Positions 1 through 57,440 of a DNA stretch of 57,440 nt are shown piece by piece (the stretch's first letter is position 1; each line of letters starts with the position of its first letter). The stretch comes from Clostridia bacterium (lineage in GTDB: Bacteria > Bacillota > Clostridia > Oscillospirales > CAG-272), in contig JAGBYM010000025.1 in assembly GCA_017628755.1 (NCBI GenBank), positions 1 through 57,440 of the forward strand, in the 5' to 3' direction. The notes under the pieces were generated by a model. The model was not told the DNA's origin. It saw only the letters and a program-made list of their open reading frames with translations, and did no database searches. The translations under genes were made by a program, and so were the position numbers.

Positions 1-5
1 AGGTT

Positions 6-36
6 AAATCCCGAGCCGAAAGGCTCGGGATTTTTC
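6..36 (+). terminator. Rho-independent terminator of a gene lying upstream of the window; near-identical copy of the terminator at 1954-1984
   Basis: Stem ATCCCGAGCC (8-17) pairs with GGCTCGGGAT (22-31), GAAA loop, T-run 31-35. Preceded by AGGTTAAAT as at 1947-1955. Confidence 0.8.
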
Positions 37-134
37 TATTAACTCTAATAAAATAATAATGTACAATTCCATCTCATACATTTTGTATGTTTTACAAAAT
101 CATTCGGTTGAAATTAATATTTTGTTCAAACACC

Positions 135-163
135 TTGACAATGCATACGTTTTATGTTAAAAT
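135..163 (+). promoter_or_regulatory. Sigma-70-type promoter of the first GLUG surface protein gene
   Basis: TTGACA (135-140), 17-nt spacer, TAAAAT (158-163). Same architecture as 2078-2106. Confidence 0.6.
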
Positions 164-210
164 AAAATGTCTCAAAATGAGAACATCTTCATTTGGAAAG
201 GAAAAAAGAC

Positions 211-1929
211 ATGAAAAAAGCGCTTTCTATTATCCTCTCCCTCTGCATGATCCTTGCGATCTGCTCCTTCTCTGTATCCGCAGCTCCCGAAGGAACTGCT
301 ATTACCGATGAAGCCGGCTTCCTCGCTATGGCGGCAGACGGAACCTACTACCTCGCAAATGACATTACCATCACCAAGTCCTATGAGGCTACTTTCACAG
401 GCACCCTCGACGGTAACGGCAAGACCGTGACCGTTTCGGCTCCTATGTTCGTAAACTTCGCAGGCACCGCAAAGAACTTCACCATCGCAGGTGCAGTTAC
501 CGTTGCAGAAGGCCATGCGGGCGCACTCGCAAATGACTCCCTCGGCGGAACCGCAGTTGTTCTTGAGAACATCATCAACAATGCTGCAGTAACCGGTCCT
601 GATGTTACCGGCGGTCTTATCGGTCAGTTCGGTGCTAAGGGCGCGGCAAACGGCATCTCCCTCACCGTTACCGGCTGTGTTAACAACGCAACCGTTACCG
701 GCGTACAGCAGACCGGCGGTCTTGTCGGCTACGGCTTCTTCAACACCGGCGACGACCTTGCTACCGAAGCAGGCGCAACCTTCACCGCTTGTGTAAACAA
801 CGGCGCGGTTTCCTCTACCCTCGGTCACACCGGCGGTATTCTCGGACGTTCTGCATACTCCAAGAATATGGTATTTACCAAGTGCATTAACAACGGCGCT
901 ATCTGCGGCGGTCACAACACCGGCGGTATCTTCGGACACGCTACCTCTTCGGTTACCTATATGACCTACTGCCAGAACAACGGCACCATCACCAACGTTG
1001 ATGCTCCCGCTACCGATTCCGTATACGCAGGCGGTCTTATCGGCTACGGTCAGGGCACCAAGGCTGAGACCCTCACCGCAGGCGACGGCTACTATGCAAA
1101 CAAGATCGAATTCTGCATCAACACCGGCGACGTAATCGGCGCTTACCGTGCAGGCGGTATCGCAGCTTCCAGCGGAGCTTCCGGAGCATTCGGTCTTTCC
1201 CTTATCAACTACTGTATCAACACCGGTGACATCACCTCCAGAGGTCTTGGTACTTCCGCAGCTGCTAACGCTGCAGGCGGTATCCAGGGCTACGGCTACG
1301 GCTCCGGTACCAAGGAATACGCTTACGTCACCAACTGCATTACCACCGGTAACGTAGAATCCAAGGGCGCTGAAAAGGGCGTTGCTTCCTACTTCCTCGG
1401 CTACATCAGCTCCAAGTACGCTGTTGTTAAGGACAACACCGCTACCGGAACTCTTACCAGCGCATGCGGCAACACCTTCGCACTCTGCTGGAACAATGCC
1501 GCTGAGTTCGCTCCCGAAAACATCACCGGCAACTCTCTCCCCGCAGGCAGCACCTACGCTCTCACCTATGAGAACGCGATCGTTGATAAAGCATACGAAG
1601 TAGGCGCAACCGATGAGGCTGCTCTTACAAGCGGTGCGGCTGTTTACGCTATCAACCAGGCAGCAGGTCAGGAAGTTGTTTACATGACTGTTGACGGAAC
1701 CTTCAATCCTACCGTTATCGCGGCTGAAGACGGCTCCAACAGCATCGTAAAGAACGCTGACGGCACCTACGGCAACCCCGTAAAGGAACCCGAAACCACC
1801 GAGCCCGCTCCCGAGACCACTGAGCCTTCTCAGGGTCCCGCAACCGGTGACTCCTTCGTGATCTTCGCGGTCATCGCAGCTATCTCCGTCCTCGGTGTAG
1901 CAGTTGTTGCTAAGAGACGCGAAAATTAA
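211..1929 (+). CDS. Secreted cell-surface protein with GLUG-type beta-helix repeats, Pro/Glu/Thr linker and C-terminal sorting-signal-like anchor
   Basis: ORF track 193-1929 begins at TTG. ATG at 211 follows GAAAGGA. Signal peptide MKKALSIILSLCMILAICSFSVSA. About 7 repeats of C-x-N-x-G...GG(I/L)xG. Tail PETTEPAPETTEPSQGPATGDSFVIFAVIAAISVLGVAVVAKRREN. Confidence 0.85.
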   Translation: MKKALSIILSLCMILAICSFSVSAAPEGTAITDEAGFLAMAADGTYYLANDITITKSYEATFTGTLDGNGKTVTVSAPMFVNFAGTAKNFTIAGAVTVAEGHAGALANDSLGGTAVVLENIINNAAVTGPDVTGGLIGQFGAKGAANGISLTVTGCVNNATVTGVQQTGGLVGYGFFNTGDDLATEAGATFTACVNNGAVSSTLGHTGGILGRSAYSKNMVFTKCINNGAICGGHNTGGIFGHATSSVTYMTYCQNNGTITNVDAPATDSVYAGGLIGYGQGTKAETLTAGDGYYANKIEFCINTGDVIGAYRAGGIAASSGASGAFGLSLINYCINTGDITSRGLGTSAAANAAGGIQGYGYGSGTKEYAYVTNCITTGNVESKGAEKGVASYFLGYISSKYAVVKDNTATGTLTSACGNTFALCWNNAAEFAPENITGNSLPAGSTYALTYENAIVDKAYEVGATDEAALTSGAAVYAINQAAGQEVVYMTVDGTFNPTVIAAEDGSNSIVKNADGTYGNPVKEPETTEPAPETTEPSQGPATGDSFVIFAVIAAISVLGVAVVAKRREN

Positions 1930-1953
1930 ATTATTAGTTGCTAATTAAAGGTT

Positions 1954-1984
1954 AAATTCCGAGCCGAAAGGCTCGGAATTTTTC
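1954..1984 (+). terminator. Rho-independent terminator
   Basis: AATTCCGAGCC (1955-1965), GAAA loop, GGCTCGGAATT (1970-1980), then T-run. Relative to 8-31 it carries a compensatory C:G to T:A change in the stem. Confidence 0.85.
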
Positions 1985-2077
1985 TGTTAATTATAAACTG
2001 TTATTGTCATTTTGCACAAAATCCGACACACAGATTTGTTCAAAACAGATATTTTCATTCATAAAATACACATTTAC

Positions 2078-2106
2078 TTGACATTTTCGATTAATTGTGT
2101 TAAAAT
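2078..2106 (+). promoter_or_regulatory. Sigma-70-type promoter of the second GLUG surface protein gene
   Basis: TTGACA (2078-2083), 17-nt spacer ending TGTGT, TAAAAT (2101-2106). Confidence 0.6.
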
Positions 2107-2142
2107 TAATCATCCAAACTTTTACTATGAAAGGATACTACC

Positions 2143-4020
2143 ATGAAAAAGGTCATTACAACCCTTCTGGCACTCTGCATGATTCTCTCGATCTGCTCGT
2201 TCCAGATCTCCGCCGATACTGTCGGCACACCTATCACAAACGAGGCTGAATTCCTTGCAATGAAGGAAGACGGCTACTACTACCTCGCAAATGACATCAC
2301 CGTAACTAAGTCTTATGAACAGTTGTTCACCGGCGTATTCGACGGTAACGGCAAGACTGTAACCGTAACCGGCGAGCCTATGTTCTGGGAATTCTGCGGT
2401 AAGGCAAAGGACCTCACCATCAACGGTGAGATCGTTGCTGACCACGCTAAGGACAACGGCTACTGGGCACGCGGCGCATTCGCTTGTATGGTTTCCGGCG
2501 AAGGCACCATTACTCTCTACAACATAACCAACAACGCTAACGTAACCGGCTTTGCTACTCAGGATGCTGCATACTCCCTCCTTGGCAACGCTTACACCGG
2601 CGGTATCATCGGTGCGCTCGACAACAAGTCTGTTGGTACTGAAGCATCCATCGAGATCATCAACTGTGTAAACAACGGTAACGTTACCGGCTGGCACTGC
2701 ACCGGCGGTATCACCGGTATCCTCTACGTTAACGACTCCTCTTACACCGGACTTACCTGCGTTGTTACCAACTGTACCAACAACGGTTCTATCAACAGCC
2801 TTAACCAGTATGCCGGCGGTATCGTAGGCCGTGTATACTATGCTCTCGACGCTAAGTTCACCGGCTGTATCAACAACGGTGCAATCACCGGTTACAGCAA
2901 CATCGGCGGTATCATCGGTCACACCACCGCTTCCAGCGCTATCATCAGCGTCTGCCAGAACAACGGTGAGATCGCAACCACCACTGACGAAGCTTCCTCT
3001 GCATACGCAGGCGGTATCATCGGTTACGCTCAGGGTACCAATGACCCCAACCACTCCGCTGACTACGGCGAGATGGCAAGCCGCATCGAATTCTGTATCA
3101 ACACCGGTAACGTTTCCAGTATGCGTAGAACCGGCGGTATCGTAGGTTCTTCCGGCGGCGACAGCGCATACGGTATCACATACGTTGATTACTGCATTAA
3201 CACCGGTAACGTTACCAACTACGGTACCGTAAACGGTTCTCACGCACAGGGTTGCGCAGGCGGTATCCAGGGTTACGGATACGGCTCCAAGTCCAAGCCT
3301 CAGTACACCATCATGTCCAACTGTATCTCTACCGGTAACGTTGAATCCCGTAACGCTGAGTACGGTATCGCAGCTTACCTCCTTGGCTACATCAGCTCCG
3401 ATCTCGCTATCCTTAAAAACAACCGCGCTTCCGGTCTTCTTGTCTCCGGCGCAAACAAGACTTACTGCTTCGGTTGGAATAACAACGCTCTCGGTTACTC
3501 CGATGAGTCTACCGGCAACCTCTTCCCCGATAACAACACCTTCCAGATCGCTGCTGATGCAAGTGTTGACGCATGCAAGGGCTACGTAGTCGGCGTTTTC
3601 GATCAGTCCGTTCTCATTTCCGGCGAAGCTATCGCTGAGTTCAACGCAGCTTACAAGCAGCTGAACGGCGCAACCACAGACTGCATGAGCCAGAAGATCG
3701 ACGGTGCATTCAATCCTCAGATCGTAGTTCTTGAGGCTACAGCTCCCGAGTTCCCTGCTCCTTCCGCAGAGCCCGAGACCACTCCCGCTCCCGAGACCAC
3801 CAAGGCTCCCGAGCCCGAGACCACTCCCGCTCCCGAGACCACCGCTGAGCCCGAGCAGACCAATGCTCCCGAAGCTACCGATCCCGCAACTCCCGAGCAG
3901 ACCGACGCTCCCGCAAACACCGAGCCCGCTGAAAAGAAGGGCTGCGGCGGATTCGTTGCAGGAGGCATCGTTATCGTTGCTCTTCTCGGCACCGCTCTTG
4001 TTATCAAGAAGAAAGACTAA
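2143..4020 (+). CDS. Secreted GLUG-repeat surface protein (paralog of 211-1929) with long PETT-type linker and a C-terminal TM anchor
   Basis: RBS AAAGGA. Signal peptide MKKVITTLLALCMILSICSFQISA. N-terminus is collinear with gene 1 (ITxEAEFLAM...YYLANDIT(I/V)TKSYE). Repeated CxNNG...GGI(I/V)G motifs. Linker PETTPAPETTKAPEPETTPAPETT. Tail GCGGFVAGGIVIVALLGTALVIKKKD. Confidence 0.85.
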   Translation: MKKVITTLLALCMILSICSFQISADTVGTPITNEAEFLAMKEDGYYYLANDITVTKSYEQLFTGVFDGNGKTVTVTGEPMFWEFCGKAKDLTINGEIVADHAKDNGYWARGAFACMVSGEGTITLYNITNNANVTGFATQDAAYSLLGNAYTGGIIGALDNKSVGTEASIEIINCVNNGNVTGWHCTGGITGILYVNDSSYTGLTCVVTNCTNNGSINSLNQYAGGIVGRVYYALDAKFTGCINNGAITGYSNIGGIIGHTTASSAIISVCQNNGEIATTTDEASSAYAGGIIGYAQGTNDPNHSADYGEMASRIEFCINTGNVSSMRRTGGIVGSSGGDSAYGITYVDYCINTGNVTNYGTVNGSHAQGCAGGIQGYGYGSKSKPQYTIMSNCISTGNVESRNAEYGIAAYLLGYISSDLAILKNNRASGLLVSGANKTYCFGWNNNALGYSDESTGNLFPDNNTFQIAADASVDACKGYVVGVFDQSVLISGEAIAEFNAAYKQLNGATTDCMSQKIDGAFNPQIVVLEATAPEFPAPSAEPETTPAPETTKAPEPETTPAPETTAEPEQTNAPEATDPATPEQTDAPANTEPAEKKGCGGFVAGGIVIVALLGTALVIKKKD

Positions 4021-4028
4021 TCTTTAAT

Positions 4029-4061
4029 AAAAAAGAACTGCCCTCGGGCAGTTCTTTTTTT
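4029..4061 (+). terminator. Rho-independent terminator
   Basis: AAGAACTGCCC / GGGCAGTTCTT stem followed by T7. Confidence 0.85.
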
Positions 4062-4084
4062 GCAGAATTTTAGAGTTCCTTCCT

Positions 4085-4114
4085 TCAACAATATTTGAAA
4101 ACAAATATTGTTGA
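4085..4114. promoter_or_regulatory. Perfect 12-bp inverted repeat (candidate operator) overlapping the -35 box of the OYE/AcnX operon promoter
   Basis: TCAACAATATTT (4085-4096), 6-nt spacer GAAAAC, AAATATTGTTGA (4103-4114). The right arm overlaps TTGACT at 4111-4116. Confidence 0.6.
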
Positions 4115-4139
4115 CTTTAGATTAATAATATGATATAAT
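4111..4139 (+). promoter_or_regulatory. Sigma-70-type promoter
   Basis: TTGACT (4111-4116), 17-nt spacer, TATAAT (4134-4139), 32 nt upstream of the ATG at 4172. Confidence 0.65.
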
Positions 4140-4171
4140 TAGTATATTATTATATAAAGGAGATCAATCCT

Positions 4172-6238
4172 ATGAACAACCTTGATAAGAAATACGAGGC
4201 GTTGTTTACCCCTTGGAAGGTAGGTAACGTCGAGATCAAAAACCGTATCGTCATGTGCCCGATGGGTGGAACGTCGCTTTTCGGCTGGTTCGAGCTCGGC
4301 GGATGTCATTTTGACAAGGAAGCCGCAAAGCTCTTCCTCGAGCGCGCAAAGAATAACGTCGGTCTCATTATCCCCGGCATCGCGCCCCTCCGTGACACCT
4401 TCTGGGGCAAGTGGCTCTGGCAGAATCCGAAAATGTTTGAGGATCTCAAGGTCTTTATGGACGAGATCCACAAGACCGGCGCAAAGCTCTTCGTTCAGCT
4501 TACCGCAGGTATGGGACGCTCCTGGGCGATCACAGAGCTAGTAGCACCCCTTCACAAGAATAAATTCACCCGCGCGCTGATCAAGCCTATAATTGACACC
4601 AATCACGAGCTTGCATCTCCCTCGCCCCAGCCTTCACGTTGGGCGCACGACATCATCTGCCCCGAAATGACCGTACATCAGATCCACGAGATCATTGAGG
4701 CTTTCGCAAAGACCGCAAAGCTCTGTATGGATGCGGGCGTTGACGGCGTTGAAGTACACGCTGTACACGAGGGTTACCTCCTTGACCAGTTCGCTATCGA
4801 GTTCTTCAACAAGCGTACAGATAATTACGGCGGAAGCTTTGAGAATCGCTACCGCTTTGCAGTTGAAGTCGTTGAGGCGATCAAGGAAGCTTGCGGCAAG
4901 GACTTCCCCGTTTCTCTCCGTTACTCCGTAGAGTCCAAGATGAAGGGCTTCTGCGAAGGCGCAATGCCCGGCGAGGATTACGTTGAGGTCGGACGTAACA
5001 TGGAAGAGTCCGAGAAGGCGGCAAAGTACCTGCAGGATGCGGGCTACGACATGCTCAACGCCGACAACGGAACCTACGACTCCTGGTACTGGGCACATCC
5101 GCCTATGTATATGCCCCAGAACTGCAACCTCGAGGACGTTGCGCATATCAAGAAGTTCGTTGACATCCCCGTCGTTTGCGCGGGACGTATGGAGCCCGAC
5201 GTCGGAGCTCAGGCTATCGCCGAGGGTAAGATCGACGGTATGGGCGTTGCGCGTCAGTTCCTTGTTGACCCCGAGTGGATCACCAAGCTTATCGAAAACC
5301 GTCTTGAGGACATCAAGCCTTGCATCTGCTGTCACGCAGGCTGCTTCAACTTCTCGTCCTCCAAGGGTCACGCGAACACTCAGGACCTCACCGACACTAT
5401 GGGACTCGCGCGTTGCGCTCTCAATCCCCAGACCATGCAGTCGAAGAAATATAACATCCAGCCCGCAAAGAAAGCGAAGAAGGTTGCCGTTATCGGCGGC
5501 GGTATCGGCGGTATGGAAGCCGCAATCGTTTGCGCTAAGCGCGGACACAGCGTAACTCTTTATGAAAAGTCGGGCGAGCTCGGTGGTGTATTCATCGCGG
5601 CGGCGGCTCCCTCCTTCAAGGAAAAGGACCGCGATCTCATCACTTGGTACAAGAGAGAGCTCGCGCGCTACTCCTCCATCGAAGTTAAGCTCAATACCGA
5701 AGTCACCGACGTCACCTCGCTCGGTGCAGACGAGATCATCGTCGCAACGGGTGCAAAGGCAAAGCGCATTCCGATCCCCGGAGTTGAAAAGTCGAGCGAG
5801 GCGGTTGACTTCCTCCTCGGCAAGAAGGAAGTAGGCGAGAAGGTCGTCATCGTCGGCGGCGGACTTACCGGATGCGAGATCGCATACGAGCTCTTCCTTC
5901 AGGGCAAGAAGCCCGCAATCGTTGAGATGATGGATGACCTCATCGTGACCCCCGGCATCTGCCTTGCAAACACAAGCTATCTGCGCGACTGCTTCAAGAC
6001 CAACAAGGTTCCAGTTTACCTTGAGACCGGAGTCCGCGAGATCAAGGACGGATGCGTTGTCGTTGCCGATAAGGAAGGCAAGACCTTTGAAATCGAAGCA
6101 GATTCCGTAATCCTCTCGGTAGGATACAATCCCGCACCTCTCGCAACCAAGGGCGTTCACGTTATCGGCGACGCAAATAAGGTCGGTAACCTCCGCTCGG
6201 TAATTTGGGGAGCTTGGGACGTGGCAACAAAGATCTAA
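4172..6238 (+). CDS. Old-Yellow-Enzyme-family FMN oxidoreductase fused to an FAD/NAD(P)-binding domain (2-enoate reductase / 2,4-dienoyl-CoA reductase family)
   Basis: RBS AAAGGAG. N-terminal OYE signature LFTPWKVGNVEIKNRIVMCPMGG. Fe-S Cys cluster CICCHAGCF...RCALNP. Rossmann motif VAVIGGGIGGMEAA. 688 aa. Confidence 0.85.
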   Translation: MNNLDKKYEALFTPWKVGNVEIKNRIVMCPMGGTSLFGWFELGGCHFDKEAAKLFLERAKNNVGLIIPGIAPLRDTFWGKWLWQNPKMFEDLKVFMDEIHKTGAKLFVQLTAGMGRSWAITELVAPLHKNKFTRALIKPIIDTNHELASPSPQPSRWAHDIICPEMTVHQIHEIIEAFAKTAKLCMDAGVDGVEVHAVHEGYLLDQFAIEFFNKRTDNYGGSFENRYRFAVEVVEAIKEACGKDFPVSLRYSVESKMKGFCEGAMPGEDYVEVGRNMEESEKAAKYLQDAGYDMLNADNGTYDSWYWAHPPMYMPQNCNLEDVAHIKKFVDIPVVCAGRMEPDVGAQAIAEGKIDGMGVARQFLVDPEWITKLIENRLEDIKPCICCHAGCFNFSSSKGHANTQDLTDTMGLARCALNPQTMQSKKYNIQPAKKAKKVAVIGGGIGGMEAAIVCAKRGHSVTLYEKSGELGGVFIAAAAPSFKEKDRDLITWYKRELARYSSIEVKLNTEVTDVTSLGADEIIVATGAKAKRIPIPGVEKSSEAVDFLLGKKEVGEKVVIVGGGLTGCEIAYELFLQGKKPAIVEMMDDLIVTPGICLANTSYLRDCFKTNKVPVYLETGVREIKDGCVVVADKEGKTFEIEADSVILSVGYNPAPLATKGVHVIGDANKVGNLRSVIWGAWDVATKI

Positions 6239-6250
6239 GGAGAAATAGAA

Positions 6251-7525
6251 ATGTATCTTAATGAAGAACAGCAGGCGATACTGAACGGCTCGCAGGGCGA
6301 GACCATGGCGAAGATCATGAAGACCATGGTTATGTTCGGTGACGCTTTTGGAGCCGAAAAGATGGTTCCCGTTACATCAAAGCACAACCACCTCGTTACC
6401 TCCTTCGGTCTGAAGGTAATGGCACCCGTTTATGACCTTATGCAGCAGCTTCTCGACGCGGGCATGAAGTCGTCTCAGACCTTCTCTGTCGACCCCAGAC
6501 CCGTTGACAAGAACGTTCCCGCAAACTTCCTCCAGAACCTCGTATTCAACAAGCTGATGTACACCAAGCAGAATTTCTACGAGGAACAGCTCCATAAGCT
6601 CGGGCTTATGTCTGACGACGCCTTCACCTGCGCTTGCTACCTTGATCAGGTCGGCAACGTACCGAAGAAGGGCGACGTTCTCTCCTGGGCAGAGTCGAGT
6701 GCAGTTGTTTACGCAAACTCGGTTCTCGGCGCACGCTGTAACCGCAACTCGGGCATCATGGATATCATGGGCTCGATCGTCGGCTACGTTCCCTACTTTG
6801 GTCTTCTCACCGACGAGGGAAGACGCGCGACCTGGATCATCAAGATCGAGACCACCAAGAAGCCTGAGGCACAGCTTCTCGGCTCGGCAATCGGCATGAA
6901 GGTAATGGAGGACGTTCCCTACGTTATCGGACTTGATAAGTGGATCGGCTCCGAGCTTGACGACTCGGCTTGCACCTACCTCAAGGATTTCGGCGCGGCA
7001 ACCGCATCGAACGGTGCAGTCGGTCTCTATCATATCGACAACCTCACCCCCGAGGCAAAGGAGCAGGGCAAGTCTCTGATCGCCGAGGGCGCGAAGGAAT
7101 ACGTTATCACAGATGCCGAGCTCGAGAGAGTCAAGGCAAACTACCCCGTTGTCTGGAAGAATCCCGACGCAAAGCCGAAGCTCTGCTTCATGGGATGCCC
7201 GCATATGTCCCTCCAGCAGCTTAAGGACTGGACAGACAAGGTCGAAGCCGGACTCAAGGCGGCAGGAAACAAGACCGTTCTCATCCCCACCGTATTCACA
7301 GCAGCTCCCAAGGTTCTTGAAGAATTCAACAAGACCGAATACGCCGCACGCCTCAAGGCGACCGGCGTTATCACCTCCTATATCTGCCCGCTTATGTACA
7401 TGAACAACCCGCTCTGCAAGAAGATGCCCGTCATCACCTCGTCGAATAAGCTCCGCACCTACACCACCGCGCGCTACTACACCGACGACGAGATTCTTGC
7501 GGCTATCACAAAGGGAGGTAAATGA
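6251..7525 (+). CDS. Aconitase X (AcnX, DUF521) catalytic large subunit
   Basis: RBS AAGGAG. N-terminus MYLNEEQQAILNGSQGETMAKIMKTMVMFGDAFGAEKMVPVTS is typical of DUF521/AcnX. 424 aa. Followed by an overlapping swivel-domain subunit. Confidence 0.75.
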   Translation: MYLNEEQQAILNGSQGETMAKIMKTMVMFGDAFGAEKMVPVTSKHNHLVTSFGLKVMAPVYDLMQQLLDAGMKSSQTFSVDPRPVDKNVPANFLQNLVFNKLMYTKQNFYEEQLHKLGLMSDDAFTCACYLDQVGNVPKKGDVLSWAESSAVVYANSVLGARCNRNSGIMDIMGSIVGYVPYFGLLTDEGRRATWIIKIETTKKPEAQLLGSAIGMKVMEDVPYVIGLDKWIGSELDDSACTYLKDFGAATASNGAVGLYHIDNLTPEAKEQGKSLIAEGAKEYVITDAELERVKANYPVVWKNPDAKPKLCFMGCPHMSLQQLKDWTDKVEAGLKAAGNKTVLIPTVFTAAPKVLEEFNKTEYAARLKATGVITSYICPLMYMNNPLCKKMPVITSSNKLRTYTTARYYTDDEILAAITKGGK

Positions 7526-7971
7526 AAATGAGAGAATTCAAAGGACGCGTTGTAACACCCGGTACGACCACCGCTGAAGCCGTTGTCACCACTCAGGGCT
7601 TCAACACCCTCGCTTCGATGCAGATGGCTCTGCAGTTCGGCGACAAGGAAACCAAGTGCGGCGACCAGAACAACCCCGAGATCAACGGCAAGCCCCTCTG
7701 CGGTAAGGCTCTTTGCCTGCCCCAGACGATCGGCTCGACCACGGGCGGTCTCGTTCTCTACTGCGCATGCTCGATGAAGCGTCAGCCCGCTTGTATGCTC
7801 TTCTCCGAGCATATCGACTCACTCGCGGCGGCTGGTGCGGTTCTCGCTTCCGTTTGGTGCGAGGACATCAACATGCCCGTTATCGACTGCCTCGGTGAGG
7901 AATTCATCAATTACGTCAAAACCGGCATGACCGTCACCGTTAAGGAAGACGGCGTGGTAGTTGTAGAATAA
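7522..7971 (+). CDS. Aconitase X swivel-domain small subunit (DUF126)
   Basis: Start ATG overlaps the stop of the large subunit (ATGA). GSTTGGLVLY and QPACMLF segments resemble the DUF126 family. 149 aa. Confidence 0.7.
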   Translation: MKMREFKGRVVTPGTTTAEAVVTTQGFNTLASMQMALQFGDKETKCGDQNNPEINGKPLCGKALCLPQTIGSTTGGLVLYCACSMKRQPACMLFSEHIDSLAAAGAVLASVWCEDINMPVIDCLGEEFINYVKTGMTVTVKEDGVVVVE

Positions 7972-7990
7972 TTAAACCCTAAGGCAATAT

Positions 7991-8100
7991 TAATCGCCTG
8001 CGGCGAATGATGATCTGCTTCGCAGAATGATAATCGCCGCAGGCGAATGATAGTTTGCTACGCAAAATGAAGGTGAATTTTCGCCGAAGCGAAAATTTTC
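7991..8100 (+). repeat. Mini-hairpin array, copy A (4 units at exact 20-nt period plus terminal TGAAGGT-hairpin module)
   Basis: Units TCGCC-TGC-GGCGA (7994-8006), TCTGC-TTC-GCAGA (8014-8026), TCGCC-GCA-GGCGA (8034-8046), TTTGC-TAC-GCAAA (8054-8066), separated by AATGAT(G/A)A. Then AATGAAGGTGAATTT and hairpin TTTTCGC/GCGAAAA with a T-run (8078-8099). Confidence 0.85.
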
Positions 8101-8195
8101 GATTATTATTAAATCACGCATAAAATCTTGCAGAATACAATAGGATGATTTAATAAAGATCGAAAATTTCCGAGCATCGCGAGTAAATTCACCTT
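8070..8195. repeat. About 126-bp imperfect palindrome built from three collinear 11-bp inverted-repeat pairs
   Basis: AAGGTGAATTT (8070-8080) / AAATTCACCTT (8185-8195). AAATTTTCGAT (8093-8103) / ATCGAAAATTT (8159-8169). TTATTAAATCA (8106-8116) / TGATTTAATAA (8146-8156). Confidence 0.8.
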
Positions 8196-8242
8196 AACTC
8201 TGCACTTCCTTTTTCACATCACTTCTCTCCCGGAGGCTCAAT

Positions 8243-9409
8243 TTGATTACTCTGCTTTCAAAAATCTTTATAAAGGACGGAGGGGACGTAAGCTCTGCGC
8301 GTGTCCGCGGTGCCTACGGCACGCTCTGCGGAATCATGGGCATCATCCTCAACATCCTTCTCTTCTTCATCAAGCTCGCGGCGGGCGTAATCAGCGGCTC
8401 GATCTCGATCATGGCTGACGCCTTCAACAACCTGACCGACGCGGGCTCGTCCGTCATCACCCTGATCGGATTCCGCATGTCGGGTCAGAAGCCGGATAAG
8501 GACCACCCCTTCGGTCACGGCAGAATAGAATACATTTCGGGTCTGATCGTCTCGATGCTCATAATCCTCGTTGGCTTCGAGCTCGGCAAATCCTCTCTCG
8601 AAAAGATTATCACGCCCGAGCCTGTTGAATTCAGCATCGTAGCCGTCATCATCCTTGTCTGCTCGATTCTGATCAAGGCTTACATGGCTCTCTACAATTT
8701 CAGCATCGGCAAGAAGATCTCGTCCTCTGCAATGCGTGCAACGGCTCAGGATAGCCTCAATGACACGATCGCGACCGCCGCGGTTCTTCTCTGCCTCATC
8801 ATCTCGCGCCTCACCTCGCTCGATATCGACGCCTACTGCGGTCTTGCAGTATCGGGCTTCATTCTCTTCTCGGGTCTGCGCGCGGTCAAGGAGACGATGG
8901 ATCCCCTTCTCGGCACTCCTCCGAGCGAGGATTTCATCAAGAATATCGAGAACATCGTTTACTCTTACGAGGGCGTTGAGGGCATCCACGACCTTATCGT
9001 ACACGATTACGGTCCCGCGCGTACCATGATCTCGCTCCACGCCGAGGTTCCTTGCGACGCCGATCTGCTCAAGACACACGATATGATCGACAACATTGAA
9101 AAGGATCTGCGCGAGCGAATGGGTTGCGACGCCGTCATCCATATGGATCCCATCGCAACAAACGACGAGCTGACCAAGTCTGTGCGCGAAAAGGTAGCTT
9201 CTCTCGTAACCTGCATCGACTCCGAGCTGACCATCCACGATTTCCGCATGGTCACGGGTCCGACGCACACCAACGTCATCTTCGACGTCGTAGTCCCCTA
9301 CGGCATCAAAAAGAGCGACACCGAGATACGTAAGAACGTTGAAACGATCGTAAAATCGATTGACGAAAATTACTTCTCCGTTATCAATATTGATAGATCT
9401 TACGTATAA
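8243..9409 (+). CDS. Cation diffusion facilitator (CDF) family divalent-metal efflux transporter
   Basis: TTG start as in the ORF track. Motif FNNLTDAGSSVITLIGFRMSGQKPDKDHPFGHGRIEY. Six predicted TM segments plus a cytoplasmic C-terminal domain. 388 aa. Confidence 0.8.
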   Translation: MITLLSKIFIKDGGDVSSARVRGAYGTLCGIMGIILNILLFFIKLAAGVISGSISIMADAFNNLTDAGSSVITLIGFRMSGQKPDKDHPFGHGRIEYISGLIVSMLIILVGFELGKSSLEKIITPEPVEFSIVAVIILVCSILIKAYMALYNFSIGKKISSSAMRATAQDSLNDTIATAAVLLCLIISRLTSLDIDAYCGLAVSGFILFSGLRAVKETMDPLLGTPPSEDFIKNIENIVYSYEGVEGIHDLIVHDYGPARTMISLHAEVPCDADLLKTHDMIDNIEKDLRERMGCDAVIHMDPIATNDELTKSVREKVASLVTCIDSELTIHDFRMVTGPTHTNVIFDVVVPYGIKKSDTEIRKNVETIVKSIDENYFSVINIDRSYV

Positions 9410-9410
9410 A

Positions 9411-9441
9411 GAAAAAAGTCTGCGAAACGCAGACTTTTTCT
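9411..9441. terminator. Bidirectional Rho-independent terminator between convergent genes
   Basis: AAAAAAGTCTGCG-AAA-CGCAGACTTTTT with an A-run and a T-run on either side. Confidence 0.85.
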
Positions 9442-10290
9442 TTATATCTTTCCTTCTTCAATAAGCTCGATGAGGCTTGCGATAAGTCCTTCCGTGTGGT
9501 GGCAGAGGCAGATATCGGAGACCGCCTTTACGCAATCGAGTGCGTTGGTGGGGCAAACGGCGACGTCTGCCAATTTGAGCATTGCAAGGTCGTTTTCGTA
9601 GTCACCGCAAGCAAAGAGTCTTACGGGCTTGCCGACCTTTTTCTCAACGTACTCGCGGAGTGCGGGGAGCATAGTTGCCTTTGTGATTCCGGGTGCCTGA
9701 AATTCAAGATACGCCACGCCCGATTTGCTCGTCATAAAGCGTTCGGGCCATTTCGCTTCGATCACCGCGCGGAATTCGTCGGTGCGCTCGGGTGTACCTC
9801 TGACAACGACCTTATACCAATCGGGAACCGAAAACCAATCCTCCTCGGGCAGTGTGAAAACCTTTGCGGGTGCCACTCTCTCCAGATCGTGATCGACCTC
9901 GTGGCAACGCTCGCGCTGACCGGGGGAGGAAAGGAAGCCCTCCTCGACCGAAATTCTCGCGCCGAGATCGGGGAAATCACGAACCATGATCTCGATGATG
10001 TCCATAACGTGCTCGCGGTTCATGAGTCTGCCTTCAATAATTCTATCGGTGCGGAGATCGCAAAGCATCGCGCCGTTACAGCCAACAACGGGCGCATTGA
10101 CAAGGTCAGCGGCATCGCTCCATTTATGTTTAAGATTGAGATTGGTTCGACCCGTTGCGATGGTGAAATGACCGCCCTGTGCCTTGAGACGCTCAACTGC
10201 CTCGAGATTGCGCTCGATGGGTGAGCCGTGCTTGCCGAAAAAGGTGCCGTCAAGGTCGGTGACGATCAGAATATTACTTAAATCTGCCAT
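9442..10290 (-). CDS. Cof-type HAD-IIB family hydrolase (sugar-phosphate phosphatase-like)
   Basis: N-terminal DxD motif ILIVTDLDGTFF, TIATGR, and C-terminal GDYENDLAML. 282 aa. Confidence 0.75.
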   Translation of the reverse strand: MADLSNILIVTDLDGTFFGKHGSPIERNLEAVERLKAQGGHFTIATGRTNLNLKHKWSDAADLVNAPVVGCNGAMLCDLRTDRIIEGRLMNREHVMDIIEIMVRDFPDLGARISVEEGFLSSPGQRERCHEVDHDLERVAPAKVFTLPEEDWFSVPDWYKVVVRGTPERTDEFRAVIEAKWPERFMTSKSGVAYLEFQAPGITKATMLPALREYVEKKVGKPVRLFACGDYENDLAMLKLADVAVCPTNALDCVKAVSDICLCHHTEGLIASLIELIEEGKI

Positions 10291-10291
10291 T

Positions 10292-11239
10292 TTACTGTTC
10301 CTGTCTGAAAATTTCGATAAGGTGCGCCATATTTTCGGGAAGCGGAGCCTCGAAGCTCATGCGCTCGCCCGTGCGCGGATGGTCGAGCTCAAGTCTGTAG
10401 GCGTGCAGACACTGACCCGAAATGTATTTTGCATGCTCCTTTGCGGCGCGGCACTTGTCTCCGCCATAGACGCTGTCGCCGAGAACGGGGTGTCCGATGC
10501 TCGACATATGCACGCGGATCTGATGCGTGCGTCCGGTTTCAAGCTTACACTCAATCAGCGACTTGCCGTGGAAACGCTCTGCCACAGTCCAGTGAGTAAC
10601 AGCCTCGCGTCCGCCCTGAACGATTGCCATACGCTTGCGGTCAACGGGATGGCGTCCGATAGGGGCGTCAACCGTGCCCGCGTCCTCGCGCGGTGAACCG
10701 ACGCAGAGCGCCATATAGCGTCTGTACGCCGTGTGGAGCGCGATCTGCTCGGATAATGAGCGGTGCGCAATATCGTTCTTGGCGACGACAAGAAGCCCCG
10801 AGGTGTCCTTGTCGATACGGTGGACGATACCCGGGCGCTGAACTCCGCCGATGCCCGAAAGCGAGCTTCCGCAATGGTAAAGCAGAGCCGAAACAAGCGT
10901 ACCCGTCATGTTTCCGGGCGCGGGATGAACTACCATTCCGCTCGGCTTATTGACAACGATGATATCCGCGTCCTCATAAATGACGTCAAGCGGGATATTT
11001 TCGGGAACGACCTCGTCGGGAAGCGGCTCGGGTCGGACAACGACAACACTTTCGCCCTCGCGGAGGACGTAGTTTTTCTTGACGTTCTTACCGCCGACGG
11101 TGACACGTCCGTCCTCGCAAAGCTTTGCCGCAGCAGAGCGGGAGATTGGCTCGTCCTCATCGGCACTCATGCGCGCAAGAAAGCTATCAACTCTCTCGCC
11201 CGCCAAGGCGGGATAAACGCTCGTGTACTCTCCGCTCAT
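10292..11239 (-). CDS. rluD: RluA-family 23S rRNA pseudouridine synthase (RluD-like) with N-terminal S4 domain
   Basis: Catalytic motif HRIDKDTSGLLVVAKN. Conserved lspA-rluD synteny. Start overlaps the lspA stop (ATGA). Confidence 0.85.
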   Translation of the reverse strand: MSGEYTSVYPALAGERVDSFLARMSADEDEPISRSAAAKLCEDGRVTVGGKNVKKNYVLREGESVVVVRPEPLPDEVVPENIPLDVIYEDADIIVVNKPSGMVVHPAPGNMTGTLVSALLYHCGSSLSGIGGVQRPGIVHRIDKDTSGLLVVAKNDIAHRSLSEQIALHTAYRRYMALCVGSPREDAGTVDAPIGRHPVDRKRMAIVQGGREAVTHWTVAERFHGKSLIECKLETGRTHQIRVHMSSIGHPVLGDSVYGGDKCRAAKEHAKYISGQCLHAYRLELDHPRTGERMSFEAPLPENMAHLIEIFRQEQ

Positions 11240-11754
11240 TCAGCATTCTCCTTTGCTTCCTTCTCTGCCTTCTCTGCCTTCTCTGCCTTTTCAGCCTTGT
11301 AAGCCTTCACCGTATCGATGATAAGCCATACGGACAGCATAAAGGTACCCACGCAGACGCAGGAGTCGGCAATGTTGAATACCCATTTCCAGAGGTTCGG
11401 GAATGCGCAGAAGTCGATAAAATCTATAACGTAGCCGAGAAGGACGCGGTCGATCATGTTTCCGATACCGCCGCCCACGATGAGGATCAGCGAGGTCATA
11501 ACCCACTTGCTTGTCGGCTTGTATTTGCAAATGTAAAATATCAGCGCGGCGATCATAACGGTTGAAAGAACGAGGAAGACCCAACGGTGATCGTCAAGCA
11601 TTCCGAATGCCGCGCCGTCGTTTTCAACGTAGGTAAAGCGGAGCACACCCTTGATAATATAGATGGACTCTTTGCCCTGAAGCCCCGCAACGACCAGCCA
11701 TTTAGAAAGCTGATCAGCAAATATAATTAAAATCAGAAGAATAATCCAAAGCAT
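11236..11754 (-). CDS. lspA: Lipoprotein signal peptidase II with an unusual C-terminal (AEK)n extension
   Basis: MLWIILLILIIFADQLSKW..., NDGAAFGM, GGGIGNMIDR and FNIAD motifs. Synteny ileS-lspA-rluD. Tail KAYKAEKAEKAEKAEKEAKENAE. Confidence 0.9.
   Translation of the reverse strand: MLWIILLILIIFADQLSKWLVVAGLQGKESIYIIKGVLRFTYVENDGAAFGMLDDHRWVFLVLSTVMIAALIFYICKYKPTSKWVMTSLILIVGGGIGNMIDRVLLGYVIDFIDFCAFPNLWKWVFNIADSCVCVGTFMLSVWLIIDTVKAYKAEKAEKAEKAEKEAKENAE
11255..11293 (-). repeat. In-frame 9-bp tandem repeat (GCCTTCTCT on the + strand, about 4 units) encoding the (AEK)n tail of LspA
   Basis: GCCTTCTCT at 11267-11275 and 11276-11284, flanked by degenerate units. Confidence 0.8.
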
Positions 11755-11880
11755 TTTGCTTTCCTTATAAGGACGGGGTCGGCTCAGATCTTAATGAACC
11801 GACCCCATCAATTGTGTTATTTCAATTAAAGAGTTTTTCACGCATTTCAATTGTAAAACGCAGTTTTACAATTGAGAAAA

Positions 11881-14676
11881 TTAGAGACTCTCAAGAATCT
11901 TCTTGCATCTTTCGCAGATGAAGCCTTCTTCGTCGGATTCGCCCTCGGTGGAGTAGCACCAGCAGCGGTCGCATCTCTTACCGTCAGCATTCTCAACGAG
12001 AACGGCGATCTTGCCTTCCTCGGGAACGTATGCGCCCTCGGGAGCAGCAGCGTTTACTACGTGTGCGCCGGATGTGATGAACACGGTCTTGAGCTCTTCC
12101 TCGGTGAACTTGCCGAGAAGCTCGAGAACTGCCGCGTCAGCGGTGTAAACGGTAACCTTAGCGTCAAGCGACTTACCGATCTTCTTCTCTGCACGCGCGA
12201 TTTCAAGCGCCTTCATGACGTCATCGCGGAGGGTGAAGAGCTCTTCCCAACGCTCGGAGCCGTCAAAGGCGAACTTGCCGTCAGCCTTGGGCATTTCGGA
12301 AAGATATACGCTGGTCACGTCGTCAGTCGATGCGTGAGGCATGGACTGCCAGATCTCCTCTGCGGTGTAAGCGAGGATAGGAGCGATCATCTTTACAAGT
12401 GCAGAGATGATATAGTAGAACGCGGTCTGAGCCGAACGGCGTGCCTTCGAGGTGGGATTCTCAACGTAAACGCGGTCCTTGGTGATGTCGATATAGAGCT
12501 TGGACATATCAACGGTGCAGAAGTTGTTGATAGCGTGATAAACGAGGTGGAAGGAGTAGTTGTCATAAGCTGCACGGACCTCGGAGATAAGAGCCTCGAG
12601 GCGCGAGAGAGCCCAGCGGTCGATGTCAAGCATATCCTCGAGCGCGACAAGGTCGGTATCGGGATTGAAGTCGCCGAGGTTAGCCATGATGATACGTGCG
12701 GTGTTACGGATCTTACGGTAGGTCTCGGAGAGCTGCTTGAAGATGTTATCGGAAACGCGGACGTCAACCTGATAGTCGCTCGATGCAACCCAGAGGCGGA
12801 CGAGGTCTGCGCCGTACTTCTTAACGATATCGTCGGGGTTGATTACGTTGCCGAGGGACTTGTGCATAGCCTTGCCCTCGCCGTCAACAACCCAACCGTG
12901 GGTGAGTACCTGCTTGAAGGGAGCGTCTGTCTTGCCCGAGCCGATAGCGGTCAGGAGAGAAGCCTGGAACCATCCGCGGTACTGGTCAGCACCCTCAAGG
13001 TATACGTCAGCGGGCCACTCAACGTCAGCGGCATCATCAATTACGGAGAAGTGGGTAGATCCCGAGTCAAACCAACCGTCAAGAGTATTGGTCTCCTTCG
13101 AAAAATGCTTCTTGCCGCAAACGGGGCATACGAAATCCTCGCCGAGGATCTCGGAAGCTTCCATATCAAACCAAGCGTTCGAGCCCTTTTCGGCGAACAC
13201 CTTTGCTACCTTATCGATGGATGCGTCGTTGCAGATCGCCTCGCCGCAGTCCTCGCAGTAGAATACGGGAATGGGAAGACCCCAATGGCGCTGACGGGAG
13301 ATACACCAATCGGCTCTCTCACGGATCATCTGCACCATTCTCTCGCCGCCCCATGCGGGAAGCCAGGTTACGGGTTCACAAGCGGCAACAGCGGCATCCT
13401 TAAAGCCTGCAACAGAGCAGAACCACTGGGGAGTTGCGCGGAAGATGATGGGATTCTTACATCTCCAGCAGTGAGGATAGGAGTGAACGGTGGTCTCGGA
13501 TGCGAAGAGTGCGCCCGATTCCTTCATATCTGCGAGAATAGCCTCATTGGACTTCTCGTAGTAAAGTCCCGCGTACTTGCCCGCTTCCTCGGTCTGATAA
13601 CCGCGGTCGTCAACGGGAACGATGATATCGATATTGTATCTACGGCAGGTGTTGTAGTCGTCTGCACCGAAGCCGGGAGCGGTATGAACGCATCCTGTAC
13701 CGCTGTCCATGGTTACGTAATCTGCGTTAACTACGATACTGTCGCGGTCAAGGAAGGGATGACGTGCTGTCATGAACTCGAACTCGCGTCCGGGCATAGT
13801 GAGGACGGTCTCGTACTCCTCGATGCCGCCCGCAGCCATGGTCTTAGCCGCGAGAGCCTCTGCGGTGATGTAGCAGGTTCCGTCAGCGGCGCGGGTTACG
13901 GCGTAGTTCTCAATGGGGTTGAGAGCGATTGCAAGGTTGCCGGGAAGAGTCCAAGTGGTGGTTGTCCAGATGATGAAGTAGGTCTTGTCGAGGTCGATGC
14001 CCGCGAGCTTACCCTTGTCATCGTTTACCTTGAACTTAACGAAGATGGAGGTGCACTTATCGTCAGCATACTCGATCTCTGCCTCTGCGAGAGCGGTCTC
14101 GTCGTGGGGGCACCAATAAACGGGCTTGAGACCCTTGTAGATATAGCCGCGCTTGAACATCTCGCCGAATACGCGAACCTCGCGTGCCTCAAACTCGGGA
14201 GCCATGGTGATATAGGGATGCTCCCAATCTGCAACGATGCCGAGTCTCTGGAACTGGAGAGACTGCTTGTCTACGAAATCCTGCGCGAACTTATGGCAAG
14301 CCGAGCGGAATTCGGAAATCGACATCTTCTTGCGGTCGAGCTTGTTCTTCTTGATGATAGCCGACTCGATGGGCATACCGTGGTTGTCCCAACCCGGAAC
14401 GAAGGGAACGCGGTAGCCTTCCATGATCTTCGATTTATTGATGATATCCTTTAAGATCTTGTTGAGCGCGTGGCCCATATGGATATTTCCGTTCGAGAAA
14501 GGAGGGCCGTCGTGAAGCGCGAACTGGGGCTTGCCCTCTGCGTTGGCAAGAAGACGGTTGTAAAGATCTTTTTCCTGCCAGTACTTGAGCATTTCGGGCT
14601 CGCGCTGAGGCAGATTTGCCCTCATCGCAAAGCTTGTCTGGGGCAGATTGAGTGTGCTTGTGTAGTCCTTGGACAT
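11881..14676 (-). CDS. ileS: Isoleucine--tRNA ligase (type 1, with C-terminal zinc-binding Cys motifs)
   Basis: HIGH-type motif PFSNGNIHMGHALNK. KMSKS-type motif GKAMHKSLGN. C-terminal CDRCWC...CERC. 931 aa. RBS AAGGAG. Confidence 0.97.
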   Translation of the reverse strand: MSKDYTSTLNLPQTSFAMRANLPQREPEMLKYWQEKDLYNRLLANAEGKPQFALHDGPPFSNGNIHMGHALNKILKDIINKSKIMEGYRVPFVPGWDNHGMPIESAIIKKNKLDRKKMSISEFRSACHKFAQDFVDKQSLQFQRLGIVADWEHPYITMAPEFEAREVRVFGEMFKRGYIYKGLKPVYWCPHDETALAEAEIEYADDKCTSIFVKFKVNDDKGKLAGIDLDKTYFIIWTTTTWTLPGNLAIALNPIENYAVTRAADGTCYITAEALAAKTMAAGGIEEYETVLTMPGREFEFMTARHPFLDRDSIVVNADYVTMDSGTGCVHTAPGFGADDYNTCRRYNIDIIVPVDDRGYQTEEAGKYAGLYYEKSNEAILADMKESGALFASETTVHSYPHCWRCKNPIIFRATPQWFCSVAGFKDAAVAACEPVTWLPAWGGERMVQMIRERADWCISRQRHWGLPIPVFYCEDCGEAICNDASIDKVAKVFAEKGSNAWFDMEASEILGEDFVCPVCGKKHFSKETNTLDGWFDSGSTHFSVIDDAADVEWPADVYLEGADQYRGWFQASLLTAIGSGKTDAPFKQVLTHGWVVDGEGKAMHKSLGNVINPDDIVKKYGADLVRLWVASSDYQVDVRVSDNIFKQLSETYRKIRNTARIIMANLGDFNPDTDLVALEDMLDIDRWALSRLEALISEVRAAYDNYSFHLVYHAINNFCTVDMSKLYIDITKDRVYVENPTSKARRSAQTAFYYIISALVKMIAPILAYTAEEIWQSMPHASTDDVTSVYLSEMPKADGKFAFDGSERWEELFTLRDDVMKALEIARAEKKIGKSLDAKVTVYTADAAVLELLGKFTEEELKTVFITSGAHVVNAAAPEGAYVPEEGKIAVLVENADGKRCDRCWCYSTEGESDEEGFICERCKKILESL

Positions 14677-14722
14677 AATGTGTATATCTCCTTAAAAATA
14701 TGTAATTCGTTTGCCTTAAGGC

Positions 14723-15856
14723 TTATTTTTTGCGTCTTGCGCGGATAGCGTCAAGAGCGCTCTTCATATCGGTAAAGCTTGCGGGAGTGTGCTTTTCTTC
14801 TGCCGCAGGAGCTTCTTCCACCTTGGATTCTTCGACGGTCGCCGCTTCCTCGGGATCGCTATACATCTGCGCAAGACGCGCGGAAAGATCTTCATCGTCA
14901 ACCGGATCTGCGGGCTCGATCTCCTCGGGCTCGCTGTCAAGTCCCGCGGAACGGATCAGATCGTCCGCAAGCGCGGATTCGTCGGCTACGACCTCGGTAA
15001 CGGTCTCCTCAACGGTCTCGGTGTCTTCTGCGGGGATCTCCTCGGTAATTTCTTCAATGGCGGGAGGAACGACCTCGGTCTCTTCCTCGGCAACCTCATC
15101 CTCGAAAGCTTCAAGAACGGCTACTTCGGCAAGAAGAGCTTCCTCCTCCTCAGATACTACCTCTTCGTCTTCCTCGGGGATCGGATCGGATTCTATAATT
15201 TCCTCGGTCGGAATTATCATCTCGGGAATTATTGCAACGGTCTCTTCCTCTGTCTCCTCCACGGTCTCTTCCGCGGGTTCGTCGGCAAAGATCATGGGGA
15301 TAACGTCAGTGGGAACACCGTCGATCCTGTCGCCGAGAACGTCGATCGCATCGAGAATCTGCTGTGCCGATGCGTGGATGCTTCCGTTAGCGGTGTTTGC
15401 GGCGTCAAGAGCAGCACCCGAAGCAGCCTTTGCGGCTTCTGCGGTATCCTTGATCTCCTTTACTGCGTCCGCAGCCTGATCTGCGGCGGTCTTTGCAGCC
15501 TCGGAAGCAGCCTTCGCTTCCTTTGCCGAATCCTCAGCCTTCTTAGCCGAGATAGCGGCGTCGTTGACAATGCAAAGCGTGTCGCTTACGGTCGTTCTGA
15601 TAGACGCGATCTGCTCGGAAAGCGACGCAATGAGTGCCTCGATGCCCGAAAGATCAACCTCAGCCGAAACTGCGGCGGGAGTAGCATTCTCTGCCGCCTC
15701 ACGGAGAGCCGCGATCTCTGCCTTCAGATCGGCATTTTCTTTATAAAGTCTGCCGGAAACCGCAAAAAGCTCGGAGAGCGCGGCATCGGCGTTTGCAGAA
15801 GGATAGCTATCGCCCTTCAGCTGATATTTCTGTCTGAAATTCTCCGGAATTTTCAT
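14723..15856 (-). CDS. DivIVA-like coiled-coil protein with a very long Ala/Glu-rich and acidic low-complexity C-terminal region
   Basis: The position (yggT - this gene - ileS) matches divIVA in Firmicutes. The N-terminus F..KYQLKGDSY....AALSEL......LYKENADLKAEIAALRE fits the DivIVA-domain pattern. The remainder is coiled-coil and acidic (EETVEETEEETV...). Confidence 0.55.
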   Translation of the reverse strand: MKIPENFRQKYQLKGDSYPSANADAALSELFAVSGRLYKENADLKAEIAALREAAENATPAAVSAEVDLSGIEALIASLSEQIASIRTTVSDTLCIVNDAAISAKKAEDSAKEAKAASEAAKTAADQAADAVKEIKDTAEAAKAASGAALDAANTANGSIHASAQQILDAIDVLGDRIDGVPTDVIPMIFADEPAEETVEETEEETVAIIPEMIIPTEEIIESDPIPEEDEEVVSEEEEALLAEVAVLEAFEDEVAEEETEVVPPAIEEITEEIPAEDTETVEETVTEVVADESALADDLIRSAGLDSEPEEIEPADPVDDEDLSARLAQMYSDPEEAATVEESKVEEAPAAEEKHTPASFTDMKSALDAIRARRKK

Positions 15857-15880
15857 AAAAAACCTCCAAAAATTTTAATG

Positions 15881-16162
15881 CTACATCGGTATCGAGGCAA
15901 GAAGCACTTGAACCATACCGATCAGCAACGTTGTGAAAAAGAAGGAAACGTCCATGGGCGTACCCTGGAAGAGTCCAAGTCTTTCAAAAATCTTGCGCAC
16001 GGGCAGTATGAAGGGCTCGGTGAAATAATACAGAATCATAGAAAGCCCGCTTTCCTCACCCATCATAAAAAACGACATCAGCGCGCGCGCCAGCATTGCA
16101 AAAAGCAAAACTGTGAGAAACAGATCAACGAAATTGACCGTCAGTACCAAAAAAAGTTTCAA
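15881..16162 (-). CDS. yggT: YggT/YlmG family small membrane protein
   Basis: 93 aa with 2-3 TM segments, motif TEPFILPVRKIF, and synteny between sepF and the divIVA-like gene. Confidence 0.8.
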   Translation of the reverse strand: MKLFLVLTVNFVDLFLTVLLFAMLARALMSFFMMGEESGLSMILYYFTEPFILPVRKIFERLGLFQGTPMDVSFFFTTLLIGMVQVLLASIPM

Positions 16163-16185
16163 AAACTATTCCGCCTTTCGGGAAA

Positions 16186-16674
16186 TCAATAGGTGTATCC
16201 GCCGATACCGCCAAAGCCCGCAAAGCCGTAACCCTCGTCAGCGGGAGCCTCCTCGGATTCGATAACCTCCTCAGCGATCTCCATCGAGTTGGGAGAGAGC
16301 ATATAGGTGGTATCGGAAACCGGCTGGATCTGTCCGCCGATAGCGAAAACAACACCGGTAAGGAAGCACACGAGATCGTGGGAAACCTCCTTGGTCGTAT
16401 TTTCCATATGAATAAGAACGGGATGATTCTCCATAAGCGCGGTTGCTATGGTCTGTCCGTCGGCAAAGCTGGTGGGACGGATAAGCTTCATCTGCACGGG
16501 TGCGGAATGAGCCATGCCGAAAGAGGGGCGCGCGGGAGCCGCGGTCTTTTCGGGAACGGGCTTTTCCTCGGGTGCGGGAGCGCCGTAATCCTCATCCTGG
16601 CCGTAGTAAGCCGAATCGAAATCATCTTCCTTGAGATTCTTTGTCTGCTTGTTGAAAATGTTGAGAGCTGCCAT
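16186..16674 (-). CDS. sepF: Cell division protein SepF
   Basis: Conserved C-terminal domain (LIRPTSFADGQTIATALMENHPVLIHMENT...FLTGVVFAIGG). ylmE-sepF-yggT synteny. 162 aa. Confidence 0.85.
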   Translation of the reverse strand: MAALNIFNKQTKNLKEDDFDSAYYGQDEDYGAPAPEEKPVPEKTAAPARPSFGMAHSAPVQMKLIRPTSFADGQTIATALMENHPVLIHMENTTKEVSHDLVCFLTGVVFAIGGQIQPVSDTTYMLSPNSMEIAEEVIESEEAPADEGYGFAGFGGIGGYTY

Positions 16675-16689
16675 TTTAAATTCCTCCGT

Positions 16690-17436
16690 TTATTTATCTT
16701 CTGTTTTATTTTTCATCATTAAAACGTCCGCCGTGGTCCTTCCGAAAACCTGACTTCCCAAACGAACGATCGTTGCGCCAGCCGCGATCGCGGGGCGGTA
16801 GCTTGCGCTCATGCCCATCGAAAAGATAGGCTCGCCGTCAAAATGAAGCGTATTTTTCCAGATATCGACCGACAGATCGTATGTTTCCTTGAAATAGCCG
16901 TAATATTCAGCCTCGGACGCGCATATCGGCGCCATCGTCATAAATCCGCAGAGTTTAACGTGCGGATAATTTCCGAGTTCCTCGCAGAATGCGCGGAGAT
17001 TCTCGGGGAGCACACCGCTCTTTGATTCCTCCCTGCCGATATTGACCTCGGCAAGAACGCGGATCTCGATGCCCCGCTTCGCCGCCTGACGCTCAAGCTC
17101 CTCGGCAAGGCCGATAGATTCAAGCGAATGGATCAGCGAGACTTTATCTATTATTGACTTTACTTTGTTTCTTTGCAGGTGGCCGATGAAGTGGATCTCG
17201 ACCTTGTTTTTCATACCCTCGTAATGCTCGATGAGAGTATCTGTTCTGTTTTCGCCTATGACCTTCAGCCCGCGGTGCTCGCAAAGCGCATCGAGCTCGG
17301 CGCAATCGGCGTATTTGGCGGCGACAACGAGCTCGACGCCCGCGCCATCTCTGCCCGAATCTTTTTCAGCCGAGCGGATACCCTCGATTGCGGCATCGTA
17401 ACGCGCGAGAAGATCTGTATATTTATTGTTTTCCAT
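16690..17436 (-). CDS. ylmE: YggS/YlmE family pyridoxal-phosphate homeostasis protein
   Basis: VELVVAAKY (PLP lysine region), IHFIGHLQRNKVK, TMAP, LSMGMS. 248 aa. Synteny with sepF. Confidence 0.85.
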   Translation of the reverse strand: MENNKYTDLLARYDAAIEGIRSAEKDSGRDGAGVELVVAAKYADCAELDALCEHRGLKVIGENRTDTLIEHYEGMKNKVEIHFIGHLQRNKVKSIIDKVSLIHSLESIGLAEELERQAAKRGIEIRVLAEVNIGREESKSGVLPENLRAFCEELGNYPHVKLCGFMTMAPICASEAEYYGYFKETYDLSVDIWKNTLHFDGEPIFSMGMSASYRPAIAAGATIVRLGSQVFGRTTADVLMMKNKTEDK

Positions 17437-18959
17437 CAGTCAAGTGCCTTTCCGTGATAGAGATCCTTACCCGTGAGTATGATCTGTTCAAGGTCGTCAA
17501 GGTGGTAAAAATACCTCAGCGTATCGCCTTTAGGAACGGGTATACCGCCGTTATCGTAGATCTTTTTCTCCCATCCGCGCTCTTCGGCAAACGCATGGAG
17601 AGATTCATAATCGCCGAGCTTGCCGTCCTCATCAAAGCCGAGGCAGGTGTAGGTCAAGGGTTTACCGGGTTCAGCAACCGAATAATCCGCCGCAATGACG
17701 TAGCCGTTGCCCTCGTAGATCACGTCGATCTGTCTGAACATGACGTAACCGCCCGCGAGGGTGTAAACTCCCGTCATATCCTCGTAATAGCGCAGAGCGC
17801 TGATCGGAATTCGGTAGCCGCTGTACTGCGCAAGCTCAACGCTGATATCCTGGATGCGAAGATAGGAAAAGTCGCGCGGCATCTCCTTTGAGGTAAAGAT
17901 CAGAAGTGCCTCTGCGCGGTCGCCGTCGCTGTCATGATCGTCAAGGTCGAGAACAAGTCTGTCGAGCGTCATTTCGAGGCGGCGCGCACCGTTATCATTG
18001 AAAATAATATTGTATTTTTTGCCCTCGGCAAATCCTTCTGCGGCATCCGATTCAAGCGGTACGCAGAGATACCATCTCGGGTCAGAGATCATCTTGCCGA
18101 CAGCATCCGAAACGTCAGCGGGCTCTGTATTAACAAGCTCCGCAAACGAGCCGACCGTCATCTCACCGAGAAGATCGGGAGTGAAGATATTTTCGTATCC
18201 GTCGCAGTTGCGGAAGAAGTAGCCGACGCTCTTTGACTTAACAGTCGCCGTCTTCTTGCCGTAAGCCGCGATCAGCGAGCTTCGCTCTCCCTTGAGGATC
18301 GCGAGACGCGCCTGCGCCTCGTCGGCACCCTTCTCGAGCACCTCAATTCTCTGCAGGGAAGCAAGAAAACTGTCCGAAAGTGCCGCGGCGGAGCTGTAAT
18401 CGCCGTGCGCGATCAGGCTCATTATCTCGGCGTAATTTTCCTTCGACTCGGCAAGAGCCTCGGGGAGTCCCGTCTGGATAACACCCGTACCGAGGCTTGA
18501 CTCGATAAGAGCGATCTCACGGTCGATCTCTGCGATGCGCGTGCGCACATCATCCGAAACAGCCGAATAAATATCGCAAAGTTCCTCGTCAATTCCGACT
18601 CTTGCGCCGTCGGGCTTTTTGTAGTCGGGAGTTCCGGAAGAATGCGTCAGCACGTCAGCGTCGCTTCGGAAGATATAACCCGTAGCGCGGCGGTACTCGC
18701 TTTCTGTAATATCATATGCGGGAGCGGTGGTTACGTCCGACGTCAGGCTACGGACAAAATGGTATCCGAAATAAAATACCAGACCGACCGAAGCAAGCGC
18801 CACCGCCGCCGCTAAAAGTGCCGAGAAAAGATAATTCAGGTCGAACCCGAGCCTTTTCTTCCCCGCGTCTTTTCGCTTGCCGTCGGTTTTATTGAATTTT
18901 TGAATATCCGACCTGTGCTGAGACGCGATCAGGCTTTTATCTTTCTCGTTTTTTTTCAT
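17436..18959 (-). CDS. Membrane-anchored protein with coiled coil and beta-rich C-terminal part (HlyD/membrane-fusion-protein-like); function unknown
   Basis: Lys-rich cytoplasmic N-terminus, one TM (LFSALLAAAVALASVGLVFYFGY), a central helical segment, and a C-terminal beta-rich region. The family call rests on overall layout only. Confidence 0.4.
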   Translation of the reverse strand: MKKNEKDKSLIASQHRSDIQKFNKTDGKRKDAGKKRLGFDLNYLFSALLAAAVALASVGLVFYFGYHFVRSLTSDVTTAPAYDITESEYRRATGYIFRSDADVLTHSSGTPDYKKPDGARVGIDEELCDIYSAVSDDVRTRIAEIDREIALIESSLGTGVIQTGLPEALAESKENYAEIMSLIAHGDYSSAAALSDSFLASLQRIEVLEKGADEAQARLAILKGERSSLIAAYGKKTATVKSKSVGYFFRNCDGYENIFTPDLLGEMTVGSFAELVNTEPADVSDAVGKMISDPRWYLCVPLESDAAEGFAEGKKYNIIFNDNGARRLEMTLDRLVLDLDDHDSDGDRAEALLIFTSKEMPRDFSYLRIQDISVELAQYSGYRIPISALRYYEDMTGVYTLAGGYVMFRQIDVIYEGNGYVIAADYSVAEPGKPLTYTCLGFDEDGKLGDYESLHAFAEERGWEKKIYDNGGIPVPKGDTLRYFYHLDDLEQIILTGKDLYHGKALD

Positions 18960-18974
18960 AAACTGTTTTTTACT

Positions 18975-19910
18975 TTAGTTCTCAAGCCATCCGCGGACTT
19001 TCTCGCAAAGGCTTTCTGTGGGGTCGGCAAACTCGCGTCCGAGCCCGACCGTTTCTATATAATTCTTTGCCGAAAACCACGTGACCTGCCTTTTGGCGTA
19101 CTGACGGGTTGCGATGCAAAGTCTTTCGCGCGCCTCGGGGAGAGTCATTTCTCCGCGCACGCATCCGAGCATTTCCTTGTATCCTATCGCCTGCGCGGCT
19201 GTAGGATTCTTATCGAAAATACCCATCGAGAGCAGTTTTTCGGTCTCATCGAGCAGACCCGACGCGATCATGGCGTCGCACCGCTTCTCGATCCTTTCGT
19301 AACGCTCTGCCATATCGGTACGGCGGAGCTCGAAGGCGAGGAAATCATATCTCGCGGGCGTGGGAATGAGGTCTATCTCGCTTTTTTTCTTGCCCGTGGT
19401 CTCGTAAATTTCAAGCGCGCGGATCACTCGTCGGACATTATTCTCATGTATCTTTTCCGCGCTTTCGGGGTCGACCTCACGAAGTCTCTCGTGAAGCGCG
19501 TGTGCGCCGAGCTCTTCAGCCTCGCGGCAGAGTCTTTCGCGAACCTCGCTCTTGCCCGAGCTTTCGTCAAAGGGACGCTCGAAAAGCAGGCTGTCAAGGT
19601 AGAGTCCCGTTCCGCCGCAGACTATTGGAAGCTTACCGCGGGAGAGAATATCCCCGATCGCCTTTTCCGCGTCGGCGCAATAATCGGCGCAGGAATAGGA
19701 GCGGAAGGGGTCGATGAAGTCGAAAAGATGATGCGGAACGCGCGCCTGCTCCTCGGGAGTCGGCTTGGCGGTTCCGATATCCATCACGCGGTAGATCTGC
19801 ATCGAGTCACAGCACACGATCTCGCCGCCGAGTCTCTCGGCAAGTCTGATCGCAAGCTCGGTTTTGCCCGACGCAGTGTGTCCGACAACGGCAATTATCT
19901 TCGGCTTCAT
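18975..19910 (-). CDS. miaA: tRNA dimethylallyltransferase (i6A37)
   Basis: P-loop VVGHTASGKTELAI, then CCDSMQIYRVMDIGTAKPT. 311 aa. Confidence 0.93.
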   Translation of the reverse strand: MKPKIIAVVGHTASGKTELAIRLAERLGGEIVCCDSMQIYRVMDIGTAKPTPEEQARVPHHLFDFIDPFRSYSCADYCADAEKAIGDILSRGKLPIVCGGTGLYLDSLLFERPFDESSGKSEVRERLCREAEELGAHALHERLREVDPESAEKIHENNVRRVIRALEIYETTGKKKSEIDLIPTPARYDFLAFELRRTDMAERYERIEKRCDAMIASGLLDETEKLLSMGIFDKNPTAAQAIGYKEMLGCVRGEMTLPEARERLCIATRQYAKRQVTWFSAKNYIETVGLGREFADPTESLCEKVRGWLEN

Positions 19911-20911
19911 TTTCTGCCTATCGGCATATTTGCCGCGACTGTGAAATCGTCGGGATAGAGACGCGCTCTGGAGCCGAATTTTTTCTTCGGCGAGGAAACG
20001 AGCTCGATCGGAACGTAGGGTCCGTAAGGCTCCTCAAAATACGCATATCCTTCCGCAAACTTCTCGCCATTCTCCGATGCATCGGGGATGAGCGAATAGT
20101 AGGGCTCGCCGAAGGTGCAGGCAACTCCGAGCTCAAGCGGAATGCCTCGCCACCACCAGGAGACCACACCGCTCTCCTCGCGGCAGATCTGTCCGAAGAA
20201 GCCACCCGTAAGGGCTGTCAGCGACCTCAGAAGGCGTCGGAGCGCGAATTTCCATTCCTCGGTCTCATAAAGCTCATCGGGCATACGGATCGAGAGGCGG
20301 TTAACGCGAAGATCTTCGCGCTTCGCATCGGTGCGCTCGCAATCGTTTATGTGAACGTGAGTCACGGGCTTACGGGCATACCAGACGGGGGCGGGAGTGT
20401 TCTTCAGAAATTCGATGAACTCTGCGCGGTCGGTGTATTCGCGATCTGGCGGAGTCTGCTCTCCGAATCGTGACGGAAGCGCAAAAGGCATTTCTCTTTC
20501 AAAGAGCGCAATTATATCCTCAAAAAGCGAGGAAAAGCTCTTATCATTATCAAACCAGACCGAAAGCGTAAGCATCGGTGTATACTCGTTGAGCACGGGC
20601 GGGATCAGCTTTTCTGTACAAAAAACGGTTTCCATACCTGTCTCTTCAAGCGCACCTTCGAGCTCTTCAGCCGTCTTCTTTGCAAATTTGCGCGCGTAGA
20701 TCACCGAGTTCTCACCCTCGTATTCCGCAAGACGAAAATGCACGAACGAGGTGATACCGCCGACTGAAAGCAGAATGTCCGCGGGAATCTCGCCCATTTC
20801 AGCTTCTCTCTTCTCGATCAGTTCAAGCTTGCAGTCGCTGATCTTCGGCAGTCTCCAGTCATCGTCGGGAGCGATCCGCGACCAGATCTTATAATCTATA
20901 GTTTGGTTCAT
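19907..20911 (-). CDS. Hypothetical cytoplasmic protein (334 aa), translationally coupled between queA and miaA
   Basis: The track ORF 19907-20989 is trimmed to the ATG at 20911 (MNQTIDYKIW...). That start lies 4 nt after the queA stop (20916-20918). Its stop overlaps the miaA start (ATGA at 19907-19910). I recognise no family motif. Confidence 0.6.
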   Translation of the reverse strand: MNQTIDYKIWSRIAPDDDWRLPKISDCKLELIEKREAEMGEIPADILLSVGGITSFVHFRLAEYEGENSVIYARKFAKKTAEELEGALEETGMETVFCTEKLIPPVLNEYTPMLTLSVWFDNDKSFSSLFEDIIALFEREMPFALPSRFGEQTPPDREYTDRAEFIEFLKNTPAPVWYARKPVTHVHINDCERTDAKREDLRVNRLSIRMPDELYETEEWKFALRRLLRSLTALTGGFFGQICREESGVVSWWWRGIPLELGVACTFGEPYYSLIPDASENGEKFAEGYAYFEEPYGPYVPIELVSSPKKKFGSRARLYPDDFTVAANMPIGRK

Positions 20912-20915
20912 TTTA

Positions 20916-22016
20916 TCACTCAATAAACATCGCATCGCCGAATGAGAAGAATCTGTATTTCTCGCGGACGGCGGTATTGTAGACCTCAAGCATCTTTTCT
21001 CTTTCGTAGAAAGCAGAAACGAGCATCAGCAGGGTGGACTTGGGAAGGTGGAAATTGGTTATCAGCGCATCGGTCGCCTTGAAGCGGTAGCCGGGGTAGA
21101 TGAAGATTCCCGTGTCTCCGCTTATGGGATGAACGATGCCCTGCTCGTCCGAAACGCTTTCAAGCGTACGGCAGGAGGTCGTTCCGACGCAGACGGTTCT
21201 TCCGCCCGCGGCGCGGCGGCTGTTGATGATATCCGCGCTCTCCTTTGAGACCGAGATATATTCGGTGTGCATAACGTGCTCGCCGATGTTCTCCTCCTTG
21301 ACGGGACGGAAGGTTCCGAGTCCAACGTGGAGCATGACGGGCACAACAGCTACGCCCTTGGCTTTGATCTTTTCAAGAAGCTCGGGGGTGAAGTGCAGAC
21401 CCGCTGTCGGCGCGGCGGCAGAACCCTCGCGCTTAGCATATACTGTCTGGTAGCGGGACTTATCCTCAAGCCTTGCCGTGATGTACGGGGGCAGTGGCAT
21501 AACGCCTACTTCTGAGAGCATGTCGTACACGTTCGCGTAACAACTTTTGTCGTATTCAAGTCTGACCAGACGGTTGCCTTCCTCAACGATATCCTCAACA
21601 GTTGCAACGAGTGCGCCACCGCCGAAGACCATCTTCATTCCGATTCTGGCGCGTTTTCCGGGTTTTACGAGAGTCTCCCAGAGATCGTCGCCGCGCTGAC
21701 GGAGCAGAAGAAGCTCGACCATTGCTTCCTCTCTGCCATCGGCATGTCCGTAAAGACGCGCGGGAATAACCTTTGAATCGTTGACAACGAGGGTGTCACC
21801 CTCGCGCAGATGATCAATTATATCGTAAAAATGCTTGTGCGTAAGAGAGCCGCTCTCTCTGTCAACGCAGAGCAGACGCGAGGAATCGCGGGGCTCAGCG
21901 GGGTGCTGTGCGATCTGCTCTTCGGGCAGAAAATAGTCAAAATCCGACGTGCAAAGCTCTGTTTCAGGCTTTGCGTTTATAATAATATCACTCATTTTAA
22001 ATCTCACATTAAACAT
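20916..22016 (-). CDS. queA: S-adenosylmethionine:tRNA ribosyltransferase-isomerase
   Basis: SDFDYFLPEEQIAQHP near the N-terminus, then VGTTSCRTLES. The start could be the ATG at 22016 or at 21995 (MSDII...). Confidence 0.92.
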   Translation of the reverse strand: MFNVRFKMSDIIINAKPETELCTSDFDYFLPEEQIAQHPAEPRDSSRLLCVDRESGSLTHKHFYDIIDHLREGDTLVVNDSKVIPARLYGHADGREEAMVELLLLRQRGDDLWETLVKPGKRARIGMKMVFGGGALVATVEDIVEEGNRLVRLEYDKSCYANVYDMLSEVGVMPLPPYITARLEDKSRYQTVYAKREGSAAAPTAGLHFTPELLEKIKAKGVAVVPVMLHVGLGTFRPVKEENIGEHVMHTEYISVSKESADIINSRRAAGGRTVCVGTTSCRTLESVSDEQGIVHPISGDTGIFIYPGYRFKATDALITNFHLPKSTLLMLVSAFYEREKMLEVYNTAVREKYRFFSFGDAMFIE

Positions 22017-22089
22017 AATTAGCCTATTATATATATTATATAATAAATTCGCAAAAAAAGCAATAACTATTTTGAGAAAGGAGAGAATT

Positions 22090-22998
22090 TTGAGTAAATT
22101 TTCTTTGTTTTTCGGCGCGGGAACGGCACTCCCGACGCCATTTGAGCAAAGCGGCGAGCTCGACCTTGAATCCTACCGCAAGCTTCTGCGTTTTCAGCTC
22201 GATTCGGGTATCGACGCGCTTCTCGTCTGCGGCACCACGGGTGAGGCACCGACGCTCTCGGACGATGAGGCGACAACCCTCCTTTGCGAGACGGTAAGAA
22301 CGGCGCAAAGATGCGTTCCCGTCATTATGGGAGTCGGATCAAACTGCACCGCGCACGCAGCCGAAAAGGCACGTCAGGCAGAAAAAAACGGCGCCGATGC
22401 TCTGCTTGCCGTCACGCCGTATTATAACAAATGCACCCCCGAGGGGCTTGTCCGACACTACCGTGAAATTGCCTCGGCAACCTCTCTTCCCATCATCGCA
22501 TACACCGTTCCCTCGCGCACGGGAATGACGATCCCGCCGAGCATTTGGGGCGAGCTTTTCGCCATTCCAAACATGATCGGCATCAAGGACGCGACTGGGG
22601 ACATCGCCTACGGAGCGCAATTTTTGTCTCATTTCGGGAGTGAGATCTGCCTCTGGTCAGGCAACGATAACGCCACTCTTCCCCTGCTTTCGCTCGGTTC
22701 TGAGGGTGTAATTTCAGTGCTTTCAAACATAAAACCGAAGGAGACTTCAAGGCTCTGCCACGCCTTCGCCGAGGGCAAAATAGGCGAAGCGCAAGCCCTC
22801 GCAAACGCGCTTTTACCCCTCTCCGACGCCCTCTTCTGCGAGGTAAATCCCATCCCCGTCAAAGCCGCGCTGTCGATAATGGGACTTTGCAAACCCTATT
22901 GCAGAATGCCGCTGACGACGGCGAGTGAAAGTACGTTCAAAAAGCTTGAAAGATTGCTAATCTCGCTTCGCTCGAATGATAATCTGCCTTCGGCATAA
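22090..22998 (+). CDS. dapA: 4-hydroxy-tetrahydrodipicolinate synthase
   Basis: TTG at 22090 is preceded by AAAGGAGAG. GAGTALPTPF, CGTTGE, PYYNK and IIGIKDATGD motifs. The last ~13 codons and the stop lie inside repeat copy B. Confidence 0.9.
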   Translation: MSKFSLFFGAGTALPTPFEQSGELDLESYRKLLRFQLDSGIDALLVCGTTGEAPTLSDDEATTLLCETVRTAQRCVPVIMGVGSNCTAHAAEKARQAEKNGADALLAVTPYYNKCTPEGLVRHYREIASATSLPIIAYTVPSRTGMTIPPSIWGELFAIPNMIGIKDATGDIAYGAQFLSHFGSEICLWSGNDNATLPLLSLGSEGVISVLSNIKPKETSRLCHAFAEGKIGEAQALANALLPLSDALFCEVNPIPVKAALSIMGLCKPYCRMPLTTASESTFKKLERLLISLRSNDNLPSA

Positions 22999-23050
22999 TG
23001 ATCGTCGGCTACGCCGAATGATAATTTGCCTGCGGCAAAATGAAAGGTAA
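22961..23050 (+). repeat. Mini-hairpin array, copy B
   Basis: Units TGCC-TTC-GGCA, TCGGC-TAC-GCCGA and TTTGCC-TGC-GGCAAA with AATGAT(A/C) spacers. Ends AAATGAAAGGTAAC, directly before the terminator at 23052. Confidence 0.8.
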
Positions 23051-23051
23051 C

Positions 23052-23079
23052 AAAAAATCGGGGATATCCCCGATTTTTT
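23052..23079. terminator. Bidirectional Rho-independent terminator
   Basis: AAAAAATCGGGG-ATAT-CCCCGATTTTTT. Confidence 0.85.
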
Positions 23080-23091
23080 GTTTTATTTTTA

Positions 23092-24327
23092 TCAATTTAC
23101 GCCCTTGAATTTTGCGAATTCGGTTGCGATGAACTGCTCCATAAAGGGAAGGACATACTTCATACCCTCTGCATTGAGGTGGCTGACGTCGTTCGGCTCC
23201 TGGCAGTATTTCATGCGGAATCTCACATCATCCATATCAAATCCGACAACATCGGGATCCGCGGCATAAAGGCATACGATCCTCTTATCGTTGCGGTATT
23301 CCGCAAGGTCGCGCATTGCGTTTGCGTAATCAACGTTTGAAAGTCCGGTTGCCGCGACCTTACCCGTGTGGTGCCAGGGGGTTACAAGGATGATCAGTGC
23401 GTTCGGATAGGTCTTGAGCATACTGTCAAGCATAATGTTGATGCTTCCCATAAAGGTCTTTGAATCTCTCGACTCAAAATCTCCTATCGGTACTTCCTTT
23501 GTGCGGTCGTTTCTGCCGCCTTCAAGAAGGATAATATCCGCATCTCCCTTTGCCATAGCCTTATAGCGAACGACCATAGGATTGTTGGTCGTCACGTAAT
23601 CCGACATGGTGCTTCCGCCGATGCCGTAGTTGACGAAATTCATTCCGTACTTACCGCCAAGCAGATTGACCCAAGTACCCTCCTTGCCGAGAGAAGAGCC
23701 GCCGAAGTAGCTGTCACCCATAGCGTACATGGTGATGCCCATAAGAAGATTTTTGAAATCCTCCTGAGATTTGAGAACGGAATAATCATTATCTACGGTA
23801 AGCTCGGAAGTACCTTCGCATTCTGTAACGTATTTGGTAAATTCCTCAACAGCCAAGCCCGTCAGATAATCGGTAGTGCCGACGATAACAAGCTTATTTC
23901 CGACAACGCGGACAGCATACTCGCCCGGCTGAAGCGTTGCGAGAACATCCATGCTTTCACGTCTGTTCGTGTCACCGATAAGTATCTCGAGTTCAGCAGA
24001 GTCATATGCCTCTCCGTCATTAAGACCCTTTACCCAGTCATCCTTGGGTGTGATGTTGACTCCGTATTTGTCTTTGACGGCCGCGCGCAACTCGGACATA
24101 GCGTCAACGATAAAGCTTTGGCATTCCGAGGGACGTACAATAACGTATTCTGTTGCCCCCTCGGATATGAGAAGGAGTCCTGAAGGTACGGGCGCGGTAG
24201 TTTCCTCAAGCGTGGTTTCTGCGGGGACTTCAGCCTCCGTGGTTTCCTCGGGCGTTGTTTCGTTACAAGCCAAAGCCATCGGAAGAAGCATAAGGAGAGC
24301 TAAAAATAAAGCTGTAATCTTTTTCAT
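23092..24327 (-). CDS. SGNH/GDSL-family hydrolase lipoprotein
   Basis: Start moved to the ATG at 24327, 9 nt after AAAGGA. Lipobox LPMALAC. Thr/Glu-rich linker. Block I motif YAMGDSYFGG. 411 aa. Confidence 0.8.
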   Translation of the reverse strand: MKKITALFLALLMLLPMALACNETTPEETTEAEVPAETTLEETTAPVPSGLLLISEGATEYVIVRPSECQSFIVDAMSELRAAVKDKYGVNITPKDDWVKGLNDGEAYDSAELEILIGDTNRRESMDVLATLQPGEYAVRVVGNKLVIVGTTDYLTGLAVEEFTKYVTECEGTSELTVDNDYSVLKSQEDFKNLLMGITMYAMGDSYFGGSSLGKEGTWVNLLGGKYGMNFVNYGIGGSTMSDYVTTNNPMVVRYKAMAKGDADIILLEGGRNDRTKEVPIGDFESRDSKTFMGSINIMLDSMLKTYPNALIILVTPWHHTGKVAATGLSNVDYANAMRDLAEYRNDKRIVCLYAADPDVVGFDMDDVRFRMKYCQEPNDVSHLNAEGMKYVLPFMEQFIATEFAKFKGVN

Positions 24328-24341
24328 GGTCATTAGTCCTT

Positions 24342-24908
24342 TCATTTATTCTCATCAAGTCTTGCCTTGATTGCCTTCATATCGTTCAGCATATCTTCTT
24401 TCCTTCTCGGATCGCGGAGGAGTGCCGCGGGGTGGAATACGGCGGTCATGGCGAAATCACCCTTCTCTACCCAGGTTCCGTGCTCCTGCGTGATCTTATA
24501 ATCGGGCTTGATAAGTCTCATTGCCGCGATTCTGCCAAGGCAGACGATCACCTTCGGGCGCACGAGTCTGACCTGCTCGCGCAGAAAATCTATACACGCG
24601 TCCTCCTCTGCGGGAAGGGGATCACGGTTTTTGGGAGGACGGCATTTGAGAATGTTCGCAATGTACACGTCCTCGCGCTTGATGTCAACGGCGTAAAGGA
24701 AGCGGTCAAGAAGCTGACCCGCGCGGCCGACAAAGGGAGTTCCCGAAAGATCCTCCTGCTCGCCCGGCGCTTCGCCCACGAACATGAGATCGGCATTTCT
24801 GTTACCCACGCCGAAAACGCAATTCGTTCTCGTTTCGCAAAGCGGGCATTTATTACACTCGCGGCACTTCGCCTCAAGCGCTTCCCATCTTGCATCTATA
24901 TTATCCAT
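24342..24908 (-). CDS. Family 4 uracil-DNA glycosylase (Fe-S type)
   Basis: [10 protein letters not shown]...C Cys cluster, [29 protein letters not shown]. 188 aa. Confidence 0.88.
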
Positions 24909-24973
24909 AACTGAAACCTCCGGTGATTCATATAAATAATTATATCAATCATTACGGAGGTTGTCAAGCTTTT

Positions 24974-25519
24974 TCAGCAAAATTTCGCAAGAGACTCCAC
25001 GGCATTTTCTAAAAAAATCGCGCGCGCGTGTTCTTTTATGTATCCTTCGATATTTTCGCAGTCGCGTCGGTATCCGAATTCGGATATCACAGCCGCGCCG
25101 AGCGGCAAGGGTTCATCGCGGTCAAATTCGGGCAGGATCAGGGCATAGGCGCCCTTGCCGATCTCGTAAGCCGAGCTTCCGTCACCGTATCCGCGACCGC
25201 GGAGTATCCGGCAAAGCCTGCTCATACTCCCGATGCTGTCAAAAATGCAGACAGAAGCGTCGCTTTCGCGTTCTTTGCCGCTATCAAGCGCAACACGTGT
25301 GATGAACATCTCGCATCCTCCTCCCCTTGACGGAAACACCTGAACGAGCAGGCGCCCCGAGTCGATATCGAATCCGCAGTCGAGATGCGCCCTCTCGAGC
25401 ACGGGCTTGAAGCCGCGCCGCAGAGCACTCGCACCGTCGCATTCTATATTGTATTCCTTCATATCCTCGGCGCTCAGCATAATCTTGAGCTTCGAGTTGC
25501 TGATAAGTATAAGTTCCAT
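24974..25519 (-). CDS. MecA-like adaptor protein (tentative)
   Basis: The N-terminus MELILISNSKLKIMLSAEDMKEYNI resembles the MecA N-terminal domain pattern. 181 aa. No stronger motif seen. Confidence 0.4.
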   Translation of the reverse strand: MELILISNSKLKIMLSAEDMKEYNIECDGASALRRGFKPVLERAHLDCGFDIDSGRLLVQVFPSRGGGCEMFITRVALDSGKERESDASVCIFDSIGSMSRLCRILRGRGYGDGSSAYEIGKGAYALILPEFDRDEPLPLGAAVISEFGYRRDCENIEGYIKEHARAIFLENAVESLAKFC

Positions 25520-25705
25520 TTTAACCTCACAATTATTCGTTACACTATAATTATAATCTATTTCGACCGAAAATGTAACCCCTAAAATCGTGGAAGCAGG
25601 GTCAAAAAAAGGAACTGTTCACATAAAAATCAAAAAAAGCATTTGCAACGTTAGTAATTATATGATAAAATAACTGCGCAAAAATAAATTGGAGGATATT
25701 TAATT

Positions 25706-27193
25706 ATGAAAAAGATTCTTGCGCTTATACTGGCGGTCTTTATGCTTCTCCCCGCGGCTGTTGCCTGCTCCGAGACCCAGGACCCCGGCACAGAAACCGA
25801 AAACAATTCCGCATCCACCACCGCACCCGTTGCAGACGAGGGTACAGAAGACCTCTATGACGAGGACGGATTCCTCAAGAGCGACCTCCCCGAGCTCGAC
25901 TTCGGCGGTGAGACCGTCACCGTTCTCTACTGGAGCGACGTTGAAATGCAGGAATACGAGGCTGAAGAGATCAACTCGATCCTCGTAAACGACGCGATCT
26001 ACAGGAGAAACGCTAACGTGGAAAAGACTCTCAACATTGAGTTCGAGTGGCTCTCCACCCCGGGCAACAACGGCAAGACCAACGAGTTTGTTACCTACGT
26101 CGGCAATATCTACAGCGGCGGCGATACAAATCTCGACCTCATCTCGGCTTACTCGAGAACCACAGCGATCTGCGCTATCGAAGGCTACTGCGCCGATATG
26201 GCGGATCTCCCCTACCTCAATTTTGATATGCCTTGGTGGCCCGCAAGTCTCCTTGACGTCGTTTCTATCGGCGACAGCGTCTATTTTGCATCGGGCGACG
26301 CTTCGGTAAACGTGCTTCACCTTATGTACGCAATCTACTTCAACAAGGATCTCATTGAAGAGTATAAGCTCGAAAACCCCATCGAACTCGTTCGAAATGA
26401 CCAGTGGACTCTCGATAAGCTTATCGAGATGACCAAGGATTCATACCAGGACCTCGATGCGAACGGTAAAGAGGACGTAAACGACTTCTTCGGACTCGTT
26501 GGCGCAAGCTGGGGCTTTGACGCATTCTACACCGGCTCCGATCTCCGCCTTGTTGAGCAGGATGCCGACAAGCTTCTTGTGATCTCCGAGGACTTCTACG
26601 GTCAGAAGGCAGTAGACCTCTGCACCAAGCTCGGTCAGTGGAACCAGACCGGTGACTGCTACATTGATGACTCCTACCATCAGGATCCCTTCGTAGAGGG
26701 CAGATCTATCTTCATTCAGGACCGCTGCCATCTTGCAGACAAGAGACTCGTCGGTCTGGTTGACTTTACTTACAGCATCGTTCCCACTCCCCTTTATAAC
26801 GCCGATCAGGAAGACTTCATCTCTGTTGTCGGCAACCCCTTCTCGCTTTACGCTCTCTTCTCTGCAAGCGAGGACCTTGACCGCGCAGCCGCAGTTCTCG
26901 AATGCTGGGCAAGCGAGGCTTACAGAACCACCACTCCCGCGCAGTTCGAAATGAACATGAAGCTCCGTTACTCCGAGTCCTCCGACGAAGCGGATATGTA
27001 CAACATCATCCGTAATACCGTATGCTTCGACCTCGGCAGACTCTTCAATAACAGACTTAACAAGATTACCGATATCTTCTACAAAGCCGCTATTGAGAAC
27101 CAGAACTTCGCTATGATTAGCAAGGCTCAGTCAAGAGCACTCAACCACGGAATTGAAGGGGTCGTTGAGGCGTTTAAGGAACTGACGGAGTAA
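25706..27193 (+). CDS. Extracellular solute-binding lipoprotein (ABC-transporter family-1 SBP, large LplA-like type), without adjacent permease genes
   Basis: RBS GGAGG. Lipobox LPAAVAC. Thr/Glu-rich linker. 495 aa of typical SBP-like composition. Confidence 0.65.
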   Translation: MKKILALILAVFMLLPAAVACSETQDPGTETENNSASTTAPVADEGTEDLYDEDGFLKSDLPELDFGGETVTVLYWSDVEMQEYEAEEINSILVNDAIYRRNANVEKTLNIEFEWLSTPGNNGKTNEFVTYVGNIYSGGDTNLDLISAYSRTTAICAIEGYCADMADLPYLNFDMPWWPASLLDVVSIGDSVYFASGDASVNVLHLMYAIYFNKDLIEEYKLENPIELVRNDQWTLDKLIEMTKDSYQDLDANGKEDVNDFFGLVGASWGFDAFYTGSDLRLVEQDADKLLVISEDFYGQKAVDLCTKLGQWNQTGDCYIDDSYHQDPFVEGRSIFIQDRCHLADKRLVGLVDFTYSIVPTPLYNADQEDFISVVGNPFSLYALFSASEDLDRAAAVLECWASEAYRTTTPAQFEMNMKLRYSESSDEADMYNIIRNTVCFDLGRLFNNRLNKITDIFYKAAIENQNFAMISKAQSRALNHGIEGVVEAFKELTE

Positions 27194-27270
27194 AGAGCGA
27201 TCAGAAAGATGCGGGCGAATATTTTTGTGCCGCACTTCAAGAACCCTCGTATTTACAAAACTAAAAATCA

Positions 27271-27313
27271 AAGAACTCGGATATTGAAGCAAATTCTCAA
27301 TATCCGAGTTCTT
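27271..27313. terminator. Bidirectional terminator hairpin between convergent genes
   Basis: A 17-bp perfect stem, AAGAACTCGGATATTGA (27271-27287) / TCAATATCCGAGTTCTT (27297-27313). The stem core CTCGGATAT/ATATCCGAG recurs at 50266-50297. Confidence 0.75.
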
Positions 27314-27335
27314 ATTATTAAATTATGCTGATAAA

Positions 27336-28727
27336 TTAAAACTGGAAATATACGAAGGGGTGCTCTCCGGTAAAGCCGAGGCAGAGGATCAAACCTATTT
27401 CAATAAACAGAACCGTCAGACCCGGCACCGTGTTCAGATCAAACAGCGGATAAAAGCCGTTGACCGATGCTTCGTTGTTCTTCTTTGAACGGTACATTGC
27501 CACAGCCGAAGCCGATACGACCGCGGCAATTGCGACGAACGACCAGGAGAAAGGCTGTATTATTCCGCTTTGGAAAGTGAATATGCCTTTTATCACCTGC
27601 CACGCGACGGCAAAGTTTTCCGCCCTGAAAAAGATCCACAGGAAGGAGACAAACGAGAAGGTAACAAGGATTCCCGCAGCTCTTCCGATCCTCTTTTCGG
27701 ATAGCTTTTTCGGGAGCACTTTATCAATACACAGCGCAAGTCCGTGCATTGCGCCCCAGACGATAAAGGTCCAATTTGCGCCGTGCCAAAGACCGCCGAG
27801 AAGCATCGTGATAAAAAGATTAAGATACTGGCGCGCCTTTCCCTTTCGGTTTCCTCCAAGAGGAATATAAAGATATTCTCTGAGCCAGCTCGAAAGACTT
27901 ATATGCCATCTGCGCCAGAATACGGTTACGTTATGGGCAAGGTACGGCAGATTGAAATTGACGCTGAAATCATATCCGAAGCATTTTGCGCATCCGATAG
28001 CAATATCCGAATAACCCGAAAAATCGAAGTATATCTGGATCGAATAGGAAATAACCGCCAGAACGATAGAAAGCCAATGGAACTCCGAAGGCATCAGAAA
28101 TACGTCGTCCACAAAGACGGAAAGATGATCGGCGATAACGGTTTTTTTCAAAAATCCGAAAACCATCAGCTGTATGCCGCATTCCAGATTTTTAAGCGTT
28201 ATCCTTCTGTCCTCGTCAAGCTGAGGCAGGAATTCTGATGCTTTTACGATAGGACCCGCCACAAGCTGCGGGAAGAAGCTGATATACAAAGCAAGTCTTA
28301 TGAAGCTTTTCTCCGCCTTGATCAGCCCTCTTTTAACGTCAATAACGTAGCTCAATGCCTGGAAGGTATAAAAGGAAATACCGACAGGGAGAATTATATT
28401 CAATACTCCCATCTTTCCCCCGACCAATACGGAAAAGGAGGAGAGGAAGAAATTGAAATACTTAAAGAAGCCCAATACCGCCAAGGGTATCACAATGCCT
28501 GTTACAAGCGCGGCTTTTTTATGTACGAACAGTGCGGTAAGATAGGCAAAAAAGGTAACCGCCAACAACAAAAACATAAAGCGCCAATCCCAGTATCCGT
28601 AAAAGAAATAGCTGGCAATAAGCAGAAATACTTCTTTGTATATTTTGTTTTTGAACCTCTGAAGAACCAAGGTTACCGAAAAGACAACAAAAAAGAATAT
28701 CAAAAATTCGAGTGAAGCAAATGACAT
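27336..28727 (-). CDS. MBOAT-family membrane O-acyltransferase (AlgI/DltB/PatA-like)
   Basis: Start set at the ATG at 28727 (MSFASLEFLIFFF), which overlaps the upstream stop as TAATG and is preceded by AGGGGAG. Conserved YIPLGGNRKG...GGLWHGANWTFIVWG with the catalytic His. Confidence 0.88.
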   Translation of the reverse strand: MSFASLEFLIFFFVVFSVTLVLQRFKNKIYKEVFLLIASYFFYGYWDWRFMFLLLAVTFFAYLTALFVHKKAALVTGIVIPLAVLGFFKYFNFFLSSFSVLVGGKMGVLNIILPVGISFYTFQALSYVIDVKRGLIKAEKSFIRLALYISFFPQLVAGPIVKASEFLPQLDEDRRITLKNLECGIQLMVFGFLKKTVIADHLSVFVDDVFLMPSEFHWLSIVLAVISYSIQIYFDFSGYSDIAIGCAKCFGYDFSVNFNLPYLAHNVTVFWRRWHISLSSWLREYLYIPLGGNRKGKARQYLNLFITMLLGGLWHGANWTFIVWGAMHGLALCIDKVLPKKLSEKRIGRAAGILVTFSFVSFLWIFFRAENFAVAWQVIKGIFTFQSGIIQPFSWSFVAIAAVVSASAVAMYRSKKNNEASVNGFYPLFDLNTVPGLTVLFIEIGLILCLGFTGEHPFVYFQF

Positions 28728-29710
28728 TAATTTTCTCCCCTCATAATTTTGCAAAGTTCCTCGGCAATCATACGGTGTCCGTGCTTATTCAAATGTCCCG
28801 CGCCAACCGAAGTATTTGAAAACCCGTGCGGCAAGATATAGCTGTTGCTGTATTCTTCCGCAAAACGCTCCGACATATCCGCAAATTCAATTCCGACCTC
28901 GCGGCAAGTCTCGGAGAAAAAATCTCTGAGATCGGTGTCGTTACCGAAGGATATACCCGTTTCGGGGTCAATATACATATTGGATTGATACAGAATAATC
29001 AGCTTCACTCCGTATTCGGATGCGGTTTTTGAAAGCTTATTCAAAAGCTCGGAATACAGTTCCGTATTTGCCTCGGGCTTGACCGTAGCGCCGCTCCCCT
29101 CATCCGGAGCTTCAAGCCAATTTGAAAGCTGAGAATATAAAAGTCTGAGCAGCTGATTCTTTTGCAGAAGTCCAATAATTCCGCCGGAATGAGACTCGAG
29201 CTCTTCCGCTTCGCCTTCAATTACCTTACGGACGTCTTCATCGGGGAACAAAAGCGCGGAGGTTTCTATAACCGCGTACTTCTGCGGTCTGTATTTTTCA
29301 AGAGCAGCTTCAAGATTATCCGAACAGGTCAGGAAGGTATGTCCCGATACTCCGATATTGTACACCACCTCATCACCAAGCAACGAACTCAGCTGAGAAG
29401 CGGTCGAATCCTCCATAGCGACGTTATACGCCTCCATATGCGAGGATCCCATGATCAGAACGTCAACGTTCATTCCTTCGGAATAATCCACGGGATTCAG
29501 ATAGCCTTCATTATTGGTCCTTCCCCACGCAAATCCTTCCGTTCCTCGGGAATAAAACTTTTTGTGCTCCCAGGAATAATCGGTCGCGCCTGATGCGTCG
29601 GTTGAATGAACGGGGATATTGTAATACAAAAAGCAAAAGAGAGTGAGAACTACCAGAGCAATACATCCGCTGACAAATGCTTTTGATAACCATTTAAACG
29701 TTTTAGGCAA
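28727..29710 (-). CDS. Membrane-anchored SGNH-like partner of the MBOAT (AlgJ/PatB-type O-acyltransferase component)
   Basis: TTG start 7 nt after AAAGGAGGG. N-terminal TM. LIMGSSHMEAYN (block I-like Ser) and a C-terminal GAGHLNKHGH. Translationally coupled to the MBOAT gene. Confidence 0.65.
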   Translation of the reverse strand: MPKTFKWLSKAFVSGCIALVVLTLFCFLYYNIPVHSTDASGATDYSWEHKKFYSRGTEGFAWGRTNNEGYLNPVDYSEGMNVDVLIMGSSHMEAYNVAMEDSTASQLSSLLGDEVVYNIGVSGHTFLTCSDNLEAALEKYRPQKYAVIETSALLFPDEDVRKVIEGEAEELESHSGGIIGLLQKNQLLRLLYSQLSNWLEAPDEGSGATVKPEANTELYSELLNKLSKTASEYGVKLIILYQSNMYIDPETGISFGNDTDLRDFFSETCREVGIEFADMSERFAEEYSNSYILPHGFSNTSVGAGHLNKHGHRMIAEELCKIMRGEN

Positions 29711-29783
29711 TTTTTGACCCTCCTTTCCTTTGCGTCAAAAAAGCAATTAATAATTTGTTTTAAAGCGGGATATTTTGCGGCGA

Positions 29784-31001
29784 TCAAAAGAGCTTGTACT
29801 TGCCGTCAGCAGACTTTCTCTGCTCGATGCCCGCGGTGAAATCGGGGAAGGAGACGGGCGCGCCGCCGTTCTTTATCGACTGCTCGGAGAGAGGCGTTAC
29901 CGCCATCATAATTGCGGAATCGTAGACGTCGATCGGCATAGGATCTCCGTTTCTTACCGCCTGAACGAAGGAATCGATAACGAGGAAGTCCATTCCGCCG
30001 TGACCCTTCTTGATTCCGGCGTCGAGGTAATCGCGCCAGAGCTTCGGCATATACTTTTCCTCGTATTTCTCATAGTTGCCCCAGAAATTCTTCCACTTGA
30101 AGTGATCGGATTCCTTATGGTCGGCGTCGCTGTAGACAGACATATTCTCCTGCGAGAACCAGCCCTTTGTACCGTGGATCTCAAGTCCGCGGGAATAGGG
30201 ACGGGGGAGAGTTGTATCGAGAGTCAGACGGACGATCTGTCCGAACTCGGTGGTAAGAATGGTGGTTACGATGTCGCCCTGTGCCCACTTGCCGTCGGCG
30301 TAGGTCTGATCGCGGTCGGGATGGTTCCTGATATACGTATCGAGTCCCGCGCTCTTGGAAGAGAACGAGGAAAGACTTACGAACTTATTGCCGTGACCGA
30401 TTCCGAGAAGAACGTTGAGCGGGCCAAGCTCGTGGGTGGGATAGTTTTCACAGTTACGGTTACGGTAGTTGCGGTGACGGTAGTGACGGTTTACAAGACC
30501 CATCGAAACCTCCTCGCGCAGGTCGTGGTTATAGCCGCCGCAAAGCTGAACGATCTCACCGAAGAAGCCGTCATCATTCATCGCGTAAAGAGTCTGCTCG
30601 ACTCTGCCGTAACAGCAGTTTTCAAGCATCATCGCGGGAGTTCCGGTCTCGCGGTGAGCCTCGCAGAGCTGAATGCATTCGTCGATGGTGTAAGCACCGC
30701 CGACCTCAAAGGCAACCGGCTTCTTTGCTCTCATAGAAGCAACTGCCGCGGGAACGTGATTTTCCCAAGCCGAGAAGACGAAAACCATCTCAACATCGGG
30801 GGAAGCGATGAGCTCCTCATAGTTCAGATAGATTTTGGGATCGTGTCCGAGGGGAGCAACCTTTTCCTTCATATCATCGCATCTGTCCTGATATTCATCG
30901 CAGATAGCGGTGATCGCGCAGTTTTCGTGCTCGGCAACGAGCATACTCATACCCTTGCCTCGGTTTCCGAGGCCGATAATACCAACCTTGATCTTTTCCA
31001 T
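29784..31001 (-). CDS. Gfo/Idh/MocA-family NAD-dependent oxidoreductase (GH109-like size and layout)
   Basis: The ATG at 31001 is preceded by GGAG. Rossmann motif KVGIIGLGNRGKG. About 405 aa. Confidence 0.7.
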   Translation of the reverse strand: MEKIKVGIIGLGNRGKGMSMLVAEHENCAITAICDEYQDRCDDMKEKVAPLGHDPKIYLNYEELIASPDVEMVFVFSAWENHVPAAVASMRAKKPVAFEVGGAYTIDECIQLCEAHRETGTPAMMLENCCYGRVEQTLYAMNDDGFFGEIVQLCGGYNHDLREEVSMGLVNRHYRHRNYRNRNCENYPTHELGPLNVLLGIGHGNKFVSLSSFSSKSAGLDTYIRNHPDRDQTYADGKWAQGDIVTTILTTEFGQIVRLTLDTTLPRPYSRGLEIHGTKGWFSQENMSVYSDADHKESDHFKWKNFWGNYEKYEEKYMPKLWRDYLDAGIKKGHGGMDFLVIDSFVQAVRNGDPMPIDVYDSAIMMAVTPLSEQSIKNGGAPVSFPDFTAGIEQRKSADGKYKLF

Positions 31002-31005
31002 TGTT

Positions 31006-32049
31006 TTATACTCCAAGATACATCAAAATAAGCTCGACCGTTGCAACAAGTGCATCGGCGTGGGTGCGCTCCATACCGTGAGAAGCGTGAACGCCGGGGC
31101 CGATCAGCGCACCGGGAACGTCGTGTCCCGCACGCCACATAGCTCCTACGTCGGAGCCGTAATAGGGATAGAGATCGACGCAGTAAGGAAGCTCTGCCGC
31201 CTTTGCCATCTCGATGAGCTTTGACGTCAGCTCGTAGTCATAGGGACCGCCCGCGTCCTTGGCGCAGATCGAAAGGGTGTGCTCGTCGCACTTGAGGTCC
31301 TTGCCGATGCATCCCATGTCAACAGCAAGCATGGATTCGAGTCCCGCGGGAACGAACGCCGCACCGTGACCAACCTCCTCGTACATCGAAACGAGGAATT
31401 TGATATCCTTTTCGGGTACGATTCCCGCGTCCTTCATGATCTTGAAGGCGGTGAGGATGCAGGCAACGCTTGCCTTGTCGTCGATAAAGCGGGATTTGAG
31501 ATAACCGCTTTCGGTAATGACAGTCTTGGGATCGAAGCAGATGTAGTCGCCGTTTTCAATGCCGAGCGCACGGGTGTCTGCGGCGCACTTTACGTTCTCG
31601 TCGAGGCGGACGTACATGTTGTCCGCATCACGCGAGCGGCTGCGTGCATCCGAATATACGTGAACCGAGGGAGAGCGGGAAAGGATGGTACCCGTGTATC
31701 TCTTGCCCTCGCGGGTGATGACAAAGCAGTATTCGCCGTCAAGAGAGTTGCAAAGAACTCCACCGACGGGAGCAAAGTTGAGGTTGCCGTTTCCGTCGAT
31801 CGAGCGAACCATAGCGCCGAGAGTATCGCAATGCGCGGCAACGCCGAGCGCAGAATCGTGGCTCTTGCCCTCATAGGTCATCAAGAAACAGCTCTTTTTG
31901 GTAGCCTCAAGAGAGAGCCCCTGCTCGGATGCAATATCAGCAAGAAGCGACGCGATCTCGCGCGAGTATCCGCTCGGCGAGGGCACATCCATAAGACGCT
32001 TTACGGTCTCAAAACAGTATGATAAGTATTTTTCTCTGTCGAATTTCAT
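31006..32049 (-). CDS. M42-family metallopeptidase (glutamyl aminopeptidase / FrvX-CelM-like)
   Basis: MKFDREKYLSYCFETVKRLMDVPSPSGYS, AAHCDTLGAMV, EEVGHGAA. 347 aa. Confidence 0.8.
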   Translation of the reverse strand: MKFDREKYLSYCFETVKRLMDVPSPSGYSREIASLLADIASEQGLSLEATKKSCFLMTYEGKSHDSALGVAAHCDTLGAMVRSIDGNGNLNFAPVGGVLCNSLDGEYCFVITREGKRYTGTILSRSPSVHVYSDARSRSRDADNMYVRLDENVKCAADTRALGIENGDYICFDPKTVITESGYLKSRFIDDKASVACILTAFKIMKDAGIVPEKDIKFLVSMYEEVGHGAAFVPAGLESMLAVDMGCIGKDLKCDEHTLSICAKDAGGPYDYELTSKLIEMAKAAELPYCVDLYPYYGSDVGAMWRAGHDVPGALIGPGVHASHGMERTHADALVATVELILMYLGV

Positions 32050-32099
32050 TGTATTTTCCTTTCTTTTGAGAAAAGTGTGTTATTATTAAGAGTCTATAG

Positions 32100-32362
32100 A
32101 TTTAATCAAACTTGGCGGATAGAGATATAATTCGCAAAAATCCCGCAGTTGCGCATTCTCCTTCCACCACTTCCGTGGTCCCCCTCCCTCCCGGAGGGAG
32201 GCAAGGAGTATGTGCGAACACCGTTTGTTTTTCTATGGCGTCTATATGATTATTATTTTGAAAAGCTGTGTTCGCACTCGCAATCTCGGCTCCCTCTGAG
32301 GAGGGAGCTGTCGCGAAGCGACTGAGGGAGAGATTGAAAAATTTCTAAATATCGTAGCGAGG
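32100..32362 (-). repeat. Field of heterogeneous GC-rich short hairpins adjoining array copy C
   Basis: ACCAC-TTCC-GTGGT (32166-32179). CCTCCCT-CCCGG-AGGGAGG (32183-32201). GTGCGAACAC (32212-32221) / GTGTTCGCAC (32268-32277). GCTCCCTC-TGAG-GAGGGAGC (32289-32308). GTCGC-GAA-GCGAC (32310-32322). Confidence 0.75.
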
Positions 32363-32456
32363 AAATTCACCTTCATTTTGCCGTAGGCAAATTATCATTC
32401 CGCCATAGGCGGATTACCATTCGGCGTAGCCGATTATCATTCACGCGAAGCGTGAT
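32363..32456 (-). repeat. Mini-hairpin array, copy C (reverse orientation on the + strand; co-directional with tcdA)
   Basis: + strand reads GAAATTCACCTTCATT, then TTTGCC-GTA-GGCAAA (32377-32391), TCCGCC-ATA-GGCGGA (32399-32413), TCGGC-GTA-GCCGA (32421-32433) and TCACGC-GAA-GCGTGA (32441-32455), with ATTA(T/C)CATT spacers. Confidence 0.85.
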
Positions 32457-33148
32457 AAGTTTCTTATAATGTGTCCCGCCATTATAAGTCCCACTGCGCC
32501 GGGAACAAATGACAGGCTTCCGGGAATATTCCTTCCGTTTTCGGCGCCGAGTCCCTGCGCCTTGATCGGTTCTTCGTCCGACCAGACAACGTCGAGCTTC
32601 CCCACGCCCTTTTCCTTCATCTTCTTGCGCATTATCTTCGCAAGCGGGCAGACGCTCGTTTTGCTTATATCGGATATGCGGAAACGCTCGGGGTAGAGCT
32701 TGTTGCCCGCACCCATAGAGGCGATCACTGGCACTCCCGCCGCATCGGCGCGGCATATAAGCTCAACCTTCGCCGCAACCGTGTCAACGGCATCGGCAAT
32801 GAAATCAAATTGCGAGAGGTCGATCTCATCGGCGTTTTCGGGCAGATAGAAGAGGTTGATTGCGTGCACCTTGCATTCGGGATTGATCGAAAGAATGCGC
32901 TCCGCCATGATCTCGGCTTTCGATCTGCCGACGGTGTCCTGCGTTGCGATTATCTGGCGGTTTACGTTGGAAGCAGAGACCGTGTCACCGTCAATGACGG
33001 TCAGCTCACCGACTCCCGCGCGCGCCAAAGCCTCGCAAAGATGTCCACCAACGCCGCCGAGTCCGAAGACCGCAACGTGCGAGTTACGTAATCTTTCCAC
33101 ACCACCGTCACCAAGCAACGCCCGCGTGCGTGTATCGTCAAGTTGCAT
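32441..33148 (-). CDS. tcdA: tRNA threonylcarbamoyladenosine dehydratase (ThiF/MoeB-fold, TcdA/CsdL)
   Basis: VAVFGLGGVGGHLCEALARAGVGELTVIDGDTVSASNVNRQ. 235 aa. The last 5 codons and the stop are supplied by hairpin unit 32441-32455. Confidence 0.85.
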   Translation of the reverse strand: MQLDDTRTRALLGDGGVERLRNSHVAVFGLGGVGGHLCEALARAGVGELTVIDGDTVSASNVNRQIIATQDTVGRSKAEIMAERILSINPECKVHAINLFYLPENADEIDLSQFDFIADAVDTVAAKVELICRADAAGVPVIASMGAGNKLYPERFRISDISKTSVCPLAKIMRKKMKEKGVGKLDVVWSDEEPIKAQGLGAENGRNIPGSLSFVPGAVGLIMAGHIIRNLSRFA

Positions 33149-33261
33149 TCAATCCACCGCCTCTCATTTTGCATTTTGCAGTTATTGCTATAATTCTATC
33201 ACAATTCCCTAAAATATGCAATAGAAAAATCAAAAGAGCCCGGTAATCTGCCAAAAAAATC

Positions 33262-33290
33262 TTTACAAGAGGAAAAAAATAGTGTATAAT
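33262..33290 (+). promoter_or_regulatory. Sigma-70-type promoter with extended -10
   Basis: TTTACA (33262-33267), 17-nt spacer ending TG, TATAAT (33285-33290). Confidence 0.6.
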
Positions 33291-33330
33291 TATTCTGTAT
33301 AAATATAAAATAATGTTTTGAGGTGATATT

Positions 33331-33882
33331 TTGCAAAATTTTGATATGACAGAAAAAAGGCTTGACGGATCGGAAGTATATTCGGGCAAGATACTGCACG
33401 TAATGGTTGACCGCGTTGAGCTTCCCGACGGCAAGGAGGCAACGCGCGAGTACGTCGGACATCCCGGCGCGGTATGCGTCGTTCCGATCAACGAACGAGG
33501 CGAGGTTCTCTGCGTCCGCCAGTTCCGCTACACGCACGGGCGCGTCTTCCTCGAGATTCCCGCGGGCAAGCTTGAGATCGGCGAGACCGACCGCGCCGCG
33601 GCGGCTCTGCGCGAGCTCCGCGAGGAAACAGGTGCGCGCTGTGAAAGCCTGACCTTCATCGGCGACTTCATCCCCTCTCCCGCGATACTCGGCGAGGTGA
33701 TCTCTATGTATATCGCCGAGGGCCTTTCTATGGGTGATACCGATCCCGATGACGATGAATTCATCGACATTGAGGCAATCCCGCTCGATAAACTTGCCGA
33801 GATGTGTGTCTCGGGCGAGATCGCCGACGGCAAAACCATCGCCGCAGTTCTTAAAGCGAAATATATTTTGGATAAAAGATAA
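33331..33882 (+). CDS. NUDIX hydrolase (ADP-ribose pyrophosphatase-like)
   Basis: Nudix box GKLEIGETDRAAAALRELREETG. The TTG at 33331 is 4 nt after GAGGTGA; an alternative start is the ATG at 33346. Confidence 0.85.
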   Translation: MQNFDMTEKRLDGSEVYSGKILHVMVDRVELPDGKEATREYVGHPGAVCVVPINERGEVLCVRQFRYTHGRVFLEIPAGKLEIGETDRAAAALRELREETGARCESLTFIGDFIPSPAILGEVISMYIAEGLSMGDTDPDDDEFIDIEAIPLDKLAEMCVSGEIADGKTIAAVLKAKYILDKR

Positions 33883-33897
33883 TAAAGGAGTTAAAAA

Positions 33898-35409
33898 ATG
33901 AAACTCAATTACAAACGCACGCTATTCGTCGGATTCGCATTCTTCCTCATCTGCGCTTTCTGGCAGGCTTACGACACCATCGTTCCGAAAATTCTTACCG
34001 ACCGCTTCGGTATGTCTCAGTTCTGGTCGGGCGCGATCATGGCGATCGATAACATTCTCGCGCTCTTTCTCCTCCCCCTCTTCGGCATCCTCTCGGACAG
34101 AACAAAATCCAAGCTCGGACGCCGCACACCCTTCATCATCGTCGGTACTTTGATCGCGGCAACCGCGCTCATCTCGCTCTCCTTCGTGGATTCGATGCAG
34201 CTTAACCGTCTCGGCAATATCGCTGACATCAATTCCGAGGAAGCACGCACCGTCCTTTACGATTACGACTACGGCGGACCCCTTGCAACCCCCGACGGCG
34301 AAGAATACGTTCTCGCTGAACTCGGACGCGAGGATTTCATCAAGATCCCCGCAACTCTTGAGGACGGCAAGGCAAATCCCGACTACACGAACTACGTTGT
34401 TCCCGCGCGTTCGGCTTATATCGCGCAGGAGATCGTCGGCAAGGATCCCTCCGCGCTGATAACCTTTATCGCGGTGCTCTTTGTCCTTCTGCTTTCAATG
34501 GCAACCTTCCGTACACCCGCAGTCGCGCTCATGCCCGACGTCACGCCGCGTCCGCTCCGTTCTAAAGCTAACGCCGTTATCAACCTCATGGGTACCATCG
34601 GCGGAAGCCTGATCCTCGGACTCGGTATGGTCCTTTCCACCGGCTCAACGAATAACACATATATGCCTTACACCGGCTATTTCTGCATCGTCGCGGGAAT
34701 AATGCTCGTCAGCCTTGTCGTCTTCATCGCAACCGTCCGCGAGCGCAAGTTCGTTGCCGAAATGGAAGAGGTCAGCCGCGAGCAAAATATCAAGGAGGGC
34801 AACGACGAGGACGAGGCTGCGGGAAGCCGCAAGCTTTCGGCATCCGAGAGAGTTTCTCTCATCCTCCTGCTTGCATCCGTTGTTCTCTGGTTCTTCGGCT
34901 ACAACGCCGTAACAAGCAAATACTCGGTCTACGCGGGACGCGTTCTCCAGCTTGACTACAACTCCACCCTTCTCGTTGCAAACATTGCCGCACTTATCGC
35001 ATACCTCCCTGTTGGTATGATCGCAACCAAGGTCGGAAGAAAGAAGACGATCCTTGCGGGCGTCGTTATGCTCAGCGGAGCATTCCTGACCGCATCCTTC
35101 CTCGACGCGGGTACTCCCCTGCCCGTTATGATGATCCTCTTTGCCATTGCAGGTATCGGATGGGCGACCATTAACGTCAACTCCTTCCCCATGGTCGTTG
35201 AGCTTGCGCGCGGCGGCAACGTCGGTAAGTACACCGGCTTCTACTACACCGCAAGTATGGCGGCGCAGACGATCACTCCCCTTGTATCCGGCTTTCTTAT
35301 GGACACCCTTGGCATGAAGACCCTCTTCCCCTACGCCGCGATTTTTGCCGCAGGCGCATTCATCACAATGCTCTTCGTTCGCCACGGAGACTCCAAACCC
35401 ACGAAATGA
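33898..35409 (+). CDS. MFS transporter (about 12 TM, with a large hydrophilic insertion after TM3)
   Basis: RBS AAAGGAG. The hydrophobicity pattern fits an MFS transporter. LSDRTKSKLGRRTPF loop motif. 503 aa. Confidence 0.75.
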   Translation: MKLNYKRTLFVGFAFFLICAFWQAYDTIVPKILTDRFGMSQFWSGAIMAIDNILALFLLPLFGILSDRTKSKLGRRTPFIIVGTLIAATALISLSFVDSMQLNRLGNIADINSEEARTVLYDYDYGGPLATPDGEEYVLAELGREDFIKIPATLEDGKANPDYTNYVVPARSAYIAQEIVGKDPSALITFIAVLFVLLLSMATFRTPAVALMPDVTPRPLRSKANAVINLMGTIGGSLILGLGMVLSTGSTNNTYMPYTGYFCIVAGIMLVSLVVFIATVRERKFVAEMEEVSREQNIKEGNDEDEAAGSRKLSASERVSLILLLASVVLWFFGYNAVTSKYSVYAGRVLQLDYNSTLLVANIAALIAYLPVGMIATKVGRKKTILAGVVMLSGAFLTASFLDAGTPLPVMMILFAIAGIGWATINVNSFPMVVELARGGNVGKYTGFYYTASMAAQTITPLVSGFLMDTLGMKTLFPYAAIFAAGAFITMLFVRHGDSKPTK

Positions 35410-35420
35410 GGTAAATTAAA

Positions 35421-36233
35421 ATGATCGCAGTTTATATTATTATTGCTCTTGTTGCGCTTTTCGCGCTCTACGTCTTCCTTCTCCGTCCCAGAACCGAGCA
35501 CAAAACCTCGGTTGAGCCGCTCAAGGTCGATTACGCACACCGCGGACTCCACGGCGACTTTGCTGTGGAAAACACTATGCAGGCGTTCTACGCCGCAGAG
35601 CGCGAAGGCTACGGCATCGAGCTTGACGTCCGCCTTTCCTCGGACAATCAGGTCGTAGTTTTCCACGATGACACCCTCCAGCGTCTCTGCGACCGCCCCG
35701 AGCGCGTCGATTCGAAGACCGCATCCGAGCTTTCCTGGGTCGATATCAAGGGCACCTACGAGAAGATCCCGCTCTTTGAGGACGTTCTCGCTACCATCGA
35801 CCCCACCACTCCCCTCTGCATCGAGCTCAAGGGCAGTGACACACGCCTTTGCGCAGAAGTTGCCAAACTTCTCGACAAGGAAGACAGATACTATTCGGTC
35901 AAGGCGTTCAATCCCTTCCTCATCAGCTGGTACAAAAAGAACCGCCCGAGAGTAGTGCGCGGTGTGCTTGTTTCCAACTTCCTCGCAAAGGGTCACAAGG
36001 GCAACATATTCACCCGCTTACTCGCAACCACTATGGTGCTCAACTGCATCGCACAGCCCGACTACATCTCCTACGACTGCAAGCACCCGAATCTCCTTCC
36101 CCTTGTAATCTGCAAGAAGCTTTATAACGTTCTGACCTTCACATGGACGGTCAACACTCCCGAGCTTTACGGCGAGGCAAAGGCACGCGGCGACATCGCG
36201 GTCTTTGAAGGCTTCGAGCCCAAGAGATATTGA
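35421..36233 (+). CDS. Glycerophosphodiester phosphodiesterase family protein with N-terminal TM anchor
   Basis: YAHRGLH, ENTMQAF, GIELDVRLSSDNQVVVFHDDTL. 270 aa. Confidence 0.85.
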   Translation: MIAVYIIIALVALFALYVFLLRPRTEHKTSVEPLKVDYAHRGLHGDFAVENTMQAFYAAEREGYGIELDVRLSSDNQVVVFHDDTLQRLCDRPERVDSKTASELSWVDIKGTYEKIPLFEDVLATIDPTTPLCIELKGSDTRLCAEVAKLLDKEDRYYSVKAFNPFLISWYKKNRPRVVRGVLVSNFLAKGHKGNIFTRLLATTMVLNCIAQPDYISYDCKHPNLLPLVICKKLYNVLTFTWTVNTPELYGEAKARGDIAVFEGFEPKRY

Positions 36234-36234
36234 T

Positions 36235-37086
36235 ATGCGCGACAATTACGACGTTCTCAAAACCGAGGGCAGAAACCCTCGGACAATGAACATTGACAAG
36301 CTTTCCTCGCTCGAAATGGTTCGCCTCATCAATCAAGAGAACCGCGCCGTTGAGGATGCCATCGACGAAGCACTCCCCGAGATCGCGGCGGCTGTCGATA
36401 TGATAAGCGAAGCCATTGAAAACGGCAAGAACGTGATCTACGTCGGCTGCGGCACCTCGGGCAGACTCGGAATCGTTGACGCATCCGAATGCCCGCCCAC
36501 CTTCGGCGTCGGCTACGAGCTTTTCCGCGGAGTCATCGCGGGCGGTAACGAAGCCGTTTTCCGCGCGACTGAGAACGCCGAGGACAGCGAAGAAAAGGGC
36601 ATGACCGCCATCGAAGCAGACGGCGCAAAGGACGGCGACGTTGTTGTCGGACTTTCGGCATCGGGACGCGCACCCTTCGTAATCGGTGCGCTCAAAAAGG
36701 CACGCGAACGCGGATGCAAGACGGTCTCCGTCACCTGCAACCCCGGCTCACTTATGGAAAATCATTGCGACGTTGCCGTCTCGGTCTACGTCGGCCCCGA
36801 AGTCCTTTCGGGCTCGACCAGACTCAAAGCCGGCACGGCGCAAAAGCTGATACTTAATATGTTCTCCACCTGCGCGATGATCAAGACGGGCAAGGTGCGC
36901 TCGAACCTCATGGTCAACGTCCGCCCGACAAACGAAAAGCTCGTCGAACGCGCAACAAGAATCATAATGCAACTTTCCGACGCGGACTATGAGACCGCAT
37001 CACGCCTGCTCGAAACCTACGGCGATGTGCCCGCAGCGCTGGATGCTTACGAGATTGCAAAGTGCAAAATGCAGAGTGCAGAGTGA
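36235..37086 (+). CDS. murQ: N-acetylmuramic acid 6-phosphate etherase
   Basis: Start set to the ATG at 36235, 1 nt after the upstream TGA. TEGRNPRTMNIDKLSSLEMVRLIN. SIS motif GCGTSGRLGIVDASECPPTFG. Confidence 0.9.
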   Translation: MRDNYDVLKTEGRNPRTMNIDKLSSLEMVRLINQENRAVEDAIDEALPEIAAAVDMISEAIENGKNVIYVGCGTSGRLGIVDASECPPTFGVGYELFRGVIAGGNEAVFRATENAEDSEEKGMTAIEADGAKDGDVVVGLSASGRAPFVIGALKKARERGCKTVSVTCNPGSLMENHCDVAVSVYVGPEVLSGSTRLKAGTAQKLILNMFSTCAMIKTGKVRSNLMVNVRPTNEKLVERATRIIMQLSDADYETASRLLETYGDVPAALDAYEIAKCKMQSAE

Positions 37087-37129
37087 AGGTAAATTTCAAT
37101 TAAAATTTTAAGCTAATTATTTTTTAATA

Positions 37130-38464
37130 ATGAAAACAAAATTCCAAGAACAAATCGAAGAAGTAACCCGTTCCTCCATCCCCATGCACATGCCGGGGCA
37201 CAAGAGAAATGTGGCGATGCTCGGGGATGATCTTCCCTACTCCGTTGACGTCACCGAGATCGACGGCGCGGACGATCTGCACGATCCCGAAGCAGACGGC
37301 ATAATTGGTTCACTTTGCGAAAAATACTCCTCGCTTTACGGTGCGAGATCGGCTCGTCCTCTCATCAACGGTTCGACCTGCGGAATCCTTGCCGGCATAC
37401 GCACGCTGACAAGCCCCGGCGATTCCGTTATCGTCGCGCGCAACTGTCACAAATCGGTCTGGCACGCGATCGAGATCTGCCGCCTGAATCCGACCTGCAT
37501 TCTCCCGCCCATCACCCCGGAGCACGGTATCTGCGACGCGATCACAGCGGAAGCCATAGAGGAAGCATTCGAGCGATCAAGCGGTGCGACCTGCGTGATC
37601 CTCACCTCACCCACCTACGAGGGCGTGATCTCGGATATCGACGCGATCTCGTCGGTCTGCAAAAAGCACGGCGCGGCGCTGTTCGTTGATGCCGCTCACG
37701 GCGCACACCTCGGTTTTTCAAATCTCTTTCCCGATTTCCCTCGAGGCGCGGATATCGCCGTCACAAGCCTCCACAAGACGCTTCCCGCACTCACGCAGAC
37801 GGCTCTCGGCCTCGTTTTCAATGAGAAATATTCCTCCCGCTTCGCTCGCAATCTCGGCATTTTCGAAACGAGCAGTCCTTCCTATATATTAATGAACTCG
37901 ATCGCCAAATGCGCAGATATTTTGGCTGACGGCAACGCTCTTTTCGATAATTACCGTACCATCCTCGATGAATTTTACGCATCGACCAACCCTTCAAAGC
38001 TAAATCTCATCAAAACCGACGATATCGGCAAGATATCGATCTCAACGAGAAACACGACCTTCACGGGCTCCTCTCTTGCCGACGCCTTGCGCTCGCGTTT
38101 CTCTATCGAGCCCGAAATGGTGCACTCGGATTATCTGCTCTGCATGACCTCGGTTTGCGACACGCGCGAGACTCTCTCGGCTTTGTCGAAAGCAATAATG
38201 TCGCTTGACGAAGAAGCGGAATATTCGGATAAAAAGTCTATTCCCTCGTTTATCACAGAATTGCCGCCCGCTGAGATACCCCTCCATGATGCGGTATGGC
38301 TCGACCTTGAAGGCAGAGAAGATATTTCGGACGCCTACGTTTGGGTCTATCCCCCCGGAATCCCGATACTTCTGCCCGGCGAAAAGGTCACCGAGGAGAT
38401 AAAAAATCACCTCGAAATGCTGAAAAATTCGGGGATTTCGCCAAAAATCATCAAAACCTCTTGA
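37130..38464 (+). CDS. Orn/Lys/Arg decarboxylase-family PLP enzyme (YaaO-like)
   Basis: MHMPGHKRN near the N-terminus. PLP-lysine region VTSLHKTLPALTQ. 444 aa. Confidence 0.8.
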   Translation: MKTKFQEQIEEVTRSSIPMHMPGHKRNVAMLGDDLPYSVDVTEIDGADDLHDPEADGIIGSLCEKYSSLYGARSARPLINGSTCGILAGIRTLTSPGDSVIVARNCHKSVWHAIEICRLNPTCILPPITPEHGICDAITAEAIEEAFERSSGATCVILTSPTYEGVISDIDAISSVCKKHGAALFVDAAHGAHLGFSNLFPDFPRGADIAVTSLHKTLPALTQTALGLVFNEKYSSRFARNLGIFETSSPSYILMNSIAKCADILADGNALFDNYRTILDEFYASTNPSKLNLIKTDDIGKISISTRNTTFTGSSLADALRSRFSIEPEMVHSDYLLCMTSVCDTRETLSALSKAIMSLDEEAEYSDKKSIPSFITELPPAEIPLHDAVWLDLEGREDISDAYVWVYPPGIPILLPGEKVTEEIKNHLEMLKNSGISPKIIKTS

Positions 38465-38530
38465 CAAATCGCCAAAAATCATATATACTATATGGTGAAT
38501 TAAATTATATCTGAAAGGTGGAATTTTACA

Positions 38531-38677
38531 ATGAAGAGAATTCGTACTATCAATACCCGTGACCTCAAGGCTTCCGTTAAGAACGGCGGATGCGGCGAGT
38601 GCCAGACTTCCTGCCAGTCCGCTTGCAAGACCTCTTGCGGCGTTGCTAACCAGGCTTGTGAGAAGAAGAGCAAGTAA
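38531..38677 (+). CDS. scfA: Six-cysteine ranthipeptide precursor SCIFF (48 aa; below the size cutoff of the ORF track)
   Basis: RBS AAAGGTGG. Translation MKRIRTINTRDLKASVKNGGCGECQTSCQSACKTSCGVANQACEKKSK. Six Cys after a GG motif. A SPASM radical SAM maturase gene lies immediately downstream. Confidence 0.9.
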   Translation: MKRIRTINTRDLKASVKNGGCGECQTSCQSACKTSCGVANQACEKKSK

Positions 38678-38682
38678 TTGAT

Positions 38683-38712
38683 AAAAGCCGCCGCGAATGC
38701 GGCGGCTTTTAT
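38683..38712 (+). terminator. Strong intrinsic terminator/attenuator between precursor and maturase
   Basis: AAAAGCCGCCGC-GAAT-GCGGCGGCTTTT, a 12-bp stem. Confidence 0.8.
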
Positions 38713-38726
38713 TCGATATTACTGCA

Positions 38727-38842
38727 ATCGGGCTTCGCCCGAATGGTTATTGGCTTCGCCAAATGATTATCGGCAAAGCCGAATGATGATTCGCCCAAGG
38801 GGCGAAATGAAGGAAATTTTTCGCCACTTGGCGAAAAATCAT
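38727..38842 (+). repeat. Mini-hairpin array, copy D
   Basis: ATCGGGC-TTC-GCCCGAT-like, TGGC-TTC-GCCA, CGGC-AAA-GCCG and TCGCCC-AA-GGGGCGA units with AATG(G/A)TTAT / AATGATGAT spacers. Then AAATGAAGGAAATTTTTCGCC-ACTT-GGCGAAAAAT. Confidence 0.8.
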
Positions 38843-38861
38843 AAATATAATTGAGGTAAAA

Positions 38862-40244
38862 ATGATCCATTCCTATAAACTCAACGGTTACAATATCGTT
38901 CTTGACGTCGGATCGGGCGCGGTTCACGCGGTCGATGATCTCGCATACGACATCATAAATCTCTACGAAACCAAGTCGGCAGACGAAATTGTTTCGATCT
39001 GCCTTGAAAAGTTCGCCTCCGAGGGTATCACTGAGGGCGATATCCGCGACACGATCTCGGACGTCGAGGAGCTCAAAGAGAGTGGCAAGCTCTACGCGGA
39101 GGACATCTACGCTCCCCTCGTTGGCAAGCTCAAGAACAATTCAAACACCGTCAAGGCTCTCTGCCTGCACGTCGCGCACACCTGCAACCTCAACTGCGAA
39201 TACTGCTTCGCGGCTCAGGGACGCTTCCACGGCGAACGCGCCCTTATGTCCTTTGAGGTCGGAAAACGCGCGCTCGATTTCCTTGTTGAAAATTCAGGAA
39301 CACGCCACAATCTCGAGGTCGACTTCTTCGGCGGCGAGCCGCTTATGAACTGGCAGGTCGTCAAGGATCTCGTTGCATACGCGCGCTCGATCGAGGAAGC
39401 CGCGGGCAAGCATTTCCGCTTTACGCTGACCACCAACGGTGTTCTCGTTGACGATGACGTCATCGAGTTTGCCAACCGCGAGATGGACAACGTAGTTCTC
39501 TCCCTCGACGGCAGACGCCACGTACACGACAACCTCCGCAAGACCGTGAACGGTCAGGGCTCTTACGACCTGATCCTTCCCAAGTTCAAGGAGTTCGTAA
39601 ACCGCCGCGGCGACAAGGGTTACTACATGCGCGGCACGTTCACCAAGTTCAACACAGATTTCTGCACCGATATCATACATATGGCTGACGAGGGCTTCAC
39701 CGAGCTTTCGATGGAACCCGTCGTATGTCCTCCCGGCGACCCCTACGCGCTCGGCGAAGAGGATCTGCCCGTACTTTACGAGCAGTACGAGAAGCTCGCG
39801 CTCGAGATGATCGACCGCAAGAAGCGCGGCAAGCCGATCACATTCTATCACTACATGCTCGACCTTGAGGGCGGCCCCTGCATCTACAAGAGAATTTCAG
39901 GCTGCGGTTCGGGAACCGAGTACATGGCTGTCACCCCCTGGGGCGACCTCTACCCCTGCCATCAGTTCGTCGGCGACGAGAAATATCTGCTCGGCAACAT
40001 TTTTGACGGTGTAAAGAACGAAGCGATCCGCGATGAATTCCGCTCCTGCTCGGCATATTCCCGTGAGGAATGCCGCGATTGCTGGGCAAGACTCTACTGC
40101 TCGGGCGGCTGCGCCGCAAACTCCTACCACGCAACAGGAAGCGTAAACGGCGTTTACGAATACGGCTGTAAGCTCTTCAAGAAGCGTATCGAGTGCGCGA
40201 TCATGCTGAAGGTAGCCGAGTCGCTTGAGAGCGAAGAAGAATAA
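38862..40244 (+). CDS. scfB: Radical SAM/SPASM thioether-forming SCIFF maturase
   Basis: CNLNCEYC radical SAM motif. C-terminal SPASM Cys clusters (CGSGTEY...C...CRDCWARLYCSGGCAANSY). 460 aa. Adjacent to the SCIFF precursor. Confidence 0.9.
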   Translation: MIHSYKLNGYNIVLDVGSGAVHAVDDLAYDIINLYETKSADEIVSICLEKFASEGITEGDIRDTISDVEELKESGKLYAEDIYAPLVGKLKNNSNTVKALCLHVAHTCNLNCEYCFAAQGRFHGERALMSFEVGKRALDFLVENSGTRHNLEVDFFGGEPLMNWQVVKDLVAYARSIEEAAGKHFRFTLTTNGVLVDDDVIEFANREMDNVVLSLDGRRHVHDNLRKTVNGQGSYDLILPKFKEFVNRRGDKGYYMRGTFTKFNTDFCTDIIHMADEGFTELSMEPVVCPPGDPYALGEEDLPVLYEQYEKLALEMIDRKKRGKPITFYHYMLDLEGGPCIYKRISGCGSGTEYMAVTPWGDLYPCHQFVGDEKYLLGNIFDGVKNEAIRDEFRSCSAYSREECRDCWARLYCSGGCAANSYHATGSVNGVYEYGCKLFKKRIECAIMLKVAESLESEEE

Positions 40245-40270
40245 TAAATTGCCAGTTACTAATTGAAGGT

Positions 40271-40300
40271 AAAATTCCGCCCACACGGGCGGAATTTTTC
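40271..40300 (+). terminator. Rho-independent terminator preceded by the TTGAAGGTAAAATT motif
   Basis: AAAATTCCGCCC-ACAC-GGGCGGAATTTTT. Confidence 0.85.
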
Positions 40301-40319
40301 GTTTTAAAGAAAAAATTGC

Positions 40320-40348
40320 TTGACATCCCCTCTTCCGCGTGATAAAAT
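40320..40348 (+). promoter_or_regulatory. Sigma-70-type promoter of the 40382-45790 operon
   Basis: TTGACA (40320-40325), 17-nt spacer, TAAAAT (40343-40348). Confidence 0.6.
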
Positions 40349-40381
40349 TATCTTAACCAAACTTCATCATTGGAGGTCTTC

Positions 40382-41407
40382 ATGGAAAATAAAGTTCGTT
40401 TTGCCGTCATAGGTACTGAGGGCATTGGGCGCAGTCATATTGAAGGTATTCTCAGAAACGAAAATGCCTCGCTCGCCGCGATTTGCGACGTTGACGAGCC
40501 CGCAGTCCGTGCGCGTGCCGAAAGTCTCGGTCTCCCGACCTATTACACCGATTACAAGGATATGCTCCGCGCAGGAGGTTTTGACTGCGTTGTAATCTGC
40601 ACTCCCGACTCCTTCCACAAAGACCAGTGCGTCGATTCGCTGAATGCGGGCTGTCACGTTATCTGCGAAAAGCCTCTCGCTATGCGCATCGACGAATGCG
40701 AGGCGATCATTGCCGCAGCACGCGCCTCGGGCAAGCACTTCATGGTCGGTCAGGTCTGCCGCAAGACTCCCGCCTTTGCGCTGATGAAGGCGATGGTCGA
40801 CCGCGGCGACATCGGCGAGCTCTTTTACGTCGAATCCGAATACGCGCACGACTACTCTATCCTTGGACGAGGGGAGTGGCGCAAGGATCCCTCATACATC
40901 CGCCATCCCGTTGTCGGCGGCGGATGCCACGCTATGGACCTTCTCCGTTGGATCGCGGGCGATCCTACCGAGGTCTTCGCCTACGCAAATCACAAGATGC
41001 TCCCCGACTGGCCAATTGACGACTGCACGATATCGGTGCTCAAATACCCGAACGGCGTTATCGGCAAGGTTTTGACCTCGATCGGCTGCAAGCGTCCATA
41101 CACGATGCGCACGCAGCTTTTCGGATCGAAGGGCACTATCCTCGGCGACAACAAGTCTCCCTATATCACGCTTTTCACGCCCTGTATCAACGAAAAGGGT
41201 AAGCACAGCTTCAAGGAAGAGCAGATACCGATCGACATCAACCATCACAATATGGCAGCAGAGATCTCGGATATGTGCGATATAATTCTCGGCAAAATGC
41301 CGCTTGAAATCGACGTCATCGAGGGTGCGAACACGGTTGCTGTCTGCCTTGCGGCTGTTGAATCCGCGGAGTGCGGTCTGCCCGTCAAGCCACACTATTT
41401 CGGCTAA
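40382..41407 (+). CDS. Gfo/Idh/MocA-family oxidoreductase
   Basis: The ATG at 40382 follows GGAGG; the track's TTG at 40370 contains that RBS. VRFAVIGTEGIGRSH Rossmann motif and the EKP motif CEKPLA. Confidence 0.8.
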   Translation: MENKVRFAVIGTEGIGRSHIEGILRNENASLAAICDVDEPAVRARAESLGLPTYYTDYKDMLRAGGFDCVVICTPDSFHKDQCVDSLNAGCHVICEKPLAMRIDECEAIIAAARASGKHFMVGQVCRKTPAFALMKAMVDRGDIGELFYVESEYAHDYSILGRGEWRKDPSYIRHPVVGGGCHAMDLLRWIAGDPTEVFAYANHKMLPDWPIDDCTISVLKYPNGVIGKVLTSIGCKRPYTMRTQLFGSKGTILGDNKSPYITLFTPCINEKGKHSFKEEQIPIDINHHNMAAEISDMCDIILGKMPLEIDVIEGANTVAVCLAAVESAECGLPVKPHYFG

Positions 41408-41422
41408 AGGAAGGTAAAAATC

Positions 41423-42748
41423 ATGTTAAAAGTAGGTTTTTCCGAATTTGATATAACCCCAGCTGTCGGCAAGCTGATTCCCGGCGGCTTTGAGCCCTGC
41501 CACACGAGCGAGCCCGCGCGCGGCAAGCTTCTTGCCACCGCCGCAGCTTTTGATCTTAACGGCAATTCGCTCATTCTTGTTTCCGTTGATCATCTTTCCT
41601 TCCATACAAACACCGCCGATCGCATCCGCCGTCGCATTTCGGATGCCACAGGAGTTCCCTTCGACCGCATCCTCGTTGCCGCAACTCACACGCACACGGG
41701 CGGTCAGACAGATTATCAGCTCTGGCTCTGTCCACCCGACCTCGAAATCGCGTCTATGACCGAAGAGGGCGCGGTAACCGCGGGAATTTCGGCTTTCGGG
41801 AACCTCTCTGAAGCCGCTATCGGCATCGGCGCGGGCGAAGAAAATCGCTACAGCTTCTGCCGCGACATCTACATGACAGACGGCTCGATCAAGATGAACC
41901 CCAACCGCGCGCATCCCGAGCTCATGATCGAGCCGGTTGACACGCCCGACTACGCGGTCAACGTCATGCGCATCGACTCCGCCGAGGGCGAGGTACGCGG
42001 TTTCATTGTCAACTACGCCAACCACCCCGATTGCCACGCAAAAAATAAGAAAAGCTTCAGCGCGGACTTCCCCGGTGCTCTTCGCCGAGGTCTCAAGCGT
42101 GTTTACGGCGAGGATATCTTCGTCCTCTTCTTCAACGGCACCGCGGGCGACATCAACTGCATTGACTGGATGCGTTCGACCTCGGATTCCTACTACGGCG
42201 GAACCAAAAACGCTCCCGAGGCGATCGGAGCGGGTCTGACCTCGACTGTCGTTGAGATCAATGCGAACATTAAAGCTACCGAATCCGCTCCCGAAATCAC
42301 AGCAATTTCGAAGAATATTACTCTCGCACGCCGTTACAAGACAGATGCAGACCTTAAGTGGGCACAGGAGATCGCGAAGGATATGGCATCTCACAACGCG
42401 AAGGACCGCGCCTTTGCCACCGAATATCTTGAGGATGACAGCGACGTCAGCCCCGAGATCGAATTTGAGATCCACACCGTTCGCCTCGGTGACTGGGCGA
42501 TCGTCGGTCTGCCCTCCGAGATCTTCACCGACATCGGACGCCGAATTAAGACTGCTTCTCCCTTTAAAAACACACTCATTTTCGAGCTTGCCAACGGCAC
42601 GCACGGATATATTTCGACCAAGACCCTTCACGAAAGCACGGCATACGAATCAACCGTCAGCAAGGTCAACGCCTGCACAGCGAAGGACAGCGCGGACCGC
42701 ATCGTCGCCGCCGCGCTCAGACAGCTCGAGGAACTGAAAAATGTATAA
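41423..42748 (+). CDS. Neutral/alkaline ceramidase N-terminal-domain-like hydrolase (tentative), no signal peptide
   Basis: MLKVGFSEFDITP...GKLLATAAAFDLNGNSLILVSVD and ATHTHTGG resemble the non-lysosomal ceramidase-like family layout. 441 aa. Confidence 0.4.
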   Translation: MLKVGFSEFDITPAVGKLIPGGFEPCHTSEPARGKLLATAAAFDLNGNSLILVSVDHLSFHTNTADRIRRRISDATGVPFDRILVAATHTHTGGQTDYQLWLCPPDLEIASMTEEGAVTAGISAFGNLSEAAIGIGAGEENRYSFCRDIYMTDGSIKMNPNRAHPELMIEPVDTPDYAVNVMRIDSAEGEVRGFIVNYANHPDCHAKNKKSFSADFPGALRRGLKRVYGEDIFVLFFNGTAGDINCIDWMRSTSDSYYGGTKNAPEAIGAGLTSTVVEINANIKATESAPEITAISKNITLARRYKTDADLKWAQEIAKDMASHNAKDRAFATEYLEDDSDVSPEIEFEIHTVRLGDWAIVGLPSEIFTDIGRRIKTASPFKNTLIFELANGTHGYISTKTLHESTAYESTVSKVNACTAKDSADRIVAAALRQLEELKNV

Positions 42749-44702
42749 GATCTTCAAATACTCGCTCCACCCCACCGTTGATTTCGCCGCCGAGGAGCTT
42801 AAGAAATACCTCCGCATGATGATGCCGCGGTGCGGTGAGATCACAATCTGTTCCGACGAGCGCGACGGTGACGGATTCGTTCTTGCTCTCTGCTCCGACA
42901 TCGGCATTGATCTGCCCGAAACCGACGATCCCGAGCTCGACGACGTCGTTGTTATAAACGCGAACGAGCACGGAGGCATCATCGCGGGAAGCAATCCCCG
43001 CGCGCTTCTGATCGCGGTTTACGAATATCTCAGGCAGAACGGATGTCGCTGGGTACATCCCGGCATTGACGGCGAATTTATTCCCGTCAAAGATGCTCCG
43101 GCTGTCGTCAATTATCGCAAAAAAGCCGATATGCGCGTCCGCGCACAATGCAACGAGGGCGCGGAATATCAGGCTTCGATGATTGAGACCATCGACTTTT
43201 CGCCCAAGATCGGACTCAACTCCTGTATGCTCGAGTTTGACATACCGAAAGCCTATTACAATTATTACTACGACCACAGAAATAACCGCGCAAACCGCCC
43301 GCCCGAGCCGATAACGGGAGAGCAGGTGCTTCAATGGAAGCGCGCCTGCGAGGCAGAGATCGCAAAGCGTTCGCTGATCTTTCAGGATATGGGACACGGC
43401 TGGACAGCCGAGCCATTCGGCATCGACACGACCGAAGGTTGGTCAAAGGACGAGGGAAATCCGATTCCCGAGGAGAGCCGTGAATTTGTCGCTCTGACCG
43501 AGGGTTCGCGCTCGCTCTTCCACGGCGTTGCGCTGAACACGAATTTCTGCATGTCGAATCCGCGTGCGCGAGAGATCGTGGCAAAAGCCATCGCAAACTA
43601 CGCCGAGGTCAGCCCGCAGGTGAACTACCTGCACGTCTGGCTTGCCGACAACAGAAACAACCATTGCGAATGCGACGAATGTAAGAAGAAAACGGTATCG
43701 GATTGGTACGTAATGCTTCTCAACAAGATCGACGAGGAGCTGACCGCACGAGGACTTGCAACCCGAATCGCATACATCGCGTATTACGACACCGCCTTCC
43801 CGCCCCTGACCGAGAAGCTCAAAAATCCCGACCGTTTCGCGCTCCTTTTAGCCGCAATCACGCGCGATTACACCGAAACGCCGAAAATGTCGGGTGAGAA
43901 AAAGGAACTGCCTCGTTTCGATTTGAACAAAAACGTCTTCCCCACCGACCTTGCGGATTACATTCAGTATTCCGAAGGATGGCAGAAAACCGCGTACACG
44001 CCAAAATTCTGCTACGAATACCATTTCTGGATCCATCAGTACTACGATATCGGCGGAATCCGCCTTGCCGAGCGTCTTTACGAGGACGTCCGCGCCTACC
44101 GCGATGCGGGCTTCTTCGGCATCATTCAGGACGGCTCGCAACGCTCATTCTTCCCCAACGGCTTCCCCTTCTACGCCTACTCCCGCGCAATGTACGACAA
44201 GGACGTTTCCTTCACCGAGCTGAAGGAGGATTATTTCAGCCATACTTACGGCGAGCATTGGCACGAGATCGCGGAATATCTCGAGAAGATTTCGGATATC
44301 TTCGACGTAAAATACCTCGAAGTACCGCACCGCTCGTCCGCGCCGCGCAAGCTCGTCTCAGAGGAACGCGCCGAGGCTTTAAGAGATGTGGAAAAGCTCT
44401 GTGAGGAGATGAAGAAGAATATACGTGCGTGGAAGAAGGAATCGACCAAGCGCGTTCACAGCGCGTCTCTGCGCCTCCTTGAGCTCCACTGCGAATATTG
44501 CACAGGTCTTGCCGAAACAATGATCCTGACGGCTCTTGGCCATTCCGACGAGGCTTTCGACGCCTTCAACGCCTTCTTTGACTCCTTCGGACGCCACGAA
44601 TTTGAGATCGAACGCTATTTTGACCATCATCTTGCCTACAAGGCACTGGCACGCAGCCTCCACGCAGGCAAGAACCGTATAGAAAGAGAGGAAATCGGAT
44701 AA
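42741..44702 (+). CDS. Hypothetical glycoside-hydrolase-like protein (DUF4838-like, tentative), no signal peptide
   Basis: 653 aa. An 8-nt overlap with the upstream gene. CECDECKK Cys motif in the central domain. Family assignment is from memory of that motif and the size only. Confidence 0.3.
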   Translation: MYKIFKYSLHPTVDFAAEELKKYLRMMMPRCGEITICSDERDGDGFVLALCSDIGIDLPETDDPELDDVVVINANEHGGIIAGSNPRALLIAVYEYLRQNGCRWVHPGIDGEFIPVKDAPAVVNYRKKADMRVRAQCNEGAEYQASMIETIDFSPKIGLNSCMLEFDIPKAYYNYYYDHRNNRANRPPEPITGEQVLQWKRACEAEIAKRSLIFQDMGHGWTAEPFGIDTTEGWSKDEGNPIPEESREFVALTEGSRSLFHGVALNTNFCMSNPRAREIVAKAIANYAEVSPQVNYLHVWLADNRNNHCECDECKKKTVSDWYVMLLNKIDEELTARGLATRIAYIAYYDTAFPPLTEKLKNPDRFALLLAAITRDYTETPKMSGEKKELPRFDLNKNVFPTDLADYIQYSEGWQKTAYTPKFCYEYHFWIHQYYDIGGIRLAERLYEDVRAYRDAGFFGIIQDGSQRSFFPNGFPFYAYSRAMYDKDVSFTELKEDYFSHTYGEHWHEIAEYLEKISDIFDVKYLEVPHRSSAPRKLVSEERAEALRDVEKLCEEMKKNIRAWKKESTKRVHSASLRLLELHCEYCTGLAETMILTALGHSDEAFDAFNAFFDSFGRHEFEIERYFDHHLAYKALARSLHAGKNRIEREEIG

Positions 44703-45790
44703 TGAAACACTTTATAATCGGACGCACCGAAAGCGGATTTTACCGCTATCAGGGTTGGCCCAGCGTCTGCATCGACGAGCAGGGCGTGCTCTATGCCGTT
44801 TGCTCGGGCAACAGACTCGGACACCTCTGCGTTTTCGGCAAAAACTATCTCTACAAGAGCTTTGACGGTGGCGAGAGTTGGACCTCGCCCGCCGTTATCA
44901 ACGACACATATCTCGACGACCGCGACGCAGGTATCACCTACCTTGGCGGCGGCAAGATGCTTATGACCTACTTCTGCCACCCCTGGCAGTTCTACGACGC
45001 ACGCCGCGAGTGGGTCAAGGGATATACGAATGCCGTAACCTACCCGATGGCATCCGCAATGCTCGACGGATACAAGAATCTGCCCGAAGAGCGTAACAAA
45101 TTCGGCTCATTCGTCCGTCTCTCGCGCGATTACGGACACAGCTGGGAAGAGGCGGTCAAGGTTCCCGTTACCGCGCCTCACGGCCCAATTCTTCTCAAGG
45201 ATGGCAGACTTCTCTACGTCGGCAAAGAATTCCACAGCGGAGACTCCGAGCTTACCGAGGGCGCAATTTACGTCTACGAGAGCCGCGACGAGGGCGCGAC
45301 ATGGCAGAAGCTCTGCGGAATCGACTTCCCCGAAGGACTCGACAAGAAAAATATGCACGAGCCCCACGCTGTTGAGCTCGAGGACGGAACTATCGTTGCC
45401 TCGATCCGCGCGCAGGGCGAAGGCGTACCGCACGGATTTTCGATCTACACCTGCCGCTCAACCGACGGCGGAAAGTCGTTCTCGCATCCCGAGTGCCTCG
45501 GCATCAGCGGTTCTCCCCCTCATTTTCTGCTCCATTCTTCGGGCGCACTCATCCTCACCTACGGACGCCGCGAAGCTCCCTTCGGCGAGCGCATAATGAT
45601 CAGCCGCGACGGCGGAAAGACTTGGGGCGAGGAGCATATCCTCACCGAAGCATATTGCAACGACCTCGGCTACCCCGCAACCGCCGAGCTTCCCGACGGC
45701 TCGCTCATAACCGTCTATTACGAACGCTATAAGGATGACAAATTCACATCCATCCTCGGCGTTAAGTGGACGATTGAGGAATTTGAATAA
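44702..45790 (+). CDS. BNR/Asp-box repeat protein (sialidase-fold beta-propeller), no signal peptide
   Basis: Five Asp-box motifs: SFDGGESW, SRDYGHSW, SRDEGATW, STDGGKSF, SRDGGKTW. The start overlaps the upstream stop (TAATG). I saw no canonical RIP motif. Confidence 0.75.
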   Translation: MKHFIIGRTESGFYRYQGWPSVCIDEQGVLYAVCSGNRLGHLCVFGKNYLYKSFDGGESWTSPAVINDTYLDDRDAGITYLGGGKMLMTYFCHPWQFYDARREWVKGYTNAVTYPMASAMLDGYKNLPEERNKFGSFVRLSRDYGHSWEEAVKVPVTAPHGPILLKDGRLLYVGKEFHSGDSELTEGAIYVYESRDEGATWQKLCGIDFPEGLDKKNMHEPHAVELEDGTIVASIRAQGEGVPHGFSIYTCRSTDGGKSFSHPECLGISGSPPHFLLHSSGALILTYGRREAPFGERIMISRDGGKTWGEEHILTEAYCNDLGYPATAELPDGSLITVYYERYKDDKFTSILGVKWTIEEFE

Positions 45791-45793
45791 AAT

Positions 45794-45826
45794 AAAAAAC
45801 GGAATCGCTTTCGCGATTCCGTTTTT
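45794..45826. terminator. Bidirectional Rho-independent terminator
   Basis: AAAAAACGGAATCGC-TTTC-GCGATTCCGTTTTT. Confidence 0.85.
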
Positions 45827-45837
45827 ATCTACAATAT

Positions 45838-47295
45838 TTATCCGCCTAAAGCTATTCTGATCGTCTCAACCACGCCCATATTCGTCCAGATCGACATAAG
45901 CGAAAGCAGCGCGGTAGCAATTCCGGTCACGGGCTTTGCGTAGCCATCGCTCTTCTCCGTCAGATTCATAAGAACAGCTGCGGAGACAAGCGCAAGCATC
46001 ACGGAAATATCGTAAACGTATCTCATATTGACACCGCCGATGCAGAAATCCGAGAATGCTATGCCAAGCGCGAGGATCGCGGTCACGGCAACAACGGCGG
46101 TCTTTGCGATATCCCTCTCGCCGCGATTCTTTTCGATTGCCGCAAGGCGGGGATAAGCAAGGATGCCGAGGGGCAGACCGTATGCGAACACTCCGCAGTA
46201 GCGGTCATAATAGAAATATCTTGCGTCTTCGGGCAGGACCTTGATCTTCTGCATTCCGAGATAAGGATAAGCCTCGGTCTGCCACATCGGGCAGAGGAAA
46301 TAGGAGAAAAAGGATGAGAAAAGATACTTGAAATCGATCGTATTGAGTGAAACGTCGCTGACTGTCAGCTGATAGTTCGCGCCGAAATCTAGGGGCGAGC
46401 CGAAGCGCGCGGCATTATACCACATAACCGCGGCAGCACCCGCCATAAGAGGAAGCGCGAAGGATCCGACGGTAAGAAGTCCGTCCTTCAGGGTATCTTT
46501 CTTTATCTTGCAAATGAACTCGATAAAGAGCGGGAAAACCGCTACGCACATCAAGGCAACCGTCGGGCGCGACCAAACGGTCAGCGTCAGCGCGATTGCG
46601 GCAAGTACGAGCAGGGTCATTCTCAGCCACAGCTTTTCTGTTTTCATAGCGCGCACCGCCAGAGCGACGAAAGCCATCGAGAATACCTGCGCCGAGAGGA
46701 CGGCAACGTAATACATATCCGCGCAAAGTGCACCGAGGTAAACTCCGCTCGCCGAAACCACGCCCGCAAGTCCGAGAAGGAAGAGCCAGAGATTCGGCTT
46801 TTTTATAAAGCGAAGAACGACCTCACGGTATGCAAACGCAGTTGCTATGACGCCCGCTATCGCAAGGATGAGGCAGGCAAGCGGCACGTTCGGGAGCTTT
46901 CCCGTAAACGCGTGGATCGGCGCGTGAACCGTCAGAAGCGGCGCGATGCCGAAATAGGAATAGTATTTTCCGTCAAAAAATGCGTAGTCCCAACTGAATT
47001 TTACTTTCGCCGCGCTTCTTGCCGCGGGATCGTAAGGATTCTCAAGTGCCGCAAGACGGCGATCAACACCGATATCAAGCTCGATCTGTCCCTTTTTCCA
47101 TGCGTCAAACTGACGCCCGTAAATGTCGGCGGGAACCGCCCCTCCGACCTCGTATTCGTAAAGCTCGGTCTCCTTGCCGAGAGTCGGGAAGCAAGCCCCG
47201 ACGAGCAGGAGAACTACCAGAGCAAAAAGTAAATTACTTATCAGCTTTTCGGGGCAAAATTTTGCCCCGAATATTTTATTTATCATATTTTTCAT
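45838..47295 (-). CDS. Polytopic integral membrane protein, possibly a GT-C-fold glycosyltransferase (tentative)
   Basis: 485 aa with more than 10 hydrophobic segments and an early extracytoplasmic loop (WDYAFFDGKYYSYFGIAPLL). Directly abuts the upstream lipoprotein gene (0-nt gap). Confidence 0.3.
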   Translation of the reverse strand: MKNMINKIFGAKFCPEKLISNLLFALVVLLLVGACFPTLGKETELYEYEVGGAVPADIYGRQFDAWKKGQIELDIGVDRRLAALENPYDPAARSAAKVKFSWDYAFFDGKYYSYFGIAPLLTVHAPIHAFTGKLPNVPLACLILAIAGVIATAFAYREVVLRFIKKPNLWLFLLGLAGVVSASGVYLGALCADMYYVAVLSAQVFSMAFVALAVRAMKTEKLWLRMTLLVLAAIALTLTVWSRPTVALMCVAVFPLFIEFICKIKKDTLKDGLLTVGSFALPLMAGAAAVMWYNAARFGSPLDFGANYQLTVSDVSLNTIDFKYLFSSFFSYFLCPMWQTEAYPYLGMQKIKVLPEDARYFYYDRYCGVFAYGLPLGILAYPRLAAIEKNRGERDIAKTAVVAVTAILALGIAFSDFCIGGVNMRYVYDISVMLALVSAAVLMNLTEKSDGYAKPVTGIATALLSLMSIWTNMGVVETIRIALGG

Positions 47296-48990
47296 TTATC
47301 CAAGCTTCTCTCCGTAGACGAGGATCTCACGTGTATTGATAGTGTTGTACTTAGCCGCGTCGTCGTTACGTCCGATAATAATACCGATTCGGATATACTG
47401 TCCCGTAACGCCCGCCATATCAAACAGGCAGGTAGTATCTGCGGTATTGCCGTTCCAGGGATCCTTGGCGGTTTTACCGCAATTTACAAGCTTTGTGCCG
47501 TTGACGTTATCCCAGCAAGCTGTGGGAACACGCTCCCAGTTTACGCCGTCATCGCTGACAAAGACCTCAGCAACACCGGGGAATCCCTTAAGACTGCCCG
47601 ATGCAAATCCCATAGCGTCAAACTTATGCTTTGAGCCGAAATTCAGTGTGATAAGTCCCGTGTACTGCGCTTCCGCCTCGACCTCGCCGCTTATATTGTA
47701 CTTCTTGTCATCAAACTCAAAGCAAGCCATAAAGGACGTGCCCCAATGTCCGTTTACAAGGTTCTCTACAGCCGTTGTATAGCCCTTTGCGGAGGAATCC
47801 ATCTTCTCGATACCGATTACAGAAACACCGTAGCCAATATCGGCAATATCCGCCTTCTGCGCGTCAGAAAGACCTGTTGCGGAATATTCCTTGGACGATA
47901 TAGCGTTCTTGGTTCCGAGGATACCCGAGAAGCTCTTGCCGTTCGGATAAGTTCCGCCCTGAAGCACAGAGATAAGCTCTGACTTCGGGAAGGATTTCAG
48001 ATTCTTCATTTCAAGCGCGTCCACGGTATAGCCGAGAGAATACTCAACGCCTACCGAGGAGGTCTTATACTCCGCGGGGATCGCGGGAGTCTCAAAGACA
48101 GCCTTGCGTGCCGCTTCCTTGAGGATTGCCGCCGCTTCATCGGTCAGATTTGCGTTGTAGTCAACCGTGGTGGGATCAACACCCGTGATCTTTGCAAAGA
48201 TCGTCATAGCCGCAAGGTAGCTTCCCGTAGCGTTCGGGTGGGTAAGATCCTCGTCATAGATATTGATATTCTTGTTGTTGGTATAAACGTCATAGAATGC
48301 CAGACCCGCATATGCAACGTCGATGCCGAGCTCGGCGCCGATCGCCTCATAAGCCGCGCTGATCATCCACGTCATGCTCTCGTTTGTCCAGCCGTTGTTA
48401 GCAAGTACGCTGTGACCTGCCTTTCTGCCCCAAGTTCCGTAAAGAACGGGAGTTGCACCGTCGGCTCTTACCTTTTCGGCAAGGTTACGCACGCCGGTAT
48501 AGAACTTATCGGGAGTTGCCGCAGGGCATGTGCTCTGCTCCTGAAGGATAACGTAATCAAAGTTTCTCGCCTTGAGCGCGGAGTCAACCTGCTTACCGAC
48601 TTCATCGGTAGACTTTGCGGAGTCGATCAGATACCAGCCGCCCTTGGTGACTCTCTGTACCTTCGCGTTATATCCAGCCGCGGTGAGGATCTTGGCAAAG
48701 ATCTGCTCGGGCATATCGTTATAATGAGTATAGCTGTTACCGATAAAGAGGAAGTTGTAGCTCTTGCTCTTGTCAAGAATTTCGGAAGCGGGAGCCTCCG
48801 CGGTGGTCTCCTCGTTGGGCATAGTCTCTGCGCCCGCGGTGGTCTCCTCGGGAGCCTCTGTGTTCTCGGGAGCGGGAGTGATATTATCCGAGTCCGAGGG
48901 TTCGGTCGTAGTCTCACCCGTGCCCGTGCAGGCTACAGCCGAAAAAAGCATAGCCGCAAGAAGCAAAAACGCAATGATTCTCTTTTTCAT
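47296..48990 (-). CDS. Lipoprotein with an SGNH-like (DUF4886-type) hydrolase domain and a C-terminal discoidin/F5-8 type C carbohydrate-binding-like domain
   Basis: Lipobox FSAVAC. Thr/Glu/Pro linker. NFLFIGNSYTHYNDMP and FDYVILQEQS. C-terminal ...GQYIRIGIIIGRND...REILVYG. Confidence 0.65.
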   Translation of the reverse strand: MKKRIIAFLLLAAMLFSAVACTGTGETTTEPSDSDNITPAPENTEAPEETTAGAETMPNEETTAEAPASEILDKSKSYNFLFIGNSYTHYNDMPEQIFAKILTAAGYNAKVQRVTKGGWYLIDSAKSTDEVGKQVDSALKARNFDYVILQEQSTCPAATPDKFYTGVRNLAEKVRADGATPVLYGTWGRKAGHSVLANNGWTNESMTWMISAAYEAIGAELGIDVAYAGLAFYDVYTNNKNINIYDEDLTHPNATGSYLAAMTIFAKITGVDPTTVDYNANLTDEAAAILKEAARKAVFETPAIPAEYKTSSVGVEYSLGYTVDALEMKNLKSFPKSELISVLQGGTYPNGKSFSGILGTKNAISSKEYSATGLSDAQKADIADIGYGVSVIGIEKMDSSAKGYTTAVENLVNGHWGTSFMACFEFDDKKYNISGEVEAEAQYTGLITLNFGSKHKFDAMGFASGSLKGFPGVAEVFVSDDGVNWERVPTACWDNVNGTKLVNCGKTAKDPWNGNTADTTCLFDMAGVTGQYIRIGIIIGRNDDAAKYNTINTREILVYGEKLG

Positions 48991-49049
48991 GATCTTTTCC
49001 TTTCGGATATAATATAGTACTATAATAATATATTATTTTACCCGATTTG

Positions 49050-49715
49050 TCAAGAGTTTTTTGCTATTTTCATCAATTCGTTCCAGGTTGCGGGACCCGC
49101 ACTTCCGTCGGCGGCGAGACCGCGGATTTTCTGAAACTCCTTGAGTGCCTTTTCGGTCGCCGCGCCAAAGCTTGAATCGACCGAAAGTGCGGCACCGTGG
49201 AAGTTGAGCATCGTCTGCAAAAGTCTCACTTCCCCGCCGACAGCACCCTTTTTCAAAACCTTTCTCTCATGTGTCAGAGTCAATTTGTTCACCTCACTTA
49301 AATTCTTTTTGAAATACTTTTCGGGATCGACGTACTCGCCGTAAAGCGCGACTCCGAGATGCAGATGCGCGCCCGTGCTCCTGCCCGTGCTTCCCATATA
49401 GCCGAGAAGATCACCTCGCTTGACGAAGTCGCCCTTTTTGACCCGAAGAGTGTCTTTTTTGAAGTGGCAATAGATCGTCACGGCGGTCTCGTCATGGCGT
49501 ATTTTGCAGTAATACCCCGATCTATCACTGTATCCCGCCTCGATGACCTCGCCCGCGTCAAAGGCAACGACCCAATCCGACACCGCACCGCCCCCATCGG
49601 TCAGCGCAACGAGATCGACGCCCGAATGATGCTCGCGCTTACCGAAGATCACGCGCTCGCCGAAGGGGTAGGTTATCTTGTAACCGTCATAATTCTTAAA
49701 GAACCTCGAGCCCAT
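49050..49715 (-). CDS. M23 (LytM-type) metallopeptidase fused to a C-terminal PG_binding_1 peptidoglycan-binding domain; no signal peptide (endolysin-like)
   Basis: HHSGVD (HxxxD) and GSTGRSTGAHLHLGV (HxH). C-terminal LQTMLNFHG...FGAATEKALKEFQKIRGLAADGSAGPATWNEL. Confidence 0.8.
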   Translation of the reverse strand: MGSRFFKNYDGYKITYPFGERVIFGKREHHSGVDLVALTDGGGAVSDWVVAFDAGEVIEAGYSDRSGYYCKIRHDETAVTIYCHFKKDTLRVKKGDFVKRGDLLGYMGSTGRSTGAHLHLGVALYGEYVDPEKYFKKNLSEVNKLTLTHERKVLKKGAVGGEVRLLQTMLNFHGAALSVDSSFGAATEKALKEFQKIRGLAADGSAGPATWNELMKIAKNS

Positions 49716-50103
49716 CCGCCAACCTCGCTTTCAATTTTTCATATTCGGCGCGCAGTTCTAGAAACGCGGGATTCTTCCCGCCGGGGCGGGCGGTGTCTAT
49801 CACACGAAGCTCGCCCTTTTGGGTTACGAGCTTTCTGCCGTCACACTCACCGTCTATGACGAACTCCGCATTCCCCGCGCATTCCATGACCTCGTCTGGA
49901 ATCACGGCTTCGTCATTTTCAAGCCATACCTCGACAGCATCAGATCCGTCCGCAGGAAAAAAGGTCACGCGCTTGCGCATCCCATCCCATTCGGGAGAAA
50001 AGTCCAGCTTCAATACACAAGAACCCCAGCTTCCGCGCGTCCCCGCAACCGCCCACTGAGGCTCAAGCCAAATGCCGTTCACTTTTATTTTTGTTACTTT
50101 CAT
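49696..50103 (-). CDS. Small hypothetical protein resembling the N-terminal domain of phage tail-fibre/baseplate proteins, plus a short coiled coil
   Basis: The ATG at 50103 follows AAAGGA. MKVTKIKVNGIWLEP...GSWGSCVLKLDFSPEWDGMRKRVTFF... The similarity is from memory of prophage tail proteins only. A 20-nt overlap with the M23 gene. Confidence 0.35.
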   Translation of the reverse strand: MKVTKIKVNGIWLEPQWAVAGTRGSWGSCVLKLDFSPEWDGMRKRVTFFPADGSDAVEVWLENDEAVIPDEVMECAGNAEFVIDGECDGRKLVTQKGELRVIDTARPGGKNPAFLELRAEYEKLKARLADGLEVL

Positions 50104-50190
50104 CAATTCATTCCTTTCGTACTTTTGCCATCCGGAATGATTTTAACACAGAAAAATGTCGTATGACTGACAGAAAGCTGTCGGAAGAAT

Positions 50191-50364
50191 AGTTGTTAGT
50201 TATTAGTTGCTAGTTGAATGATAATTTCTTCGCGTTGCTCAGAAATTTTCCTATTATAATAAAAAACTCGGATATTCCAAAAGCGGAATATCCGAGTAAA
50301 TTATTGAATTGATTTTCGACTTGTCGAAAATCTACCTTCAACTAGCAACTAATAACTAGCAACT
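50191..50364 (-). repeat. MITE-like unit: 28-bp inverted repeats (27/28) flanking a 118-bp core that holds the terminator of the surface-protein gene
   Basis: AGTTGTTAGTTATTAGTTGCTAGTTGAA (50191-50218) versus TTCAACTAGCAACTAATAACTAGCAACT (50337-50364). The core contains AATGATAAT, a CTCGGATATTCC hairpin and the GAAGGTAGATTTTCGAC-AAGT-GTCGAAAATC module (minus-strand reading). Confidence 0.75.
50261..50297 (-). terminator. Rho-independent terminator of gene 50378-52123
   Basis: ACTCGGATATTCC (50266-50278) / GGAATATCCGAGT (50285-50297). A6 on the + strand gives a T-run on the transcript. Confidence 0.8.
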
Positions 50365-50377
50365 AGCAACTGAAAAC

Positions 50378-52123
50378 TTAGTTTTCTCTTCTCTTAGCAA
50401 CAACTGCAACACCGATAACGGAAACAGCTGCGATAATTGCGAAGACTACGAAGGAGTCACCGGTCTCACCGGATACGGGAGGCTCAGTGGTCTCGGGAGC
50501 GGGCTCGGTGGTCTCGGGAGCCGGCTCGGTCTCTACGGGAGGAACGTAGTTAGCAACGTCGGTAAGAGTACCCTTGTAGAGAGCAGCATCCTTGATACCG
50601 AGAGTGCACATATCGTGGTAGAGATATACGCCGCATGCAACCTGAGGTGCGCCTGCGAACTCTGCAGCAGTGCCGTTGTAGGTCTCGAAGAGTACCCACT
50701 CACCTGCAGCATCCTTGTAGTAGAGGCTCCAGGAGTAACCGTCAACGGTTACAGCCATATCAGCATAACCCTCTGCGTCGAACGCGATGTTCTTATCAAG
50801 AGCGGAGAACTTGGTGTAGGAGGTGGTCTTTACGGTCTCGTGACCCTTGATCTTGGTGCCGCTGATGCAAACAACCATATCGGAATCTGCGGAGCCGTTG
50901 AGGTTGCCGTAGAAGTTGTAGAGCTGAGCCCAGTTATACTTCATATTGGTCTCATCAAGGTTGAAGAATACGCCGCCGCGGAGCTCGTTGGTCTTTACCT
51001 TGTAGGTGAAGGTGTAAACGGTGTCAGCGGTGTACTCAAGAGAACCGATCGCGCCGCCCCACCAGGTAGCACCCTGGCCTGCGTCCTTCATATTAGCATC
51101 GGTGGGCTTATCAAAGTCGATCTGCTTGCCATCGTCGGAGATGGTGATGATGGGATCGGTACCGGTAAGATTGAGCATCTGAGGAGCGAAATCAGTGCCG
51201 TTCTTGAAGAGAATGTCGGTAAGCTTAGCGCCAAGGCCTGCCTTTTCGTAAGCATCCATAGTAAGAGTCTTTGCGTTGAGCATCATTGCGCCGGACCAGT
51301 CAAGCTTCTCTGCGCCTTCGCGGAGTGCGGGATAGGTGAAGCCCTTAGCGGTGTAGATGTTACCCTCGTATACAACAGCATCCTTGAAGGTTACGGAGCC
51401 TGCGTTGTAAACGTAGAAAATAAGAGCGAGATCGTCATAGTTGTTTGCAAAGGGAATATAGCCCTCGTCAAAGAACTCACCGTTGATGAATACACGGTAA
51501 ACAAAACCGTCTACTTCAATGGAAACCTTGCAGAAGCCCTCTGCATCGGGAGTGTAAATGCCGCCAACATAGTTGGTTGCATCACTTACGTAAAGACCGT
51601 AGTCCTTGCTGCCCGCGCCGCGGGAAAGAGTGTTCTTGGGTGTGCCGTTCCAGCCCTCGGGGGTTCCGTAGTAGCCGCGGAGAGCGTTCATGGTATCGGT
51701 ATACTTGCTGTTGTTGGGATTAATTGCAGCCCAATCGCCATCAACTACATCCTTGTTACCGTTGATGTAAACACCAAAGTTCTGCATAGCACTCTTGCCT
51801 TCGATGGAGTTGTCAGCAAGAACTTCAACAGTGTACTTCTTGTCTGCGCCAAGCTTGAGACCGTCAATTACGTCACCGTAGAAGTATCTCTTACCCTTGG
51901 TGATAACGGTTACGGTTGCTGCATTACCGTCCTCGGAAACTTCCGAGGTAACGCCGTCTGCCTTATCGTTTGTGGCAAACATTTTGAATGTGTACTTGTC
52001 GTCGTTCTTAAAGTTGATCTTATGGAGAACGTCGCCTTCCTTAGCGGAGGTCGAGATACCCATAGCAGCAACAAGAGCGAGGATCATAGTGAGTGCGAGA
52101 ATTGCGCTGAGGATCTTTTTCAT
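50378..52123 (-). CDS. Secreted surface protein with two tandem lectin/ConA-like (DUF1080-like) jelly-roll domains, PETTEP linker and TGDSFV...AKRREN C-terminal sorting-signal-like anchor
   Basis: Signal peptide MKKILSAILALTMILALVAAMGISTSA. Two ~250-aa halves, ending ...VTFKDAVVYEG and ...LGIKDAALYKG. Tail PETTEPPVSGETGDSFVVFAIIAAVSVIGVAVVAKRREN. Confidence 0.8.
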   Translation of the reverse strand: MKKILSAILALTMILALVAAMGISTSAKEGDVLHKINFKNDDKYTFKMFATNDKADGVTSEVSEDGNAATVTVITKGKRYFYGDVIDGLKLGADKKYTVEVLADNSIEGKSAMQNFGVYINGNKDVVDGDWAAINPNNSKYTDTMNALRGYYGTPEGWNGTPKNTLSRGAGSKDYGLYVSDATNYVGGIYTPDAEGFCKVSIEVDGFVYRVFINGEFFDEGYIPFANNYDDLALIFYVYNAGSVTFKDAVVYEGNIYTAKGFTYPALREGAEKLDWSGAMMLNAKTLTMDAYEKAGLGAKLTDILFKNGTDFAPQMLNLTGTDPIITISDDGKQIDFDKPTDANMKDAGQGATWWGGAIGSLEYTADTVYTFTYKVKTNELRGGVFFNLDETNMKYNWAQLYNFYGNLNGSADSDMVVCISGTKIKGHETVKTTSYTKFSALDKNIAFDAEGYADMAVTVDGYSWSLYYKDAAGEWVLFETYNGTAAEFAGAPQVACGVYLYHDMCTLGIKDAALYKGTLTDVANYVPPVETEPAPETTEPAPETTEPPVSGETGDSFVVFAIIAAVSVIGVAVVAKRREN

Positions 52124-52172
52124 AATTTGATTCCTTTCTTAATTTTCGGCTTTGCCGAATTGATACATAATA

Positions 52173-52201
52173 ATGATACCACTTTTGCGCAAATTTGTCA
52201 A
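52173..52201 (-). promoter_or_regulatory. Sigma-70-type promoter of gene 50378-52123
   Basis: Minus-strand TTGACA (52196-52201), 17-nt spacer, TATCAT (52173-52178). Followed by a 5' UTR hairpin AATTCGGCAAAGCCGAAAATT. Confidence 0.6.
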
Positions 52202-52261
52202 TAGATAATTCACATTTTTTCCAATAACGCACAATATTTTTCTTGAATCCACTTGTTTTTT

Positions 52262-52304
52262 AAAAACAAATCCGGATGCTCTGAATCACTCCAAAGCATC
52301 CGGA
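52262..52304 (-). terminator. Rho-independent terminator of gene 52374-54029
   Basis: TCCGGATGCT (52271-52280) / AGCATCCGGA (52295-52304). The minus strand continues with TTTGTTTTT. Confidence 0.75.
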
Positions 52305-52373
52305 CTTATTTTATTTATTTAATTTTCGACTTGTCGAAAATTTTCCTTCAACTAGCAGCTAATAACTAGCAAC

Positions 52374-54029
52374 TTAGTTCTCGCGTCTCTTAGCAACAAC
52401 TGCTACGCCGATAACAGCAACTGCTGCGATAGCTGCGAATACTACGAAGGAGTCACCGGTCTCACCGGATACGGGAGGCTCAGTGGTCTCGGGAGCGGGC
52501 TCGGTGATAACGGGATCAAGCTTGCCCTCGGGATCGGTGATAAGGAGGCCCTTGTATACGTTGATGTCCTTGTACTCTGCTACAAGATCCTTGTTATTAA
52601 GGGTAAGGCAAACTGCAAGGTCAAAGCCGGTGTCGTGGATGTACTCAGCAGAACCGTCGTTCTTGGTGGTGTGAGTCATATCTACCTTGGTGTAGAGCTC
52701 CCAGTTACCCTCGGTGTTGAGGTAGTAAGCGGTGAACTCATAGCCGTGAAGCTCAGCGCGGAGGCTTGCGTAGCCTTCTGCGTCAAGTGCCATGTTGGAA
52801 ACCGAAGCATAACCGTTGGAAGCGAGCTCTCTTACCTGGTTGAGAACCTTGTTTGCACCGTGCTGGGTAGCGATACCGCCGGTCTTGAAGTTACCGTAGA
52901 GTGCAATGGAGTTGCCAAAGGGATAAAGGGTGGGAACTGCAAAGCCGAAACCTGCATTCTGAGCAGAGGTCTTGATCTTCACGTCGTAGGTATATCTGGT
53001 CTCGGAGTTTACTTCAAGACCTTCAATGATACCGCCGTAGTAGGTGGTACCTGCCTTGCCGCCGGTGTTCTCGATCTTGATGTAACCGGGGTTAGCGGGA
53101 TCGATGGTTGCGGTGTAGAGATTGTCGTTGGAAGCTACGAAACGGCCGTAGAAGCCGGTATCTTTTCTGGTGAAGTCAGCGGTGAAGAGGAGGTCGCCGG
53201 TTCTTGAGGACTCATAATTGGTAACCTTTGCACCCTCTACGTAGTAGTCGGGGTATGTGGGGTTGGTAACGGTGATACCCTCGTAAACCTTAACGTCCTT
53301 GAAGGTAACGGATGCACTCTTGTTGTAGAGGTAGATTACGAAGCCGAGGCTTTCAGCCTTGTCAAGGAGACCCTCGTTGAATGCATCAAACTCATCGAGA
53401 TATACGTTGTTGATGTAAACCTTAACGTTCTTGCCGTCAACTGCGAATGTGAGGTCAACGAAGCCCTCGGAGTCAACAGTGGAGAGGTACTTAGCATCGG
53501 TGATGTAAACGTCTTCGCTGATGAGAGCGCCGACGGACTTACCGCCTGCACCGTAGCTGAGGGTGTGGCGGATGTTGGGACAGCCGTAGTATCCAACAAG
53601 GGATTTGTAACCCTGATCAAGGAGATACTTAGCATCGGTAGAAGTAGGCATATTGATGTATACGCCTGCGTTACCGGAAGCGAGCTTACCGTCGGTATCG
53701 GTGTAAGCAACAGCCATCTTCATGGTGATGGTGTACTGCTTGCCTTCGCCGTAGGTGAAACCCTTGATAGCTCCACCCCAGAATGCGCGGCCTGCAGCAG
53801 CGTCTGCGCTGTAGGTAGCGGTAACGGAGGAACCGTCATCGGAAGGAACTGCGGTGATAACGTCATCACCGTTAAGGCAGGAGAACTTTGCGGGAGCAAA
53901 CTTGTCGTCGCCCTTGAAGTTAACTGTGTAGAGAAGGTCGCCGTCCTTAGCGGAAGCGGTGATTCCCATAGCAGCAACGAGAGCAAGGATCATTGTGAGT
54001 GCGAGAATTGCGCTGAGGATCTTTTTCAT
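52374..54029 (-). CDS. Secreted surface protein, paralog of 50378-52123 (two lectin/ConA-like domains, same signal peptide and same C-terminal anchor)
   Basis: The track ORF runs to 54638 but the true start is MKKIL at 54029 (or MKSIM at 54041). The signal peptide is nearly identical to the paralog. Domain ends ...VTFKDVKVYEG and ...AEYKDINVYKG. Tail PETTEPPVSGETGDSFVVFAAIAAVAVIGVAVVAKRREN. Confidence 0.8.
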   Translation of the reverse strand: MKKILSAILALTMILALVAAMGITASAKDGDLLYTVNFKGDDKFAPAKFSCLNGDDVITAVPSDDGSSVTATYSADAAAGRAFWGGAIKGFTYGEGKQYTITMKMAVAYTDTDGKLASGNAGVYINMPTSTDAKYLLDQGYKSLVGYYGCPNIRHTLSYGAGGKSVGALISEDVYITDAKYLSTVDSEGFVDLTFAVDGKNVKVYINNVYLDEFDAFNEGLLDKAESLGFVIYLYNKSASVTFKDVKVYEGITVTNPTYPDYYVEGAKVTNYESSRTGDLLFTADFTRKDTGFYGRFVASNDNLYTATIDPANPGYIKIENTGGKAGTTYYGGIIEGLEVNSETRYTYDVKIKTSAQNAGFGFAVPTLYPFGNSIALYGNFKTGGIATQHGANKVLNQVRELASNGYASVSNMALDAEGYASLRAELHGYEFTAYYLNTEGNWELYTKVDMTHTTKNDGSAEYIHDTGFDLAVCLTLNNKDLVAEYKDINVYKGLLITDPEGKLDPVITEPAPETTEPPVSGETGDSFVVFAAIAAVAVIGVAVVAKRREN

Positions 54030-54078
54030 GATAGATTTCATTTCATAATTTTCGGTCTTGCCGAATTGATACATTATA

Positions 54079-54107
54079 ATCATACCACTTTTGTAAGCTT
54101 TTGTCAA
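54079..54107 (-). promoter_or_regulatory. Sigma-70-type promoter of gene 52374-54029
   Basis: Minus-strand TTGACA (54102-54107), 17-nt spacer, TATGAT (54079-54084). Collinear with the paralog promoter at 52173-52201. Confidence 0.6.
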
Positions 54108-54124
54108 GGGAAATATGTTTTTTC

Positions 54125-54153
54125 TTGACAAAATCATGTCAATATGATAATAT
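54125..54153 (+). promoter_or_regulatory. Sigma-70-type promoter of the sigma-factor operon
   Basis: TTGACA (54125-54130), 17-nt spacer, TAATAT (54148-54153). Confidence 0.55.
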
Positions 54154-54209
54154 TTATGTGATGCAAGAGCCAAAAATTCCGTTATTATGGGTGAAAGGAG
54201 ATTGATATT

Positions 54210-54761
54210 ATGGAAGACAAACAGATAATAGAACTTTATTTTGCCCGAAACGAATCCGCGATCGCCGAGACCGACAAAAAATACGGCGCATACTGCCGCG
54301 CCGTCGCTTACCGCATTCTCGAAGATCATCTCGATTCCGAAGAGATCGCAAACGACACCTATCTTCGCCTCTGGAACAGCATTCCACCGCAGAAGCCCGA
54401 CCCGCTCAAGCCCTACGTCGGACGCATCAGCCGCAATCTCGCTCTCGACGTTTACGATGCCAAGCACGCTAAAAAGCGGCGCGGGGTCACGATCGCTCTT
54501 GAAGAGCTCGCCGAATGTCTGCCCTGCGAGGACGGACGCGAGATCGGTGAATCCGCCGCGCTCAGCGACCTGCTCTCGCGCTTTATTTCGTCGCTGCCCG
54601 AACGTGAAAAAATCATTTTCGTACGCCGTTATTTCCATCTTTACCCGATTACCGAGATCGCGCGCGACCTCGGACTCAATGAAAGCACAACGGCAATGAC
54701 CCTTTCGCGCATCCGTGCAAAGCTCCGCAAATATCTTGAGAAGGAGGGCATTTCGCTATGA
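54210..54761 (+). CDS. ECF-like sigma-70 family RNA polymerase sigma factor (regions 2 and 4)
   Basis: RBS AAAGGAG. IELYFARNESAIAETDKKYGAYC..., DTYLRLWNSIPP (region 2), and a region 4 HTH ITEIARDLGLNESTTAMTLSRIRAKLRKYL. 183 aa. Confidence 0.85.
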   Translation: MEDKQIIELYFARNESAIAETDKKYGAYCRAVAYRILEDHLDSEEIANDTYLRLWNSIPPQKPDPLKPYVGRISRNLALDVYDAKHAKKRRGVTIALEELAECLPCEDGREIGESAALSDLLSRFISSLPEREKIIFVRRYFHLYPITEIARDLGLNESTTAMTLSRIRAKLRKYLEKEGISL

Positions 54762-55384
54762 CGGAAAAAGACATTCTCCGCGCCATCGGCGGCATCGACT
54801 CCGCGCTTATTCTCGCTGCCGAAAAAACTCCAAAGAAAATATCTTGGAAAAAGTGGATCGCGACAGCGGCTTGCTTTATTCTCGTTGCCTTTGTCGCTGT
54901 GGGCTATTACAATGTCGTTCTCCGCGGTGCAAATGCAGGAGACCCGGGACCCCAAAATTACAAATTTTCCACTTTAGCCGAAATGAATGATGCCATCGGC
55001 AAGGAAACGCTCTACAACGATAACACCGTCATTTGCGACGATGACACCGTAATACGAGTATCCTGCTTTGAGGATGAAAGCGGTATAATTGATCTTCACA
55101 AGCCCTCACAGCTGAACGTCATCACACACGACGGAGACATAAGAGTCGAATACTATATCATTTTCGGCAGAGATGACGTAAGCAAAAGCTACATTGGCGG
55201 CTACGAGGAGCAAAACCTCCGCCGTGAGATCAACGGCATCACCGTCCATTACTCAAAGATCTTCGACGGCTCATATCACAGTCAGGCAAAGTTCATCTAT
55301 GACGGCGACCTTTACGTCATCGACGTCACGTCAAAAGAGGATATCCACGATATACAAGACTATATCGACAAGATCCTCGGATAA
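54758..55384 (+). CDS. Single-pass membrane protein partner of the sigma factor (anti-sigma-like; DUF4367-like extracellular domain, tentative)
   Basis: The start overlaps the sigma stop (ATGA). N-terminal ILRAIGGIDSALILAAE, TM WIATAACFILVAFVAVGYY, and a ~140-aa C-terminal ectodomain. Confidence 0.5.
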   Translation: MTEKDILRAIGGIDSALILAAEKTPKKISWKKWIATAACFILVAFVAVGYYNVVLRGANAGDPGPQNYKFSTLAEMNDAIGKETLYNDNTVICDDDTVIRVSCFEDESGIIDLHKPSQLNVITHDGDIRVEYYIIFGRDDVSKSYIGGYEEQNLRREINGITVHYSKIFDGSYHSQAKFIYDGDLYVIDVTSKEDIHDIQDYIDKILG

Positions 55385-55396
55385 AGGAGATTTATT

Positions 55397-55783
55397 ATGA
55401 AAAAGAAAATCATTCTGCTCTGCATTCTTATTGCCGCGCTCGTATTTGAAGCACTTCCAAACGGAGTCGTGATCTATTATGCAAATCCGGAGGGTGATCC
55501 GTTCCGCGAAACCTACTCATATTTCAGTCTGACTCCTTACGGCTACGCAAATTTCGCACCGCTCATCACCGCGATCCTGACCTGCGTACTGCTCCTTGTC
55601 GTCATCATTTCTTTCATTAATAAAAAAGATCTCCGAAAGAAGACCTCCATTCTCGCGGGAGTATCGTCTCTCATCTCACTCTGCCCGATGCTGGACGGAT
55701 TTAATGATTATTCGATAGTCGGCGCGATGATCTCGCTTTGCCTGATCGCAGCGACTGTTATTATCTCTTTTAAAAAAAGTTAA
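55397..55783 (+). CDS. Small hypothetical membrane protein (about 4 TM)
   Basis: RBS AAAGGAG. 128 aa with four hydrophobic segments. Same operon as the sigma/anti-sigma-like pair. Confidence 0.6.
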   Translation: MKKKIILLCILIAALVFEALPNGVVIYYANPEGDPFRETYSYFSLTPYGYANFAPLITAILTCVLLLVVIISFINKKDLRKKTSILAGVSSLISLCPMLDGFNDYSIVGAMISLCLIAATVIISFKKS

Positions 55784-55825
55784 GGTTATACAGAACCGCA
55801 AACAAAGAAGTTCGCGCAAACAAGC

Positions 55826-56176
55826 TTCCCCTCCCTGTTCAAGGGAGGGGAGTGAGGGGTGGGTCCCTTTTTACAAATTCAAAATTATCAGGATATCGGC
55901 GAGGACTCTGTGGGCGCGCAAAATTACCTGAACCAATTCCGCAGAAAAACGAAATCTCTATAGAAAACGCGCGCCGGACTGGCGCGCGAGGATAAAGGAG
56001 CGAAAATTTCCCGCAAGGGAAATTTTACTCCTTTCAAGCGGTCACCGAGGACGGCGACCGCTTGAAGCACAGGAAAGAGTTTCGCGCTCTGCGGAGCGCG
56101 ACAAGGGCTTCGCGCCCTTGACTGCGCCACCTTTTGAAAAAGGTGGACGAAAACTTTCCCGCTTTTAACTAAAAAT
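55826..56176 (-). repeat. Field of at least 8 consecutive heterogeneous GC-rich hairpins adjoining array copy E
   Basis: CCCCTCCCT-GTTCA-AGGGAGGGG (55828-55850). CGCGCGCC-GGACT-GGCGCGCG (about 55967-55989). AAAGGAG.GAAAATTTCCC-GCAA-GGGAAATTTT.CTCCTTT (55994-56034). CAAGCGGTC...GACCGCTTG (56035-56065). TCGCGCTC-TGCG-GAGCGCGA (56081-56100). CAAGGGC-TTCGC-GCCCTTG (56102-56120). CCACCTTT-TGAA-AAAGGTGG (56127-56146). Confidence 0.8.
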
Positions 56177-56298
56177 GAAAATTTCCGCCTCGGCGGAAAT
56201 TAACCTTCATTTTGCCGAAGGCAAATTATCATTCGCCGAAGGCGATTATCATTCTCGCGCAGCGAGATAACCATTCACGCGTAGCGTGACTATCATTC
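56177..56298 (-). repeat. Mini-hairpin array, copy E (co-directional with typA/bipA)
   Basis: + strand reads AATTTCCGCC-TC-GGCGGAAATT, TAACCTTCATT, then TTTGCC-GAA-GGCAAA (56211-56225), TCGCC-GAA-GGCGA (56233-56245), TCTCGC-GCA-GCGAGA (56253-56267) and TCACGC-GTA-GCGTGA (56275-56289), with ATTATCATT / ATAACCATT spacers. Confidence 0.85.
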
Positions 56299-56332
56299 AA
56301 AAAAGCAGGACGCCATGCGTCCTGCTTTTTTT
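56299..56332. terminator. Rho-independent terminator of typA/bipA (symmetrical A/T runs)
   Basis: AAAAAAGCAGGACGC-CAT-GCGTCCTGCTTTTTT. Confidence 0.85.
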
Positions 56333-56339
56333 GATAGAA

Positions 56340-57440
56340 TTATTTCTCCAGTCCTCTCTTAATACGGCTCTGCGCTTTGAGTCGCGTTTCGGTATTAAGG
56401 ATTCTCTTACGGATTCTGATAGACTTGGGAGTTGCCTCGATAAGCTCGTCGTCGCCGATGAACTCGATCGCCTCCTCAAGGCTGAAGAGCACGGGAGGAG
56501 TCAGAAGAAGCTTCTCGTCCGCGCCCGAAGAACGGATTGCGGTAAGCTGCTTTCTCTTGCAGGGATTGAGCGTGATATCCTCCATCTTGGGACACTCGCC
56601 GACAACCATGCCCTCGTAAACGGGCTGGCCGGGCACAACGAACATTCTGCCGCGGTCCTGACAGTTGTAGATACCGTAGGTGGTGGTCTCGTTGGTCTCG
56701 CTTGCAACAAGCGAGCCGGTAAATCTCATCGGGATCTCGCCCTTATAGGGTGCGTAGCTGTCAAAAATGGTATTGAGTATACCCTCGCCGTGGGTGTCGG
56801 TCATAAACTTGGTTCTGTAACCGAAGAGGCAACGGGTGGGGATAAGGTATTCGAGCCTCATTCTCGAGCCAACCTGATGCATCTCAAGCAGCTCGCCCTT
56901 TCTCTGACCGAGCTTTTCGATAACTGCGCCCATATACTGCTCGGGCACGTCAACCGTCAGACGCTCGATAGGCTCGCACTTTTCGCCGTTCTCTTCCTTA
57001 AATAATACACGGGGGGTTGAGCAGCAGATCTCATAGCCTTCGCGGCGCATTGTCTCGAGAAGGATCGAAAGATGCATCTCGCCTCTGCCCGCAACAAGGA
57101 ATTCCTCGGTCGTGTCGCCGTCGTTTACGCGGAGAGAAACGTCCTTGAGAAGCTCGCGGTAGAGTCTGTCGCGGATCTGGCGCGAGGTAACGAACTTACC
57201 CTCACGTCCCGCAAAGGGGCTGTCATTGACCGAGAAGGTCATTTCGATGGTCGGCTCGCTAACCTTAACGAACTCGAGAGGCTCGGGGTTGGTGAGCGAC
57301 GCGACCGTGTCGCCGATATTGATATCGCCTGCGCCCGAGAAGCACACGATGTCACCCATCTTTGCCTCTTCAACGGGTACGCGGCGGAGACCGTCGATCT
57401 GGAAGAGCGACGCGATACGTACGCGCTTCGGCTTTTCCTC
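56340..57440 (-). CDS. typA: Translational GTPase TypA/BipA, C-terminal ~366 codons (5' part lies beyond the window end)
   Basis: The reading frame is open to the window edge. TFSVNDSPFAGREGKFVTSRQIRDRL, GRGEMHLSILLETMRREGYE, and a C-terminal ELIEATPKSIRIRKRIL typical of BipA. Confidence 0.9.
   Translation of the reverse strand, partial: EEKPKRVRIASLFQIDGLRRVPVEEAKMGDIVCFSGAGDINIGDTVASLTNPEPLEFVKVSEPTIEMTFSVNDSPFAGREGKFVTSRQIRDRLYRELLKDVSLRVNDGDTTEEFLVAGRGEMHLSILLETMRREGYEICCSTPRVLFKEENGEKCEPIERLTVDVPEQYMGAVIEKLGQRKGELLEMHQVGSRMRLEYLIPTRCLFGYRTKFMTDTHGEGILNTIFDSYAPYKGEIPMRFTGSLVASETNETTTYGIYNCQDRGRMFVVPGQPVYEGMVVGECPKMEDITLNPCKRKQLTAIRSSGADEKLLLTPPVLFSLEEAIEFIGDDELIEATPKSIRIRKRILNTETRLKAQSRIKRGLEK

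Follow-up and report, generated by a model that had tools for sequence, protein, structure and literature searches.

Mini-hairpin arrays at gene ends in gut Clostridia, a dispersed repeat family related to the orphan Gut-1 RNA motif

REP/BIME elements are high-copy extragenic palindromes that lie at gene 3′ ends and in operons, within a few nucleotides of stop codons, and protection of mRNA 3′ ends and attenuation have been proposed as their roles. Mycobacterial MIRU elements are operon-spacer tandem repeats that reach into the stop and start codons on either side, in copy numbers that differ among strains; their units measure 46–101 bp, hold small ORFs and have a fixed polarity relative to transcription. 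The pneumococcal BOX element (boxA-boxB(n)-boxC) is modular, has a variable number of internal repeats, and is thought to affect co-transcribed genes by its structure (Croucher et al., 2011, PMC3049150). The Gut-1 motif (RF01706), known from gut metagenomes alone, has stood in Rfam as an orphan “sRNA” since 2010. The original paper (Weinberg et al., 2010, PMC2864571) devotes a single sentence to it, naming it a candidate sRNA whose function was not known, and that paper is the only one in the literature in which we found it mentioned.

The DNA analysed here is a contig of 57,440 nt (hereafter the window, meaning the whole stretch) from a Clostridia bacterium (GCA_017628755.1, JAGBYM010000025.1). 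A preliminary description made from its letters had reported five loci, A to E, of one architecture, and at all five the sequence is as described (Table 1). Elements are ~110–140 nt long and consist of a row of units, variable in number, followed by a constant terminal module. A unit of 20–22 nt comprises a 4–6-bp GC hairpin with a 3-nt loop and a 9-nt AATGATAAT linker; the linker is the conserved portion, and the palindrome of 11–15 nt varies within a limited repertoire. The units repeat in tandem in one direction, without inversion, and sequence conservation ends 2–3 nt 5′ of the first hairpin (hp1). The terminal module opens with T(G/A)AAGG, continues with a larger hairpin flanked by A and T, and closes with an AT-rich tail. 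In all five copies the linkers read (G)AATGATAAT or near variants; the last linker is AAATGAAAGG in B and AAATGAAGG in the other four. TRF reported tandem arrays at 5/5 loci. The pattern AATGRTNRTTNGCN{3,7}GCNAAATGAARG matched exactly these five loci in the window and nothing in 100 shuffles, while all 11 window matches to AATGRT-N13-18-AATGRT fell within them (0.14 expected). Each copy has exactly four mini-hairpins, rather than the three or four units first counted.

Table 1. Hairpin-array copies and heptamer-array elements in the window.
Feature	Coordinates	Strand	Composition or basis
Copy A, whole element	7991..8112	+	sequence; TRF; pattern match 8046–8073; Gut-1 model, 31.2 bits at 7985–8058
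Copy A, hairpin array	7994..8066	+	sequence and linker matches
Copy A, terminal module	8065..8097	+	AAATGAAGG 8065–8073; hairpin AATTTTCGC-CGAA-GCGAAAATT 8076–8097; AT-rich tail after
Copy B	22959..23083	+	sequence; pattern match; Pfam; array kept in ortholog L080
Copy C	32336..32457	−	sequence; Gut-1 model; pattern match; Pfam; ortholog in L046
Copy D	38715..38851	+	~137-nt block delimited against empty orthologous sites
Copy E	56163..56298	−	sequence; pattern match; Gut-1 model, 34.3 bits
Element F	50190..50266	+	heptamer array TAGTTRY 50190–50216; AATGATAAT 50217–50225; terminal-type hairpin 50223–50247
Element G	50305..50378	−	heptamer array; TGAAGG; terminal hairpin TAGATTTTCGACAAGTCGAAAATC
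Element H	52305..52373	−	heptamer array; GAAGG; hairpin AAAATTTTCGACAAGTCGAAAATT

The copies differ in how they meet their neighbours, which Pfam assigns to AcnX swivel, DHDPS, ThiF, SCIFF and TypA. Copy A starts 20 nt past the stop codon of the AcnX small-subunit gene, with a cation-efflux gene 130 nt downstream. Its hairpins (hp1 7994–8006, T-CGCC-TGC-GGCG-A; hp2 8014–8026; hp3 8034–8046; hp4 8054–8066) keep the exact 20-nt period noted earlier and are joined in order by AATGATGAT, AATGATAAT and AATGATAGT; read from the other strand, every unit is a hairpin followed by TTATCATT. A look-up with the AcnX small subunit returned the same strain only, and hence no empty site for this copy. A tandem mismatch gives hp1 of copy B the form CTCGC-TTC-GCTCG. 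In this copy the dapA reading frame crosses units 1–2 to a stop at 22996–22998, and a canonical bidirectional terminator (23050–23081) takes the place of the terminal hairpin, which in the ortholog L080 is of the family type. In copy C, hp1 (32455–32441) encodes the final tcdA/ThiF codons, the stop (32443–32441) being the linker TGA. Because both dapA and tcdA end inside arrays, their stop codons are the TAA or TGA of a linker. Copy D lies between the T-run of the SCIFF terminator and the ribosome-binding site of the radical-SAM maturase gene. Copy E begins immediately past the T-run of the typA terminator and has its terminal hairpin at 56201–56180, followed by the tail TTCATTTTT; its ortholog L041 has three hairpins against four. 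For sequence module 2, downstream of copy E, Rfam gave no credible family. The constant 3′ end with an AT-flanked hairpin that had been attributed to every copy holds for A, D and E, not for B with its variant linker and canonical terminator, and in C the terminal hairpin is degenerate.

The preliminary description had recognised no named family in these arrays, and here it has to be corrected. A search of the window at the Rfam gathering threshold gave no match. The Gut-1 covariance model nevertheless aligns end to end (positions 1–77) with window copies, at 31.2 (A), 34.3 (E) and 25.2 bits against a gathering score of 50, and it gives related loci L010, L092 and L017 48.2, 40.7 and 40.5 bits, also below the cut-off of 50. 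The scores form a continuum just below threshold. Gut-1 and the present arrays have in common at least three tandem short hairpins with conserved, UGA-containing single-stranded linkers, and the hairpins of both are small and GC-paired with C(UNC)G loops, joined by RUGA(U/A)A(A)U linkers. The Gut-1 seed loci share the wider anatomy as well: tandem hairpins after a stop codon and terminator, a last hairpin UUGCCUGCGGCA, and inverted tail-to-tail partners. Both groups are confined to uncultured gut bacteria. The linkers differ, being GUGAAAU/GUGAUAU in Gut-1 and AAUGAUAAU here, and the Rfam model covers three hairpins and leaves out the terminal module. Judged by sequence, the window copies are relatives of the orphan Gut-1 RNA motif that fall below the Rfam threshold. 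Gut-1 as published was never presented as a dispersed, indel-polymorphic repeat; with the present copies, Gut-1-type hairpin arrays become a dispersed, fast-evolving repeat superfamily, and the annotation of Gut-1-like motifs should change.

That further copies would be found elsewhere, with their stems still palindromic, had been anticipated and was borne out. A pattern search of a genome collection returned 90 stretches, nearly all from 11 uncultured Clostridia/Eubacteriales MAGs, and the total came to ~100 further copies, spread over no fewer than 11 genomes of uncultured Clostridia from animal guts. Sequence of the carrier clade includes ENA sample ERZ27256945, part of which is identical to the window, and the MAGs JAZSOQ, JAZQJB and JAFOEU. 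Arrays were absent from 798 kb of 63%-identical relatives, which had been obtained by a metagenome scan with the window protein 33898–35409 and served as a negative control (that scan yielded no empty sites), and from viral, plasmid and phage collections. The family is clade-specific and high-copy, and its members occupy many intergenic sites with no relation to one another, across 11 or more related genomes. Many of the stretches from the genome collection lie at contig ends, and MAG assembly is affected for that reason. The spacer between the SCIFF and maturase genes is 53–54 nt long when empty (L091, L093, L096, L097) and 177–184 nt when filled (L094, L095, L098, L099, L100), the SCIFF protein being identical, and one of the empty sites belongs to a MAG with arrays elsewhere. 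The element can thus be present or absent as a ~137-nt block at an orthologous site. At the one clean filled/empty site compared, neither a terminal inverted repeat (TIR) nor a target-site duplication was found, and the ends share only TAATC; growth of the array in situ is therefore compatible with this site. Across the family, arrays hold 1–6 hairpins, and unit number differs in 22/47 orthologous pairs. L025, L049 and L048, for example, have 5, 3 and 1 units, respectively, between flanks that are 89–96% identical, and L024 and L090 have their middle units exchanged. Middle units thus turn over fast in number and identity, while the first unit, the last unit and the terminal module persist.

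Despite this turnover, the hairpins are kept. Perfect stems make up 309 of 340, in 25 arm types; shuffles averaged 64 and never exceeded 86. In alignment A1, 93.6% of cells are paired vs. 77.7% in shuffles and 32–51% in slid controls, and double-sided changes number 177 vs. 56, a level reached in 0/500 shuffles. In orthologous units, 53 stems are identical, 2 carry one change and 12 carry two or more. The stems covary strongly, and since single unpaired stem mutations almost never occur, the hairpins are actively kept.

All five window copies were described as having the same polarity behind a gene. All five are indeed co-oriented with the upstream gene, but this lacks generality: contexts across ~100 copies were convergent in 24 cases, tandem-sense in 18, tandem-antisense in 18 and divergent in 6. 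Moreover, the sense orientation of B and E is uninformative because convergent flanks make any orientation “sense” to one neighbour. Polarity with transcription is absent, and there is a preference for gene 3′ ends only. A stop codon or ribosome-binding site lies 0–22 nt from the hp1 end whichever way the element faces, inside operons too, and operon-like spacers hold copies in both orientations. An inverted partner array accompanies 23/88 arrays, mostly between convergent genes, and in 14/24 convergent regions each gene has its own outward-facing array. No replication polarity was seen by GC skew (42 vs. 40), and hp1 type had no clear link to gene context.

With modest confidence, we lean towards reading the family as a Gut-1-type, clade-specific, modular non-coding repeat of REP/BIME or BOX character that would act through transcript structure. 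It probably shapes transcript ends and encodes nothing. Slippage or template switching between the 9-nt linkers, which are direct repeats, would account for the gain, loss and exchange of units, and whole elements may spread as non-autonomous DNA. By analogy, the effect would be exerted in cis on any transcript that holds the element: a stable row of hairpins beside the coding region could hold back exonucleases and shield neighbouring cistrons from one another, with the terminal hairpin serving as a weak terminator, as has been proposed for REP/BIME and pneumococcal BOX elements. Against that last role, a consensus terminator scan called the terminal hairpin in copy E only, leaving those of A and C uncalled. 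Transcript structure as such is also challenged by two observations. Copies D and E, among others, lie directly behind strong terminators and would rarely be transcribed in sense, yet their hairpins are intact. Furthermore, among ~1970 pairs there are 10 G:T and 12 A:C, with one-sided changes close to zero in alignment A1; near-zero wobble pairing on both strands is unusual for a structure selected purely as RNA.

The early likeness to REP/BIME is a fair functional analogy, and its extension to a substrate of HUH/RAYT enzymes is not supported: REP/BIME stems are conserved in sequence, with a GTAG-type head and inverted pairs, whereas the arrays combine variable stems, direct units, conserved linkers and a terminal module. 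No conserved palindrome with a 5′ GTAG-like tetranucleotide was found, and inverted doublets are not the rule, given the minority of arrays with an inverted partner. MIRU elements have nothing of the hairpin-plus-linker design. The closest likeness of construction is to BOX, a small interspersed repeat of a narrow clade, with slow transposition and constant end modules (PMC3049150). Constant ends, a variable internal tandem unit and a narrow clade are found here too, as a resemblance of design, not homology: the sequences are unrelated, boxB is 45 nt long and not a mini-hairpin plus linker, and BOX ends pair mutually, whereas neither end-to-end pairing nor a TIR was found in the arrays. The TIR and target-site duplication of a MITE were missing at the SCIFF-maturase site. 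Repeats of 23–50 nt with unique spacers, as in CRISPR, are lacking (the sole CRISPR-DR match was weak, 18 bits), and the genes downstream are unrelated housekeeping or convergent genes, unlike those of type III toxin-antitoxin loci. A RAYT-type REP, a CRISPR array and a protein-coding feature were accordingly set aside as identities of the repeat; the earlier view that it is neither CRISPR nor protein-coding stands, and the family is a genuine interspersed, structured, non-coding repeat.

Several features single out the strand opposite to the one on which the arrays were described. Loops of the form T-N-C or T-N-N-C account for 285/340; on the bottom strand these are C(GNA)G or C(GNNA)G, and the GGA form was never found. 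The only recurrent internal mismatch is CTCGC-N3-GCTCG, with 79 instances vs. 46 perfect, and 23/24 tandem mismatches in terminal hairpins are of the TC/TC kind, which on the bottom strand gives tandem sheared G.A in a C-GA-G context. Unremarkable as read on the top strand, these loops and mismatches become GNA/GNNA loops and sheared G.A pairs on the complement, which points to that strand or to single-stranded DNA. Folding energies did not separate the two strands. An element working as single-stranded DNA, in which the bottom-strand row of d(GCGNAGC)-type mini-hairpins is a substrate or signal for an enzyme such as a HUH/Y1 transposase or a primase, or an SSB-exclusion site, would explain these features and the spread of the family as well, and seems to us unlikely. 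DNA mini-hairpins of GCGNAGC and GCGNNAGC are documented at priming sites of phages and plasmids; they resist nucleases and are exceptionally stable (PMC13037366), with a dependence on the closing pair (PMC3201870). The d(GCGNAGC)/d(GCGNNAGC) motif (Hirao; PMC13037366) occurs exactly in the complement of most units, with the C-G closing pair and sheared G.A, and GCTTCGC is the complement of d(GCGAAGC). It is, however, a structural motif, and where it is known in nature it occurs as a lone hairpin at a phage or plasmid priming site or a promoter, not as a tandem array in a chromosome. Wobble pairs tolerated no more than A:C mismatches, and the lack of TIR and target duplication, as in HUH elements, also fit a single-stranded DNA element. 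On the other side, tblastn with E. coli RayT and an approximate IS200 TnpA query, a weak test, found no RayT- or IS200-like ORF in 737 kb centred on the ~100 arrays (best match, E = 0.067, a metallo-beta-lactamase-like ORF). No cleavage or guide sequence is conserved, conservation ending so close to hp1; stem sequences are unconserved, unlike those of REPs; and the heptamer variants have no hairpins in their array part. GNA/GNRA loops and tandem G.A pairs are, in addition, favourable in RNA too. Single-stranded DNA transposons and REPs are usually strand-biased, whereas orientation here has no correlation with GC skew and the window copies occupy both strands within one skew regime.

A bolder and distinctly unlikely reading makes the 20–22-nt hairpin-plus-linker unit itself the replicating entity, copied or exchanged only if foldable. 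Selection would act on the complementary strand folded into GCGNAGC mini-hairpins with sheared G.A pairs, which would work either in single-stranded DNA or by barring transcription in one orientation. Gut-1 and its relatives would then form a superfamily of hairpin arrays that renew themselves and are anchored on the constant terminal module, and would not be sRNAs. Such a unit would explain the perfect, wobble-free stems and their all-or-none replacement, and, if real, would make the arrays a dynamic DNA element of a kind not described before. Zero wobble, GNA loops with tandem G.A on one strand, unit-wise turnover and a constant terminal module are all testable features.

The bottom strand could instead matter in RNA. 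There each unit reads as a GC hairpin followed by UUAUCAUU, so an array would be a row of weak intrinsic terminators that stops transcription entering from the terminal-module side, convergent read-through for example, and lets sense transcription pass because the linkers are A-rich in that direction. The units that the consensus scan called terminator-like (A, 2; C, 3; E, 2; 0.2–1.0 expected) were all on the strand complementary to the array, which is also the strand of the GNA/GNRA-type loops, and the excess of convergent over divergent contexts and the outward-facing arrays of convergent genes agree with such a barrier. We nevertheless regard it as quite improbable: the 18 tandem-antisense arrays precede a start codon by 12–40 nt, share that gene’s strand and leave no room for a promoter, so that a true row of terminators would silence the downstream gene, and the stems are merely 4–6 bp long with an interrupted U-tract.

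Very improbable, in our judgement, is a stand-alone sRNA or sponge whose single-stranded linkers titrate a multimeric RNA-binding protein or are cut by an endoribonuclease. Conserved linkers combined with variable stems are the pattern expected for single-stranded motifs recognised by a protein, and consecutive linkers of copy E form a promoter-like ATGATA-16-GATAAT. Gut-1 is also filed in Rfam as “Gene; sRNA” and was considered a likely non-coding RNA (Weinberg et al., 2010, PMC2864571). Arrays lack a consistent upstream promoter, however, and a promoter scan of copies A, C and E gave no excess over shuffles. Many begin at a stop codon, within a coding region or directly past a terminator T-run; the number of units varies widely; arrays face either way with respect to genes; and the window alone holds about 8 elements per 57 kb.

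Hardly credible is an all-frame translational stop barrier, by which arrays at stop codons would end read-through or frameshifted ribosomes before the mRNA end: the linker TGA-TRR (TAA 113, TGA 99, TAG 70 and TGG only 3; Fisher p ~1e-12), the frame changes made by 20- and 22-nt periods, the (TAG-N4)n heptamer variant running from the stop codon onward and the array-encoded stops of dapA and tcdA all suit it, but both stops are intact in 91% of antisense vs. 94% of sense copies, three-frame coverage is 20/29 antisense vs. 26/40 sense, and the TGG deficit may be historical, variants having spread by copying. Stop-codon selection specific to sense copies was rejected as well, antisense copies keeping their stops equally. 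The linker also contains TGATAAT, which we take to be the half-site of the Firmicute 7-1-7 Fur box; a Fur box was ruled out, the inverted partner half-site being absent. Mini-ORFs (ATG...TGA in 20-nt units) were dropped, since they are missing from 22-nt units and have no ribosome-binding sites.

Any function found for the arrays would concern hundreds of sites in each genome of abundant gut Clostridia. In the window, three more elements, F, G and H, share the terminal module, with TAGTTRY heptamer repeats replacing the hairpins. The heptamer array of G begins at the stop codon of gene 50378..52123, and G and F lie tail-to-tail around one common terminator; that of H follows directly on the TAA stop (52376–52374) of gene 52374..54638. 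Together with copies A to E, they give a density of ~1 element per 7 kb, and ~1 gene end in six is touched.

Copies A-E, the five intergenic arrays in the window, share the single architecture first proposed for them, but four hairpins were counted in every copy, not three to four units. Reading the five loci shows mini-hairpins with T-closed GC stems of 4-6 bp and loops of 3-4 nt, joined by linkers of the (G)AATGATAAT type; the last linker (AAATGAAGG in A, C, D, and E; AAATGAAAGG in B) is followed by a larger AT-flanked hairpin. Tandem Repeats Finder called arrays at 5/5 loci. A pattern made of last linker, last hairpin, and AAATGAARG matched only these five loci in the window and nothing in 100 shuffles, and all 11 window matches to a paired-linker pattern (0.14 expected) fell within them. 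Pfam agreed with the flanking genes already named (AcnX swivel subunit, DHDPS/dapA, ThiF/tcdA, SCIFF, and TypA). Copies D and E start immediately 3′ of the T-run of a terminator hairpin.

Coordinates of arrays and other features in the window and in two loci from other genomes (L092, L095)
Feature	Position	Strand	Remark
Copy A	7991-8112	+	
Copy A hairpins	7994-8006, 8014-8026, 8034-8046, 8054-8066	+	exact 20-nt period
Copy B	22959-23083	+	
Array-encoded end of dapA	22961-22998		frame crosses units 1-2; stop 22996-22998
Copy C	32336-32457	-	
Array-encoded end of tcdA	32441-32455		stop 32443-32441, TGA of first linker
Copy D	38715-38851	+	block absent from empty SCIFF-maturase spacers
Copy E	56163-56298	-	
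Heptamer element	50190-50266	+	terminal module shared; TAGTTRY repeats replace hairpin units
Heptamer element	50305-50378	-	as preceding
Heptamer element	52305-52373	-	as preceding
Module 2	55990-56165	-	downstream of copy E
In-frame repeats, 18/42-nt	3769-3929		gene 2143..4020
In-frame repeats, 21-nt	50476-50541		gene 50378..52123
L092 array pair	2650-2900		linkers GTGATAT / ATATCGT; 40.7 bits
L095 palindrome	106-430		~325 nt

The preliminary description recognized no named repeat family, and Rfam gave no match in the window at gathering thresholds. In E-value mode, however, the model for the orphan RNA motif Gut-1 (RF01706; cut-off 50 bits) aligned end to end to window arrays at 31, 34, and 25 bits, and related copies with linkers AGTGATAAT or GTGATAT scored 48.2, 40.7, and 40.5 bits. 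The Gut-1 seed alignment has window-type anatomy, with small hairpins, linkers GUGAUAU/GUGAAAU, arrays after a stop codon and annotated terminator, the last hairpin UUGCCUGCGGCA of the window family, and inverted partner arrays (Weinberg 2010). Because of these end-to-end sub-threshold alignments and the shared seed anatomy, the window family is a sub-threshold sister of Gut-1, for which the original paper stated only human-gut occurrence and a likely non-coding RNA (Weinberg 2010). The SCIFF-maturase spacer of another species (L092), the site that holds copy D in the window, contains an inverted pair of Gut-1-type arrays just downstream of the SCIFF terminator and preceding an inserted 23S_rRNA_IVP-family gene; different superfamily members have struck this site.

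Further copies exist in related genomes. A pattern scan of one genome per species, a collection outside which the window's own genome falls, yielded 90 stretches (three of them obvious chance matches, many at contig ends), nearly all of them in 11 MAGs of uncultured animal-gut "Eubacteriales/Clostridia bacterium". Copies B, C, D, and E have orthologs at syntenic loci with 80-89% identity, and window-identical sequence is present in ENA sample ERZ27256945. No arrays were found in 80 relatives at ~63% protein identity (798 kb), nor in viral-contig, plasmid, and phage collections. Counting hairpin and heptamer types together, the 57-kb window holds ~8 elements. Two of its three heptamer elements start exactly at a stop codon; elements of this type also occur in L022 (two), L047, and L096, and most of the whole set begin at a stop codon. 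Their terminal module comprises T[GA]AAGG, an ATTTTCG...CGAAAAT hairpin, and an AT tail, and the TAGTTRY heptamer is similar to GA-TAGTTTGC, where linker and last hairpin join.

The palindromic stems are kept in the additional hairpin-array copies. Among 340 internal units (period 22 nt in 204 and 20 nt in 76; linkers AATGATGAT in 111, AATGATAAT in 97, and AATGATAGT in 72), 309 have perfect Watson-Crick stems built from 25 different arm sequences, whereas shuffled 3′ arms give 64 on average and never more than 86. In a 60-copy alignment, 93.6% of cells are paired (77.7% in shuffles) and 177 cells carry both-side changes (56 in shuffles), values reached by 0/500 shuffles, with slid controls at 32-51%. 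One-sided (wobble) changes are almost absent from this alignment, and a raw tally found 10 G:T and 12 A:C among ~1970 pairs. Between orthologous loci with ~90% identical flanks, unit number differs in 22/47 pairs, and comparable units have identical stems in 53 cases, a single change in 2, and two or more changes in 12. One locus carries 5, 3, or 1 units across three close relatives; at another, two species have entirely different middle hairpins but share the first hairpin, the last one, and the terminal module. Given these stem, alignment, wobble, and ortholog results, hairpins are actively maintained and middle units are swapped wholesale, not by stepwise mutation. This turnover probably proceeds by template switching and slippage, with the 9-nt direct-repeat linkers as the sites.

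Whole elements also appear to come and go. Several species have the same 48-aa SCIFF peptide, so their SCIFF-maturase spacers could be compared directly: the spacer measures 53-54 nt at four loci, one of them in MAG JAFOEU, which has arrays elsewhere, and 177-184 nt at three other loci and in the window. The difference is one block, between terminator T-run and maturase ribosome-binding site, and neither terminal inverted repeats nor target duplications were found on comparing filled with empty sites. At a fifth filled locus, L095, a second ~75-nt element is nested in the array and the terminal module is missing. Gain and loss of whole elements as blocks is the best-supported reading.

The proposed polarity, with every array 3′ of a gene and in its orientation, fails family-wide because tandem sites are evenly split. 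Contexts were assigned with our own codon-usage gene caller, which reproduced the window's genes; of ~100 copies examined, 18 were tandem sense, 18 tandem antisense, 6 divergent, and 24 convergent, the last being uninformative for polarity. At 14/24 convergent regions, both genes carry an array of their own, tail to tail. Among independent loci (orthologs grouped manually), the first hairpin points toward a gene 3′ end at ~36 and toward a start at ~14, a ratio consistent with a simple preference for gene ends, whichever side they lie on; orientation did not correlate with GC skew (42 vs. 40). What stays constant is contact between the first-hairpin end and a gene boundary. Sense copies have this end 0-15 nt from the stop codon, TAA/TAG often serving as the "TAAT/TAGT" head of their first unit; alternatively, it directly follows the T-run of a terminator. 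In antisense orientation, 12-22 nt separate it from the start codon and it sits against the ribosome-binding site. The distance from the terminal-module end to the next gene is usually 100-500 nt. Arrays occur inside operon-like spacers both ways and are therefore not strong terminators in either direction.

For both dapA and tcdA, the final 5-13 codons and the stop codon come from array units, and the dapA tail is conserved in ortholog L080. Across the linkers of the window and L001-L090, which read TGA-TRR, the second codon is TAA in 113, TGA in 99, TAG in 70, and TGG in 3 (Fisher p ~1e-12). Selection through translation is unsupported, because antisense copies retain these stops equally well. 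The stop-free AATGGTTAT is commoner in arrays behind strong terminators (typA, SCIFF).

We now describe the family as a Gut-1-type repeat, neither polar nor unnamed; the best-supported reading is a modular hairpin array with block gain and loss, fast unit turnover, and maintained hairpins. By analogy with REP/BIME and BOX (PMC3049150), models for action through transcript structure, the most likely effect would be structural, on transcripts containing arrays. Selection may instead act on the complementary strand or on single-stranded DNA, as the loops and one mismatch indicate. Loops on the originally described strand are T-N-C (TTC 152, TGC 79, TAC 30, TCC 0), with TTGC and TTAC tetraloops also present, so that the complement reads C(GNA)G and C(GNNA)G. 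d(GCGAAGC) is complementary to GCTTCGC, and GCGNAGC/GCGNNAGC are documented DNA mini-hairpins, ultra-stable and containing a sheared G.A pair (PMC13037366; PMC3201870). The sole recurrent internal mismatch, CTCGC-N3-GCTCG (79 instances vs. 46 of the perfect form, and 23/24 tandem mismatches in the terminal hairpin), becomes a tandem G.A/A.G pair in C-GA-G context on the complementary strand, where each unit is also called terminator-like (hairpin + TTATCATT). Against so simple a reading stand the lack of any orientation bias, the heptamer variants without hairpins, and A/G variation at a linker position able to pair with U, which suits the described strand; predicted folding energies did not separate the strands. 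The strand-specific G.A signature and missing wobble pairs would also fit a DNA-level or one-way-barrier reading.

Of the initial suggestion, the structured, dispersed, REP/BIME-like nature of the repeat stands, but a role as an HUH substrate is not supported. In a weak test that covered 737 kb around arrays, tblastn queries for RayT (E. coli) and an IS200 TnpA gave no match apart from one weak one, a metallo-beta-lactamase-like ORF.

Several other elements accompany the arrays. Module 2, ~180 nt and hairpin-rich (gcgggaaagtttt ... aggagtaaaat...), had no credible Rfam match; similar sequence recurs right after arrays in L013, L017, L018, L036, L039, L056, L060, L083, and L096. A second small element of ~75 nt (tatttgccttcggcaaatgtcgactctgtctcggcggctaaacaccgccgttttccaaaggaaaaccgccagagccg) is nested within hairpin arrays of L016, L036, L066, and L095. 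The in-frame tandem repeats in two window genes encode Pro/Glu/Thr-rich linkers unrelated to the hairpin arrays. The long L095 palindrome is probably another large inverted repeat; a plant miRNA precursor model aligns to both its strands, at 70-79 bits, far below that model's threshold.

Follow-up and report, generated by a model that had tools for sequence, protein, structure and literature searches.

The window analysed here, a 57,440-nt stretch of DNA from a Clostridia bacterium, carries two rows of small hairpins, arrays C and E, both laid out on the plus strand as a head hairpin, a short junction and four hairpin units. Array C runs into the end of a tcdA/ThiF-family gene and array E faces a bipA/typA gene across a terminator-like hairpin. 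The features at the two sites are as follows.

32340 to 32367, plus strand: degenerate head hairpin of array C (AATTTCT...CGTAGCGAGGAAATT), recognised from its sequence and from the intact head found at this place in relatives
32368 to 32376, plus strand: head-to-array junction CACCTTCAT of array C, kept in most copies
32377 to 32455, plus strand: array C, four perfect hairpin units (32377-32391, 32399-32413, 32421-32433, 32441-32455) with linkers TTATCAT, TTACCAT and TTATCAT
32441 to 33148, minus strand: tcdA/ThiF-family gene, whose last five codons are the tail unit of array C (TCA CGC TTC GCG TGA, S R F A stop)
56180 to 56210, plus strand: head hairpin of array E, AATTTCCGC-CTCG-GCGGAAATT, with junction AACCTTCAT
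56211 to 56298, plus strand: array E, four perfect units (56211-56225, 56233-56245, 56253-56267, 56275-56289) and terminal linker CTATCATTC
56299 to 56331, both strands: hairpin resembling a bidirectional intrinsic terminator, separating array E from the convergent bipA/typA gene
56340 to 57440, minus strand: bipA/typA gene, convergent with array E

The units of array C are TTTGCC-GTA-GGCAAA, TCCGCC-ATA-GGCGGA, TCGGC-GTA-GCCGA and TCACGC-GAA-GCGTGA, and those of array E are TTTGCC-GAA-GGCAAA, TCGCC-GAA-GGCGA, TCTCGC-GCA-GCGAGA and TCACGC-GTA-GCGTGA. All eight are exactly as the first-pass annotation of this DNA gave them; each is a perfect palindrome, and seven of the eight have a G-N-A loop closed by a C:G pair. 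The same annotation held that the two arrays align unit for unit and differ by compensatory stem changes. The alignment is sound only for unit number and for the unit types at either end (TTTGCC first, TCACGC last), whereas the second and third units are different members of a shared repertoire; the differences between them are not compensatory substitutions that arose in place between homologous units. The linker ATTATCATTC, allowing at most one mismatch, occurs 16 times against 4.15 expected, and DNA folding of both strands returns a row of hairpins (z -5.3 to -5.7). Arrays C and E are genuine members of a repeat that is scattered in uncultured gut Clostridia. The element they represent is a non-coding, dispersed hairpin array, a TTATCAT/ATGATAA-linker variant of the Gut-1 motif class. 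In a contig of RNA run X15, positions 32082-32362 are replaced by TTCAAAAATCGAAAATTTTCGCATCGGCGA.

Further copies and two-sided elements

Six copies lie within the 57 kb, each of them either between genes or reaching into a gene's last codons. One of the six, array F, was missing from the earlier list of copies. The four further copies and the genes beside them are listed here.

7522 to 7971, plus strand: AcnX swivel gene, near the tail of array A
7994 to 8099, minus strand: array A, with head 8076-8099, junction 8067-8075 and four units 7994-8066; 22 nt separate its tail from the AcnX swivel stop codon
21949 to 22998, plus strand: DHDPS gene, whose last ~12 codons are overlapped by array B
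22961 to 23039, minus strand: array B, four units, of which TATGCC/GGCAGA and the tandem G.A unit TCGAGC-GAA-GCGAGA are imperfect; in place of the head there is a terminator (roughly 23045-23083)
38728 to 38839, minus strand: array F, a head and four perfect units between the terminator of a decarboxylase gene and the start (38862) of a radical-SAM gene
50190 to 50380, minus strand: copy D, a small two-fold symmetric element, read directly from the sequence, with two head modules around a terminator-like hairpin

The basic unit is T-(4-6 bp GC-rich stem)-G-N-A-(stem)-A, and neighboring units are separated by a 7-nt linker. Each array is polar: at its inner end lies the head, a longer AT/GC hairpin followed by CACCTTCAT, and at its outer end a tail unit, often TCGCGC or TCACGC, followed by CA(A/G). 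A complete element is two-fold symmetric: a left array and, in inverted orientation, a right array enclose a central cargo. It occupies precisely the interval from one gene's stop codon to the ribosome-binding site of the gene that follows. Copy D is bordered by inverted plain heptamer tracts (AGTTGCT-type) at the places where other copies have hairpin units.

A scan of genome contigs with the pattern ATTATCATT-N9-17-ATTATCATT was too loose, returning 120 loci of which only L103 and L113 are real. A metagenome scan returned 13 loci, 11 of them real, and the single match of a viral scan (L134) is Fur-box-like and unrelated. We also fetched 30 mfd-clade loci, and those that were read cover six PF05635 proteins. 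The cargo is typically a PF05635 four-helix-bundle gene (23S-rRNA-IVS protein / Avd family), and this gene is flanked by a left array and an inverted right array in every locus examined (six mfd-clade proteins and L129). The combination of a PF05635 open reading frame, inverted terminal repeats and heptamer repeats occurs in relatives (L129, the loci read of L135-L144 and L159-L171, and L174) and not in the window itself. Locus L174, in which TcdA is 85% identical, has GCGATAT-linker arrays and a PF05635 gene at the orthologous tcdA 3' end, the site of array C. Inverted pairs that enclose no gene or another cargo are found at L103, L124 and L128. The loci studied showed no nuclease, transposase or target-site duplication, and no instance of actual movement.

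The two halves of an element mirror each other in loop polarity. On the sense strand of the enclosed gene, loops in left arrays are T..C in 33 units and G..A in 2, and loops in right arrays are G..A in 12 and T..C in 4. The left and right linkers also change together: ATGATAA is found with TTATCAT, G[TC]GATAA with TTATCAC, and ATGGTTA with TAACCAT. The PF05635 tree follows these linker classes; we rejected this as a sign of co-evolution between protein and linker, since vertical co-inheritance explains it equally well.

Viewed in this light, the window arrays are left halves, in which the tail meets the upstream stop codon or overlaps it. Such tails are found in A, B, C, L103+, L121, L124+, L125, L129 and all left arrays at mfd loci. 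The left-half geometry means that the G..A-loop strand of the window arrays is antisense to the upstream gene, as the first-pass annotation had found in stating that the GNA version lies on the template strand in all copies. That statement describes A, B, C and F; array E is ambiguous, lying between convergent genes and beside a bidirectional terminator, and the hairpin-less copy D is reversed. It does not extend to a general rule, as the GNA strand is the sense strand in complete two-sided elements and in L103-, L124- and L128+. A link between orientation and the replication strand, raised as a further possibility, was not borne out either: GC skew is mostly negative across the window with no sustained sign change, and arrays occur in both orientations. 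Array orientation follows genes, not replication.

Self-complementarity, unit turnover and loop bias

Perfect palindromes make up 73 of the 79 units in our sample of 20 dispersed arrays, and they comprise 19 different stems; many of these arrays are orthologous or paralogous, and the counts are not of independent events. The permutation null has a mean of 16 and a maximum of 29. Among the 28 distinct 15-nt units, 96.4% of paired cells are complementary, and both sides of the stem have changed at four of the six pairs. The covariation score of these 28 units is 0.631, compared with 0.176 +/- 0.029 for shuffled sets, none of which (0/500) equalled it. Slid controls of the 15-nt units show pairing of 18-46%. 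These covarying self-complementary stems (4/6 positions) indicate a constraint on pairing within one strand and not a double-stranded protein site, as originally proposed, whether it arises from selection or from a palindrome-preserving mechanism. The palindromes are likewise not the inheritance of recent identical duplicates, given the 19 distinct stems and the whole-unit differences between orthologous arrays.

Stems turn over fast by unit replacement, duplication and loss, yet remain perfectly self-complementary. Turnover at a single site is seen on comparing L172 with the window at the tcdA site, and L103- with L124-. Loci L141 and L142 have seven and four units, respectively, and identical PF05635 proteins. 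Between orthologous arrays, whole-unit replacement and duplication run much faster than divergence of the flanking sequence, and the loop of the tail unit has flipped from TTC to GAA between the window and its L172 orthologue.

The loops are also strongly constrained. The triloops on the TTATCAT strand (n=74) are GNA in 57 cases and TNC in 2, confirming that the G..A loop strand is a real and strongly biased feature, and the four tetraloops on this strand are all G-N-N-A (GAAA, GCAA, GTAA, GTAA). A C:G pair closes the loop in 78 of the 79 units, and the middle base of the loop varies. A tandem G.A/A.G variant, CGAGC-GAA-GCGAG, recurs on the G..A-loop strand in B, L121, L127 and L128. Tandem G.A is also present in the head hairpins of L103+, L122 and D, where the neighboring pair is compensated. 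Four G.T wobbles occur among the six imperfect units; the split between G.T and A.C wobbles is 3 versus 1, too few cases to tell the strands apart. The tetraloops of the head hairpins (CTCG, CTTG, CACG) read C-N-N-G on both strands, and we discarded them as an RNA signature.

The heptamer GCGAAGC lies at 32445-32451 and 32313-32319, as had been pointed out, the latter copy belonging to another repeat. Its sharing carries no statistical weight, with 18 occurrences seen against 18.7 expected and hence no enrichment. Mini-hairpins of the d(GCGAAGC) and d(C-GNA-G) types are reportedly exceptionally stable, a property associated with the names of Hirao and Yoshizawa. Arms of 5-6 bp are too short for cruciform extrusion from duplex DNA, and folding therefore needs a single-stranded state.

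Resemblance to known motifs and elements

The Gut-1 RNA motif (Rfam RF01706; Weinberg et al. 2010, PMC2864571) is the best Rfam match of both C and E. Its covariance model aligns over model positions 1-77 with 25.2 bits at 32387-32462 on the minus strand (C) and 34.3 bits at 56221-56298 on the minus strand (E), short of the gathering score of 50 bits, which was reached nowhere in the window; a scan of the whole window at the gathering threshold gave 0 matches. Both Gut-1 and the window arrays are rows of short GC-rich hairpins with loops of 3-5 nt and a constant A/U-rich linker (GUGAAAU in Gut-1, AUGAUAA in the arrays). Both are confined to gut metagenomes and uncultured Clostridia, and both are orphans as to function. 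The arrays share the defining layout of at least three tandem hairpins with a constant short purine-rich linker, here AUGAUAA and not GUGAAAU. The published Gut-1 seed sequences also contain an inverted second half, with AUAUCAC linkers. The window arrays differ from Gut-1 in their linker, in an extra head module and junction, and in their sub-gathering score. Rfam describes Gut-1 as one strand of one half, as an sRNA, whereas our data describe a two-fold symmetric element in which the opposite strand is favoured as the optimised one. A literature search found nothing on the function of Gut-1 or on PF05635 with hairpin arrays.

The intervening sequences (IVS) of 23S rRNA provide a second parallel. 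In Coxiella burnetii the 23S rRNA IVS with S23p has tandem heptamer repeats upstream of the open reading frame, in a number that varies between strains (Warrier et al. 2016, PMC4990558). Our elements similarly hold a PF05635-family four-helix-bundle gene inside inverted terminal repeats, and unit number varies between contigs with identical PF05635 proteins. Unlike the IVS, which lies in helix 25 or 45 of the rRNA, they are inserted between protein-coding genes at all loci, from stop codon to ribosome-binding site and not in helix 45. Their heptamers are, in addition, interleaved with covarying mini-hairpins, and many half copies that have no gene are dispersed.

REP/BIME repeats and REPtrons are similar in being high-copy extragenic palindromes at gene 3' ends that form mosaic arrays of alternating orientation; the window fits this description, as its 57 kb contain six copies that lie mostly at gene 3' ends. 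REPtrons (a RAYT gene with inverted REPs) likewise have a single conserved gene between inverted repeat copies and presumed recognition of single-stranded DNA hairpins. The arrays, however, vary their stems freely and conserve the spacer, and REP does the reverse: among our units we found no GTAG tag, 19 stem types and a conserved linker. The flanked gene is PF05635 at all loci examined, not an IS200/IS605-type Y1 transposase such as RAYT.

The target-site hairpin/cruciform of diversity-generating retroelements (DGR) loses function when its GAAA loop is swapped to CTTT (Guo et al. 2011, PMC3240598). It acts at the DNA level, as the arrays may do, and resembles them in a GC-rich stem of variable sequence and a strand-specific conserved G..A loop (5'-GRNA in DGR), in lying at a gene 3' end or stop codon, and in belonging to a system that includes an Avd (PF05635-family) protein. 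The DGR target is, though, a single hairpin of 7-10 bp with a 4-nt loop on the sense strand, and requires a reverse transcriptase and TR/VR repeats. Of the DGR components (reverse transcriptase, TR/VR, Avd), our loci have only the Avd-family gene, with no reverse transcriptase domain among the neighbors in the fetched loci.

The molecule that folds

We tentatively favor a reading in which the arrays are a sub-threshold Gut-1 variant whose hairpins may be under constraint in single-stranded DNA, on whichever strand of a half reads outward, though we regard this as possible rather than assured. The outward-reading strand of either half would present the same ligand, a set of TTATCAT heptamers side by side, brought together by extra-stable C(GNA)G / C(GNNA)G mini-hairpins. 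Because polarity flips between the halves, one transcript cannot carry this ligand on both sides, and the constraint most likely falls on transiently single-stranded DNA of opposite strands. The mirrored loop polarity accordingly favors DNA over RNA, and the mirrored layout around a four-helix-bundle gene suggests folding as DNA rather than as messenger RNA. The single strands might come from 3' tails of a cut element or be exposed by unwinding from the center. The linker would then be a sequence-specific site for a trans factor, with an oligomer of the PF05635 protein as the candidate, and left halves may affect the host mainly as 3'-end hairpin blocks. Nearest-neighbor energies are nearly equal for both strands and do not discriminate RNA from DNA. 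We propose the melting of d(TCACGCGAAGCGTGA) against d(TCACGCTTCGCGTGA) as a contrast.

Several observations run against folding as DNA. The mirrored loops could be mere inheritance, since a right half is a left half copied in inverted orientation. Almost every solo array is a left half that lies in the sense of the upstream gene's mRNA, which is what an RNA role in the 3' untranslated region predicts. The best-studied PF05635 relatives, the 23S rRNA intervening sequences, act at the RNA level, with RNase III cutting the stem of the inverted ends (PMC4990558). The arrays are likely to be transcribed, since related arrays occur in metatranscriptome assemblies; the RNA runs are represented by Logan contigs, which have no direction.

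These points lead to an alternative that we consider doubtful but worth serious attention, an RNA element in the Rfam Gut-1 orientation. The transcript of the upstream gene would carry the UNC-loop strand as its 3' untranslated end, and there the GC hairpins would form a barrier to 3' exonucleases or influence termination; in complete elements, pairing of left with right linkers would create an IVS-like RNase III stem, and the G..A bias would be inherited and not selected. The Gut-1 model matches the UNC-loop strand of both C (25.2 bits) and E (34.3 bits), the tails adjoin the upstream stop codon in the sense orientation, and in the UNC-loop sense a short T run follows the head hairpin. Metatranscriptome contigs containing related arrays, complementarity of left and right linkers maintained through three variants, and the RNase III precedent of PF05635-bearing IVS elements with variable heptamer repeats (PMC4990558) are also consistent with it. 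It is difficult to reconcile, however, with U..C loops, which have no known structural rationale, and with the tandem G.A variants, which become C.T/T.C mismatches on the UNC-loop strand. Left and right arrays also differ in unit number and type, leaving only 7-nt segments that could pair, and as RNA alternative folds compete with the row of hairpins. The head would be a poor terminator, with AAA before a run of 2-4 U.

It is improbable, in our assessment, that the arrays are under no structural selection at all, as selfish or neutral repeats in which palindromes are kept by template switching within the palindrome or by arm-to-arm correction, and units are shuffled by recombination at the linkers. 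Whole-unit exchange outpacing flanking divergence, the flip of the tail-unit loop in the L172 orthologue and the scarcity of wobble intermediates would all be expected of such a process. It does not account for loops that keep G and A around a free middle base, for closing pairs that are invariably C:G, for a tandem G.A variant that recurs with its neighbors compensated, or for the conserved polarity (head, first unit TTTGCC, tail types).

It is very improbable that the G..A strand gives rise to a small or antisense RNA of its own. Transcription would begin at the head hairpin, with AT-rich -10-like boxes preceding it, and would enter the upstream gene from its 3' end in the antisense direction. 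TATAAT-like boxes do lie 2-8 nt upstream of the head in D, L121, L128- and A, GNA and GNRA loops are stable in RNA too, and a terminator follows array E on the G..A strand; but most copies (A, B, C) have no terminator past the tail, several (L122) have no -10-like box, and at PF05635 loci the head end of the left array adjoins the ribosome-binding site of the gene, and an outward promoter would not fit there. An array of double-stranded DNA operators binding a regulator is scarcely credible: the linker, as TGATAAT, is identical to the 7-mer Fur/PerR-type half-site of the Bacillus 7-1-7 Fur box and recurs about two helical turns apart (20-22 bp), but the half-sites are direct and not inverted repeats, the linker changes to GTGATAA, GCGATAT or ATGGTTA in relatives, the arrays are located at gene 3' ends, and the covariation disfavors this reading because palindromic spacers would have no cause to covary around a duplex site.

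Returning to folding as single-stranded DNA, a wider proposal, unlikely as a whole, is that Gut-1-type arrays are the cis-acting ends of an undescribed class of DNA elements partnered with PF05635 (S23p/Avd-like) ring proteins. The outward-strand C(GNA)G hairpins in single-stranded DNA would align the 7-nt linkers as a heptamer tract read by the oligomer. Plain heptamer arrays (copy D), rRNA intervening sequences and hairpin arrays would then be one system that colonises stop-codon/ribosome-binding-site junctions, with half-copies as its remnants. Gut-1 has counted as an orphan "RNA" motif since 2010, and the PF05635/S23p protein family has been an orphan for ~30 years. The pairing constraint, the mirrored loop polarity and the flanking of PF05635 genes, including at the site orthologous to array C, turn these two orphans into one testable protein-nucleic-acid pair, and they put in question the strand annotated in Rfam for Gut-1 and possibly the molecule. 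The arrays also rewrite the last codons of housekeeping genes (tcdA, DHDPS) and break metagenome assemblies, both of which matter for the annotation of metagenome-assembled genomes of gut Clostridia.

Units, stems and loops

The window contains six copies of the repeat, F being additional to the five counted in the first-pass annotation, whose description of the C and E regions agrees letter for letter with our direct reading of the sequence.

Repeat copies in the window and their parts
Array A, 7994-8099, minus strand
Array B, 22961-23039, minus strand
Array C, plus strand, units at 32377-32391, 32399-32413, 32421-32433 and 32441-32455: four perfect palindromes with linkers TTATCAT, TTACCAT and TTATCAT
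Array F, 38728-38839, minus strand: the sixth copy
Copy D, about 50190-50380, minus strand: atypical
Head hairpin of E, 56180-56201: intact, AATTTCCGC-CTCG-GCGGAAATT
Array E, units at 56211-56225, 56233-56245, 56253-56267 and 56275-56289: four units

In both C and E a head hairpin longer than the units, and a junction, (C/A)ACCTTCAT, precede the first unit; the head is degenerate in C. Allowing one mismatch at most, the window has 16 occurrences of the linker ATTATCATTC, where 4.15 would be expected. As single-stranded DNA, C and E fold into a plain row of hairpins from either strand (z about -5.3 to -5.7).

Two contigs of a related MAG and a metagenome scan that used the first unit as its anchor gave a parsed set of 20 dispersed arrays with 79 units. 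Perfect palindromes make up 73 of these units, on 19 different stems, whereas exchanging 3' arms at random between units of the same length leaves a mean of 16 and a maximum of 29. Across the 28 distinct 15-nt units, 96.4% of cells are paired and both sides have changed in four of six pairs (44 cells); their covariation score of 0.631 was attained by none of 500 shuffles (0.176 ± 0.029), and slid controls pair at only 18-46%. The proposed covariation of stems with palindromy retained is thus borne out, and the copies are not recent identical duplicates. The proposed unit-by-unit homology of C and E did not hold up, their middle units being different draws from a common repertoire (TCGGC, TCTGC, TCGCC, TCCGCC, TCTCGC and others). 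The end units are positional, with TTTGCC first in 12 of the 20 arrays and TCACGC or TCGCGC types last. At the site of array C in a relative, L172, where TcdA is 91% identical, the units read TCACGC, TCTTGC, TCGGC, TTTGCC, compared with TCACGC, TCGGC, TCCGCC, TTTGCC in the window, and the tail-unit loop on the sense strand is flipped (GAA in L172, TTC in the window). Arrays L103- and L124- have flanks in common and differ in two of four units, and unit number varies beside identical PF05635 proteins (seven in L141, four in L142). Such differences between orthologous arrays imply rapid stem evolution in which whole units are replaced, duplicated or lost while palindromy is always kept.

The loops are strongly polar. 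On the strand reading TTATCAT, 57 of 74 triloops are G-N-A and two are T-N-C, all four tetraloops are of matching type (GAAA, GCAA, GTAA, GTAA), and a C:G pair closes 78 of the 79 units, in agreement with the G-N-A bias first described for C and E. Loop position 1 is G in 57 cases and position 3 is A in 63, and the middle position varies freely (A 42, T 19, C 12, G 1). Units of B, L121, L127 and L128 share a recurrent variant with tandem G.A/A.G mismatches on this strand, CGAGC-GAA-GCGAG. Head hairpins of L103+, L122 and D have it too, with compensation at the adjoining pair, which is C:G in L122 and T:A in D; read on the opposite strand, these mismatches are pyrimidine-pyrimidine. C(GNA)G and C(GNNA)G loops, with their sheared G.A pair, form the most stable DNA mini-hairpins, such as d(GCGAAGC), and are favourable in RNA too. 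Several features of the sequence point to the TTATCAT strand as the one that folds. Nearest-neighbour energies separate neither the strands nor RNA from DNA, and the head-hairpin loops, being C-N-N-G, are strand-symmetric. The exact GCGAAGC heptamer shows no enrichment (18 seen, 18.7 expected).

Further hairpins lie beside two of the arrays. Those in the centre of element C at 32082-32362, which are GC-rich (GGCTCCCTC-TGA-GGAGGGAGC, GTCGC-GAA-GCGAC and CCTCCCTCCGGGAGGGAGG), are part of a very high-copy repeat, whose contig word depth in bovine gut metagenome run X5 reaches 643, the flanks having ~15; in a relative's contig the entire stretch is swapped for an intact head hairpin. A field of strong hairpins unrelated to the array adjoins E at 56070-56180; the segment ~56107-56157 (GCGCCACCTTTTGAAAAAGGTGG...) has a depth of 329 in metatranscriptome run X21, and metagenome contig L125 has a similar one.

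Paired arrays and PF05635 genes

Contig L129 carries two inverted arrays, heads inward, around a 124-aa gene matching PF05635, the 23S rRNA intervening-sequence protein (Avd) family, at 71.5 bits. Homologues of the L129 gene occupy a conserved locus, mfd / prsA-like / PF05635 / thiT. The layout is identical at every such locus examined (spanning six proteins of the mfd clade, from 30 loci fetched): the left array runs from within the stop codon of the upstream gene to the ribosome-binding site of the PF05635 gene, and the right array lies inverted, 3' of the gene. The stems of the left arrays are those of the window arrays (in L140, for example, TCACGC, TCCGCC, TCGGC and TCGCC).

The most useful new facts come from these loci and from the orthologous site of array C. 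Loop polarity is mirrored: on the gene-sense strand, left arrays have 33 T..C loops against two G..A, and right arrays 12 G..A against four T..C. Linkers change in concert left and right (ATGATAA with TTATCAT, G[TC]GATAA with TTATCAC, ATGGTTA with TAACCAT), and their classes follow the PF05635 tree. In L174 (TcdA 85% identical), arrays with GCGATAT linkers and a PF05635 gene lie directly downstream of tcdA, the site of array C; L173 (TcdA 90% identical) has no array at that site. Inverted pairs also occur without a gene, in L103 and L124. The window arrays are the left halves of a two-fold symmetric element.

More distant PF05635 homologues have other small hairpins preceding the gene (L153, L154, L157) or direct repeat copies with plain heptamer tracts on both flanks (L145, L151). 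In the latter, direct ~90-nt repeats with T[AC]TTCAC tracts (1125-1500 and 1885-2190) surround the gene for P0112, a protein present on more than 100 contigs, with a tRNA-like sequence upstream.

In L128 (341-1048, minus strand), between ptsI-like and crr-like genes, two inverted arrays enclose a 235-aa ORF with its own terminator; it has no Pfam match and is possibly a non-PF05635 cargo. Copy D is a complete small symmetric element, with a terminator-like hairpin at its centre and two head modules, of which one contains tandem G.A pairs; inverted AGTTGCT/AGTTATT heptamer tracts take the place of hairpin units. An inverted partial head module (TTAAGGTGAATTT...) at 8160-8215 faces the head of array A, so that A is a head-to-head pair with no units in its right half. 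In L135, L139, L140, L141 and L167 a TPP riboswitch-like sequence (GGGGTGCCGTGCGGCTGAGA...CCTGATACGGGTAATACCGGCGAAGGAAG) lies between the right array and thiT (Thia_YuaJ). Viral contig L134 (IMG/VR) has tandem AATGATTATCATT motifs at 10058-10090, Fur-box-like palindromes unrelated to the hairpin arrays.

Gene position and the folded nucleic acid

The identities of the flanking genes were confirmed by Pfam. The tail of A lies 22 nt past the end of the opposite-strand AcnX gene, about 12 C-terminal codons of the opposite-strand DHDPS gene are encoded by array B (22961-22998), and the tail unit of C (32441-32455) encodes the TcdA C-terminus S-R-F-A-stop. This ending is common to TcdA relatives at 90-94% identity; others end SREA or SRLA, where the tail-unit loop differs. 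In E and F a terminator separates the gene from the array tail.

The G-N-A loops had been placed on the template strand in all copies. This is true of F and of A, B and C, whose genes lie on the opposite strand, but not of D, whose head is on the sense strand; E, lying between convergent genes, is ambiguous. Nor is it true outside the window of L103-, L124- and L128+, where the G..A strand is the sense strand and a ribosome-binding site with its start codon follows 13-19 nt downstream. As the window arrays are left halves, the rule reflects the geometry of the element. Dependence on the replication strand, also raised at first pass, finds no support: 12 of the 14 bins of the window have negative GC skew, with no sustained sign change, and the arrays alternate with their genes (A-, B-, C+, F-), so orientation tracks transcription units and not the replication strand. 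Overall, the first-pass case for a folded single strand retains its covariation and loop bias and loses the generality of the template strand, the C/E unit homology and the heptamer.

The optimised strand, with G..A loops and tandem G.A pairs, reads outward in both halves, so that in one transcript across the element the loops would be U..C in one half and G..A in the other. The one reading in which both halves would show the same ligand, namely TTATCAT heptamers brought together by C(GNA)G hairpins, is that of single-stranded DNA from opposite strands; such DNA might arise as 3' tails of a cut element or as strands exposed by unwinding outward from the centre. We advance this reading tentatively, as somewhat short of an even chance. 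It has a DNA-level precedent in the DGR target hairpin of a system with a PF05635-family protein. That hairpin sits at the stop codon of the gene and combines a GC-rich stem of free sequence with a 5'-GRNA loop specific to one strand; changing GAAA to CTTT there kills function (PMC3240598).

The main rival is a role as RNA, which we judge somewhat less likely than the DNA reading. The left halves lie in mRNA sense immediately behind stop codons, and related arrays occur in metatranscriptome assemblies. The PF05635-bearing 23S rRNA intervening sequence of Coxiella does act as RNA: RNase III cuts the stem made by pairing of its inverted ends, and its ORF is preceded by heptamer repeats whose number varies (PMC4990558). 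A neutral, self-correcting palindrome mechanism might likewise produce perfect stems, but leaves the loop rules unexplained.

Relation to Gut-1

An Rfam scan of the whole window returned no family at the gathering score. At permissive thresholds the sole meaningful match was Gut-1 (RF01706), on the complement of the G-N-A loop strand; C scores 25.2 bits and E 34.3 bits, where the gathering score is 50. The architecture is identical (hairpin, constant linker, hairpin), but the linker is GUGAAAU in Gut-1 and AUGAUAA here. The arrays add a new linker variant to a motif class already known but unexplained; the 2010 paper gave Gut-1 as 'human gut only, likely ncRNA' and nothing further, and we found no later literature on its function. 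The seed alignment of that paper already has a second, inverted half with AUAUCAC linkers.
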